A program made the position numbers and the translations under genes. The notes beneath the pieces were generated by a model. That model was not told the origin of the DNA, did no database searches, and saw nothing but the letters and a program-made list of their open reading frames with translations. Of a stretch of DNA of 64,000 bases, positions 1 to 64,000 are shown one piece after another. Origin of the DNA: Dimorphilus gyrociliatus (lineage: Eukaryota > Animalia > Annelida); contig CAJFCJ010000005.1 of assembly GCA_904063045.1 (NCBI GenBank), forward strand, positions 3,404,165-3,468,164, written 5' to 3'. The first letter of the stretch is position 1; the number at the start of each line of letters is the position of its first letter.

Positions 1-230
1 CTCACTCACTCAATCTCTCTCTCTCTCCTTCTCTCTTTCTCTCTCTCTTCTTTCTCCCTTTCTCTCTCTTTTCTTTTTCACAATATCCTTCTTCAATTCT
101 CTTTCCTTTGTCATTTTTTTCGTAGCTTTTAGCTTTGTAGCACGCGCACAAGCATTTACACACAAGCACGAGCAATCGCTATGATTCTTTCCAACTTTCC
201 TTTCTCTCCTTTTCTCTCTCTCTCTCTCGC
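1..230. repeat. (CT)n/(GA)n-rich low-complexity tract, possibly the leader of a gene outside the window
   Basis: Runs of ctctctct and ttctctc; the ORF 10..258 (ERER...) is simply the translation of this tract. Confidence 0.8.
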
Positions 231-1163
231 TCTCAATATCTATTAAGAAGTTTATCAAAACAAAGCAAAGAAATGAGAACTTTTCCTGATAAACTTTACT
301 GCAAAGAAGGAATAAAAATGTGAAAACAAAATAAATTTTCGTTTGTTTTGAAAGAAATTAAAAGAAATAAACTATCAAGATCAATTGGAAAATAAGAAAA
401 TACGAGTTAAAATCGTTGTTTTATCTAAAATATAAATATAAAATAATATAGATATAACATATTTATTGATATAACTTTTTGATTTGAAGCAAAGCCTAAT
501 AAATAACTTCAATAAACCTTCATCAATAATACACGATCATTTTTAGTAGCTTAATTATGGCGCTGGTTAAGTAACCTTCGCTTGTCCAAGTTCATTACAG
601 TTTCTTTTACCTACTTAAGAATACTTTGACCTTTATAGAAAAAGGAAAAGAAAGAGAAATTTGCGTATTCTTTAAAAATCGTTGTTTCCTTTTTATTGAT
701 AATTATCTATTTAGTAGGAGAATTTATTTTCATTTTCATAAAAATAAACACATTTATTTGTTGCATTTCTTTTATTCAATATGATATGAAATGTATAATA
801 AGTATTCAGTTGTAGGCTGATTCTTTTCATGATCAAATTTAGGATCTTTATTTAGTGAATCACACTGAATAGGAGGTTTAAATTTCGGTAAAAAATCAAG
901 TGTGTTATGTAATAATTCGCCAGAGTAAAACTTCAGTCAAAGGTCAGAAATAGTAATAATCAAGCAAATTTCATAAGAAAATCTCTCATTCTCTATCACA
1001 TGTTATTCTATCTATCAGATAAAATATTTTTCTCATTCATTTAAAATACAGTTTTACAATCATTCTAACTTATTCTCAATCATTCTGCAGTTTTTTTTAT
1101 TGTTCCTGTAACATCTAATTCCGATAAAAACGTTGTCAAATGTGAGAAGAAATGTCACCTTAT

Positions 1164-3654
1164 TTAGCTCATACTGCCAACGTTTACGTATACAGCTTCA
1201 GCTTCGCTTTCATTCGTTACATTTCCATATATAGGTTCCTCTTTGCTAATTTCTCCTTTACCCTCCATTTCTTTGTTAAGGTTTAGTTCTGTCATATCGT
1301 TATTCTTTAATTCTTTGTTTATTTCGTTCAATACCTTTTTTTAATGAAAAGTAATATTATATTTTTTTTATGTAGCAGGCATAGTATTGTTACTATTTAT
1401 CTTTATATTTACATCTTTGTAATTTGGTGGTAAATCGGTTATTTTAAATGCATTATTTACGTATAAACTCTCTACATTTGCATCATTTTCCTCTTCTTTT
1501 CCTTTTTTATCTATTGTACTTATTCCTTCAACGTAAACGTTATCACTAGATAAAGGTAAGAGTGAGAAAATTTTCAATTGTGTTAAAGATTACACGTATT
1601 TAATTACTCCTTACATGCGTGGTCCTTGAAGTTTCTTAGGACTATCGGCAGTAACACCTATACCTGCCATACAACAGTTACACCATCCTTTCTTATAGAA
1701 AAAGATTATCAAGAGAATCAGCAAGATAGTTCCAACTGTTGAGAAGGTTAAAAAGCATGGTTAAACCCTCAATAGTTAAGGTTTTTACTAATTTATTTAC
1801 TTACCTATACAAGATACTATTATACCAGCAAGAACGCCATCTGTATTCTTTTTACTCTTGTCAAGTTTTGCACCAAGCAATGGTTGAAATGATGAAGATT
1901 CGATTGTTTTTTCCGTTGACTGTGTCAAAGAATAGCAAGTATGATTATCGGCACCTAATTTCATATTCAGCGGACAAGAGCAAGAGTAGGAACCATAATC
2001 GTTTTTGCAGGAATGTGAACATCCACCTCTGTTGGTCAATTTACATTCGTTTATATCCAAGCATATACTTCCATTACTTCTCAAACCCTCTTTACATTGA
2101 CAAAAATGCGATCCCGGGGTGTTAAAGCACTCCTCTTGACAGATATTATCAATTTTGCATTCATTAATATCAACGCAATGAGTAGAATTTTGAAGTTCAT
2201 ATCCATTTTTGCATTTACAGTAAAAACTACCTTTCGTATTTTTACATTCAGCATTGCCGCAGATATTCGGGTATTTCTTACACTCGTCTATGTCTAAACA
2301 TTCGAACTTATCTCGAAGTTCATATCCTGATAGGCAGGTACAAGTTGATTTTTTAAAATCGCACGAATGCTGACATTTGTGACATTCGTTCTCTTCTAGA
2401 AGAAAAAACACGTGAATATTAATTAAACTTAGAAATATGCATATAAATGGTATCGTGTATATTAATTATATAAGCAAGCAATAGCATGCTAATGGCGTCA
2501 CTCAGTCATGCAAGACAAACGCGATATAGTCAATTTCCACGACGTTCTCTCATTGGCAGAATCATATAGAGTTGAAGGAGAACGCCGAGTTAAATCGAGG
2601 ACAGTTTACACAACTCATCAATTGCAAATTCTCGAAGAGGAATTTAGTAAATGCCACTATCCTCCCCCAAGGATCATCGAATTATTAGCAATTGAACTGG
2701 ACATACCTCATAAGAAGATTAAGGTTTGGTTTCAAAATAAACGCGCAAGATGTAGACGAAAATTAATTGAAGAACGTAAGAGAAAGGAAAGGGAATCTCT
2801 TGTCTACAAATATATACCGAAATCTGTATATAACTGAATCATGAAGTTCATAGGCCTATCCACAGTTTAGACATGTAAATTTATATGAAATATAAACTCT
2901 TTTAAGAATTAATCACACAAAAAGGAATTCGTGCAAGGTAAATTCTATTTATAGAATTTCGGTTAAGTAATACGTTTACAAAACATGTCTTACCTCTCGA
3001 TTTGTTAATGGGTAAAAAATCTTTTTCTTTAAATATTTAAAGAAAAAGGACGGTCAATTAAAATAAGATTGTTAAATTGTTCTTTGCTACATAATATAGA
3101 TATAGACGAATAAAATGCTACATAGTCTAGCTTTTTATCTTTCGAAGATTAAATAATGAAAAGGAAGAAAATGGAATTACCTATAGTTTTGCAAATTCCG
3201 TTGACGAGTTTATGGCCATTGCAACAATACTTTTCAACTCTTTCAACGTATACACACAATTTTCTTTGTGTTTTGCATTTTGTTTGTCTAAATAACGAAT
3301 TAGATTTAGCTAAAATAAATTGTAAATGTTACATGTATAATTGAATAAACTAACCGATATTTAATGCAATTGTAACCGAATCGTTGTTCATTACCACTAG
3401 ATCTTTTACATCGGACACGAAGAGGAGTACAACAAGGATAATAATAGGGTTGCAAAATGATTTTCGGTTCCCGAATTTTTCGTTGACATACCGCATTATT
3501 ATCACTGTATACGTTTGATTGAAACAATAATTAATCTAATTGTTTGAGGAAATAATTCTCAATTAATAACTTACACTTCTGCTTGTATATCCTCAGCCGA
3601 TATAATATTATTTATAAGGAGAATGGAAAGCAGGAATAAAATTTCTCGAAGCAT
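1164..3654 (-). CDS. Type I membrane protein (~461 aa): signal peptide, EMI-like domain, 4 EGF repeats (3 Ca-binding), TM helix, tyrosine-motif tail
   Basis: Eight exons splice in frame with GT-AG: 3654-3575, 3504-3355, 3287-3181, 3026-2994, 2395-1805, 1735-1615, 1545-1413, 1334-1164 (1386 nt). Signal [20 protein letters not shown]; EMI-like Cys region ending [13 protein letters not shown]; DIDEC/DINEC cbEGF repeats; [27 protein letters not shown]. Confidence 0.85.
2508..2837 (+). CDS. Intronless divergent PRD-class-like (Q50) homeobox protein, 109 aa, nested antisense in intron 4 of the EMI/EGF gene
   Basis: Homeodomain [23 protein letters not shown]...[15 protein letters not shown] keeps L16, F20, Y25, W48, F49, Q50, N51 and R53 in register with no indels. 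TATAAAT at 2442-2448. Confidence 0.85.
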   Translation: MQDKRDIVNFHDVLSLAESYRVEGERRVKSRTVYTTHQLQILEEEFSKCHYPPPRIIELLAIELDIPHKKIKVWFQNKRARCRRKLIEERKRKERESLVYKYIPKSVYN

Positions 3655-4635
3655 AGTTTTTGAACAAGGTAGCCTTTCGTTTTGACACCGATAGCTAGGC
3701 TATTGAGTTCAAGAAAGCGGTATGCCGCTAGTAGTCTTTCTTTATAAATGCAAAAAAATCGTTATAAACTTTCCGAGTAAACTGAATTCAATAGTTTCAA
3801 TCAATAATGTAAGCAACAAGGAAAATATTTCTTTCAATTTTTAACATATAAAAGGAAATTTAATGACATTTATAGCTACATTTATCCTCCAAATAGGCTT
3901 CCATCTGATAGATATCAACTACCATTTAATCTTTAACGAATATGCTATTTTTCTATTATCAATGATTGTTGTTGATGCTTAATTTAACCAATATTCTTAT
4001 TAATAGAGCTATTTAAAAAAAACTACGTCTTTTTTTTCTATCTCGATCTCTTCCTCTATTTTCTATTTTCCTATTGACCTAATTACATATTAAAATTTAA
4101 TTAGTCAAAATTAATTATACGATTAACTTATTTATAACGAATAAATCTTACGTTTCACGATCATACGGTTTGAATAGTATAGGTAAGGTTATCGATTGTT
4201 TCTTTTTTTTTAACAGCTGTTTAATGGGAAGAGAGATAGAGAAAAAACTCAACTAATGTTAAATTGTAGGTTGTTTATAGGGCTATATTAGGTTTGTTGT
4301 ACAATATATTTATATATATATATATATATATTAGTATATATATTAAAATTTATATTAGAAGTTTACGTAAGGAGATTCGTGACGAATATATTTCAAAGGA
4401 AAAAGCTCGCTAATAACTTTTCATTCGTATATCGCAAGAGGAAGTTTCCGTTTTCCTTTTTTTAAGGAAATAAGTTACATAATGAGTTAAGCTTATTTAA
4501 AAGAAATGTATAAAGTAAGCAATAGTACATAATAGTGAACATAGAAAAATGTATTGTAAAGCTATAGTATAATCCATTTACGAGATAAGTACAAACTTAA
4601 AAGAAAGGGAAAAAAAACAACATCAACACCTATTA

Positions 4636-7570
4636 CTAATGCGGTACAGCTATTAAGTCGGTTACAATCGGCAATATTTCTTCAGTTTTTAGTTTCCAGT
4701 TGTTAACGTCTTTTGATGTCATGCACCATAATTCACCGTGTTTGGGTTCGGCACTAACACACCTTAACATAATTTTTCTAGCATCTTCTTCATTTAAGTG
4801 CATAACGCAAAATTTATAATATGTTGCCCATGAATCACCATTGTCTGGATCTAGTTTAACAGTCCTTTCAAACCATTCTTTAGCTTTAGTCATTTTTCTT
4901 TCGGTCCAAAATAATTTTGAACAGGCTAAGAGAACGTGAGGATCGTGCTCACAACGTTTTAGAGCGTCAACCGACCTTGCTTTCCTTTGTTGTCTCGATT
5001 CCATGAATATAGCTTCAGCATATAATAATCCAGAATTTGGACAGTCTTGTAGGGATTTAGCCAAAAGATTTTCGGCTATAGTATTCGTTGGATTAACTCT
5101 TCTTTCAACTCTTATGGCTTCTAACCATAGGAGATCAATTTTAGGATTTTTTAAACGTGCCTTTTCTAAAATTGATCTTGCTTTTGTTGTGTTCCCCTTC
5201 CGTTCTTCCAATCTGGATAATAGAATCCACAGGGGTATGGCTCTTGGGCATTTAACGGTACCGTTCGTATAGCAGTCTCTAGCTCTGTCGTCGTTGCCCA
5301 TCTTTTCTTCCAATTGACCCCTCATCATCCATAATTTAGCGAAAGTGTTATAGTGACCAAGGGCTTCGTCACATAATTTCACAGCCTCTTGTAAATCACC
5401 TAAACACCATTCTAATTTAACAGATTTCATAAAAACTCTAGCAGTAGGTGCATTAGTCCTAGCTCTTGCTAGCAGCTTTCTTGCCCGAGTGTATTCAGAG
5501 TTTTCGCTCTCCAATTTTACGGCGGCTAACCAAATTTCTTCTGAATTTGGATTAGCCTGGAAGGCATCTGATAAAACTTTCCTGGCAGCAGACACATCAT
5601 CAGCCATCCATTTCGATTTAGCAAACATAAGCCATAGAATTTCAGCTTTCGGACAGCTTTGAGTTGCTCTTACCAACAGCCCCTCTAAACTCTCTCTAGT
5701 TCCATGCTCCCTTTCGAAATATGCTGCTCTCATCCAAATACCCTTTTTGTTAGGAAGTTGACTTAAAGCGTGGGCGTATATTGCTCGTGCTGTTTCAATA
5801 GCACCGTGAGACGTGCATGCCTCCGCATCCTCGATCCATGTGTGTTTCCGGTCCTCGTCGTCAACTCCATTCCCAATTACAGCACTAATAATGGCGTGAC
5901 AAGTTTTAACCGACTGAGATGCTTCACATTCTTCAGCATCCTTAATCCATTGTTCCCTTTTAATTTCAACCATATTAGATTTTAAGGAGACCATTGCTCT
6001 TTCAATAATTTTTTCAACCATACTAAAACTATTATGAGCTTCTTCTAATTTGGCGGCATTTATCCATATTGTTCTATCCGTTGGAATACATTGACGAGCT
6101 TTATTTAACACTTTTCTAGCATTTTCGTAACTTTCTAATCGGGCTAAAGCTAACCACAACTCTACAGATGTTGGACAACACTCTACTGATCTAGTAAGCA
6201 TTATCCGTGCATCTTCTTCATTTTCTAACTCAACAGCGGCTTTCCACAATCGAACAGAATTAGGAACTTGCTCCAATGCCTTTCTAAAGACACGCTTTTT
6301 ACTTCTGGCATCTTTTTCCAACTGAGCGGCCATCATCCAAACCCTTACGGATTGCGGTAAATTTCTAACAGCTTGAGCAACAACAGCTTTAGCCTGATCT
6401 GCTGGCATAAGTCGAGCAGCTTCCAACCAAACATCTTCAGATTTGGGACACTGCTCCGTTCCCTTCATTATTATATTTCTGGCAGTTTGTAATTTTCCTG
6501 TAACTTCTTCTAAACGAGCACTAGCAATCCAGGCAGGCGGGTGTTTTGGATTAGTTTCTCTAACAGATTTTAACAGTAATCTAGCTTTTTTGACATCGCT
6601 TAAATCTCCACTGCCTCCTCCTGCTGGAATCATTGATTGTAAATCGGTAAGATAACCTTTGGGATCAACTACTGTTTGACCGGAGACCGAATCTGACACT
6701 TGAGTTAATTTAATATCCATCAAAGTATTTCTGGCTTCGCCAATTTTCTTCATGTCAATATCACCTGCTGGAGTATTAAAACCGGGAGTCATATCGCCTG
6801 GGAACGGTGTTGCAATGCCGCCATATTTTTGATCTTTTGGATCAATGGTCGTATTTTTATCACCAGCAGATACAGCTCTAGCAAATGCTGAATCTGGTAC
6901 AGGAGTAAATTTTTCGGCCATTGGATTTCTTTGACGTTTATTTCTAGCATCTCCAACTTCTGGTAAATTAAGCCATTGATCATTGCTAACTTCAGCGAGT
7001 CCTCGTTTCAAGTCGGCAAATTGTTGCTGAATTTTTGGACGTTCTTGACGATATTTGAGAATTTCATCTTTTAAACGCTTTTCTCTCCGTTCTTTTCGTC
7101 TTTCGTCCATTCTTTTATCGACTGCCTCATAAATCGCGTCTGCTTCGGCGTCATCCTCTTCATAAGGATCTTTTGCACACAGTGAACCACCATAACCACT
7201 AAACTGAAATTTTATAAGTAATTATTATTTTAAATTTAAACTAAAAGACATACGACAAGCTTACCTCATCATAATTGGAATCATTTAAATCATCATCATC
7301 ATCATCGTCCGTTTTTGCCTTTTTTGAAAGGTGTTTGTCATCCACATCATCAGCATCTCTAGCCGGACCGATATCAGATCGTGTGGTAAATCCAGTTGCA
7401 CTATTTCAAAAAAAGCATTATATTAAAGAAAGATCAATTATGCAAAATGAATAAAACAAAAATTCACTTCTAACGTACCCTCTTCCCAAACCAGGAACAT
7501 AGCCAAGAGGTGCTGATAAGCCCAGAAAAGATTTTTTCTTTCGATTCACAAATGATTGTGATGCCGCCAT
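4636..7570 (-). CDS. PRPF6: Pre-mRNA-processing factor 6 (U5 snRNP 102 kDa, HAT/TPR repeats)
   Basis: Exons 7570-7479, 7400-7265, 7203-4636. N-terminal [27 protein letters not shown], then [28 protein letters not shown] and HAT repeats to EPKHGELWC. Confidence 0.98.
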
Positions 7571-7826
7571 GTTCGTTTTGTCTGCGAAAAGTATAGGACC
7601 GCATTACGACAATTGTTATAAGAAAATTATTTTTTCACTTAAAAAATCCCTTAAACATTATAAAAGTAATTTTATTAAACTATAAAAAAATTTTTAGAAA
7701 AACTTTAAAGAATAAAAATTAAAGTCTTAAGTGCGAACCTTCTCAAATTACAGTTGGGTACCGGTGGATTGTTTACATTTCTTAGGCGTTTGTAAAACGC
7801 CCTATAATAATACTTATACTTTATGC
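7571..7826. promoter_or_regulatory. Bidirectional promoter between PRPF6 and TAF5L
   Basis: The head-to-head ATGs are only ~256 bp apart. Confidence 0.7.
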
Positions 7827-10388
7827 ATGATGAGTATTCTTGACGAACAGATCAATGAACAAATAGCAGATTTGAAAAGAAGACGAGGAATTACAGTAAT
7901 TTAAAAACACTGCACAAATAAATGTATAACAATACATTAATGTATGCTTTATTTTGTGAATTGAATAGATTACACAGCAAACCACTGTCACTGCTGAAGA
8001 ATACTTATGTAAAATTCAGGCCGAATCACTTTTAAGTATACCAAATAGTTTCGCATATTCGTTGATCTCTGGAGATGTTACAGTGTGCGATCAACAGTTT
8101 ACAAGGTAATAGAGTCTTCTTCAAACAGAATAATTAACAAATATTTTATAAAATAATATTAACTTTTAAGATTTTATAAATTTATCAACGAAATTGAAAA
8201 TAAATATAAAAATGATCTTCAACCCTTATTATTTCCAATTTTTATTCATACGTTCATGGAATTAATTTCAATCGGCCATGTTATACCAGGTTAGAAGAAT
8301 AGTAAAAAATTTATCCATTTAAGAATACATAATGGTCTTTTTTTATCCGCAGCTCATAAATACGTTAAAAGACATAAAGAAATATTCAATTCTTCAGAAA
8401 CAAATAAAGAAATAATAGCTAAACTTGAAATTATAAAAAAAATAGAAGATATTTCAAAAATTCCAGAACTTGAAAAGTATAGGTTTGTATTTTACATATT
8501 TTAATGAACTGTTTCAACGTAACTTTCTCTTTTCAGTACTTCAAGAAAAGAAGTACTCTTATCTAAGACTTCATTACAAATATTACTCAATTATTTAAGG
8601 GTAACTGATTTATCTATGATTCTGTTAATAACGTAATTTAAAATGACTTCTATTATAACAAAGAGAGAAGATACGCTACTTCTACATCAGATACTCAATA
8701 GACACTGTTCAATAAAAGGTTTGACCTTATTTTTCTTTCTTTGTCAATGTTTATCTAAAAATTAATTAATTGATTTTCTTATTCAGAATCGTTATCAAAT
8801 ATTCAAAAAGATGAGGATGATCAACAGCAAGAACAGGTTTCACAGGATACGCAAGCATCTTTAAATTCAATCGAGAATATGGATAGTCCTACTAATGAAT
8901 TGGATGAGATAACAAGATTCAACAGTTTTGCTGAAGCCATAAACAACGGACCTCCAGTAGCTCCAAGCTTATATGCCAGATTTATATCATCAGGATTTCA
9001 TGAAGGGTTTGTTTAGATATAAAACTAGCCATCTATTGTGACGAGACCTTTTGAAAAAAGAGCCGTTTCTTTGTAGTGTTACGTGTGCTATATTTAATGA
9101 AGAAGCTACACAAATGGCATGCGGTTATAAAGATTCGGCTATTGAAATATGGAATAGCGAATCCATTCCTTGCGAAGCCAGGGAAAGTGATAATTTGATT
9201 TTAGGCCACTCAGGATCAGTGTACGGAATAAGTTATGCTTACAATAATCAATGCTTATTATCAGGCTCTGAAGATGGTTCTGGTAAATACACTTTCTAGA
9301 TATCTAGAATATTTTAGCGTTCATAATAAAAGAAAGGAAAGCCTCTTTTACTTAAACTTCTAATATTCATTAAACAGTTCGTCTGTGGCTTTTGGAAGAC
9401 TTATCGAATCTTATGATTTATAATGGTCACGTGCGACCAGTATGGGATATAGCCGTACAGTTAGTAGAAATAAGAAACAAAAATTAAGTTAATTAATTTT
9501 ATTTATTTATCAGCGATTCCTTGACCTACTTTGCCTCTGCTTCGCAAGATACTACCGCAAAATTATGGACATTTGATAGAACTTTTCCAATTAGGGAATT
9601 TATCTCGCATTTTGAAGATATCAATGTATAATATTATGAAATATTTCACAACTATTACCTTCAAATTAACTAGTACTTTTATCCATTTCGTTACGAATCC
9701 AGTGTACAGACTTCCACCCAAATGGTTTATACTTAGCAACTGGATCCTCAGATAAAAGCATAAGAATTTGGAGTCTAAGAAATGGCAAAACTATTAAGAT
9801 ATTATTAGTAAGTTATATTTAGCTACATATATAATGTATATATATATTGATATTTTTAATATAGGGACATAGGGGTGAGATTCTTGTTGTTAAATTTTCA
9901 CCAGACGGTAAATATTTGGCTTCATCTGGAACTGATTGTATAATAAAAGTTTGGGATTTGACATCGACGACACCATTATTCAGTTTTCAAGGTCATACCG
10001 ATACAGTATACTCAATCAACTGGCGATATGATAGTTGTGTTTTAGCAACAGGTATAAAAATTACTATTTTCATCTAGGAATAATTTTCATTAGTAATTAC
10101 CTCTGAATCTCAGGTGGAAAAGATGGAATAATTTGCGTGTGGTATGTTAAAGCTCAACATGGCTCAAAAAATGGATTTAGGTTAATAAGTTCACTATTTA
10201 ATTAAATAATTTTAATATATAAATAGTTTGTCTATATAATTATTTTTCTATGCAGGTGCGATAATAATTTGTTATCTAGCGTTGAACCAAAATGCAACAA
10301 CGACAATACAATAAATAAAAATTGTGTTCAAAGACTACAATTTGCATCACAGGGAAATGCTCTTCACTCGTTGCTGAGCTGCGAATAG
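7827..10388 (+). CDS. TAF5L: TAF5-like SAGA/PCAF subunit (NTD2 + WD40 repeats), multi-exon
   Basis: Exon fragments TAEEYLCKIQAES, DLQPLLFPIFIHTFMEL, GHSGSVYGISY, LATGSSDKSIRIW and VKFSPDGKYLASSGTDCIIKVWD. The short N-terminus resembles TAF5L rather than TAF5. Some exon boundaries are approximate. Confidence 0.85.
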
Positions 10389-11544
10389 AAAATTTTTGAC
10401 AATTTATCAATTTCAATATAAAAGAAGAAATTGCTTTTGTTTATTTTTTTTGTTTGTTTGTTTTTTTTTTTCTGCATGAATTCTTTTTTTCAGATGGATT
10501 ATTACCATGGAATTGAACTTTTGCGAACTGTTGCAATTATTTTATATTTATTATAAACCCTTATTTTATCAGGATTTGCCCATTTTTCTCCAATCTACCC
10601 CTATAGACCCCTACCTCTCTTTCTCTCTCTCTTCCACCATCACCTACATCCTTAATTATGAAATGTTACCTATGCATAAATTCTTTATTCATTAATGTTT
10701 TTTCTTGTTATGCATTTAGAATAGGAATTTTTTTTTAATTTGTTAATTATTTATTTGTTTACTTTGTTTGCTTTTTGACGAATACAGAAATTGTTTTATT
10801 TTTTTTTTTACCATAAAACAAATCGGCTTCTTTGTCTTTTAACGAACGTTTATACTTCTTAGTCATTTTGGAATAAGAAATAACAATTAACACAGTAGCT
10901 GACTATTGGGTATAACTATAGTAGAGCATTTTTATAATGCAACGGGCACTCTATGTATAATTAACATTGTGAGGGACAATTTAATTGTTGTAGTATCTTA
11001 CCTGCCCGATAGGTGTCAGCCCTAAGTATCCTAGAAATATGCAAATAATAGGTTGATTTTTAACCAATCAGCACTTTTCCCGGCACGTGTCTCGCGCTGC
11101 GTGAGTTAGGATGAGACAATATTTTGCTTAAATACCCGGTCAGCAGTGGGTGTTCAATCCATTGGCATTAACTCGTTTGGAAGACACAGCTCCAGCTTAT
11201 TAAAATAAGAATATAGCTAACATAGATAATTGTATAATTATTTGAACAATTATCTTCCTTCTTCTACCAACCGAAACTATTTGAATTTTGTCGAAGAGAA
11301 GAGATATATATTTTCTCAAGTCAAAATAACATACAGTTTAAAAAGGTAATAGAAATTTATTATTAATTAAAACGAGACTTTTCAAGTAGTATATAATTTA
11401 AAATGTCAAGATCCTTCAAGTGTACTCTTAAAGGATCCAAGGGTTACGTTTCAAGAAAACAATATTGCTTTTAAATAGTCTCTTTTGAACACCTTTCCCT
11501 ATTGAATAAAGGTAATTTTAATGAAAATTTATATTTCTTTATAG

Positions 11545-12057
11545 ATGGAACAAATGAAAAACGAAAGCTATGAAGTCTACAACACACAGGGACATTTATA
11601 CTATACCGACGCGTATAGTTGCGCCCAAGAGAAGAATCCATCACCACCACTCTGGGGCCAACAACCAGTCCCCATTGAACAGCCAAAGCCAAGAATCGTT
11701 ATGGTTAATCAGTCGGAACGCTATACGAGGCCAAGAAACAGCGGGAAGCCGAAGAGAAAGAGAATAATATCATATGAGCAACGAAAAGCTGCTAATATTA
11801 GAGAAAGACGAAGAATGTTTAGTTTGAACGAAGCTTTTGACTATTTGCGTCAGAGACTACCTACTTTTTCATTCGAGCGACGTCTATCTAGAATAGAAAC
11901 CCTCCGTTTAGCTATAACTTATATAGGTTTTATGGGAGACGTTGTAAGTGGTAAAAGTCCAAATGATGTTAAATTAATCCCAATGCCCAAGTTTACTGGA
12001 GATAAGAAGAAAGGCAGAGGAGGAAGAAGATTGAAAACTCATGCTCATAATGGCTAA
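11545..12057 (+). CDS. FERD3L: bHLH transcription factor Fer3/Nato3
   Basis: [59 protein letters not shown] matches the FERD3L basic-HLH signature. The ATG directly follows a possible acceptor (tttatag), so an upstream exon is possible. Confidence 0.9.
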
Positions 12058-14645
12058 TTCAAGCGACGGTGCCTTAAAAAAAAGACTCTTTATTTAACTA
12101 CTATTTATAACATTAATTAATGTTCTAGTCTATTTTTTTGTACTATTACAAACTCAGTCGATATGTTTATTCTAATAATAAAACTAAATGAAAAATCTCA
12201 AAAATCCTCTAAAAAAAAGAATAAACTGCAACATCTGCAAAAATTTTTCTGTTCATAAAAAGAATAGAATGAAAAAAAAAGCTAAACTGCAACAGATTTA
12301 GAAATTTTTTATTTTTTTTAATATTCAGATAATAGGCTTATAAAATCATCTAACCCGCATTCTATCTTCATTATAAGAGACTTATATAGTAGTATTTTAT
12401 AACATTTTTATATAAAATGTACTTGTCTACATTAATATACATTTTCTAAAAATAGAATACATAAAATATATATTTTATGATAGACACAATAAAAGTAAAG
12501 ATAGTTGAATATGAAAATACAATATGTCTATTATTCAGGTCGGCCACAATTTTTATCAGTTATAATAGCATGTAGTTCTGAAAAAGCTATTATTTTTCAA
12601 CAGGGTTATACACCTTCATATTTTGCAGGTGCAAAATATGCGGGTTGACTGAAATGTGTCATATACACAACTGTATTTTGTTTTAGAAAAGTTCAATTAC
12701 TTGTCCGCTTATAAAATTAGCCAAGCGGAAATTTGACACTCCTTAGAATGGGTGTTATACTTTTTAATCATTCAATAGAAAAGTCAAAAGACTTGAGTTC
12801 GTGAATAGAAAGTATAATTTTAATAAAATGAAGTGGGAAAGAAAAAGAGAGAAAGAAGTGTGGAGAGAGAGAGAGAGAGAGAACAGAATAATAGGGAGAA
12901 AAGAGCAGATGGAAAAAAGTCTTTATTCCGTCTTTATTTCTCACCCATTGCAACCCTTATTTCGAAAATTGAAGTTCAAAATGAGCAATTAATAACTTTG
13001 TTACGCAGAGCGTAATTAATCATGGATAAACGTTTTTGATGTTATTTATTTTTTTTTCCACTCATAACGCAGCTTTCCAGTCTCCTTTCACTTGCCCACA
13101 TTATCGTTTGTTCAAGATGACAAGTTCATAGTTCTACAATAGAACGTAACATACGGGTGACGTCTGCATAGCGTAATTAAACAAAGGTGAAGGGTTTACC
13201 GAAAGTAAAAAGTAAAAAAATGAAAAAAAGGTTTTGGTAACAAAGAGATTCGTTTTTCAGAAAATAAAAAGGAAAGAAACACTCTTGATAAGATGGATAG
13301 AGAAAAAAAATGTACCGAGAAGTAAATTCCCTTTTCACCTTTGTAAGTCACGTTCGGGTGAAAGCTTGACACGCGACCTGAAGGGCAGCTTGAACCGATA
13401 CTCATACGCTTTTTAAATTTACAAAGCGGGGAATGAGGGGAAAAAAACAAGTTTGGATAAGCGTCAGTCAGCAGTTCATAAAGTTTTTTTCAAGAAAAAA
13501 GGGATCCTTCCTTGCCAAGGATAAAAGTTTGATAGGTAAAAAGGGAAAAAAGCAGCTGCCCTCAAGGGTAAAGGATTATTATACAATGAATACGTAATTT
13601 AAGGAATAGGGTCGGGACAGTGCATATGTTTAGTAGATGATTACGGTTATTAAACTCTGTAGCCGAATGAAAAAGACGTCGTGGGAGATATTTTTTTTTC
13701 TTTTTTGACCCCTGTTTCTTTTCTTAGCGTTCACATTTTCTTTCATGGTCAATTTGATAAATAAACATAGCGTTCTATCGTCGAAACGTATCTTTGAAAG
13801 ATATCAAATTTCTTTTCTTATTGTTCGATGGGTACTTTAACGCATGGACGCTTGCAGATTTTATCTCTACAACAGGGCGTTTCTTGTTATAAAGATCCAT
13901 AATTATTGAAAATCTAATATTTCCTGCAAATCCGATTTACAAACAAATATCTATAAGTTAATAGCATAAAATACGAAATTTAGAGTTCAAAACGTCGAAA
14001 AAAATTGAACATCCTTTTGTTCTTTACATAAATCACTCTATGCTCAACTCTTTTTTATTTTACCTTCTCCACCTCTGTTCACCCCTCTTTCTTTTTTTAT
14101 TCGCCGTATAATCGCGCTTTTGAACATTTATAATAAAACTATGAACACACTATGTACTCTATTAATGTTCTATTATATATATAAAGCAAGCAATTAAACA
14201 TAATATAAATAGGGAATTAACTTTCCATTCTTCTTTCTCTCCCCCCCCCCTCCTTCAATTCTTATCTACTATTATCGATGTTTTTCATGATTAATTTGTT
14301 TTTTTATTATTATTTGAAATAGCAGATAAACCGATAGATGGAGCTATTCTGCTGTTCAATACTTATTTCAAAATATTACCCGCAGTCATCATTTATCCTT
14401 TAGTCTAGAAATGCACCTGTTTCCATTTATTACTTAGTTTTCTTTCTTTGAATATTTGAAGTTTTATTCTTTTGTGAATTGTAATAATAATAACAATAAT
14501 AATAGAAATAAAAAGAATAGTAAATTTCACAAAACAAACATGTGTATTTTATGCTGATATACTAATATTTCAATATTATATAATTTCATCACTATTCAAG
14601 TTTTCCTTGTTAGAAGTTCAGCTATATTCCATGATCAGAAATGTT

Positions 14646-15632
14646 CTACATATACCATTTCTTATGGCTGTTCCAGTCGTTAGAATTTGAAAGTCTCCAT
14701 CTACTTTGATATTTTCCTTGTCTATATTGTTGATCGGGCTCTCCGTGCTTTCCGTGCTTTCCGTGCTTTCCATGTCTTCCGTGTTTTCCATGCTTTCTGT
14801 GTTTGCCGTGCTTTCCGTGTTTACCATGTTTTCTTTTACAACCACCTCTTTTGCCAAAGTTAAAACCAGATTGTCCTCCGTTTTGTCCCATACGTTCGTG
14901 AATTTTAGAGACCATTCTACGAATACCTTTAATATATCCATCCAAACACCATTTACCATATCTGTATTGGCACGTATCTTCTTCCTCTGTTTTACATAAA
15001 TCCATTAAGAATTTTTTAGTTTTGGGTTTATCGACGTTAATTTCTCCATTTCTATATTTTTTGCAAATGGATTTAACTTGGACATCGCTAAGTCCATGAC
15101 TGGGTTTTTCATCTACTTCTTCTTCGTCATCGTTATCTTCTTCATAATCTTCTTCGTCTCCGTCATATTCGTCTTCGTCTTCGTCTTCGTCTTCGTCTTC
15201 GTTTGCTGTATCGTTATCCTCGTTTTCAACCTCTGTGTCATTATCAACTATATCGACATCATCCGAGTCTATTTCATTTTCGTCGTCCTCTTTTTCTTCA
15301 ACTGGTTGAACTGCTCAAACAACAAAGAGAAGTATTTGAGAGAGGAAAAGAAAAAGTCAAATTATACCTACATTTATGAACATATACGTCCTCAGAATTG
15401 CCGTCATCTGTTGGAAAGTTTATACATAAACAAGTAACTAATGATAATATTTAGAGTGATAAAAACCAACATAATTCATCGTCAATTGGAACGCTTCTAG
15501 CATCCAACACCTTTAAACAGAAAATAGAAACAATAGTATTGATAATATAATATTGATAATAGGAAAAGACCAAAAATTTATTATTACTTGTACGAAAAGG
15601 ACAAGGCCCAAAATCATCAAAAATAATTTCAT
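14646..15632 (-). CDS. Novel secreted protein (~261 aa): signal peptide, Asp/Glu-rich block, Cys-containing segment, (His-Gly-Lys)10 repeat
   Basis: Four exons splice in frame (15632-15588, 15510-15471, 15407-15372, 15310-14646; 786 nt), giving [28 protein letters not shown]..., an acidic run, then ...[12 protein letters not shown]...HKKWYM*. Confidence 0.8.
14739..14828 (-). repeat. Coding 9-bp tandem repeat x10 encoding H-G/R-K/R/E
   Basis: cacggaaag-type units give [30 protein letters not shown]. Confidence 0.95.
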
Positions 15633-16446
15633 GGTTGTTGTTATTTTTTTCTACTAACTTAGTTATTAGTTGATTAACACTAATAATAATATAAAAACTT
15701 TTTGACACCTATTTTATATGTAGAAACATTTCTAGCTAATTGAATATTACGTTACGAATTAACGTGTTTACAATTTAATTAAAATCATGTGACTGAATAT
15801 ATTGTAATAGTTATTATTATTAACTTTTCTTTGTCCAATGGCTTCACAAACAAAACCCAATTGCTGTAATCGAATATAAAGAATATATATAGTATTTTGT
15901 TACAATTTATTCAATTGAGATATTTATTCATATGTTAACCATAAACAGTAAATTATACTCAATTAAATGTGATAAACTAAATAGTTAAATTAGATTTCTT
16001 TAATAATTACTTTTTCTAGTAAAGTTTATTTGTTCTTTGTCTACTTTTCAGTTGGCTTTGTTTACATAGTTTCTATTTATATATTTCATATTTTTAACCA
16101 AATAATACATAGTTATTGATATTTAATATTTATATTTAAAGAGTTTTTTATTCTCTAACCACAAGATTATTACAACTACTTAAATATTATTATGAGAAAA
16201 TTAATCAATTTTCACTTGTAGTTTTGGCGGGAAAAAAGTTTTTAGGTAAAATATTCCGCGAAGGAAGTTGTTCAAAACAAAACAAATATGGAGTACTACA
16301 GAGGTTTCGTCATTCGTAATTCCACGTCAGAATAAGAATTTACAGCGATTTGTTCGATAATCATAAATACTTTTGTACACTTTAGATAGATCTTAAGTTG
16401 TTTTATTATATTACTGTGAGATGACCATATTTAGAGTTAGAAAAAC

Positions 16447-20495
<4,049 letters not shown>

Positions 20496-20977
20496 TTAAC
20501 TTCTAGCAAAATTAAAAAGACTGCTGCTTGATGATAAGTGCTCTACTTTTTTCATGTAAACTAATATGTTTTGTGCTAAGTATCTTCTTAGCATATCGAC
20601 AAATATTTTAATTGTACATACCAAAAATTGTTTATTTTACATTGATCTATTTATACATGAAATATATTTTGATTGTTACGTGAAGCTGTTAGCTCATTCT
20701 TTCAAATATTTAAATTATATGCAAATATATGCAAATTTATTGATAAAATTTTTTTTTAAAGTTCATTATGTAAAATGATTTATTGCATACTAAATACTGT
20801 ATTTTTATACATAATTTCTTATATGCTTATATATATTTATATCGATTAGTGTTCAAAACTTGAAAAAAGAAAAATTACACTTTTTGTATGTTCTTTAAAA
20901 ACCATGCAAATAGCATATTTCTTTAGAAAAAAGCACAGCAATAAAGAGAAATATAAACACGGAATGTATATTTAAAA

Positions 20978-21013
<36 letters not shown>

Positions 21014-22615
21014 TTATATTTTCTATATTTCTATATATAATAAAAAAGTCTCTACACATATTCTGTTTTTTTGATTACAATTACATATCAATCATCATCT
21101 TTATCATAATTATCATTATTTCCTTTAACTATTGACAAGTTCTATAGTTATAAGATGAAAAATGTTTTAAGGACAATAAAAAAATGTTGATGGGAAAATA
21201 TTGTTGGGAAAAAAATAAACTTGAACTAATTCTACAAACTTTTCCTTTCTCTTTCTCTTAAATTAATATATAATTTTTCATATTCAATAAGCCTAATTAA
21301 TTAATTAATTGATTAATTAATTAAAGACTTTATTTTTTCAACAAGAAAAAGAAAGGAAGAGAAGGAAAGAAAAAAAAATTACATTATTTCTTTCTCCTTT
21401 TTAAGTTTTCTTCTGTTTTCTCTTTTTTTATAAAAAAATATCTTAAGCTATTTCTTATTTTTATAAAGCTTTTAATGTTTTTTTTTTCTGACTTTTTCTA
21501 AGTTTAGTTCGTTTTTAAGGAGAAGATAATGAATAGAAAAAAATTTTTATAAATGGCACAGAACGAGAAGCCGACCCCTTCAATTCCATTCGTATAATCC
21601 GTCTTCGGCATTATTTGCTGATAAGAAAAAAAAATCGATAAAAAAAATTAGTAATAGAATGGAAATCATTAAAAAATTATGAAAGTTTTTTCTATATAAA
21701 TATATAAATATACATATTTGTATAGACAATCTATATGGATATATATATAAATATATATAAGTATAATAAGACTTGTTTATAAGGAAAGAGAAGGCAAAAG
21801 AAATAGAATAAGAGAAAAAAATAGAAGGGAATAGGAGGGAATAGGTAGGTAAGGAGTTTGGGAGGAGGATGAGGCAAACACTATGAAATATACAAACATA
21901 ATATAAAAATGAAGAGATTGACACAAGAATAGAATAATAAAGAAAAGAAAAAAAATAATAACACATCTAACAGAGCCATTTTTCTAACATCGCATTGAAG
22001 TTTCCTATTATTTATATATACATACAGATATAAATAATATATATATATGCATATATAAACTTCAGATTTTTCCTTATCTTATAAATACATAGCAACGTAT
22101 TTTTTTGTGTTTTTTTCAAGTTATGAACACAACATGCAAAAAAAAAATGAATTATAAGGAAAAAAATAATAGTAAATTCATAACATTCTTAACGATCCGA
22201 TGCAAAACACACAGAAATTCATTCTCTAAAAGCGAGAAAATAACCCAACAGCCATATTTTTATGCAAAAATAAGAGCGGATCTTCACTTATACACATATA
22301 TATATATACATATATACAGAGAATTTTATATATATATGTATATATATGTGTATACTGTATATAAATAATAAATTTAATAGTAGTTCATTATTTTTTCAAA
22401 AACTATACATAAATTCAATAAAGTAAAAATGAAATGTTCAATTTTTTTGTTTTTACACTCCAAAAATAAAGGAAGAAAATGAATAATATAATTGATAAAT
22501 TTCTCTGCTATAAAGGTCCGCTCCTTTTCTGAACAAGGAATGTTTATAGCACCTGAGCAATATGCATAACAAGGTAATAGTTAATAAATTTTTTATAAAG
22601 AAGCCATAAACAAGA

Positions 22616-23595
22616 TTAGCGATTGAATTTAGCAAGGAGGCTCTTTATGGAACCTTTAACTGGCTTTTCCTCGTCCGGCGACAATCTAGATGGAGTCCCA
22701 TCCTTACTATCAACAACATCTGGTTGGTGTGTTGTCCCATTTGATTTAGTTTGATCTTCATCAATGGCATCATCTTTCGACGTAACAATTGGCTCTTTCT
22801 GTTTCTCGAATGAGAAGCGTCGAGTGACGCTTACTTTCTTTTCTACAGGTTTCTGAAAGAATTCGCTTTTGCATTACACTATTAGACAAGTAATTGTTTT
22901 GCTTATTTTTGCTACTATTATTAGTGTTATTAATAAATTAACATATTAATTAATTAATTAATTAATTAACTAATTAAATAAATAAATAAATAAATAAATA
23001 TATATACCGTTTCGCCGCCCTTTTCAAATAAGGAGCGAAGCGAACGAGCAGATGGTAATGGTATATTCTTCAATTCATCCTTATCCGTATTTGATACGGA
23101 TGAGCGGATGTATGAAGAACTATCTACCTCTTCATGGTTATTCTTTTCTTCTTTTATTTCCGGCTCAGAATTTTGTATACTGTTTTCTGCAACGACGACT
23201 GGGGTTGACTTTTTCTTTTCTTGGCGTGTGAAGTTGGAGCGTACTACCGGTGTCGATGGAGACTGATCAGAACTACGATTTTTCCAAGCAGATAATAGAC
23301 TGCTAACAGATCCAGATTTTGGTAGTTCATCAGCTATACGCTCACTCTTAGGTGTTCGACTAGCTTCATCGTTATCTAATTTTCCATTTTCTTCCTTAAC
23401 TTCCACTTTCTCTCGTTTTTGTTGTTGTACTAATTCAATTTGTTCTCTGGCTGTTTGTCTTTCGTCGTTTTCAGCCCGGGCATCATTAACTGTAGATAAA
23501 TTGCCATTATTAGAAACATTTGTAGCCGATTTCAATACATCTCGATGCATCTCTTTATACCATTGCGGTGTTCGTCGCCTGAACATAGGCAACAT
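22616..23595 (-). CDS. Disordered protein with EPLIN-like repeated motifs; a downstream isoform or second gene of the LIM locus
   Basis: ORF from the ATG at 23595 to donor GGET|gtatat, spliced to an exon KPVEKK...KGSIKSLLAKFNR* (stop 22616). Confidence 0.65.
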
Positions 23596-23795
23596 GTTCT
23601 ACTGCATACATATTCTACTTAGTGTATGCTGTATCTACTCATAAAAAAAAGTTATACGTCAAATAGATAAGAAAGAGAACAGGAGAATATAGATAAGAAG
23701 AGATACGGCAATAAAGTATTTACGATATGAAAAATTCTTATCAATTAATTTCAACTACTTTAAATATGAATTTTATACAAATTTTTATCAAACAA

Positions 23796-23827
<32 letters not shown>

Positions 23828-23894
23828 GTATATATATATACATATGTTGTTGATATTCATTCACATTGAAAGCCGCCTACACCGATCAACGACG

Positions 23895-26800
23895 CTAATT
23901 TATACCATTATTCAAAATAGATTCAATCTCGATAGAAAATTTCTCCACGTCCTTCTCCAATTCGGCAATTTGCGAATTCAATTCAATATTTTTCTCTTTT
24001 TTTTAAAAAAAAATAAATACAGAAAAAAAAATTTGGCGCAAAAAAGAGAAACAGGAATTAATAAAATGAAATACAGATAATCTAATTCTTTTAATAGACC
24101 ATAAAATGAAACAGAGATCCTTTTTTTTCTAACTAATACACTCTATATATAATAAAGATAGTCGAAAAAACAATTAAATATTGATTAAAGATAGAGAGAA
24201 AAGAAAAAACAAAATGAAAAAAATACTTTACCAGGTTGCGGAATACTTTCAACTTCGTATTTTCCTTTCCTTGTAAATATTTCTCTATAATGGGGTTTAC
24301 AGTAGAATGACTTCTCCAATTTGCTGAAGTTATTCGTTAACGCACACTTGCAAACGGTACAGCGAAAACATTGTTTGTGAAAAGTCAGACCGTCAATCTG
24401 CTTTAATTCAACAGGGTAAACTCGTTTAGAGCATGAAAAACAGGTTGGATTCGCTTGATTCGTCATCTAAATTATTTCATCAAATAAAATACAATTAATA
24501 ATCTAAAAATTATGTTAAAGAAAGAAGAAGAGAGAAAGAAAAAGCAATGGAAAAAAGGAGGAAAAATGATTATTTTTCCATATTTTTCCACTATTTTTTT
24601 ATTCTCTCTTCTTATTAATAAATAGAAATATTAGTGCGGAGTTGATCGTGATCATGCATTTCCTCTTTAAATATTGAATAATTCGTGATTGAAAAATAGA
24701 TTTGTGTTGTGAGAAAATTGTAAATAAGTTCATTAACTACCCATGTTTGTTATCATATATATATAAATGAATAAATGAATTTTTATACTTACATATATCT
24801 ATGTATATGTAAATATAGAAATTCGTACAAAATATAAATCTGTAAACATATTGATTATAATAGGGATGAAATTTTGTCATAAAGAAGAATCACGATGTTA
24901 AATACGCACACATATAATATATAAAACACACACGGCAGCAAATATCAATTATTTTTTATATTAAATCTTTTTTCACACACAATAAAAGCTCTTTTTTAAT
25001 GCAACATGTAGTACTTTTAGTAGTAGTTACATGTTTTCTTTCAATCACACGTACCGAATTATCAAGGTTTGAAAACGCTTTTGGCGTTTCCTGTTTTCTA
25101 ACAATTTTAGGACTATCCATAAATTTAGGTTTCGTTTCATTCTTTTCATTTTCCTATAATTCATAAAGAAAAAAAAAAACAAGGGTAAAGATATTTAATT
25201 AAATTAATCTATAATTTTGCGAATATATGTATATATTTATATCTTAATCGTTTAAAGTATTATAATGATTATATTATTCTTTTATTTTGCTTTAAAACTA
25301 AATTATTAATAATTATATTTTGGTATTTTTAAGGAAAGCAAATTATTTTTTTTTTAATTTTGTTTTTTTAAAAAAAAAAATAAATAAAGCTTTATTGCTG
25401 CTGTTAAAATTATTTCGGTTTTGGTTATTAATTCTTTAACGTATAAAGAAGAAAAACAAAGATTAACGAATTCATATTTCTGTCTTTTAGAAAAATAAAA
25501 TAATAAAAAGTTTAATTGTCTTCTTCTTTAAGGTTTAGAAAGTTTATCTGGGTATTTTTTTTTATAGAAATTAATCAAATAAGCAATTAAAATTTTAGGA
25601 TAAGGAAACAAAAAGAAAGGTATGGTATTTATCTTTGTTTTGGCAGGGAGAAAGAATTGGGCGAAAGGAAAAGTAACAAGTAAAAACAATCGCTACACTA
25701 AAAGGGAAGGGGGTGGGGAAAAAAAAAACAATTATATGAATTAACCAACAATAATATATATATATATATGAATCCCTTATACATACAGTATATATAAAGG
25801 ATTATATATAGCAATCAAACCAATAGATATATAGTTATATATATAGGTTTTTAACATAAAAGAGACTCTTGATTTAAACGTTTTTTTTTTCAGGTTGTTC
25901 TTGGCTAGATCGTTCTTTTTATTTTTATATAAAAAAACGAACTATTTTGTTTTTATAGTTTTAGAAGCTGAAAAGTCTTTTTTTTTTAATAATTGAATGA
26001 AAATAATTAATACGAAAATTTACCGAATAAAATAAAAAAAAGAAGCTAAAATCATATAAAGAAATAAAATATAAAAACAAGTTATAGAATTAGTGCAGAA
26101 AGCGCTAATTAGACTAGTTAACCTTGACCCTCCCGACCCTCCCTAACAGTAATTATTGCCTTTAAATGTGCCCATGCCTCTAAACGAAAGTCGAACCGTG
26201 TTAGGTGAAGTTCGCCTCCAATTGCTAAGCAGAGAAGAGAAATTTGGTGATGGTTTAACGTCGTTCCTATTTAAGTCGGTCTTGGCGTCTTCCTCCCGCT
26301 TTGTATTCCAATTGGCTATCCTCGAATCGATGCTAGGACCGTCTTCGATAACGTCCTTTTTTTTTACGGCGGTACCATGCCAACAACATTAATACAAAAT
26401 GTCTCTTTTTTGTTTTTTATATATATATATGTATATACGTTAAAAAAATTTTGGAAGGGAAAAAAACGAGGGGAAATCTAGATAAGATAAAATAAACTTA
26501 CGTTTTTATCATCTTCTATGTGAGAATTAGTAGTTTTCCATTCCTTTACTGAATTACCATTAACGATGATGTCTTCTTTCTCCTCCTTGTTACTGTAGCT
26601 ATCTTCCGTACAATCTGTACGTAAACGACATAATGAGCAATGTATGTAAAAATTATCTCCTTTGGCATTCATGATCGTACAATCTCGAATGAATTTATAC
26701 GGTATAAAGGAATTTGTACGTTCGTGATATATCATCTATTCAAAGAGACAAACGTGTTAAATCTTTCAAAAATCACCAAAGTCAAATACTATTTATATAT

Positions 26801-27507
26801 TTTCAAGCATTGATGACGTAGTATAACGTTATTATTCTTATCATTATAACCATAATGTATTTATATTATCGTTTAACTATTTCATAATAAATAGGTTTTA
26901 GTATTGAAAATTTTAAAATACAAAATACTAGTAAACAAATTGGAATGAAGAAAGGGAGGAGGGAGCACTCCTTTAGAGCATGCTCTTTTCGTTAGTTTTA
27001 GTATATATCTTAATGCTTTATAGCAAATGCTAATAAATAAAAGAATAAACATTAACAGCAAGAAAAAAGGACATAATTTCTTTATAAAAACTATATAAAT
27101 GGTATAACACGTATTAATGGAATCTTTTCTTTAGTACAGTTCTTTATTACTTACTTTTTTTCTTCTATAAAAATAATATGAATACAACTTATTATCATTA
27201 ACAATATAATATCTTTTATATATACATTATATATTATTTATATAAATTATACACTTATATATACACCTATATAAAATGCACAAGAATTTTTCACTTTTTT
27301 ACCTATTCAAGTAGATTAAATGATTAAAAAGTATTAAAAAATATATATATTTACCCATGTTCTGATCATTATTAACTTGAAACTGATCTGCTGAAGGTGA
27401 GCTTTGCTCTTCCTCGACATCAGGCTATTGTAGCGAATAAAGAAAATTTTCCATATTATAGATATTTACTATTCAAACATATAAATAGTATCAATGACAT
27501 TTTAAAT

Positions 27508-27544
<37 letters not shown>

Positions 27545-27841
27545 AATTATCATTCTTAATAATAAAGATACATTCAATTCATTTGAATCAAATGTAAATT
27601 AAAAAAAAAAATACATGAACAAGATTATTACTAAAGATTGATTAATTCAATAATTAAAATTATATAATTCTATTCATTTTGTTCGTGTAAGAAAAAAAAA
27701 ACCAGTACTTTTTTCAAGTTTTTTTTTTATGTTACTATTCTTTCTCTAAAGGGAATAAATAAATAGAAATATAATTATTTATGTATATGTATGATTAATG
27801 TACATATATACGTCAATATACAGTATATACATGCTAATATA

Positions 27842-27877
<36 letters not shown>

Positions 27878-28491
27878 CGAATTACGTATATTAACGCGTA
27901 TACATATAGTTTTTTATACATATACATCCTCTATAGCAAAATAATCACTAGCGGTTTTATAGTAATATATGCATAGTTAGCACTATATATACATTACTAT
28001 AAAAATAATAATAAGTAGCATGCATAAAAAAATGCCGAGAATATATGCTTAATAATGGAAAGCATCTAATGACGATAATTAATTCCACATCCATTTTTTT
28101 GACGAATAAAGCGTATATAACATGAAAGAAGAAATAATGGTTTATTTTATTCCATTTCTCTTTCTCCTTCTCCTCCTCTTCCACCTTCTCATAATCATTC
28201 TCCTTTAGATTCATATTTTCATAAAAGTTATTATTGAAAATAAAAAAAAGGTGAGGAAAGAAAGAGAATTTAATCTTCTTTATATATATATATATACGTA
28301 ACTACGAAACTACCGATAAAAGAATAGAGCAAAAAGAGAAAGGAAATGTTTAAGAAATATAAATAAAAGTTTTCTATCATGCTTTTTTTTCCAAGGGTTC
28401 AACAAAATAAACATAACAAAATAAAAAGCTTTGGTCTCATACAGATGGCAGTTGGTTTGGTTTTTGTGGCATTTGTGTAGAAATATACTTT

Positions 28492-28525
<34 letters not shown>

Positions 28526-31494
28526 GAAGTATATATAAGTGTATACATATATTTTTTCTCTTCCCTTCTCTTCAAATTCAAAAATAAAATCAATGTTTTA
28601 GAACTTTGTCTCTCAAGTGTTCGAGTTTTATTATTTGTTCGATTTGTAAATATCAATAGGATATTAATGATCTAAGTTTACTTTCGAATTTTATCCTGTT
28701 CCTCTCTATTTTTCCTTTTATCTTCCTCCTTATTATTAATTTTATTTAATTTGAATTGTTTTTGGTTATTTTTTTTGTTTGTAAAAAAAATCCTTATCCT
28801 TCTCCTCATCCAGAAAAAAGAAAAAGTAAGTGAATACTTACTACAACAAACGTCAATGAATGCCTTCCATGAACGATATCAACAACAACGATAATAAAAT
28901 AGAAAGCACGAATAAAAAGTACCCTTATAAGAAGAGAATTTTAAAGCCCATAATTCATAGTTTAACTACACATAGACATTTATACTATTTCAACTGATGT
29001 AATTGTTTTTAATTGTATAATAAAATAAAAAAAGATTTTTATCTTTTTTTTTTAATTCTATTGTTTGAAATGAAAAAATTAAAAAAAAAAGGTTCAATTT
29101 ATATGCTTTTTTCATTTTTCTCTTTTTACTTTTTAAGATAAGAAATTAGGTGTTTTTATAATAAAAAAACACAAAAATAAAATACACGTTTGTTTGTAAA
29201 ATATTTGTTTTCATTTGGATGTTTGTTTGATTCTTTCGAATTAATCGTACCTCACTCTGATAAGTGTTTTGATCGTTGTCGTCAGAGACGTTGCCGTTTT
29301 CGCTGTTATCGTCAAAACTCCGTAAATAGTCTACAAGAATGATAGACGATTGTTGAGGAGACGATAAGCACATCGGAGATGACCACATTTGCTGTACAGA
29401 CGCTTTCCTAGCCTGCGCCACGAGATTTTGGGAAAAAAAAACAAAACATATTTCTTTTTCAGATTTGGAATCTATACAGAGATATTCGTTCCCTCTTTAG
29501 CCCAGATGAAAAAAAAAAGAAACTTTTTCCATTTACCCCAACAAGCACATCGAAAAAGACAAAACAACAATGCTCCCTATATTAATTAATATTAATAGAT
29601 ACTTATAGTGAAAGAGAGATTTATGTTAATTGTTTGTTTAATAATATAATATTACCGTGTGCCAGAAAGAGATAGTGTACATGAGTTAGTATTCTAAGAT
29701 TCATACAATTTATACAGAATTTTCTGTACAGAAACATTTTATATATATATATTATTTTAATATATATATATAGACTGTTTATGTACATAATAGACTGAAT
29801 ATATTGTATGTAATTAAGAGAGGATAAGCGAATCTATTGAAAATGAAAATTATATAATACGACTAATTCTACATGCAATGAATCTATAGCCTTCATGCGA
29901 AAAAGATAAAGCATCGCCTACGGAGAAATGAATGAATTTTTTTTTTTTTGGAGGGTACGAAATTATCTAGGTAGCCAAGTGTTTTGATAATTTGAACAAC
30001 GTGGACACTCACTGCCGTTAAATCTTGAACAAGCGATACAGAAGGAGTTTGATTATTTTCCTTCTGATCGTCATCATCGTCATCATCATCGTCGTCATCG
30101 TCTTCGTCTCCTTCATCACCTTCCTCGTATTCATTAATTCTCGCTTCGTTTTCTTCGACAAACTCATTGTTTCGTAATACAATACCGTCACTTAAATCGC
30201 TAGTTAATGATTCACTAGGGACAATGGAATTCAATTGAACAGGCTCAGCCTCATTAGCTGGCTGATTTTCGAATAAATTTTCAGAATTATCTGACGGTGT
30301 AGGCTCGCAAACTTGCTCAACTCTTTCGTGAGCTTCTATAACCTCTTCTTGAACAGTAAAACTTTGATCAGCCTCTTTCTCAATCAGTAAATTGTTGTCT
30401 ACTGTAACTAAATCTTGTTCTTTGATAGGAACATCTTGTTCTTTGATTACATTAATTTCCTCTTCTTCAATCTTTTCAGCACCGAACTCATTTTGATTAA
30501 ATAAATCTGGCTTTTGATCTTGAACGCATTCAACCTCTCTCTCTGGTGATAATTTTTCCCTACTTTCTTCCAAGGCTTCATTTACGAAATCGTTAGCGAA
30601 TTTTTCTACATCGTTCCTATATTTCCATTCGTCTTCAATCTTAGTATCGGGCTATTTTTACGGAAAAACGCATGCAAATAAATGCAAGCGAAAATTATGC
30701 ACTTGATTTAGGTCAAATAATGCTTATATTTCGAGATAATTCCGCGCAGTGAAATAAAAAATCTCCTCTAAAATACGAGAAAAAGCATAAAATATTGCTA
30801 GCAAACCTTTGAATCGAAGTCAAGTAGATCGTCGAATTCCTTATTTGTTGAATCATTCATATCCGTATGAGAAGTTCCGTTTAATTTTGTAGCCTAATTG
30901 AATAAAATATCAATATAGTATGTATATGTTGTATTTAGCGGTGTAGGAATGTAAATCAAAAGATATAAAATAATCTATCAGTAAAAAAAAAATCACATAA
31001 AAATGAGTTAGAGAGGTTAATATAGGTGCTAGTACCTTTGAATATAGCATACGACTAATCAAACCAACAACAAATATATCCATTACACGTTTTAAATCGT
31101 ATATAAAAAGGATAAAAAAAATTTTTTTTCGTGATCGAATCCGATCGTATAAACGATTTGAACAAATTCCGAAAAAGGCCTACATTACCATTTGTATAAA
31201 AGAAATATATTAAGAGAGAAAAAAAATATAACTAAAAATGTGTCTTATCACAACGAGTGCAAAGGTTATATATAATATAAAAAAAAATCATAATTATATG
31301 GCATCAATCATTGACTTATTGCTTAACATAAAAATTGATCCATATCTATGTCTTTTACTTTCTATTCTTTATATATATATATATTTATTTATTTATTATT
31401 CATTCATTTTTACCATAGTATTTTCGGTGGGAGATGACGATGATCCTAAATCTAAGAGAAGATCCACATTAGAACTTTGTATGTTATCCGACAT
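23895..31494 (-). CDS. Large acidic disordered protein with a C-terminal LIM domain (EPLIN/LIMA1-XIRP2-like)
   Basis: LIM domain CFSCSKRVYPVE...FHKQCFRCTVC...FYCKPHYREIFTRKGKY resembles the LIMA1/LIMD2 type. Spliceable exons lie at ~31494-31414, ~30893-30807, ~30652-30013, ~29410-29252, ~26630-26500, ~26356-26200, 24466-24233 and 23995-23895. Connectivity is partly inferred. Confidence 0.7.
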
Positions 31495-31926
31495 TCTTTC
31501 TGTTAAAGCATTAGATGAAGAGAAAGAGAATTAGAAATTTAAATAATAGTAACATAAAGAAAATACAAAAAAAGATTTAGTTAATTATTAAATTTTTCAA
31601 AGTACATTTACATTAAAGCTGATAAAATAAATTCGAAACCTATACTATAAATAAGCCTAAATAGCTAATATACAGTAAAAAGAATATAGAGATAGTATGT
31701 AGCCTTTCTAATAGATTATTAAAATAAACAAATAAGTCTTCTTATAGAATTCATCTTCCTTTATAAAAAAAGTTGTTTAAAAAAAAAAAATACCTTTATC
31801 GTACGATATTACAACGAACCACGACAGTAATAGTATACGTGTTTATGCGTATACGCATTATTGTATATAACTGTACACAAATACATTTATAGAATATAAA
31901 TGTGTCGGTATAAATTAACATTGTAT

Positions 31927-31929
<3 letters not shown>

Positions 31930-31974
<45 letters not shown>

Positions 31975-31990
31975 CTGTATATATATATAT
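31930..31990. repeat. (TA)n microsatellite (one of many; others near 4310, 20980, 27510, 27845, 46660)
   Basis: Direct dinucleotide runs. Confidence 0.95.
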
Positions 31991-33861
31991 ACGGCGCCAT
32001 TCGTTTTAGACCATTTATAACGATAAAAACTACAAAGAATACGAAAGATAGATAGATAGCAAATAGGTAAAAGAAGAGTTGGAGAGAAATAGAAAAATAA
32101 AAAAATCTCAATTAATGTTTACACTATTCTTTCATTTTTATCGAAGAGAGAGAGAGAGAGAGAGAAAAAAAGCAGGCCGGCGTTTTATAATCAATTTAAT
32201 CTTGAATATTTACCGCTCTAAAATACTTTATCGTGATACAAATCTTCATCTTATACCTATGCTATAACTTTATATAAATATATTTATTTTTATGAAAGAG
32301 AAAAATAAACGCCCAATAGACAAAGCAGACGCCATTTTGAGGGGCGTCACATTAAGTTATTTCAAACTGAATTTTTAGCTCTAGTGAATAGCCTTATTTG
32401 CTATTTAAAGTTAAATTGTTGAAAATTGGTTGAACGATTTCGGTAATTGACTACAACAGCGGTTGTTTAAAAAACGTTTAATCAATACCGCTTACCAATA
32501 ACATCAATCGGCACTCAACAGCAAAGCGTCGCCGGACCGTCTGCAAATTTTGACGCTCGAGATGGGAATACTGCACCACACTTAGTCACCGAAGGATTAT
32601 ATAAAATCTTATGTACTCAAACAAACACTTGCTAATCCTGAGTCATTAATGACACCAGGCGTTTATTTAACATAATTTTTTACTTACATATATATTGTTC
32701 CTTGCAGCAAGCTAACTGTATTAAAGAAGCGCTTTGATTGAATACCCTGCATTCAATAACTGGCCAATCCGTATATAAAATATCTATTGTAAACCTGTTC
32801 GACCAATCACGAGCTAACTAAGCCGGTGGGCGTTCTTTCCATATGAAAGTTTGATAAGAAAATCTATACTATGTTCAAACCAATTAATAATATTTTCTTT
32901 ATTCATCTTTAAGATAAATAAATTTGTATTTAAAATAATATTCAAGAAAATATTTTAATAATATGTTTATTATTTACTTTATGTTAAATATCTCTTTATT
33001 ATCTATGTCTCCTTTTTTTCCAGAAATTAGTCAACAACAAGATTAACAAAATATCTTACCGGTTTTCACGTTTTTTTTTTTTTTAAATTAAAGGTTTATT
33101 TTTCAACGGTTATTTTGTTTTTCTCCTCTCTCTTACTCTCTTAATAAATACACATTCTAGCAATATAAAATCAACAGGTCCTATCTTTTAGTATATTTTT
33201 AGTAATATAATCGTTTCAACTTACAAGTTCTATAAAGAAGTGGGAACTGTTCACTTGTCGCTTCAATCAATAATTCTCAGACAACGTTTGACGCCATCTA
33301 ACGACTCTTTTCATATTGAGTAGCTCGTCCAAAAACGACGATTTAACCTCTTCATTATAAACCAATAGAAATATGATCAAAAGCGTTATGCATTTTAAAT
33401 GCATACAATGGAATATAGAATGAACGTTTAAATTTCAATTAATGCTAAATATAGTTGGCCTAATACAAATAGCGCATTTCTAAAACCAGTAAAAAATCCC
33501 CATATATGTTTTATTTCTATACCGTACAGTATTCTGTTATAAAATTTTAAAAATTACTACTCACAATTACGAGCTTTTGACAGTAAAACTCGCTTCCGTA
33601 ACCTGCCCAACTGTGAAAAGCAAACTAACCGTCTGCTTGCGGAAAACGAATATTATTCGCTTACTGATATTTAACGATGTCCCGTAACTTGGCAATTATG
33701 TTATTATATTTCCCGCCAAATAAAGTACTTTTTATCTATGGGTTAAAAAGACTATTGCCAAAGTTATTTTTATAGATTTATTAATAAATATACAATAAAT
33801 CATTATATAGGACTAGTCTACAAGCGATAAGTTAATATTTTTATTTGCATTTTCTAAGTCT

Positions 33862-35899
33862 CTAAATTTCTTGTGTTATTTGTATATGATCTTCTGCAGT
33901 TGGTTCTTTATTTGCTGAATGAATGAAGCTTTGTTCTGTTTTCGGTCGCCGTTTAAAGCATATTTGAACAGCAAAGTCAGAACCGAATACTTTGTGTTTA
34001 ATATCTTTATGAGGATTATCCAGCACGTCTTTATTCAAAGTCGTTACGCTGTTATAACGGTTAATTATAGGTAAAATATAAATCAAATAAAAAGTTTGTG
34101 TACCTTGTCTCGTCAACAAACGAGGTATTCAACCAAAAATAAAAAGCACAATCATCGTAACCTTTCGGGACTTTTTCCTATTAAATCATTCATGTCAAAA
34201 CGGAATAAAAGCTCTTTAAACACAAATAAACAATAGCGATACGTTTTTGAACTTACACTGGAAGAAAAAAACATAAATTTTACATCGTCCTCTAAAATAG
34301 GACAATCTTCGCCTATTTCAATGCAATAATCTTTCCTATCTTCCGATAGCCGACTCTATATAAAAGTATACTACTTAAAATTCATTTAATTCAATAAATT
34401 AGCATATTTCACCATACTTTACAATTACTCTCCACCGATGGATTAAATTCAAATATATAATTATTCGTATAAATCTTTCCCGAAAGGTCAGTACCGTCCA
34501 TTTGACCAAAAGTATATATATTCTTTATAATTATCTTATCAAGTATTAATTGTTTATGATTTGGTAATTGGGAATTAAATAATTTTTTCATGGTAGCATA
34601 GTATCCAACATAACGTGATTGGGATGGGGTTTCTACTCCTTGAAATTTTGAGCCAACAGTTCTATCTGTTCTTCTCTCACCAAACCAGTTTAGAGCTTCT
34701 TCGGCATCGTCATACTCTCCACTGGCTATCAACCATATACAAACCATTGTACCAGTTCGACCTTTGCCTCCTCGACAGTGCACAGCTAATACGTTTTCTT
34801 CATCAGCTTTCATCCAGTCGTCAACGTCTTTCACAAATTTAACAGCCTCGGCTAATTTTGGAACGTTATGGTCATCTATAAAAATACGTTCTACTCTATT
34901 ATCGAATTTCGATTCATCGTAACCCTTTTCGCTGCATAGATTGTATATCTTAAAATGCCCATCGTGCTTTTGCTTAAAGAATTTTGAAACATCCTCAATA
35001 TCATTCCTATACAAAGCAGTAACACCAGTTGACGGAAAAGACATTGCTATTAACCTCTCTGTTTAGATCATAAAAAGTAATTAATCAGGCTAAAATTTAA
35101 ATTAAAATGCTCAATCAACTTGTTACATAGCATAAATCCAAATTATAACCATCCTCCACAAAACGCCTCTTATTTTGAGACACAGCAAGTCTTGCCGAAT
35201 TGACCGTTTCCCTCTTTTCTATATAGAATCTTATAATTGACAAAATCCTAAGGCCTCTAACAACTCGAAGGATCATAACAATCCTACGTACGAGAAAAAA
35301 GGGCAAATATCGATAAGTAAGGGAATATATATCAATGAATGATTCATTTAATTAACTTACCTAAAGTAAGAAACAACATTAGTATACGAAACAACTAATA
35401 TGCTAATAAAGTTTATAATAAAAGTAATAATAATAACAAACATATCGAATATGTTTAATTTACTATTAAAGAATTCCGCTCTATAAGTAAAGAAAATATT
35501 ATGAATTGTTTACATCACTAATAACTAATAGTTATTATTTTATCTCACCTTTTTATATAGATTCTAAGAATTAACTCAATCACAAATATTGAAGATATTA
35601 CCATAGATATAATATCGGCAGGATGAAGATGTAATGAATTTTTTGTCAAATCAATTATGATGACAATAAAATCTATGAGAATGAGGATAATTATTGCCAC
35701 TCTGAAAGCTAAATGATCGAATATCCTTTCTAGTATGATTCTATATTTCCTAAGAAAAAGAGATGAATTATATTGAAATTGATTAAAATGTGACACGAAT
35801 TATATAACAATACTCTGATCGAGTTGCTGGAGCTGCATATCGATCGCCCCCGGGTAATACTTCGACAATATCTTCAGCCTGATTCCCTTCCATTTCCAT
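33862..35899 (-). CDS. TPTE2: Voltage-sensing phosphoinositide phosphatase (VSD S1-S4 + PTEN-type phosphatase + C2), TPTE/VSP family
   Basis: TM segments, S4 [16 protein letters not shown], linker VSQNKRR, P-loop [10 protein letters not shown] and GVETPSQ (VSP-type, whereas PTEN has HCKAGKGRTG and GVTIPSQ); C2 YFWLNTSF and LDNPHK. Confidence 0.92.
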
Positions 35900-37178
35900 A
35901 TCTTCCTTTTTACCGTTAATTGTTTTCTGTTTAGTGTTAATTAAACAAAGAAATGTTTTTTAATATTTTCCACTGATATTTTGACCTCGGAAAAATGATT
36001 AATGGAGAAATCCCTTTTCATTAAAGCAACATTAAAAAATCCCAAAATTATTGGCAAAAGTAGGGATTATATTTAACAAAACTGAAATAAATAGTTCTAA
36101 ATTCGAAAGAATACTAGAAGGTTAGAATCAGTATTGAAATCGCAAGAGGGTTACTGGTAGTAGTTCAATACAATATTTAATATAGATCTTTACTCTGTTG
36201 AGGTATTTTTAATTCTAATTGGTATATCGAATTTTGGCAAGGAAAATTTCCCAGGTTTTCGATAATTAATTAGGAGTTTAGAAGATAGGTCTTCTGTATC
36301 TATTATCTATCTTTCATAAACCACTCTATCCAATCTTTATAGACAAGTACAGCACACCAATAACATATTATATTCTTGATTAATCTAATCCACTTTGACT
36401 ATACTTTTAGACTGTTAGAATTCTTTAAAAAATATATTTATGGAAATTATTATGGTACAGATATTAACACGCTTCTTTTAATATAAAAACTGACCTACTT
36501 GCGTTTTATTTGATAAAAACTGTAGCGGAAAAAACACATACGCCCCATAATTAAAAATAATTAATTGTTTTCATCGCTTGTTCCTATTTACTTTACATAC
36601 GCAGTACATAAGTCTATTTGATTAGTTTTTATACATACAAACTATATCACTTTTAACTACTAAAAGCCTAAAGTTCAATGATATTTTATGAATAATTAAT
36701 AACTATAATTACATTTTAGTGGGCGGTAACCGTTTGTAAAGCTTTTTTATGTCAGAAGTTTCATCTTATTTATTCTCTTTAACCTTATTAGAATAAGAAA
36801 ATCGTTTTTTTTTTATTTATATATATATATACATGGATAATATATATATATATCTGTATAAACATCTTTTCTTTACTTACATTTTCCATTATTTTTATAT
36901 CTGTTTTTTAAATAATCCGTATTTCAAATGGATAAGTTATTATCAGGAAAAAAAGAACTCTATGTTGATTATCACGCCATCTATTATGCCACTGATAAGA
37001 TCAATTCCGTTCTAAGCGATTTATCTTTATTTTTTATTCTTAATTGATCATTTTATATAATTTATAAAATTATTTAAATAAGAATGGTACCTTTCGTTTT
37101 TTACGATAAAATACAAATATTTATTTTATTTATGTTTTTGAACTTTACAAAAATGTTTATTTGTTTGGTTTTTTTTTT

Positions 37179-37917
37179 TTACAATAATCCTAGCCTCTTT
37201 TCAACAAGAATATGAGGGTTTCCAGCACTTTCTGGTTCAGTATTTAAAATATCATCAAAATCGATAGTTTCATCTGATCCTGTTGGGAGTTAATTTCATT
37301 TTATCAGTGATAATAGAAAAAAAGGAAAACTTGTATCACGCCATTCTTACCATTTAACGTTTGCATCATAACGTTGCTAGACCTCATGCAAGGTAATCTT
37401 CCTACTTTTGAAGCAAATTTGCGTTCCATTGTCAACTTTAGGGGAGCGCTAATCCCTTGGGTATTTCTCAGCATAGCCATGTTCAAATCAAATTGGTTCT
37501 TATCCCAAAGCTTTTCTGATTCCTCTAAGGGATGGCGTTGCATCAAGCCAGATTTAACGGAGGCACTAAAGTAGCTAAAGGTAATTATATTGCTCTGAGG
37601 AAAGTGTTTATTTTACCTTCCAAACATGCGATCAGGCAACTCATATTCATTTTTGCTGATTCCAGTAGGTTCAGCTATCTTCTGATCGTTAGATCTTGGG
37701 CGAATAGAAGGATATCCAAGACTCTAGTTATACAATGATTCAATAAAAACGCATATTTTCGCTCAAAAATATTTTTTTCGCTAAAATAAGTGATACGTAT
37801 AAAGTATTCACAATTTAAAAAGCTCCTATTAATTAGCGGTATTTAATTTAAAATTATTACAGCGATTAAATTTAATTAAAAACTACGTATAGAATAAATG
37901 AAAAAGAGTTTTACCAT
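37179..37917 (-). CDS. POMP: Proteasome maturation protein (UMP1 family)
   Basis: ATG-only first exon (ATG|gtaaaa at 37917-37915), then HPLEESEK, MLRNTQGISAPLKLTMERK and DETIDFDDIL...EKRLGLL*. Confidence 0.95.
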
Positions 37918-38093
37918 TTTTCTGGTCAGAGATTGTTTACGATAACCGGTAATGCGCATGCGTCAAAAATGAATAGTGTTCCTTTTTTTAACATATTTAC
38001 CAGTTTTCCCCATGATTCTGGACCGACTTGGTCGGTAAAATCTAATAACACGACTTATCTACTTTGTTTTCATTATATTTTTCGTACTTGATT
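37918..38093. promoter_or_regulatory. Bidirectional POMP/ANKLE2 promoter with an NRF1/EWG-like palindrome
   Basis: The ATGs are ~176 bp apart; TGCGCATGCG lies at 37953-37962. Confidence 0.7.
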
Positions 38094-40005
38094 ATGGATG
38101 AAATATTAAGTCGGCTTGAAGATATATCCGATACCGATCTACGAGCTGAACTACAGAAGTACGGAGTTGTTATTGGACCCATTTTAAAGTCAACAAGAAA
38201 TTTATACCTTAAAAAATTAACCAAGTTTAAAGCTAGAGAACAAGGTTTGGTTATTGAAGAAGCTCCAGTTGTTACCGATCCACCTGAAACGGACTTAGAA
38301 GTAGCAGATTTTAAAAAACCTGCGAATAATTTTAAGGAATCCGTTACATTAGCCAATTCAAATGGTTCTTCAGATAAAATTTACTATGCTGTCTCCCAGC
38401 CACCCAAAAAAAGCCCATACAGTAATGGCCTGGAAAATTGGATATTCACCGATCAATTATCAGCGTGCAGGGCCGCTAAAAGTGTGCCTGGTGCCCGCTT
38501 TAAAAACTTTTCGTCGTATGCAGATGCTTTAGAATTTGCGTCCACTCCTGCGCCCCTTCCAAACACCTTAATGAGAGGCGATGAACCGAAGCCAGCAAAC
38601 GACTTACCTAGTTTAAGGAAACAAGACCTCAATAAGTTACGCCACTTGATCGAACAAGACAAATACGATGAATTTGAAGACACCATTAGGAGTAATGCTA
38701 AATATCTTGTTAATTCAGCTAATGACTTACCAACCATTCTTAAAGAAGGAGTTCGTTATAATGCGCTTCATGTTTGCGCTACACATAACAGAGACGCTTT
38801 TGCGAAATTAATAATTAAGTTAATCAAGGACAAAACCCTGATGAAAGAGATGTACTCAAGTAGTGACGATGATCTAATAACTGATAAAACAGATATCTTA
38901 CTACACTCTTATATAAATGGTTGCGACGGTATTCGCGGTGATACTCCATTACATCTCTCAGCCCGACTAAATCATTGGCAAATTGCTAAAGTAATACTGC
39001 AGGAACCTATTTTGGAGAGAAACCGTGTAAATAAAGAAAAAGAAAAAGTAGAAGATGTTATAGGTGATCGTGTAAAAACTAGTCGAGAAGATAAAGAAAA
39101 GTTTATGAAACTGCTTCGTGATTGTTATTATGTACCAATTTTGAGAGCAGAAGATTTCTCATCACCGCCTCAAATTGGTGAAGCCGTTCAAACTCCTCCT
39201 AGAACTGCTAAAATTGGTCAGAATTCTTCACCTTTACGAGTTCATGCTCTTGCAGGACCAATGAGTGCAGAAGATGCCTCAAATTTTAAAAAAATTTGTA
39301 CTTCCCCAATGAAGAGGGCAATTAGATGTCGAGATTTAGAAAAAGGTATGGAAAAAGTTGGACGTTCTGCAGCAAAAGATATGAAAATAGGTTTCTCAGA
39401 GTATTGGGAATTTTTAGACGATTTTGCTGATTTTAGCACAATAGAAGGTCTCCAAAAATTAGAGGATTTTTTGTCCGTCAAATACGATTACGCCGACGAT
39501 ATTGGCGATATTACAAAACAATTAGAAAGTTTAATATTAAATTCTCCAAAATCTACTAAGCAAGCTGACGAAGTCAATGAAGAGGTCTTTCACGATGCCC
39601 AATGTTGTGGTATGTGTAACGAGTGCACAGTAAATGGTGACTCTTTTATTGAAGATCTAGAATCGGAGCCTGTCTTTCTAACCGGGTAAAAAAAGATCAC
39701 ATTTGTATCTTCTCAGATTAACAGTTTCTATCATATTGACTTTATCAAGTAAAACTAATGTTACTTTTTTTTTAAATCAACACAGATTGAATGCTACAAA
39801 ACTTGATGCTGAAGTCTTTCAAGCAGTCGAAGAAGCTGGAAAAGATAAAATTGACTTGAAAACCTTTCCCAAAGTTGCTTTATGGAGAAAGAATGTGTTA
39901 CATCACAACCAATACGAGAAAATGTCAGATTGGTCCAGTCCTAAACCTAAATCATTTCAAATAAGAAGAACTGAATTGAATCCTATTTTTCCAGATATTT
40001 ATTAA
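38094..40005 (+). CDS. ANKLE2: Ankyrin repeat and LEM domain-containing protein 2 (LEM4)
   Basis: LEM domain ISDTDLRAELQKYGVVIGPILKSTRNLYLKKL; viroplasmin/RNaseH1-N-like ARFKNFSSYADALEFA; ankyrin RYNALHVCA and GDTPLHLSA; LEKGMEKVGR...EYWEFLDDF; last exon ~39787-40005. Confidence 0.93.
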
Positions 40006-41883
40006 AGTCTCACTTTGTTTTCTCGTCTCTTTTAACTTGAACATCTTAATATATTCTGCATGTTTATTCATTCGGCGAGATGCCTTTCTCGACCACGTTC
40101 GTTTCATGATTACAAGGAATGATGATAGACATTCTTTTTTCTTTCCACCAAAATCGTTTAATCTGGTTGGTCATAAATATTCATAAGGAGGCTGTGATGG
40201 CTCAAAAGACCAAGTTAAATGAAAAAAAAAGTGCATGCGTTTCTCTCTGTTTTTTGAAGGTTAATAGCCAAGGTGCTAGTTCTAGGCCTCAAGCTGCATT
40301 AAGAATGTAATTGGTGACTAAATAGACCTTAAAAAAAAATTCAATCACGAAAAACAGGCCTATGAAAAATCTAAGATTTCCGTAACACAATTAAAGTCAA
40401 TAATTAAAAATGTTAGCATACTTAAAATTCATTGACAGATTGTATTTTAAAAGACTTGAGAAGAAATTTAATGTATTCTAAGCATCTTTTCAAAGTCTAT
40501 TTTAGCAGTTACCTAGACCCCTGGTTTGTCACCTAGACTGAAAACCAACAAGGCTCCATATTGATTTATCTGAAATCGTCTCAAAAGAATAATTACTTTA
40601 TTTTTCCAGAGAGAATAATAACCTGACCTTCACCTACTTTCACTTTTTTTTTTATTTAGCTTCTTCAACAATAAATACGGAAGTAATCGTTTGGATATAA
40701 TACGCAAAGTCTGCTCCGAATTGATATTATCATCCTCGCTCTCAATATTTTACTATTGAGCAAGTTGATATTCCAAAAGGAAGTATTAGAGATTCCTTTT
40801 ATTGTTATTAGACGCTTTTGGCCAATAGACTATTCCTTTTATCTACTTTACAAGCAATGACAATAACTGAAAAAGGATTGTTAAGAAACTTTTTATTACT
40901 ATTTATACAATTATTATTCTGCTTTTGGATACTTAGCTAAATGGATGAGAAATGTCTTCATAAAAAGAATGTTACAAGAAAGTCAATATAGAAGGAGATT
41001 GTCAAGAAATGGAAAAATAATTGAAAAAGATGATGTTGAAGTACTGAATTTGCATAATTCAAAAACTGTTGGTACTTTTTTTGGCTTGGATTAATTTTCT
41101 TCCAATTTTCCTTAATTTACTCTAAGAAGTCTTATAAGGGAAGAGTATAAGAGACGAAGAAGAGTGAAGAAAAAAGGAAGGGATAAAATGCAAGAGAAGA
41201 TAGCAAAGAGGCAACTCAACTAATATACTATAAATATTATGAATATATTACATAATTATTTCATTAATTAACGTCATAGCATGGTAATTATTTAAAAATT
41301 TTGCCCTTCTTTCCACCCTAATTCTTAATTTTGCAAAAAGATGGCGCCAACGACTATTTTGGGCGTAAAACATTTTTATTTTGTAGCAAAGCTCATACGG
41401 CCTAAGGCTTGTTTGCAGTCGCGTTATTTTTGCAGCAATTTTTTTACAGTCAGGTAATAGTAGCACACACGCGACGGAGAAAAGCAAATAAAATTGAGTC
41501 TATTTCTTTTTATAAATGATCTATTATTCATTATTATAATTAATATTATTAAACGTCATTCCATTTTTTCTTCATTCATTGTTTTCCAGTCATCCATTCC
41601 ATTTTTATATATATCCGACTGTCAAACGAGAAAGAGAACGAACGTAGTAGACGAGGCGAGCAATCCTATATAGACGCCGACTAACTAAGTTTGGCGAGCA
41701 AAGCCGTATTGACTGAGAAAGGTTTGCTCGAGTTGTTTGACTGTCTAGTTTATTCTACGCTTATCAATTCTCATTCAAGAGCTTCCTACCAGGTGTTCGG
41801 ATTGATTTCATCGTAGGCCATATGACGAATTCAGCGAACCGGACAATACTGCTATACTTCTATATCGATTAATATGATATACT

Positions 41884-44583
41884 TTATAATTTCAAGTCTT
41901 CCGATGTAGGCGTCGGTGTAAAAGCAATTTCCGTAGAAGCAGATGTACAACTTTGTATGTTTGCTGTTCTTTCGATGTCGTCCAGTCTTTTCTTTTTCAG
42001 TGTTCTCTTTATGTCATTATCATTAGCATCATGTGTATATTCATACGTAAAGGCTCCAATTATGCCGCCCAAGAGAGGTCCTACCCAATAAACCTAGTCA
42101 TATATGTGATAATAGTATAGAATAACTAAAAGTAGTAAAAGTAAATTAAATTTTCATCTTACCCAATGATCTGTCCAGGAATTGTTTATTAATGCTGGTC
42201 CTAATGATCTGGCAGGATTCATACCGGCTCCGGTGTAATTGTACTGTGAAAATAACAAGGTCAATGACAGTGGTTCATTAAACGCAAAATTAATGCTAGT
42301 CACTATTTGACGTCTATTCCCTTCCCCCTCCTACTCCTCTATATCCTTCTTTTTGACCAAATCTCCCCTCTTCCATATTCTTTGCCCGTTTCTATCAACT
42401 CAATTGTATTTTCTCTTTTTTTTTCAGTAGTCTTAGTCAAATTTCACATCAATAGGCCTACAATCTACTTTATAATGTTCTTCATTAGATGGTAATTGCG
42501 TGGCGTGACGCAGTCGGGCGACGCGGAAAGAAAAACAGAGAGAGTGTGGTGAGCGAGAGAGAGAAAAAAGAGCGTCGCTCACTCTACCGAAATCGAAATC
42601 GATGACGCTGAAGTATCTTTAACTAGTCGATCATGAAAAAAATCAACTCAATTTTCTTAATTTGGAAAAAAAACGATTGCTAAAAATGATTGGATTTTAA
42701 TGAAAGTATTAATGAAAGAGTAAAAAAAAAACAACAAAACAAAACATGCTACTCTTACATCAGCTTAATCAATGTCCGACACACATCCTTTCCAACCTAA
42801 CTCTCCCACCCTTTACGAATAGGCCTCCTTGCTCATCCTTTTGATATAATATTGGGCTGGAAAATATCAGTAATCACTATCAATTACCCACCGTCGTGTG
42901 TGCTTGACAAGCTTTTACGACTAGTATGATTCCTCTTTGCGACTCTATATATATCTATATATGACTCTGAGAAAATAGGGCAAAAGCTGGCGAAAAAGCG
43001 TTAGATGTCGTTATTCCAAGTGGAACATCTATTTTAATTAATACATGCTCTGTCTGGGATTTATTTAATAGGCCTATCCTGCAAGAATATCACCAAATAG
43101 TGTCTCATTCTAGCACTCATTCTTTCTCCCTCCATCCCTATCAGTTTAATCTGTCTAAATACTTTTCTGTCTTTCCGTCTCTCCTACTCTCTGTCCCCCA
43201 CTCTTTCTATCTTTCACTCTGAGTATATTGCGTTAAAACTATAATAAATTACTCTAAGTATTATATAAATATATATAAGAACGATTCGTCCTTGTAGGGG
43301 GAATTCGATTCTGTAGAAGTAAAATCATTATACAAAACGGTATTGGAATGCTTAAATAGGCGACGGCCTTATTTGCAAATCATAGATATTTGAAGACGCC
43401 GGCGTGAGGATGATATTTGCAATTCTAATCGCTTTAATATGGCAATTTGGCATCTTAACTTGCAGAAAAAAAAATCGACGAATTGTCGGTCATTGATCGA
43501 ACATGGGTGCTTATTTGAAATCGATGCCTAATGCGTTTTTTGTTTTCTCTTTAATACTTACGGCGAAAAGATGCGATAAACTCACTCCTAAGCCTATGCT
43601 CATGGGTTTTTGAGTTCTCGAGAAGACTGTTAAAACTAGAAGAAAGGTAGCTAAAAATTCAACTCCAAAGGCTTGGCCAAGACTAACTTCTTCTTGGACC
43701 CTGGTCACGCCTATAGGTTGAATAGAGCGAACTCTGGACGGCGTTATTCCGTAGAGAATTCCGGCACCGGCAATAGCGCCTATACATTGAGAGAGAGCAT
43801 AGACGAACGATCTAAGAATTGTGATGTTTCTTGTAACCAACATCGATACTGTAATAGCTGGATTCATATGAGCTCCGCTAACATGACCTACGCACTGTAG
43901 CATTCCAGTTGCTGACAAACCGAAGGCTATGGACATTTGAAGTTGCGACGTTGGTGTCTCCCTTGACCAAATTAATGATGCCCCACAACCTATTAGCACA
44001 TAAAAGAGGGTGGCTAGAAATTCACACCTGACAGCTTTCCAAAAGGCGAACGATGTCAACTCACTTTTCCAATCTGTACGTAAAGTATATTAATTAGGCC
44101 TAAGTAATAATTTTTTTTTTTAAAACTTTATACTGAATACACGTACTCCATATATATGTATCTAGTATTAGTATAAATAGATAAGCGTATATATTTACTT
44201 ATATAAACTACAAGTTTAATAACAACCTCTCGCTAAATATGACATGATCAAATAGTTAATTTAATATAGATATAATAATATATGGAACATGAACTATATG
44301 CTCCATAGTACTGTATATATGCTTTGCTTTATAAATTGTATATATTCTATGCTATATTTTATATACAAATGGTAATATATGAGAAAAATATATTGTTTTG
44401 TATCTCTTTTAATAACGACAAACCAGAATTGGAATATAAAGTCAATTTCTTCCGAGGGTTTTCCATGGGCATACTGACTCCACAATGTCGACAGCGTTTC
44501 CGTTTTCGACGCTTTTTGCGTCCAGCTAATTCGCAGACATCCAATTTCTCCAGTCTGCAGGTTTTATCGAGGCAAGCAGGCAT
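41884..44583 (-). CDS. Classical (AQP4/AQP1-like) aquaporin with an extended Cys/basic N-terminus
   Basis: [10 protein letters not shown] and [12 protein letters not shown] give two NPA boxes; ar/R filter F-H-A-R. Exons ~44583-44367, 44073-43543, ~42245-42162 and ~42094-41884. The link to exon 1 is inferred from phase. Confidence 0.9.
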
Positions 44584-45325
44584 CTAATAATATCTTTCGT
44601 TTCTCCTCTTCTCCTTTCTTAATAGTCACGCAACTATATGCGTCTTTTCTCTATCTGTATAATTATCCTATCCTCTAGTTGTAAATAATTGAAAAGACGC
44701 CACTTCGAGTAAAACAGTTATCTTCTAAATATGAGAATAGACGGTTGTATGCGCTCATCCAAAGATAATCGAAGAAATCTATTGTTGTATTTTTGTTTGT
44801 CATATCCCGTACATTGTTCGATAAACGGAGAGGAAAACGACGTCGCGAACACGAACATACGTTCAAATTGAAGCAAGTAGCGATCAATGAATGGCGCGAA
44901 AAGCGTCGACGACGGTAGATGTTGCTGGCGTCTGATCACGTGATGCGGCGTCGACTGAGAGATACGTGGGACGGTGAGGTCACAAAGTTGACTGCAATAA
45001 AACACTATGGTTTTATCTTTCGGTGTATTTGAAATCTTATACAGGAGGAAAGAGAGATAGCTAAAGATAGAGGGAGAAAAATGAGTTGGATGAAAGAGAA
45101 CGGCTATGGGCAGATATAGTAAAAGACTGAACAGTAAGCTTAGGCATATTATAGTTAGTTTAAATAAATAATAATTATCACCGGGGCTATGTCAAGTGCT
45201 TGAATATTTTTTGGGTTATCACTGTAAACAATAGAGATTACACACTATCAGTTTTCCCGCAAAAATACGCACTAAATTTTTTTCACTCTACAATTGGTCA
45301 AGACCAAAAGTACTATTAATATCCG

Positions 45326-45350
45326 GTCACGTGATCACTATCCCGCCAAA
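45326..45350 (+). promoter_or_regulatory. E-box/CLEAR-like GTCACGTGAT plus E2F-like TCCCGCCAAA in the promoter between the aquaporin and the orphan gene
   Basis: Both motifs are read directly (45326-45335, 45341-45350). Confidence 0.5.
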
Positions 45351-45537
45351 ACGTAGCGTTGGTGCACTTTTTCATTGTAAACCTAAATCCCGTTCATGCA
45401 AGGCTAAGTGGAGACGGCCAGAGCGGAAGCTGCAGCATATACAAACAGAGACCATCTTCTTTTATAAAACTCAGGATTTGTTTACATCATCGCTGACCGT
45501 CACTTGACCTATCAGGTGCTAATAGCTTCTCGTTGTA

Positions 45538-46152
45538 ATGGCTGGCTGGCAAATGCAGGCACAACTTACAGAAATGCTCTTAGATAGTATAACGTCAAAT
45601 AGAAGGCGATCCGCTAACCATAGTAAGTAAATGGACAATTAATCCTTTCTCTTCATCTAAATAACCGCTTTCGCTATAGGGCAGGCACTTAGAGATATAA
45701 TTATGGAACAACATTCTCCTGCTCCATATCGCCCGGCTCTTACTGAAATATCGACCTCCAGACATCATGTAGTAACGCATAGACCATCGAATTGGCATAA
45801 TATTATTCTTGATACCGAAAGAGCTAGCACAGTGTTAGCTGCGGATGAGGATATTATCCAACAGAGAACTCTGCTTGATCGTTCATTAAATTCGTCTATA
45901 GACGAACGAGCTGATGAGGCTTACGTAGCGGGATCGACTCAAACATCTAGACCAAGTACGCCAATCGTAGAGGAAGCAAACACTAGTTTTGAACAACTTG
46001 AAGTAAACAATAACTCACCATCGACAGCAAAAAGTAAAAAGAAGAAGCGACGGAGCTCTCTTTTGCGTCTAACGAAATCACCGTCACTACCAGTCAGATC
46101 ACCCAAAACAGCCGCTAAAGTTTCTAAGAGAAACGACAGAATTAGTTTGTAA
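45538..46152 (+). CDS. Uncharacterised disordered protein (~185 aa) with a basic C-terminus
   Basis: Exon 45538-45622 (donor gtaagt) splices in phase to 45680-46152; coding-like composition; KSKKKKRRSSLL. Confidence 0.7.
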
Positions 46153-46659
46153 ACAAAAACAAAAACATTTTTTATACAACAAAATCAATTAAAACATTAC
46201 TGAAAAAACTTTTTTATACGTTTTTATACAATAATCTTTATTATTCATCTTATTGTCATGATTCATCATATATACATGCATATACATTGAAAAAAGAAAA
46301 AAAAACAGAAGAAGAGTGAAAGGGAAAAAGATATACATACAAAGTGAAAGTAAACAAAACAATGAAAAAATACGAAAGAAAGTCCGGTGAAAAAAGCTTT
46401 TAAATTAAATTTTTGTTGTTTCTTTTTGTTGAAAAAAAAATGATGCTTTTTTTTTTTTCTATTATCGTTTATCTTTTTTTATAGAAACGTTTTCTACAAT
46501 TTTTTGTCTGCATTTATTGAAGACTTGTACAAATGGAAAAAGCAATTACCTTGATCGTATATACCTGAATATATATACATATATATATGTTTTTTTTTTA
46601 ATATGTCATGACACAAGATATATACTACTTATACGTCTATGTATATATTTGTGATATAT

Positions 46660-46703
<44 letters not shown>

Positions 46704-46870
46704 AAATACAAGGAAAAAGTTATTAGTATGAGAATAAACATGTTTTTTACTTGAAATTTAGCATCTTTATCAGTGTTTTTGTATCCTAGTTAAGAAAAAA
46801 AATCGGTTTGGTTGGTTCAATACGAGAAAGAAGTTGTTCAGAAAAGAATCTTTCACAGGTTTAATAAACA

Positions 46871-48172
46871 ATGTTTAAATACCATCTGATTCTAATCTTT
46901 GGTTTAATTGTGGGAAAAGGGTAAACTCTTTTGTTATCTATTCGATTTTTAATTACAAGTAAAAGATATTGTACGAAAATTTCTATTTTTAGCGTTTTTT
47001 GCGAGGATTATGAAATACGTTGTTGCGATGGATTAGGATGCTTTACGGATGAGCCACCTTTCGAGCATTTACCTGCTCCGTGGTGTCCTGATAGAGTACA
47101 TCCTCAATTTTTACTATATACCAGAAGAAATCCAGATTCGGCTCAAGCAATCGAAAGAGATTATATTCCGTAAGTTTTTATAACTCTTTCTTAGTGTCTC
47201 TTTTTACTCCTTTATACGCATTTTCCATTACCTAGTCCAATTTTCGATGGTAAACGGGAAAAAACCGTTTTTATCGTTCATGGTTATCTCAGTTCGGAGC
47301 ATAATAGTTGGGTAAAGCCACTAATAGACGGATTTTTAAGTAAAGGGGATTTTAACGTTATATTTGTTGACTGGTCCTCGGGTTCAATTGATCCAGGAAT
47401 AGATTATCCTTTGGCTGCTTCAAACACAAGAGTAACTGGGGCCGAGATAGCTTTAATAGCCAAGAAATTGCAGGATGAGAGAGACGTTGATCCGGATTCG
47501 TGTTATTGTGTCGGTCACAGCTTGGGAGCTCACGCTTGCGGATTTGCGGGTAAAAGGTCTGAGTTTGGTAGAATTACTGGTTTAGATCCTGCGGGGCCAT
47601 GGTGGATCGATAATGAGCCTGAAGCTAGATTGGATAAAGGCGACGCTACTCTAGTCGATTGTATTCACACACATGGGGATGGAGGACCAATTATTGATCT
47701 GGGCATTGGAAAAGTATTGTTTTTTTGTCTATTAGTTTGTTGTCTTATTAATTGAAGTTAAACTAATCCTTTACTAATATAGGCTATTGGCCATATTGAC
47801 TTTTTTCCCAACTTGGCTTCAATGCAACCAGGTTGTTTGACTAAAAAACAAGATATTCAAGACGCTATCACCTGCTCGCACCACAGAGCCATATGGTATT
47901 ACAAAGAATCTTTGACGAGCGATTGTAAATTCACAGCAGTGCCTTGCAAGAGTAAGGAGGATCAGCAAGAGGTACTACAGGCCTAATTTTTGTAATTAAA
48001 ATATCCTATACTCTACTAAAAATACGCCCCACGATTATCTTAACAGGGACTGTGTCGGCATTGTCAAGATCCAGATTGTAATTATATGGGTTTTAGAACT
48101 GAAGAATACGCTAATCGAACCGGTACATTCTGGTTAAGAACTGATTCCAAAGATCCTTATTGTGTTTATTAA
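46871..48172 (+). CDS. Secreted pancreatic lipase-family enzyme lacking the PLAT domain
   Basis: Signal MFKYHLILIFGLIVG; FLLYTRRNP; GHSLGAH; RITGLDPAGP; DATLVDCIHT; QPGC...CSHHRA; ends DPYCVY*. Confidence 0.93.
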
Positions 48173-48268
48173 GGATCAGAATTATGCATATCAATACAGT
48201 TTTCTTGAAATTGACACTATTTAAGATAATTAAATAGGCAAAAATTAGTTTAATATTTCGCAACGACT

Positions 48269-48296
48269 GTCACGTGATATGTAGCGATCATGTGAT
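48269..48296 (+). promoter_or_regulatory. Tandem CLEAR/M-box-like motifs upstream of the DUF5054/GH38-like gene
   Basis: GTCACGTGAT at 48269-48278 and ATCATGTGAT at 48287-48296, about 75-100 bp before the ATG at 48370. Confidence 0.55.
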
Positions 48297-48369
48297 TAGG
48301 CAACCTGACAATAATACGATTGAAGGCGTCTTAACTAGCTGGAGTCCCAATCAATTTTATTGTCCAATT

Positions 48370-51300
48370 ATGAGGCTCTTTTCCACCTTTTCTTACATCA
48401 TCGCGCTAGTAAGTAGAGGATTAATACCTAGTGAATGAACTTCACTTTTACTAGTCAGTCTCTTTCGTTGCTTTTGTATATCCTTAATCAAATAGAATAT
48501 TGAATACTTGAATTCTAGTTGTCAGTATTTTTGTTTTCTTTTGTCTCCTATAGGCTTTAGTCTATTCAAGCAAACACCAAACCGTTTATCGATTCGATCA
48601 AGCAAACTTTAAAAGACAGACGGACTTTGTCAAGAATGTCCATATAGTGTTTATGAACCATTTAGGTACCTCCTTTATTCTCATTATAATAATTATGCAA
48701 CAGATATAAAAACCGTCTAATTTGATTTTGTTTTTATTAAAAAAGACGTTGGATACAATGGAATCCCCAAAACAGGCTTTGTAAACAACGTCCTTAACGC
48801 CTATTTCACAGAATACTTTCCCAGAGCAGCTGAAATCGGCGAGGAATTACGACGGGGTGGTTATTTAGAGACGTTTACCTATACTACACATCCTTGGCTT
48901 GTTAGCATGTATGTAGATTGTCCCCCAAATTTGGTCCTATCCGGAATTCAATTGAAGGTTTACAATAACGTTATAGCTTTGTTAAAGAAACTTGTTAATT
49001 TAATTATTGTTGAAAAAGTGTCCAAACGCTACCGAGATCGAAAGGTTTAAGTGGGCCGTTGGGAACGGAACGATAAACTGGCATGCTGTGCCGATGAATT
49101 TCCAAGTCGAAAACGTCGGCCCTGAATTATTTAAGTTCGGTCTGAAATTGAGTCAAGATCTTGACAAAAGATTCGGCATTCGCAGGAAAGGAAGAGTAAT
49201 GAGTCAGAGAGACGTCCCTGGTTAAACAATTCTTCCTATCTAACAAATAATTAGCGTTTCTTTTCATTTATAATGCTAATCTAATTTTAGGCTTAACGCA
49301 AGCTGCAATTCCAATTTTAAGCAGTTTCGGAGTGAAAGGATTGTCGGTTGGTGTTAATCCTATGACACCTCCTCCAGACGTTCCTCAAATTTTTAATTGG
49401 AAGTTTAATAATCATTCAGTAATTGCAACTTGGCATAAAGGTATCAAGCATATTCATCTATAAGATTTTATACAGTTTTAATTTAACATTAAAATAAATG
49501 TATAGGCGGCTATCCTAATAACCCAGGACCTAATCCAGCAAATCCCGGAGGCTTATCTAGAGAAGATTGCGTAGTCATACCAAACTTTCCAGAGGCGTTG
49601 TGTTTTGCTTTCAGAACTGACAACAGCGGACCACCGATAAATATAATAGAAATATTGAACTACTATGAAATATTACGCGTTCAATTTCCGTCTGCTAACT
49701 TAAAAGCGTCAACATTTGAAGAATATTTCCAGCTAGTTCAGCCTATTGCAAATCGACTTCCTGTTGTGAATAAGGAAATAGGAGATGTTTGGATACAAGG
49801 AGTTCAATCCGACACTCGTAAAACACAATTATATCGTCATTTAACTAGAGCATTTGCAAAATGCCTCTCAGCTAGTAAGTAAATAATTCATACAAAAATA
49901 CACTAATTATGAACCAAGAAAGCAACTAAAGATCATAAATATCCTATAAACTTTTATTATACATATACTATATATAAATGTATATGAAATTCAACAGAAA
50001 AATGCGACTATACAGATCATAGATTTTACAATGCCAGTAGATTTCTGATAAAATTAGGGGAACACACCTGGGGCTTAAATTCTGTTTTTGATACGATCCA
50101 CTGGAGAAATGATCAATTTGAAGCAGTAAGAAAAGGTTTAATTTTCTACATTATTCTATTTATATTATTTTTCAGAATCTATCTTATTGACTTTCTTTTA
50201 AAAACATACAGAAAAGAAATCATTGATAGACGGTGAATTGAGTTGGATTGAACAAAAACAATTTGTTCAATTAACTATCGATGCCCTTGGTAATCATAGT
50301 TTAGCTGAGAAGATTAAGAATAATTGGCATGGAATGAGCGCCATTGTACCGGAATTAGAAAGTAAATATAACTAAATATTATAAGAGAAATATGACTATA
50401 ACGTTTCTTTTTTTATAGATTACAAGCAAATTCCCTTGACTAATAACGAATTCCATTGCAAAAACAACATTTCCTTCAAGGTTGAAGCCTATTTAATACC
50501 TTTCATCTTGTCAATTACAACAGCTCGTATAAAATCATTTCATATACACAGAAGATATAAATAAATAAATAAATGAATATATATATATCTATATATACAT
50601 CTATATATATTTATATATATATATATATGTAAATGTATAAAATATAGGTTTTTTATATAAAAAATGAGATTACTACAAACGGAAGTGAGCACGAGTGAGG
50701 GAAGGAAAAAGAGAATTAATTATTAGGTTTTTTTATATGTTAATTTTATCAAATGAGATTTAACGTTTTCAGATCGGCGAAGATGGTTCTATCTCATCAC
50801 TTAAGCGTTTTCAAGTAAATTTTCTAATTTAGTAATTAATTTATATAATTACGTAAATACTAATAATCTATTTTAAACAATAGAATGAATGGTCTAACGG
50901 TTTTGGACGTTTTTACTACGTCACCTACAATGAAACTGACTTTAACAATTTTGGTAAATTGTTTAATTACAACGGCAACAGTGCAGGTTATTCTAAACTC
51001 AATGTCACTAAAAATGCTAAACCTGAAAGCAGAGTTTGGGAAGTTAGCATGTCCGATCTATTTGTTAAAAGAGGTAATGAATTGATCTTATTTAATATGA
51101 CAATCTATTAATTCCAGTTAATTTATTAAGATAATCTCTGCGACGTCTATTCAAAAGTAATTCTTTTAAGCGAAAAAACATGGAATTATTACGGAGCGCC
51201 AAAGGAAATTTGGATTCATTACTTTCAAACAAACAAAGGTTTTCTTCTTTCTTTCTTATGTCCTTTCTATTCTCTTTTTTGTTTCTATTAAGCATTTAAG

Positions 51301-51938
51301 CGTCTATTATTTGAAAATAGATTTACTTTCTTCTGCTTGTAGGCCTACAAATAGAACTGCAACTCTTCGATAAAACGACAACAAGACTCCCGGAGGCTTT
51401 AATGTTTAGTTTTGAAGCGACTCCGAAGAATAATTACAAATATTTCCTGAGCAAAATGGGATCAATCGTCGACCCCTTAAACGTCGTTAAAAACGGAAGT
51501 CAATATCTACATGGTCCGTATCGGAAAAGATATTTCTCAGATATTCTATACTTGGATGAATATATTTTGTAAATATATATTCATCCATCTAAATACAGAA
51601 TATCTGAAATATGTGTATATTTATCTTTTACGTTTGTGCTATAAATATAGTTTTTCTCTGTTTTAATAGCTATCGACAAAGGTATCTATTATGCTGATGA
51701 GAGAAAACAATCAGGTCTACTTATTCGATCGTTGGATGTCTCCCTAGTTTGCATTGAAACACCTAGTCACAAGGCGTCCGTATTTGCTGCTCCTCTAAAC
51801 CCAATTGATGAAAAGATAACCAAAGTTGCCTTTAATATCTACAATAATATTTGGGATACAAACTACATTTTCTGGTATCCGTATGAAGACTCTGATGATG
51901 ATTTTAAATCAAGATATTCTATTGAGTTTCTACAATGA
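48370..51938 (+). CDS. Secreted/lysosomal glycoside hydrolase-like protein, DUF5054 / GH38-N-like family, multi-exon
   Basis: Signal-like first exon MRLFSTFSYIIAL, then VHIVFMNHLDVGY, YTTHPWLV, INWHAVPM, LSQDLDKRFG, QRDVPGLT, GVNPMTPPPDVPQIFNW and FRTDNSGPP. This motif order is as I recall it for DUF5054 proteins. Confidence 0.8.
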
Positions 51939-52096
51939 TTAGATTAAATAAATACATAATTAAATATGTCATAAAATATATTTAAAACTCAATTAATTAA
52001 GTCAAATGTATTGATTATGATTTTATTTCTTTAAAAATTCTCTATCTTCTATAATTTTAATGAAAAGTAATAAAAAATTGGAAAGATACTTTCTAA

Positions 52097-52689
52097 ATGA
52101 ATAATATCTTATCAACTGCGAAGGAATGCCTGTACCATAAGTCATCTATTGATATAGATAAACCTGTACTTTCTATAGATACTATTAAAAATTCTTTGGA
52201 CGGCAAATGCTCGAATAATTACAAGGGGAGAGTTAATGCCAATTTAAGCGATACTGTAAGAAGCTTTGAAGATGATGATCGCGCAGATAAATGTGATAAG
52301 ATCTATTGGAAGATGCCTGAGAGAAAGGATTATTTAAAAGGTTTACGAATGACGTCGGATAGATCAACCCAAACCGATTTAACATGTTTATCAATAATGC
52401 AATTAGATACTTTCTATACATCAATTGCTTTTAAAAAGGATTACAATGGAATCTTCCAAAAGAATAGACCGATACAAAACAATTGGAATAGTGAGAAATA
52501 TACATTTAACCCACATAAAAATGTTAAAAAGAATAATACCAAATTGTAAGTTAACGAAAGTGTTACTTTAATTTAATGGAAATGTATAAAAGAAGTATTT
52601 TCAGGTTTTTTCCTCAATCCCGTAGGGATATTACCTCAAGGATTAGGCCTATTCAAAAGACGATAAATTTCTGTAATGAGAAAGAATAG
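52097..52689 (+). CDS. Uncharacterised protein (150-aa ORF, probably spliced to a short second exon) with a TQT motif
   Basis: ORF 52097-52549. A strong donor (tt|gtaagt) at its end is in phase with an acceptor at ~52604, which stays open to a TAG at 52689. Confidence 0.5.
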
Positions 52690-53313
52690 TAGTAATTTAA
52701 CCTTAGTAATTTTATTTAATGTTTATGCATTAACAAAATTTACATAATTTCTTATTTTTGATTTCTAATAGGAATACTCTAAATGAAAATTAACAGAGTT
52801 ATGATTTTCCATTGATAATCATTTTTGAATTGGTTACAATTGATTTTATGTTCTTTATCACAGTTGTATAAAAAAAAAACTAATTACTATGCTTCCCTCT
52901 TAATTAATTTTTATCATGATTGTCATCGTTATCATCATTGGTCACCATAGCCATCTTCATTGTTTAGCTAAATCAATGCTATCAAGTATATCTTGTAATT
53001 TTTTAATTATTTTTAAACAAAGAGGAGAAGCATCGTTTGTTAGCCAGGTGTAACCACTTAGAATACAATAAGAGTCGACTTAGGTAATATATAGAAGTTT
53101 GTATATACATATATATATATATAAATTTATATATATATAAACATATAATGTCAAATGTACAAAAAGGTAAACTGTCTTAAATTATGCAGGTTTTCTTTTC
53201 AGCTAAAGTAAGAGAAAATAATATATATATATATATATATATATATGAATATATACAAATAAATGTATATACAGCATATGTATAGATAGAATAGTTTTTT
53301 GTTTTTATTCCTC

Positions 53314-54777
53314 TTAAGTGTAGATTTGCGTACGGTGAACTGATTTTTCATTTAATAGGCTACTTGTTTCATCGGCTCCTTCTGATTGAAGAGTTTCTTC
53401 CGATGTAGATACTCTAACTTCAGTTTTCAACGGCGAGTTTCTTCCCATTTTGAAGTACATAAAAATCCATAGGATAAACATGCTAATTGGAATTATTGCG
53501 ATGTAATTTAAGCAGTCGGAAAAACCGATTCTATCAACTAAGCTGCCGGCAATTACAGGCCCTAAGAATTCTCCTGTAAAAAATGCATACTTAAGTGATA
53601 GATTTAAAAGGGAAAAACATTTACCTAGAGCAAATTCACAACTCCAAATACCTGCAACGTATGAATGTTTGGGCATTTCACCTTTATGAGATGTCATCGA
53701 TTGCAAAAGTAATACGAATGTAGGCACAATTGTTAAACTTGATCCAATTCCAAGAAGTATTAGAGATAATAGGCACAACCATAATTCATTATAATTTTCT
53801 AACCCAAGCCATTTGGAAGGTGCCAATAAAAGGAATGATATGGCGCATATTAAAAATCCAGAAAATAGGAAAGGAATTTTGAGCGATTCTCTCCTATCAA
53901 CGACGTAACCTAAAAATGGCGCTGTCAGAGCATAGGCTGCTGATGTTAAAAGAAAGACTAAGCCTACAATTGTTGGTGATAAAGAGAACAAGCTATTCAA
54001 TCGCCTCTCCAATATAGGATCTATAAAAGCCCAGATTAATGAACAGCACACAATTGCGATAGATACGGCAATAAAATTGAAATTACAACAAGATCTCATT
54101 AATCCATAATTATTATTTTCAACTACAATTTCACACTTTTCCCGTTTACCTAATAATAGCCAACTAATCGGAATTGCAATGACCAAAAGACTTCCTAGAA
54201 CTATAAAAGGTAATATAAATCCTCCTAAACTATAAAGAGCACCTCCAAGAGCCGGACCAACCATATAACCCAAAGCAGAACTTGTTTCTAAAATACCGAC
54301 TAATGTTGTTAATAAAGAAGGCCATGATCTAGCAATTATGATCAAAGATGCTGTGTTACTTGCTGAACAACCCAGAGCTATAAAAATTCGGATGATGATA
54401 CTTAGTGACATAAACATAAAACTATCTTCCACATACTCCATTAATCCAAATACTATTGTAGAAACTCCTCCGACAAACAGGCCAACTAGAAAGAGAAATT
54501 CAACGCCTGTATAAAGTGCTATTTTTCCAAAGATAGGTGAAACGACAAATTGTACCAGGGAAAAAACTCCAAAAACTAAGCTTGACATTGTATTTGATAG
54601 TTTTCTAGACTCAGCTTCTTTTGGATAGAAAGGTGCCAAGACGGACAGAGACATAAATATTAAAAAGTCTGTCATTGCAAGTGATACTAATAATAACCCT
54701 AATCTTTTTTTGCACAATGACCGACTAAACGAGTCTTCCATCTCGGAATCATCGCCAGATTCACCACCTTGGTCCAT
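53314..54777 (-). CDS. SLC18B1: MFS-type transporter, SLC18B1-like
   Basis: About 12 TM segments; LAPFYPKEAE, LETSSALGYMVGPALGGALYSLGGFILPF and FIDPILE. Includes a 51-nt in-frame intron at 53574-53624. Confidence 0.85.
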   Translation of the reverse strand: MDQGGESGDDSEMEDSFSRSLCKKRLGLLLVSLAMTDFLIFMSLSVLAPFYPKEAESRKLSNTMSSLVFGVFSLVQFVVSPIFGKIALYTGVEFLFLVGLFVGGVSTIVFGLMEYVEDSFMFMSLSIIIRIFIALGCSASNTASLIIIARSWPSLLTTLVGILETSSALGYMVGPALGGALYSLGGFILPFIVLGSLLVIAIPISWLLLGKREKCEIVVENNNYGLMRSCCNFNFIAVSIAIVCCSLIWAFIDPILERRLNSLFSLSPTIVGLVFLLTSAAYALTAPFLGYVVDRRESLKIPFLFSGFLICAISFLLLAPSKWLGLENYNELWLCLLSLILLGIGSSLTIVPTFVLLLQSMTSHKGEMPKHSYVAGIWSCEFALGKCFSLLNLSLKYAFFTGEFLGPVIAGSLVDRIGFSDCLNYIAIIPISMFILWIFMYFKMGRNSPLKTEVRVSTSEETLQSEGADETSSLLNEKSVHRTQIYT

Positions 54778-55975
54778 TTTTCAGAGGCTGTACATGAAAA
54801 TGACCTTCTGTTTATCCATCAAACCAGTTGAGTAAACAAACAACTCAATATCGCCCTTTTTTAAAATCTCTTTATTCCTCTTCTACCGAGGAACTATTGC
54901 AAAAAAAAGTTAAAAAAAGCTTTGATAAAGAAAGCTAAACTTTCTTTTAATTACTAATTCCAATTGAAAAGATATATCGTAGTCAACGATTGACTTTAGT
55001 AAGCCTAAGTTAGTGACGAAATCATTATCACATGACAAAAACTGTAGCAGACGACAGAAATATTTTGAAGATAGGATTAATAGGGTTAAAGGTTATTCAG
55101 ACATAAAGTGGCCTGGAAATAGTTCAAAACAATCATATCTTAGAATAGTATTTAATTACGTCTTTATGATAATAATAGAAAAACAGTTGTTTATTTTTTT
55201 CAAATATATCTAATAAACATTAGCTCTTGTTGATTTCAAAATAAAAAAAATACTGATTTTTAAGAGAAAATATCAGCGTCTTTTGTACTATTGTATGTCA
55301 AAAACGGATGTATTGATTAAAATATAAAGTTTGAAAAAGACTTACGGGTATTAAATAAAAAATGTCCAGGAAGAATTTTTTCTCTTTACATTGAAATTTA
55401 AAATGGCATATAGCAAACTCTTTGGTATGTCCCGTCTCCCTCCATGAAATTCTAAAATATAACTATCATTACTTTGAACTAGATTTAGCCAAAATCAGTG
55501 TTGATTTACTCTATCTTATTACTTTACTAAGTTAAAAGATTCGAAATTCTCTTTTCATAATTTTCGACTGGTTCCTCTTGAAACTACAATTTTTTAAGTA
55601 TAAAAGAATGAGATATTATCAGGCAACCATACTTCCGACTCGTTCTTTAAGTAGATTTCGATTGAAAAGATTTTGCACAGCAATGTTGTTGTCTGAATTC
55701 AAAATATAATTTTATTAGATAAATTTCTTTACAAATATTACGATTATTTCTATTTTTTTCGGTAACCGTTCAAAAGCGAAAAACTGACCGGTTCAGACTC
55801 AGTTATTTTCATCGTCAGAATAGGGAAAATCAAGTGATGTCTTTCAGTTGAAATCATACTGCTAATTAATAATTAAAAGGAAATAGCAGAGCGTATCTAC
55901 ATCGGCCATATTCCCATTAAAAAATATTAGTCAATTCTAATAAGAAGTTAATTTGTTACAATCCGTGATTTGAAT

Positions 55976-57950
55976 ATGACACCCGAAACAGAGAATATAA
56001 GCGAAGTTTTAGGTCAATATTTCAACGAAATTGGACGGTTTTCTTACGATTCTGCAAAGGAAATTCTCGATAAGTTTCAGCATAATACGAAATTGGATGC
56101 ATCCTTTTCAAAGTATGAAAAGAAATAGAATCAAATAGTAACAATACTAAGAATTAAAAAAATTAGATAAAAAAATCAATAACTTTTTTATTTAAGCATC
56201 TAGCGTTACAAACAAATATTTTATCACCTTAATATTTCACAGAATAATGTATGTATTCTATAGAATCGTATATTTACTTTATAGCTTCCTATCGGTCCTG
56301 AATAATTTGATTACTGCTGAAAAAGCGTACTCGTCCTTGAGTTTTCTAAAATCAAAATGGTTTGGAGGAAAGAATGAAGTAAGATTTAAGATAAAAATTG
56401 GGTTAACAAACTAAAAGTTTTCAATATCTTTTACATTTTTTTTTCTCAGAATACCCAAGATTTATATTTCATTCTATTCCAACAAATTGAAGGCCTTTTA
56501 AAGGAAACAAATCTAAATAACCTAATTCAACATTTATGCATCCATCTCTCGCGTTTTGTCGAAGCTAGACGTTCTACAACGGATTTGTAAAAAGCTTTAT
56601 ATTTAAATTATTTAACATAAGACTAATAGATTTTATTATTATTCTATTTTCTCCTAAAATAAGTTATGAGCAACTATCGTCTACCAACTTAAAAACGTCT
56701 TTTTCTGCTAACGATTTACTTTGTAAAATGCAAGTAATCGAGGAGAATTATACTAAAGACTTTCATCATCCATTGTTAAATCCTTTAAAAACCAGCTTTA
56801 GGTAAAAAAGTACATTATGAAATAGGATATTTTTGAATTCGATTGAATTGTCTATAGCCTGGAATGTGAGATAGTAAGCGAATTATTAAATTCCCAAGAC
56901 TCTATTTCCACATGGAAATTTTTACCTTCTACACTTCATATGCATAATGCAAAAAATAAGCTGGATTATTGGACTAAGAACGCTCAGCAAAAAGAGGAAA
57001 AAGTAACATTTTTAATATACCGATTGATTAATATATGTTAAATATTTTCTTACGATCTTTTGCAGAGTAGTAAACTATCGTTATTTTCTTCATCGAGTCA
57101 AGTTACCTACGTTTTACCAAATCTATGTCAATGGTTAACAAATGTACGACAAGCCTTAGCCGCAAAGGTACTCTTTGTAATTTCACTTAGTTTATAGAGC
57201 ACTCATCTGTCTTCCATGTTCCTCTTTTAGTATTCCCTCTACTTCTATCAAACATTGAGTAAGCAAGTAACATCAAGCGAATTAAAAATGAATATGGGTC
57301 GTTTATCTGTCGATTTGGTTTCAAAGTAAGGAAGGTATTTAAATTTTTTCACAGTTAACTTCATTCCTTCATCCTCTTTTAGAGTGCAGAGTTTTGTTAA
57401 AAAAACTGATGCCGCTTCAGTAAATCTAGTCTATGAAATGTGTTCTAGCGACGATTTTGGAGAAATTGGCCCAAGCTATAAACACCCTCAAAGAGAAGTT
57501 GAAAAGCCAAAAGGCTTAGGCTCATATCCAACAATATATAGCTGTGCCGTATGTACAAATATTGTAATAATTGTATTTGTTTTAGACTAATTATTGTTTA
57601 TTTATTGAATATAGCGAGATCAAAGCAATAATGAAAAGCGTTGGCCAGTTGTCGTGAGTCTAATGACAGATAAAGCCCTGATATTGTCCAAAATGGAAAA
57701 AACCGTATACGAATACGATATGGTAAAATTTACATTCTTAAAAGCTATTAATTAAATATCATTAAAAAACTCTTTTATTTTTTTATAGAAACAGCAAGTT
57801 ACTTACTTTCTATCTCAAGTTGACATACAAGTGACGCTGGTTATAATATATGAATGTAAAAAAAGCGAAAAAGACAGTACGATAACTCAATTCCTTCAAG
57901 ATGTATTGTCAAGTTTGCGGTTTGTAAAAATAATCGCTTCTTCCCGATAA
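55976..57950 (+). CDS. KICS2: KICSTOR complex subunit 2 (C12orf66)
   Basis: Exon fragments GRFSYDSAKE, TAEKAYSSLSFL, FVEAR, DFHHPLLNPLKTSF, WKFLPS, KTDAASVNLVY, YKHP..PKGLGSYP and TYFLSQVD..TLVIIYECKKSEKDS match C12orf66. Confidence 0.92.
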
Positions 57951-58993
57951 ATTTTTTCATGCATGTGACAAAAAACTAAGGGAAAAAACGAAGCTTTTTG
58001 TTTGCATCAAAAGAACCAAAATTTCAAGTGTTTCATCCTCCTCTTTCTGTCATTACTTATCTCTTTTCTTCACGAACAATATATACTATATATATTTTAT
58101 ATATAGATAAATTTATATATATTATATATATGTATATATTGCTCATAAGTTCTGTATATACATTTTATAATACAGTTAATCGGTTGACAGGCTATGCTTG
58201 CTTATTTTTTCTTCAAATTTTTGCATGATAAGTTCTTCAGATTTTCAGGTCTTAATTAATTATTGCCGAAACTATTTTTATCATAAGCTATCATCATACA
58301 TTCGTACATTTGTTTTACTACTAAAAGCTTATATTGGCACAACGCTATATTGGAATTATTTAAGGGCAGTAACTTTTTTTTGTACCTAGGCAGAACATCA
58401 TGGTTGTTAGCTTATATCATCAAATCTATTGGCTTATTTAAAACTTAATATTGATCTCCTGTACAGAGTGATCAACGTTTTCCAAAATTTTTTAATTCAA
58501 AAGCCCATACATTGAAACAAGTTGGATTCGAAGATAATCGAAATACCTGATTTAGAGATATAGCTGAAAAGAAATAATCAACATTCTGCATTCTTCAATT
58601 ACACTTTTATATGTAATGATACATTGCTAAATTTTCGATAAAAATCAGCCAGTATAGTTAATTTTAAAGACTTTATATTAGTCTATCCTAAGTAACCAGC
58701 TTCGTGACGAGTTCTTTTTAACCAAATAAAAAGATTGCCAGACTAAATTAACGTTTCAATTAGAACGGTCTTAACGAGACAGGAGCTTTCAAAGTTTGAG
58801 ATACCAGTCGGAAAAAGCTTTTTAACTGTCAGCTATTAAAAAATAACGTAGCGAATAATGACTGTAAAAGTACTGCAAGTATTGAATGATACAACTGGTT
58901 ATTGAAATGCTCCGGAAATATTCTTCCTAACTATTAATTGAGCAATTATACAATTACAAAAAAAACTATAATGAATTATATTTAGGCGAAAGA

Positions 58994-60699
58994 CTATTTA
59001 GAGTTAACATCACGAGGAGGTAAAAGTTCATATTTATCAGTGCTGCCATCTAAATTTCTAACATAGTTTAACAATTGAGATGGAGTTCTTCTATGACAAA
59101 TTGTTAGATAACGTCCTTTTCCTCTACCATAACTCGTAGATTTAAGGCCAAGATGACCAGCTTTGGTATGAATGAACGCTCTTTCGGCCTTCGTGAAAGA
59201 GGTTGAAAATTTAAGAGAATCATCTCTCTCTTCTTCGACATACAATGTCAATAAATAACTTAATCTTTCTCTGAACAATAACTTTATACCTCGCTCATTT
59301 GATAAACCTAACCCTTGTCGATTTATCACTCCTCCAGAAGCTGTGACTGGATCAAGTATGCCCTGCCCATTTTTCCCCAAGCCGGAACCGGGATTCCAAC
59401 CCATATTTGTTAGCATTCTCTCGCCGAATGAAGACTTAAGCGTTGTTTGCCCGTTCACTTCTTTTAACAGAGTTTCACGATCAACAATTCTACCCTCTTC
59501 ACACATATTATTTTTTACTACAACAGTCCAACAAAAACGATAAAAATAATTTAAACATATACGTGAAGCTTCAGTTTTCGCTAAGGCTTTGCTTGATCTC
59601 AAACAATTTGCCATTAGCTTTCCTTCAACGTACAACACTGTTCGCACACCTCTAAGCTCCCCCTCTCTGTAATAAATAAAGAGAAAAAAATCTATTAGCA
59701 ATTGAAAGACATGAAAGAAGTAGAATTATTTTAATATGAAACTTAAAATCAACCCCCGTACCTATACTCCCATTTATAATTGATGTGATTAAACGTTAGA
59801 GTATCGTGAAGAATTGCTTTAGGATATTTCTCTGGATCCTCACACAACGTGGGATTTATAATGATCACAATACGACTTATATCTAAGACTTGCTCTATTC
59901 CTGAATTCGATGGATAATCAATATTAGCTTCACTTTTACCTGTTTCGTCTATAGCATTATTGTAGTCCGACTCACTACTCTCTAAAATTCTATTCATTAA
60001 ATTCTCACAAGCTATTTGCTTTGCTTGTATTTTCGTGCACGATGTTCCCTCACTAATTCTCTGCTCTTTGTAACTCAAGTAGCATGTGCAAGAATCATCT
60101 TCTACCTCAAAATCAAATGTTGGTACAGTCTCTTTATAGCGTGAGAATAAAATTCTGATTATTTCTGGATATTTAACACTATTTAATTGAGCCTTTAAAA
60201 CCTGTAGATAGGGGCGAAGATTTGCTAAGACAAGTTCAATCGGGCGCTCTTTTCGTCTAACCGATTTTTTTTTACGACAGCTATTGTTCCCACTAGCACT
60301 ATTACTTGCGTTATTGGTATAATTGTTGTTAGCTTTATCAGCATTGCCAATACTGCTAACAATAATATCATTATCACTACTAGAGTCATTATCTACCTCT
60401 CTTGGTTTCTTCTTCTTTGGTTTCTCTTCGAATTTTTTCAAAATGCGTTCTCGAACAGTTTTACGGTGGTTGCCTAATTCGTCTTTAAAGTCATCAGTAA
60501 GGACGGCCAATTGATGCATAACTTGGTCGGGATATTTACAATTGTACATTTCGACATTTACAAAGCAGCTGGATAAACAGAGAAGTCTTGGTAATTCAAA
60601 TCTTTCACGATGTGCTTCAATAAACATTCTCCGAAGATTCCATTCAATTTCGCTTTCATGTTCACTTCTCAAAGATTCTATGTCAGATATCTCACTCAT
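58994..60699 (-). CDS. NKRF: NF-kappa-B-repressing factor-like: XTBD + dsRBD-like + G-patch + R3H
   Basis: XTBD LRSEHESEIEWNLRRMFIEAH..RLLCLSSCFVNVEMYNCKYP; G-patch GERMLTNMGWNPGSGLGKNGQG; R3H ERAFIHTKAGHLGLKSTSYGRG; intron 59667-59761. Confidence 0.88.
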
Positions 60700-62793
60700 T
60701 TTCCAAACTGTGGATAATTCTAAACCTGATAATAATAATAGAAAAAGAAAATTAAAAAAATCTCACGTGCTGTATCAACCAGTAAATTTACTAGAGAGTT
60801 TCCGTATCCTGTTTTAAATATGGCGCCCTCTGTATTTTATCTTTTTTATTTTATGGTTTAGCAAGAAAATAATGTTTATTCCTTCCTTCCCAAGATGATA
60901 AACAAATAAAGTATTATCTAAAACATTTGTATATAGTAATCACAGAATATACAAAACGTGTATTTAAACATTTATGTAAGAGAGAAAAGAGAATAGTCTA
61001 CACTTGCAAAGAAAATTCGAAATATTAGTCTAATTTATTCGAATTATTTCAATAGAAGAATAGAAAAAAAAGTATTTTAACTAGTTCGTTAAGAATGTCT
61101 AAGTCTTCTTTTATAAATGAAAAATATCCTGGTTGTTGAAATTACCTTTACTTATGAATAATTCAAACTTTTTCTACGTTCCTACTAATGGTAATAAACT
61201 TTTTTCCATTCTATCATGTTAAGTAAAAAATTGCGTCCTCTTCTAAAAATATGATCAATTAATATTTTAAGTTTTCTTAAAGAGAGAAAACTTGCTTTTC
61301 ATGTGATTAAAAGAACTTGAAATAAGACTTTTCTATTCCGAAAGAAGATCTATTTAAAACTACGACATTGGCTAGACTTAAAGATACATTTTATACAAAA
61401 AAAGAGAGTCTCATATTTCTCTTCATTATTTAAAAATTATGCTATGTTTTCTTTATCAACTAGACTCACAATTCCTAATGGATTTTCTATTTTTCTCTAT
61501 TTTTCTCTGTCTTTTTTACTCTATCTATCTCTTATCGAAAAAATCTATCATTTAGTCATACTTGCTTTTCTCCTTTCGTATATAAAAGTTACTTTTTTTT
61601 GCTTGTAACCTATTTTATTAATAAAAGAATTAATTGCGCCATAAAAAACGTTATTAGTCATTTCACCACTTCCTTGCATATAGAATTCAATTTTTTTTAA
61701 AATAAAGATCAATCTAGAGGGTTTTTATTGAATAACATTTTCATTCTTGTCAAGTATAAGGGAATAAGAATTAACCGTTAACAATTTATTCTGAAGAATG
61801 CAATTATCTAAAAAAATGTTAAAGCCCCCAAGTTCATTTTGTATTTAAAAAAAAAATAAGGAAGACTGGGGGTGGGGGGTAAGGTAAGGGTGGGAAGGGG
61901 GCGTATACAAATAGGTGGAGGGAAAAAAGGTAGTAGAAAATATATACTATATAGTATACAGTTTAAGAGTAATAATATAGATTCTATTTATAAATTGATA
62001 TGTATATTTCTATATTTAAGCTTGCTTATTTAAATATTAAATAAATTGAATGATTGAATAATGAACTAGTTTTACGATTGCTGAAAATAAAATGTAAACA
62101 CAGCTTTTTTAAATATCACGGATCAAATTAAAATCGATTTTTTACTCCTATTTTCTAGTTTGATTCTCATAAATAATAATAAACAGGCTAAAGAAAAACA
62201 AAAGTAAAGGTTATATTTAAACAAAGGATGAGAATGAGGAGGAAACTATTAGAGAAAGATTATATTCTACTTAGCTTAGCTATTAATAAATTGTTTCAAG
62301 AAATTACATATATAGAAAGGGCTTAATGTAACAGTTTCTTAAAAAATTATTGATAGAAAGAGAATTTAATACTATAAGAAGTGTAAAAACAATTATTAAT
62401 ATATTTAATATAATATAAAAATAATAAACTGGACATCCGGGATACGTTTGTTATGTGTTTTGAAAGATATATAATTTTCTGTTTTATGTTTGTTGTACAC
62501 TTTCTAAGACTGTAAAGTTTATTTGATGTCGCCGCTTTCGAAAATCTAAGCTATCAATAATGGGACTACACACACTTAACAAATAGACGTATTATTTATT
62601 TTCAGCAAATATATATATATATAGAGAGAAAAGAGAATTCAGACAATAGAAAGGGAAAGAGAGAGACTATGTGTGAGAAAGAGAAAAATAATAATATTTA
62701 ATTATTGCCATTAATAACATAAATATTGGAACTATTAAAGCTTTATTATTATCCTTCGATCAGTTCTACATGTCTTTAAAATAACTCAATTTC

Positions 62794-63626
62794 TTAAGAC
62801 TCTTGAATAACTCGGCATCGTTTTCCAGAAATGGGTAAATTTCTTCGTAGTTCTCTTCTAACTTCTTCAAGATCAGCATCAGCAGCACATGCGCATATTG
62901 TAACTACTCCATCAGATGAAACCGCTTCTACAGACCAAACATTTATCTTGTCGGTCATTTGAAAATTTCTTACGAATTGCCGTTTAGAAGTCTGCGAACC
63001 AATTTTTTCTTCTTTTTCAGCTACAATGCTTATTTTATCAGGCGTTACCTTGATTGTGACGTTTTCAGCTTTGTAGGTAATTCCAATATTAACTTCTAGC
63101 TTTGTTATCTTATCAGGATTTGATTCAATAGCTTTGAGTTTATTTGATTGACTAGAAAGCGTCATCTCCGGTTTGGCGACTTCAAAGCTAGAATCATAAT
63201 ACGGATTTTGCAGCACACTGTCAATTGTATCTAATTGCATATTGTTAGAGGTATATGGTTCAATATCAAACTCTTCGTAGCTGGGTGGAGGTTCCTTTTG
63301 TTCTTTTCTTCCACTTATCCTGAGATTACCATCCACCAATTTAGATTGAAGTGTATTTAAATCGATGTTAAAGGGAACATGAACTTCTTTCCTAAAATTT
63401 CTGGTTGTTGTCGTATCGCCTTCCTTCGCCTCCTTTTTAGCACTAACAATTAAATTGCGTGATTTATCGGATAGACTAATTTTAACGCTCTCCTGATCAA
63501 ATTCGCTTAAATCGAATTCAACAACAAAATCATCTTGATCTCTTGCAAGAACTTTTCTTAGCAAATCTTTATGTCTTTCGTCATCTTCACCAGGTAAAGC
63601 TTGAATAGCTTCCGGCTGATTTGTGT
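62794..63626 (-). CDS. Small heat-shock protein with two alpha-crystallin domains (p40/major egg antigen type); 5' exon not resolved
   Basis: Two ACDs: FVVEFDLSEFDQESVKI...NFRKEVHVP...LQSKLVDGNLRISG and LEVNIG..YKAENVTIKV...QFVRNFQM..VEAVSSDGVVTICA. The exon starts at an acceptor at 63626. Confidence 0.85.
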
Positions 63627-64000
63627 CTGTAGTTTATATATAAATACTATAAATATATATGCGGTATTTAGAACAAGAAGACAAAACTAAGGCCTAATAA
63701 AACAGTAAGTTGAGAGTAAGAGGGTGAGAATATATGGAGAAAGGGATTGGTTCAATAACCTATAAGGTAAAAGATAAAGAGAAGAGAAAAAAAACAAATA
63801 CACTCATTCATTCAATAATTTAAATATTATATATTTAGTTTGTTTTTTCTTTCTTTCTATCTTTCTTTTTTTTTTAAGGTAAAGAATCCTTTGATTGCTA
63901 AATTGCGACATATTTCGACACATCTACTGTAGGTATATACAATTTACAGTTCATAATAAACAAGAATATGATGCAGAACAACCTAGATTGTTATTCTTTT

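Follow-up and report, generated by a model that had tools for sequence, protein, structure and literature searches.

We consider it quite probable that intron 4 of a minus-strand gene in the window (the whole 64,000-nt stretch of Dimorphilus gyrociliatus DNA that was analysed) houses an independent, single-exon, protein-coding homeobox gene in antisense orientation; the two genes are called host and guest below. This agrees with the initial annotation, which had proposed a complete, divergent, single-exon PRD-like homeobox gene lying antisense inside the host intron. The plus-strand ORF of 109 residues, preceded by an in-frame TAA at 2490-2492, indeed carries the in-register Q50 homeodomain that had been claimed for it: the Pfam match to Homeodomain (PF00046) reached 70.9 bits against a cut-off of 22.9 (E 8e-20), with guest residues 29-84 aligned to profile positions 2-57 of 57. 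With the numbering anchored on W48, which is residue 74 of the protein, Q50, I31, PPP26-28 and H42 were assigned, and both the replacement of R31 by I and the PPP at 26-28, already pointed out in the initial annotation, could be read in the alignment. The hallmark residues W48, F49, N51 and R53 are all present in the alignments, and every DNA-contact residue is intact. Codons 46 and 47 are contiguous, as had been described (AAG GTT, 2721-2726). The exact 109-aa sequence is already in NCBI/UniRef, where its 90% cluster holds only two sequences, and the gene is single copy in the 78-Mb genome.

Table 1 Features of the guest and host genes; positions are those of the window, and L021 is a contig of the diverged relative.
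Feature	Position	Strand	Details
Guest coding sequence	2508-2837	+	Single exon, 109 aa, stop TGA 2835-2837 (ORF list, Pfam)
Guest homeodomain, positions 1-60 (residues 27-86)	2586-2765	+	From Pfam, PDB alignments and comparison with relatives
Guest homeodomain residues			R5, Y8, L16, F20, Y25, PPP26-28, I31, H42
Guest homeodomain residues, continued			K46, V47, W48, F49, Q50, N51, K52, R53, R55
Octapeptide/eh1-like motif F-H-D-V-L-S-L-A	2535-2558	+	Residues 10-17, 10 residues before homeodomain
Guest conserved 5' flank (3' end of host intron 4)	2396-2507	+	112 nt upstream of ATG
CACGTG	2409-2414		In guest 5' flank
ATTAATTAAA	2418-2427		In guest 5' flank, conserved
TATATAA (TATA-like box)	2467-2473		Conserved, 34 nt before guest ATG
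Conserved block 3' of guest	2914-2958		About 80-120 nt after guest stop
Host exon 1	3654-3575	-	ATG at 3654, hydrophobic signal-peptide-like start; L021 equivalent 2770-2694, same phase 2
Host exon 2	3504-3355	-	Cys-rich; 52% aa identity to L021
Host exon 3	3287-3181	-	Cys-rich, ...CCNGH...C...; 47% aa identity to L021 2386-2280, same phases
Host micro-exon 4	3020-2994	-	27 nt, phase 1 to phase 1
Host intron 4	2396-2993	-	598 nt, GT 2993-2992, AG 2397-2396, phase 1
Host exon 5	2395-1805	-	Four EGF-type repeats and stalk
Host exon 6	1735-1615	-	Transmembrane segment and Cys cluster; 66% aa identity to L021

An orthologue of the guest (P0002) was found on four Logan contigs of a diverged relative, and the nested arrangement is kept in four assemblies of that relative. 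The DNA upstream of the guest is conserved between the two lineages: the 5' flank is 83% identical to L021 (z = 15 versus shuffles), compared with z < 2 for host introns 1-3, and 36 of the 41 nt immediately before the ATG are identical. A TATAAAT upstream of the ORF, to which the initial annotation had drawn attention, is present at 2442-2448, but its position is not conserved; the box that both lineages share is the TATATAA closer to the ATG. The CAG directly 5' of the ATG is also conserved and, judged by its sequence, might serve as the acceptor site of a leader exon further upstream. One may accordingly ask whether a larger plus-strand gene ends in the 109-aa ORF as its last exon, with one or more upstream exons that are either a non-coding leader or protein-coding and spliced to the conserved CAG; the gene would then be neither intronless nor confined to intron 4. 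The acceptor-like TCA(C/T)TCAG and the conservation just before the ATG speak for such an exon, as does the very short leader that would result from use of the TATA box at 2467-2473. However, both lineages have kept the in-frame TAA six codons before the ATG, the spacing of the conserved TATATAA suits a promoter, and the public protein is annotated with exactly these 109 residues; further upstream, in the region of host exon 5, no conserved plus-strand coding potential was found. We therefore regard an additional upstream exon as improbable.

Downstream of the guest, the block at 2914-2958 gave a local alignment score of 25.5, compared with 13.6 +/- 2.3 (maximum 22.5) in 500 shuffles, and contains an 8-9 bp A/T-rich palindrome at 2940-2959. 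From its position and conservation, this block may be a 3' UTR element of the guest or a host intronic element near micro-exon 4. Both lineages have a predicted hairpin at the palindrome on the host strand; because its fold energy is significant only on the minus strand of the window and not in the relative, we make no claim of RNA structure. An Rfam search of 2300-3300 gave no match. Canonical AATAAA or ATTAAA signals are absent between the guest stop and host exon 4, and the first one is an ATTAAA near 3056; the 3' end of the guest may therefore run over host micro-exon 4. We infer from the sequence that the guest is transcribed, where it would start and be polyadenylated, and that the host is spliced across the interval.

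The host is a fast-evolving gene that combines a signal peptide, Cys-rich segments, EGF repeats and a transmembrane segment. Its exons were read from the sequence and then checked against L021. The host protein is about 50-56% identical to that of the relative, and host introns 1-3 are unalignable. Exon 5, with Pfam matches to EGF_CA (8e-21), cEGF and FXa_inhibition, has 56% amino-acid identity to L021, a dN of 0.32-0.36 and saturated synonymous sites. The EMI domain (PF07546) of the EMI/EGF label given to the host in the initial annotation gave no Pfam match in exons 2 and 3, each scanned separately, in both lineages. Introns 1-5 measure 70, 67, 160, 598 and 69 nt. The exceptional length of intron 4 stands as first described; the stated range of 67-154 nt for the remainder does not, since intron 3 is 160 nt when exon 4 is taken as the conserved 27-nt version. 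This micro-exon matches L021 1975-1949 at 20 of 27 positions, and its length, phase and AG/GT sites are unchanged there. The guest ORF occupies 330 of the 598 nt of intron 4 (55%), in line with the earlier statement that it fills over half of the intron. It is likewise present in the orthologous intron of the relative, where the initial annotation had proposed to look for it (654 nt, L021 1948-1295), flanked by host exons in the same order, strand and phases. Because the exon order, the phases and the 27-nt micro-exon are conserved around the guest, the nesting is, by sequence comparison, older than the split of the two lineages.

If exons 1-4 and the EGF/transmembrane exons were instead two minus-strand genes, the homeobox gene would lie in a spacer and would not be nested at all. 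Read-through past the exon 4 donor stops after about 30 codons, so that a short secreted product is conceivable, and exons 2-3 alone have no Pfam match. This division of the host is nevertheless very improbable. Exon 5 has no signal peptide and no plausible start of its own; its first in-frame Met lies deep in the fourth EGF repeat, which makes it dependent on the upstream exons. Moreover, the end of exon 4 and the start of exon 5 are both in phase 1 in both lineages, and the micro-exon and its AG/GT sites are conserved amid non-conserved intron DNA.

The guest protein and its orthologue are identical at 103 of 109 residues (94%), with start, stop, length and frame kept. Of the 46 nucleotide differences between the two coding sequences, 33 fall at third positions, giving a dN of 0.0375, a dS of 0.91 (about 0.9) and a dN/dS of about 0.04. 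The comparison is with a relative whose neutral sites are saturated, and the guest ORF is, on these substitution patterns, a functional gene under strong purifying selection and not a dead copy. The dN of the guest is about ten times below that of the host. That the ORF should be a retrocopy, dead or dying, which is open by chance and has no function, is hardly credible: its intronless coding sequence, its divergent homeodomain (50-58 bits to PRD structures versus 80-97 for canonical paralogues) and its two-member cluster would fit, but this reading is already contradicted by the selection data, with a dN/dS far from the value of about 1 expected of a dead retrocopy and 94% identity next to unalignable introns and a host protein that is about 50-56% identical, and by the conserved start, stop, length and 5' flank and the intact DNA-contact residues.

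The retro-derived origin that had been suggested for the guest is unsupported by the sequences compared here. PRD-class homeoboxes typically, though not universally, have an intron between codons 46 and 47. In the three canonical PRD genes of this genome that are closest to the guest (L002, L003 and L004; aristaless/Alx/CRX-like), codons 46 and 47 are also uninterrupted, and the missing intron is therefore not diagnostic here. Like processed retrogenes, the guest has an intronless coding sequence inside the intron of another gene. Unlike them, it has no parent: no parent paralogue was found in the 78-Mb genome, where the nearest homeodomains are 39-47% identical and the best other match, at 45% identity, covers the homeodomain only. 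Nor is any poly(A) remnant or target-site duplication common to the two lineages; the window has no A-run after the stop, and L021 has an A10 run without a counterpart in the window. Such absent traces are weak evidence, as old insertions would have lost these marks. The D. gyrociliatus genome is known for intron loss (PMC7854359), and the lack of the 46/47 intron would be due to ordinary absence or loss of introns and not to retroposition.

With respect to its family, the guest belongs to the PRD class: it is closest to PRD-class homeodomains and has Y25-P26 and, at position 50, where the class carries Q, K or S, a Q. Its best matches among solved structures are of this class (DUX4, Pax6, Alx4, CRX, Otx2). 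The best single-homeodomain matches are Pax6, Alx4, CRX, Otx2, Al and Phox2b, outranked by an engineered tandem-engrailed chain and DUX4 on summed two-domain scores. Structure neighbours in the Atlas were generic homeodomain neighbours only (Otx, Rx, Gsb, Alx3, Shox). A word-index protein search with the guest ORF returned no match beyond itself, and a search of 1.8 billion cluster representatives yielded no orthologue with more than 52% identity. The latter, exhaustive search was dominated by multi-homeodomain proteins, and after re-ranking by single-domain score only a Nematostella protein (P0110, 'otx5-A X2') and a Lineus protein (P0120) stood out. The Nematostella protein, best overall by virtue of its flanks, was rejected as an orthologue, having the canonical R31, Q46, R52 and K55. 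Lopx, proposed for comparison in the initial annotation, was also discarded, as Lopx homeodomains (R-E-R-F/L-S-Y-T..., K-I-W-F-Q-N-R-R-R-K) are quite different from that of the guest.

The PRD norm is R31, Q46, R52 and K55. The guest, Lineus P0120, a Saccoglossus protein (P0153) and amphioxus Aprd5 have in common K46, K52, R55, a hydrophobic residue 31 and H/Y11, and the Y8 of the guest also occurs in molluscan PRD-VI sequences. PRD-VI/Aprd5 is recognised by the helix string WFQNKRAR together with K46 and a residue other than Arg at 31; the guest has all of these, with I31. The same WFQNKRAR is carried by P0120 and P0153, as well as by Bf Aprd5, Lg PRD-VI and Cg PRD3 (supplementary file 12, PMC6118893); amphioxus Aprd5 has been assigned to clade PRD-VI (PMC6118893). 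Octapeptide-like motifs lie upstream of the homeodomain in the guest, P0120 and P0153, and that of the guest aligns with the Lineus sequence (VNF)HSIADLV and is similar to HSIESIL in the Aprd5-like protein of Saccoglossus. The PRD-VI motif SPQQVRS (Paps et al. 2015, PMC5322547) is absent from the guest, which has T-T-H-Q-L-Q-I at the matching place. When Lineus P0120 was searched against the genome, the guest was the best match by a small margin (60.9 versus 53.9 bits). In a maximum-likelihood homeodomain tree of a set without the amphioxus and molluscan sequences, the guest pair fell in a polytomy with P0120 and P0153 as the nearest rows by path, and an AU test on that set did not reject a clade of guest, P0120 and P0153 (delta lnL 1.14, p 0.41). 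Taken together, these signatures are a weak indication of membership in PRD clade VI/Aprd5. The description of the guest as lineage-specific holds insofar as no orthologue exceeds 52% identity, but is qualified by its weak links to PRD-VI/Aprd5 genes of a nemertean, a hemichordate and amphioxus.

The eh1/octapeptide Groucho-binding motif is a heptad of the F/H-S-I-x-x-I-L type, N-terminal to the homeodomain. H-D-V-L-S-L-A of the guest keeps positions 1, 3 and 6 of this heptad and deviates at 2 (D) and 7 (A), and FHDVLSLA as a whole is unchanged in the relative. We infer from these residues that it is a candidate Groucho binder. Under the nested, independent-gene reading that we prefer, the guest is predicted to be transcribed from its own compact TATA promoter within the intron. 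Its product would be a small protein of the nucleus, binding TAAT-core sites via the standard recognition helix (W48, F49, Q50, N51, R53) and probably acting as a repressor through this putative motif. Its most likely place would be in the non-canonical PRD clade VI/Aprd5, as a miniaturised member that has diverged fast, and host intron 4 would be long because it houses the guest and its control DNA.

We compared the guest with the PRD-VI/Aprd5 set of amphioxus Aprd5, Lottia PRD-VI and Crassostrea PRD3 (PMC5322547, PMC6118893), to which Lineus 'vent1-like' XP_064629345 (P0120) and Saccoglossus 'aprd5-like' (P0153) probably also belong. The guest resembles this set in having K46, K52 and R55 (not Q46, R52 and K55), a hydrophobic residue 31, H11 and, as in the molluscan members, Y8, and its 12-residue recognition-helix string is identical to that of amphioxus Aprd5. 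In contrast, it has 109 residues versus 367-451, a linker cut to about 10 residues, C56 versus W56, PPP26-28, H42 and no SPQQVRS; the homeodomain identity is only 43-52%, and the grouping is unsupported in the tree. With canonical PRD Q50 genes (aristaless/Alx/Arx, Rx, Prrx, Pax octapeptide) it has in common the homeodomain fold, Y25-P26, Q50 and the eh1/octapeptide-plus-homeodomain layout. Unlike these genes, it lacks an OAR or paired domain, has I31/H42 in place of the R31/E42 pair, and scores 50-58 bits where the genome's own canonical genes score 80-97. As in other animal nested genes, a small single-exon guest occupies a single enlarged intron of a host to which it is unrelated, and the nesting is kept in a relative; among such genes it is antisense, takes up 55% of a very small (598-nt) intron and has a dN about tenfold below that of its host.

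The host and guest are a genuine but fairly ordinary nested-gene pair. They nevertheless provide a clean, well-constrained case of a nested gene evolving far more slowly than its host, in a genome that serves as a model for the study of 'conservative' compaction. The guest is also a candidate annelid addition to the poorly understood non-canonical PRD clades. The PRD-VI set of Barton-Owen et al. 2018 (PMC6118893) has no annelid member, and these authors put forward the idea that some non-canonical PRD clades date to the bilaterian ancestor; if the PRD-VI membership of the guest is true, it would support such an age for some of these clades. A broader proposal joins two claims: that the guest is the first recognised annelid member of PRD-VI/Aprd5 (nemertean, hemichordate, amphioxus, molluscs), shrunk to a 109-residue octapeptide-plus-homeodomain repressor, and that it exemplifies a systematic pattern in this compacted genome, with small single-exon homeobox genes and their control DNA surviving inside, and accounting for, the few enlarged introns. 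We hold this combination to be possible but doubtful. Long ATAC-marked introns were reported by Martín-Durán et al. 2020, and nested homeobox genes suggest a testable explanation for them.

The 109-residue homeobox ORF (the guest) in this AT-rich animal DNA is a real, functional, nested and divergent gene. An in-frame TAA at 2490-2492 precedes its ATG, and residues 29-84 match the Pfam Homeodomain (E 8e-20, 70.9 bits against a cut-off of 22.9 bits). With the numbering anchored on W48 (residue 74), the homeodomain carries R5, Y8, L16, F20, Y25, P26-P27-P28, I31, H42, K46, V47, W48, F49, Q50, N51, K52, R53 and R55; codons 46/47 (AAG GTT, 2721-2726) are contiguous. The initial annotation was right in all checkable details of the ORF, among them its strand and length, the Q50 homeodomain, PPP at 26-28, I31 and the contiguous 46/47. 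The best single-homeodomain matches among solved structures are PRD-class (Pax6, Alx4, CRX, Otx2, aristaless and Phox2b); an engineered tandem-engrailed chain and DUX4 outrank them on summed two-domain scores. The exact protein is already in NCBI/UniRef.

Features of the guest, the surrounding host gene and a second homeobox locus
Feature	Position	Strand	Description	Host aa identity to relative (L021)
Guest ORF	2508 (ATG) to 2835-2837 (TGA)	+	109 aa, from ORF reading of the window	
Host exon 1	3654-3575	-	ATG and hydrophobic leader; ends phase 2	
Host exon 2	3504-3355	-		52%
Host exon 3	3287-3181	-	Ends phase 1	47%
Host exon 4	3020-2994	-	27-nt micro-exon, phase 1	
Host exon 5	2395-1805	-	Four EGF-type repeats (Pfam EGF_CA 8e-21, cEGF, FXa_inhibition)	51-56%
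Host exon 6	1735-1615	-	Transmembrane segment	66%
CACGTG	2409-2414		5' flank of guest; imperfect in relative	
ATTAATTAAA	2418-2427		5' flank of guest; holds Q50-homeodomain core TAATTA	
TATATAA box	2467-2473		5' flank of guest; 34 nt before ATG	
Conserved block	2914-2958		3' flank of guest; local score 25.5 vs shuffles 13.6 +/- 2.3	
C18 homeobox matches	571.7, 579.0, 588.5, 593.1, 607.8, 626.6, 631.0 kb		Some with stop codons in six-frame read	

A diverged relative also carries the guest. The 90% cluster of the guest protein has one other member, whose ORF is the same on four Logan contigs, L021-L024 (runs SRR23372216, 228, 229 and 232); these contigs retain introns and spacers and so appear to be genomic. 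The two proteins are identical at 103/109 residues (94%). At the DNA level the ORFs are 86% identical, and 33 of the 46 differences over 330 nt fall at third codon positions, giving dN 0.0375, dS 0.91 and a ratio of ~0.04 (Nei-Gojobori). In global alignments of non-coding DNA against shuffled controls, host introns 1, 2 and 3 were at background (z -1.5, 1.8 and -0.2), and neutral DNA is therefore saturated between the lineages. The dN/dS check suggested by the initial annotation thus gave a value not near 1, and a dead retrocopy is excluded by this ratio and by a protein 94% identical amid saturated neutral DNA. For host exon 5, where synonymous changes have reached saturation, dN is 0.32-0.36; judged by these dN values, the guest protein changes about tenfold more slowly than that of its host. 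The host, a signal-peptide/Cys-rich/EGF/TM protein (1805-3654, minus strand), is itself fast-evolving, with 47-56% amino-acid identity in its extracellular exons. We also observed that synonymous divergence of the guest (pS 0.53) is clearly below that of the host (pS 0.76-0.89).

The nesting is conserved as well. Guided by L021, we read the host exons on the minus strand, with additional tail exons beyond exon 6; translated, they match L021 in the same order, on the strand opposite to the guest and with all intron phases equal. The guest of L021 (1421-1750) lies within the equivalent intron 4 (1948-1295, 654 nt), as the initial annotation had proposed to check. Host introns 1-5 measure 70, 67, 160, 598 and 69 nt, which bears out intron 4 (2396-2993) as the size outlier; the other introns are short as described, but intron 3 is 160 nt rather than 154 nt, because exon 4, in the form kept by the relative, spans 27 nt. 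This micro-exon is identical to L021 1975-1949 at 20/27 positions; it encodes D-F-L-P-I-N-K-S-R (D-L-L-P-I-N-D-T-G in the relative) and keeps its length, its phase and its AG and GT splice sites. Joining exon 3 straight to exon 5 would also preserve the frame in each lineage, and micro-exon 4 (2994-3020) could therefore be alternatively spliced; on this exon reading the homeobox ORF is inside a host intron with or without exon 4. An EMI domain, also claimed for the host, was unconfirmed, as exons 2 and 3, scanned separately, gave no Pfam match in either lineage. Elsewhere in the window, a single 824-aa open frame (4636-7110, minus strand) accounts for the greater part of a PRP6/PRP1-type splicing factor with TPR/HAT repeats; its PRP1_N match begins at profile position 87, and at least one more 5' exon is therefore expected upstream. 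The window opens with an extended low-complexity stretch rich in (CT)n/(TC)n (positions 1-230).

The guest ATG lies 112 nt from the host acceptor; this stretch shows 83% identity to L021 (z 15), and the sequence immediately 5' of the ATG is identical at 36/41 positions. The TATAAAT noted initially (2442-2448) is present, but the relative does not keep it at that position. The flank doubles in part as the host polypyrimidine and branch region. Nothing similar is conserved in the remaining host introns, so the flank is more likely to be a promoter and leader of the guest. An upstream ATG at 2486, kept in the relative, opens a 27-codon out-of-frame ORF (2486-2566, plus strand) overlapping the guest start, and would be relevant only if transcription begins 5' of the conserved TATATAA box. 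The 156-nt downstream flank, taken whole, is not conserved (z 1.4). Its conserved block carries an 8-9 bp A/T-rich palindrome (2940-2959) that is predicted to form a hairpin on the host strand of the window and of the relative, with significant energy only in the window; Rfam gave no match around the guest. The block could be a 3' UTR or end-processing element of the guest, or a host intronic element beside the micro-exon. No AATAAA or ATTAAA occurs from the guest stop to host exon 4. The first, an ATTAAA, comes near 3056, and transcription of the guest may therefore run through the micro-exon. Taken together, these comparisons show a coding gene that is conserved along with its upstream region and is nested antisense in a host intron which is conserved too.

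Within the 78-Mb, 349-contig genome assembly the guest is single copy, and the nearest homeodomains are 39-47% identical. A word-index protein search returned no relative of similar length, and when 1.84 billion cluster representatives were searched exhaustively, 6095 homeodomain proteins matched, none above ~52% identity. Re-ranked by single-domain score, a Lineus longissimus 'vent1-like' protein (XP_064629345; 52% over 60 aa) and a Nematostella 'otx5-A X2' protein (44% over 82 aa) stand out, and the guest is the best match in this genome for both, by small margins. For the Lineus protein, the word search gave a single relative, Saccoglossus 'aprd5-like'. A published PRD alignment (Barton-Owen et al. 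2018, PMC6118893, supplementary files 4 and 12) places amphioxus Aprd5 in PRD clade VI, alongside Lottia PRD-VI and Crassostrea PRD3, and all three homeodomains carry WFQNKRAR. The guest is identical to Aprd5 over the full 12-residue recognition-helix string, shares K46, K52, R55, a hydrophobic residue at 31 and H/Y11 with Aprd5 and the Lineus and Saccoglossus proteins, and has Y8 in common with molluscan PRD-VI sequences. N-terminal to the homeodomain, the Lineus and Saccoglossus proteins have an octapeptide/eh1-like motif, (VNF)HSIADLV and HSIESIL respectively; the guest reads (VNF)HDVLSLA there (residues 8-17), and the relative keeps it unchanged. On the other hand, a maximum-likelihood tree of 63 homeodomains left the guest pair unplaced, and the SPQQVRS motif (Paps et al.) is absent from the guest; in a smaller tree the Lineus and Saccoglossus proteins are nearest by path, and a single clade is not rejected by an AU test (p 0.41). 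PRD clade VI/Aprd5 is thus taken as the closest known group, of which the guest is a plausible candidate member. 'Lineage-specific' fits the lack of any relative above ~52% identity, but in view of this likeness the guest is probably not wholly so. Lopx, suggested initially, does not fit the guest when compared with the PRD alignment of PMC6118893 and was rejected. The searches also returned a 383-aa two-homeodomain protein (WP_257266176.1) from a 3.1-kb contig filed under Endozoicomonas sp. ONNA2; this most probably reflects DNA of the animal host within a symbiont assembly and not a bacterial homeobox gene.

Lack of introns is the sole evidence for the proposed retro-derived origin. We found no parent gene in the 78-Mb genome, no A-run common to both lineages and no duplication flanking the guest unit. 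The three nearest paralogues, which are canonical PRD (80-97 bits to aristaless, Alx4 and CRX), all have homeoboxes uninterrupted across 46/47, and intron loss has been reported for the D. gyrociliatus genome (PMC7854359). Simple absence or loss of the 46/47 intron would fit the data as well as retroposition does. Two of these paralogues (G000:C3:1626329-1626520 and G000:C1:218280-218465) are aristaless/Alx-like and sit on different contigs; their homeodomains are almost identical, and the tree joins them as a starred pair. Elsewhere in the genome, ~60 kb of one strand (G000:C18:571700-632679) carries at least seven homeobox matches, probably a compact Hox cluster.

Most likely, a compact TATA promoter drives the guest, and its product would bind TAAT-core DNA via the intact recognition helix, in a homeodomain where I31-H42 stands in for the usual R31-E42 pair. 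The product would probably repress its targets by recruiting Groucho/TLE via the degenerate octapeptide. Between host and guest of an antisense nested pair, interference or co-regulation is possible in principle.
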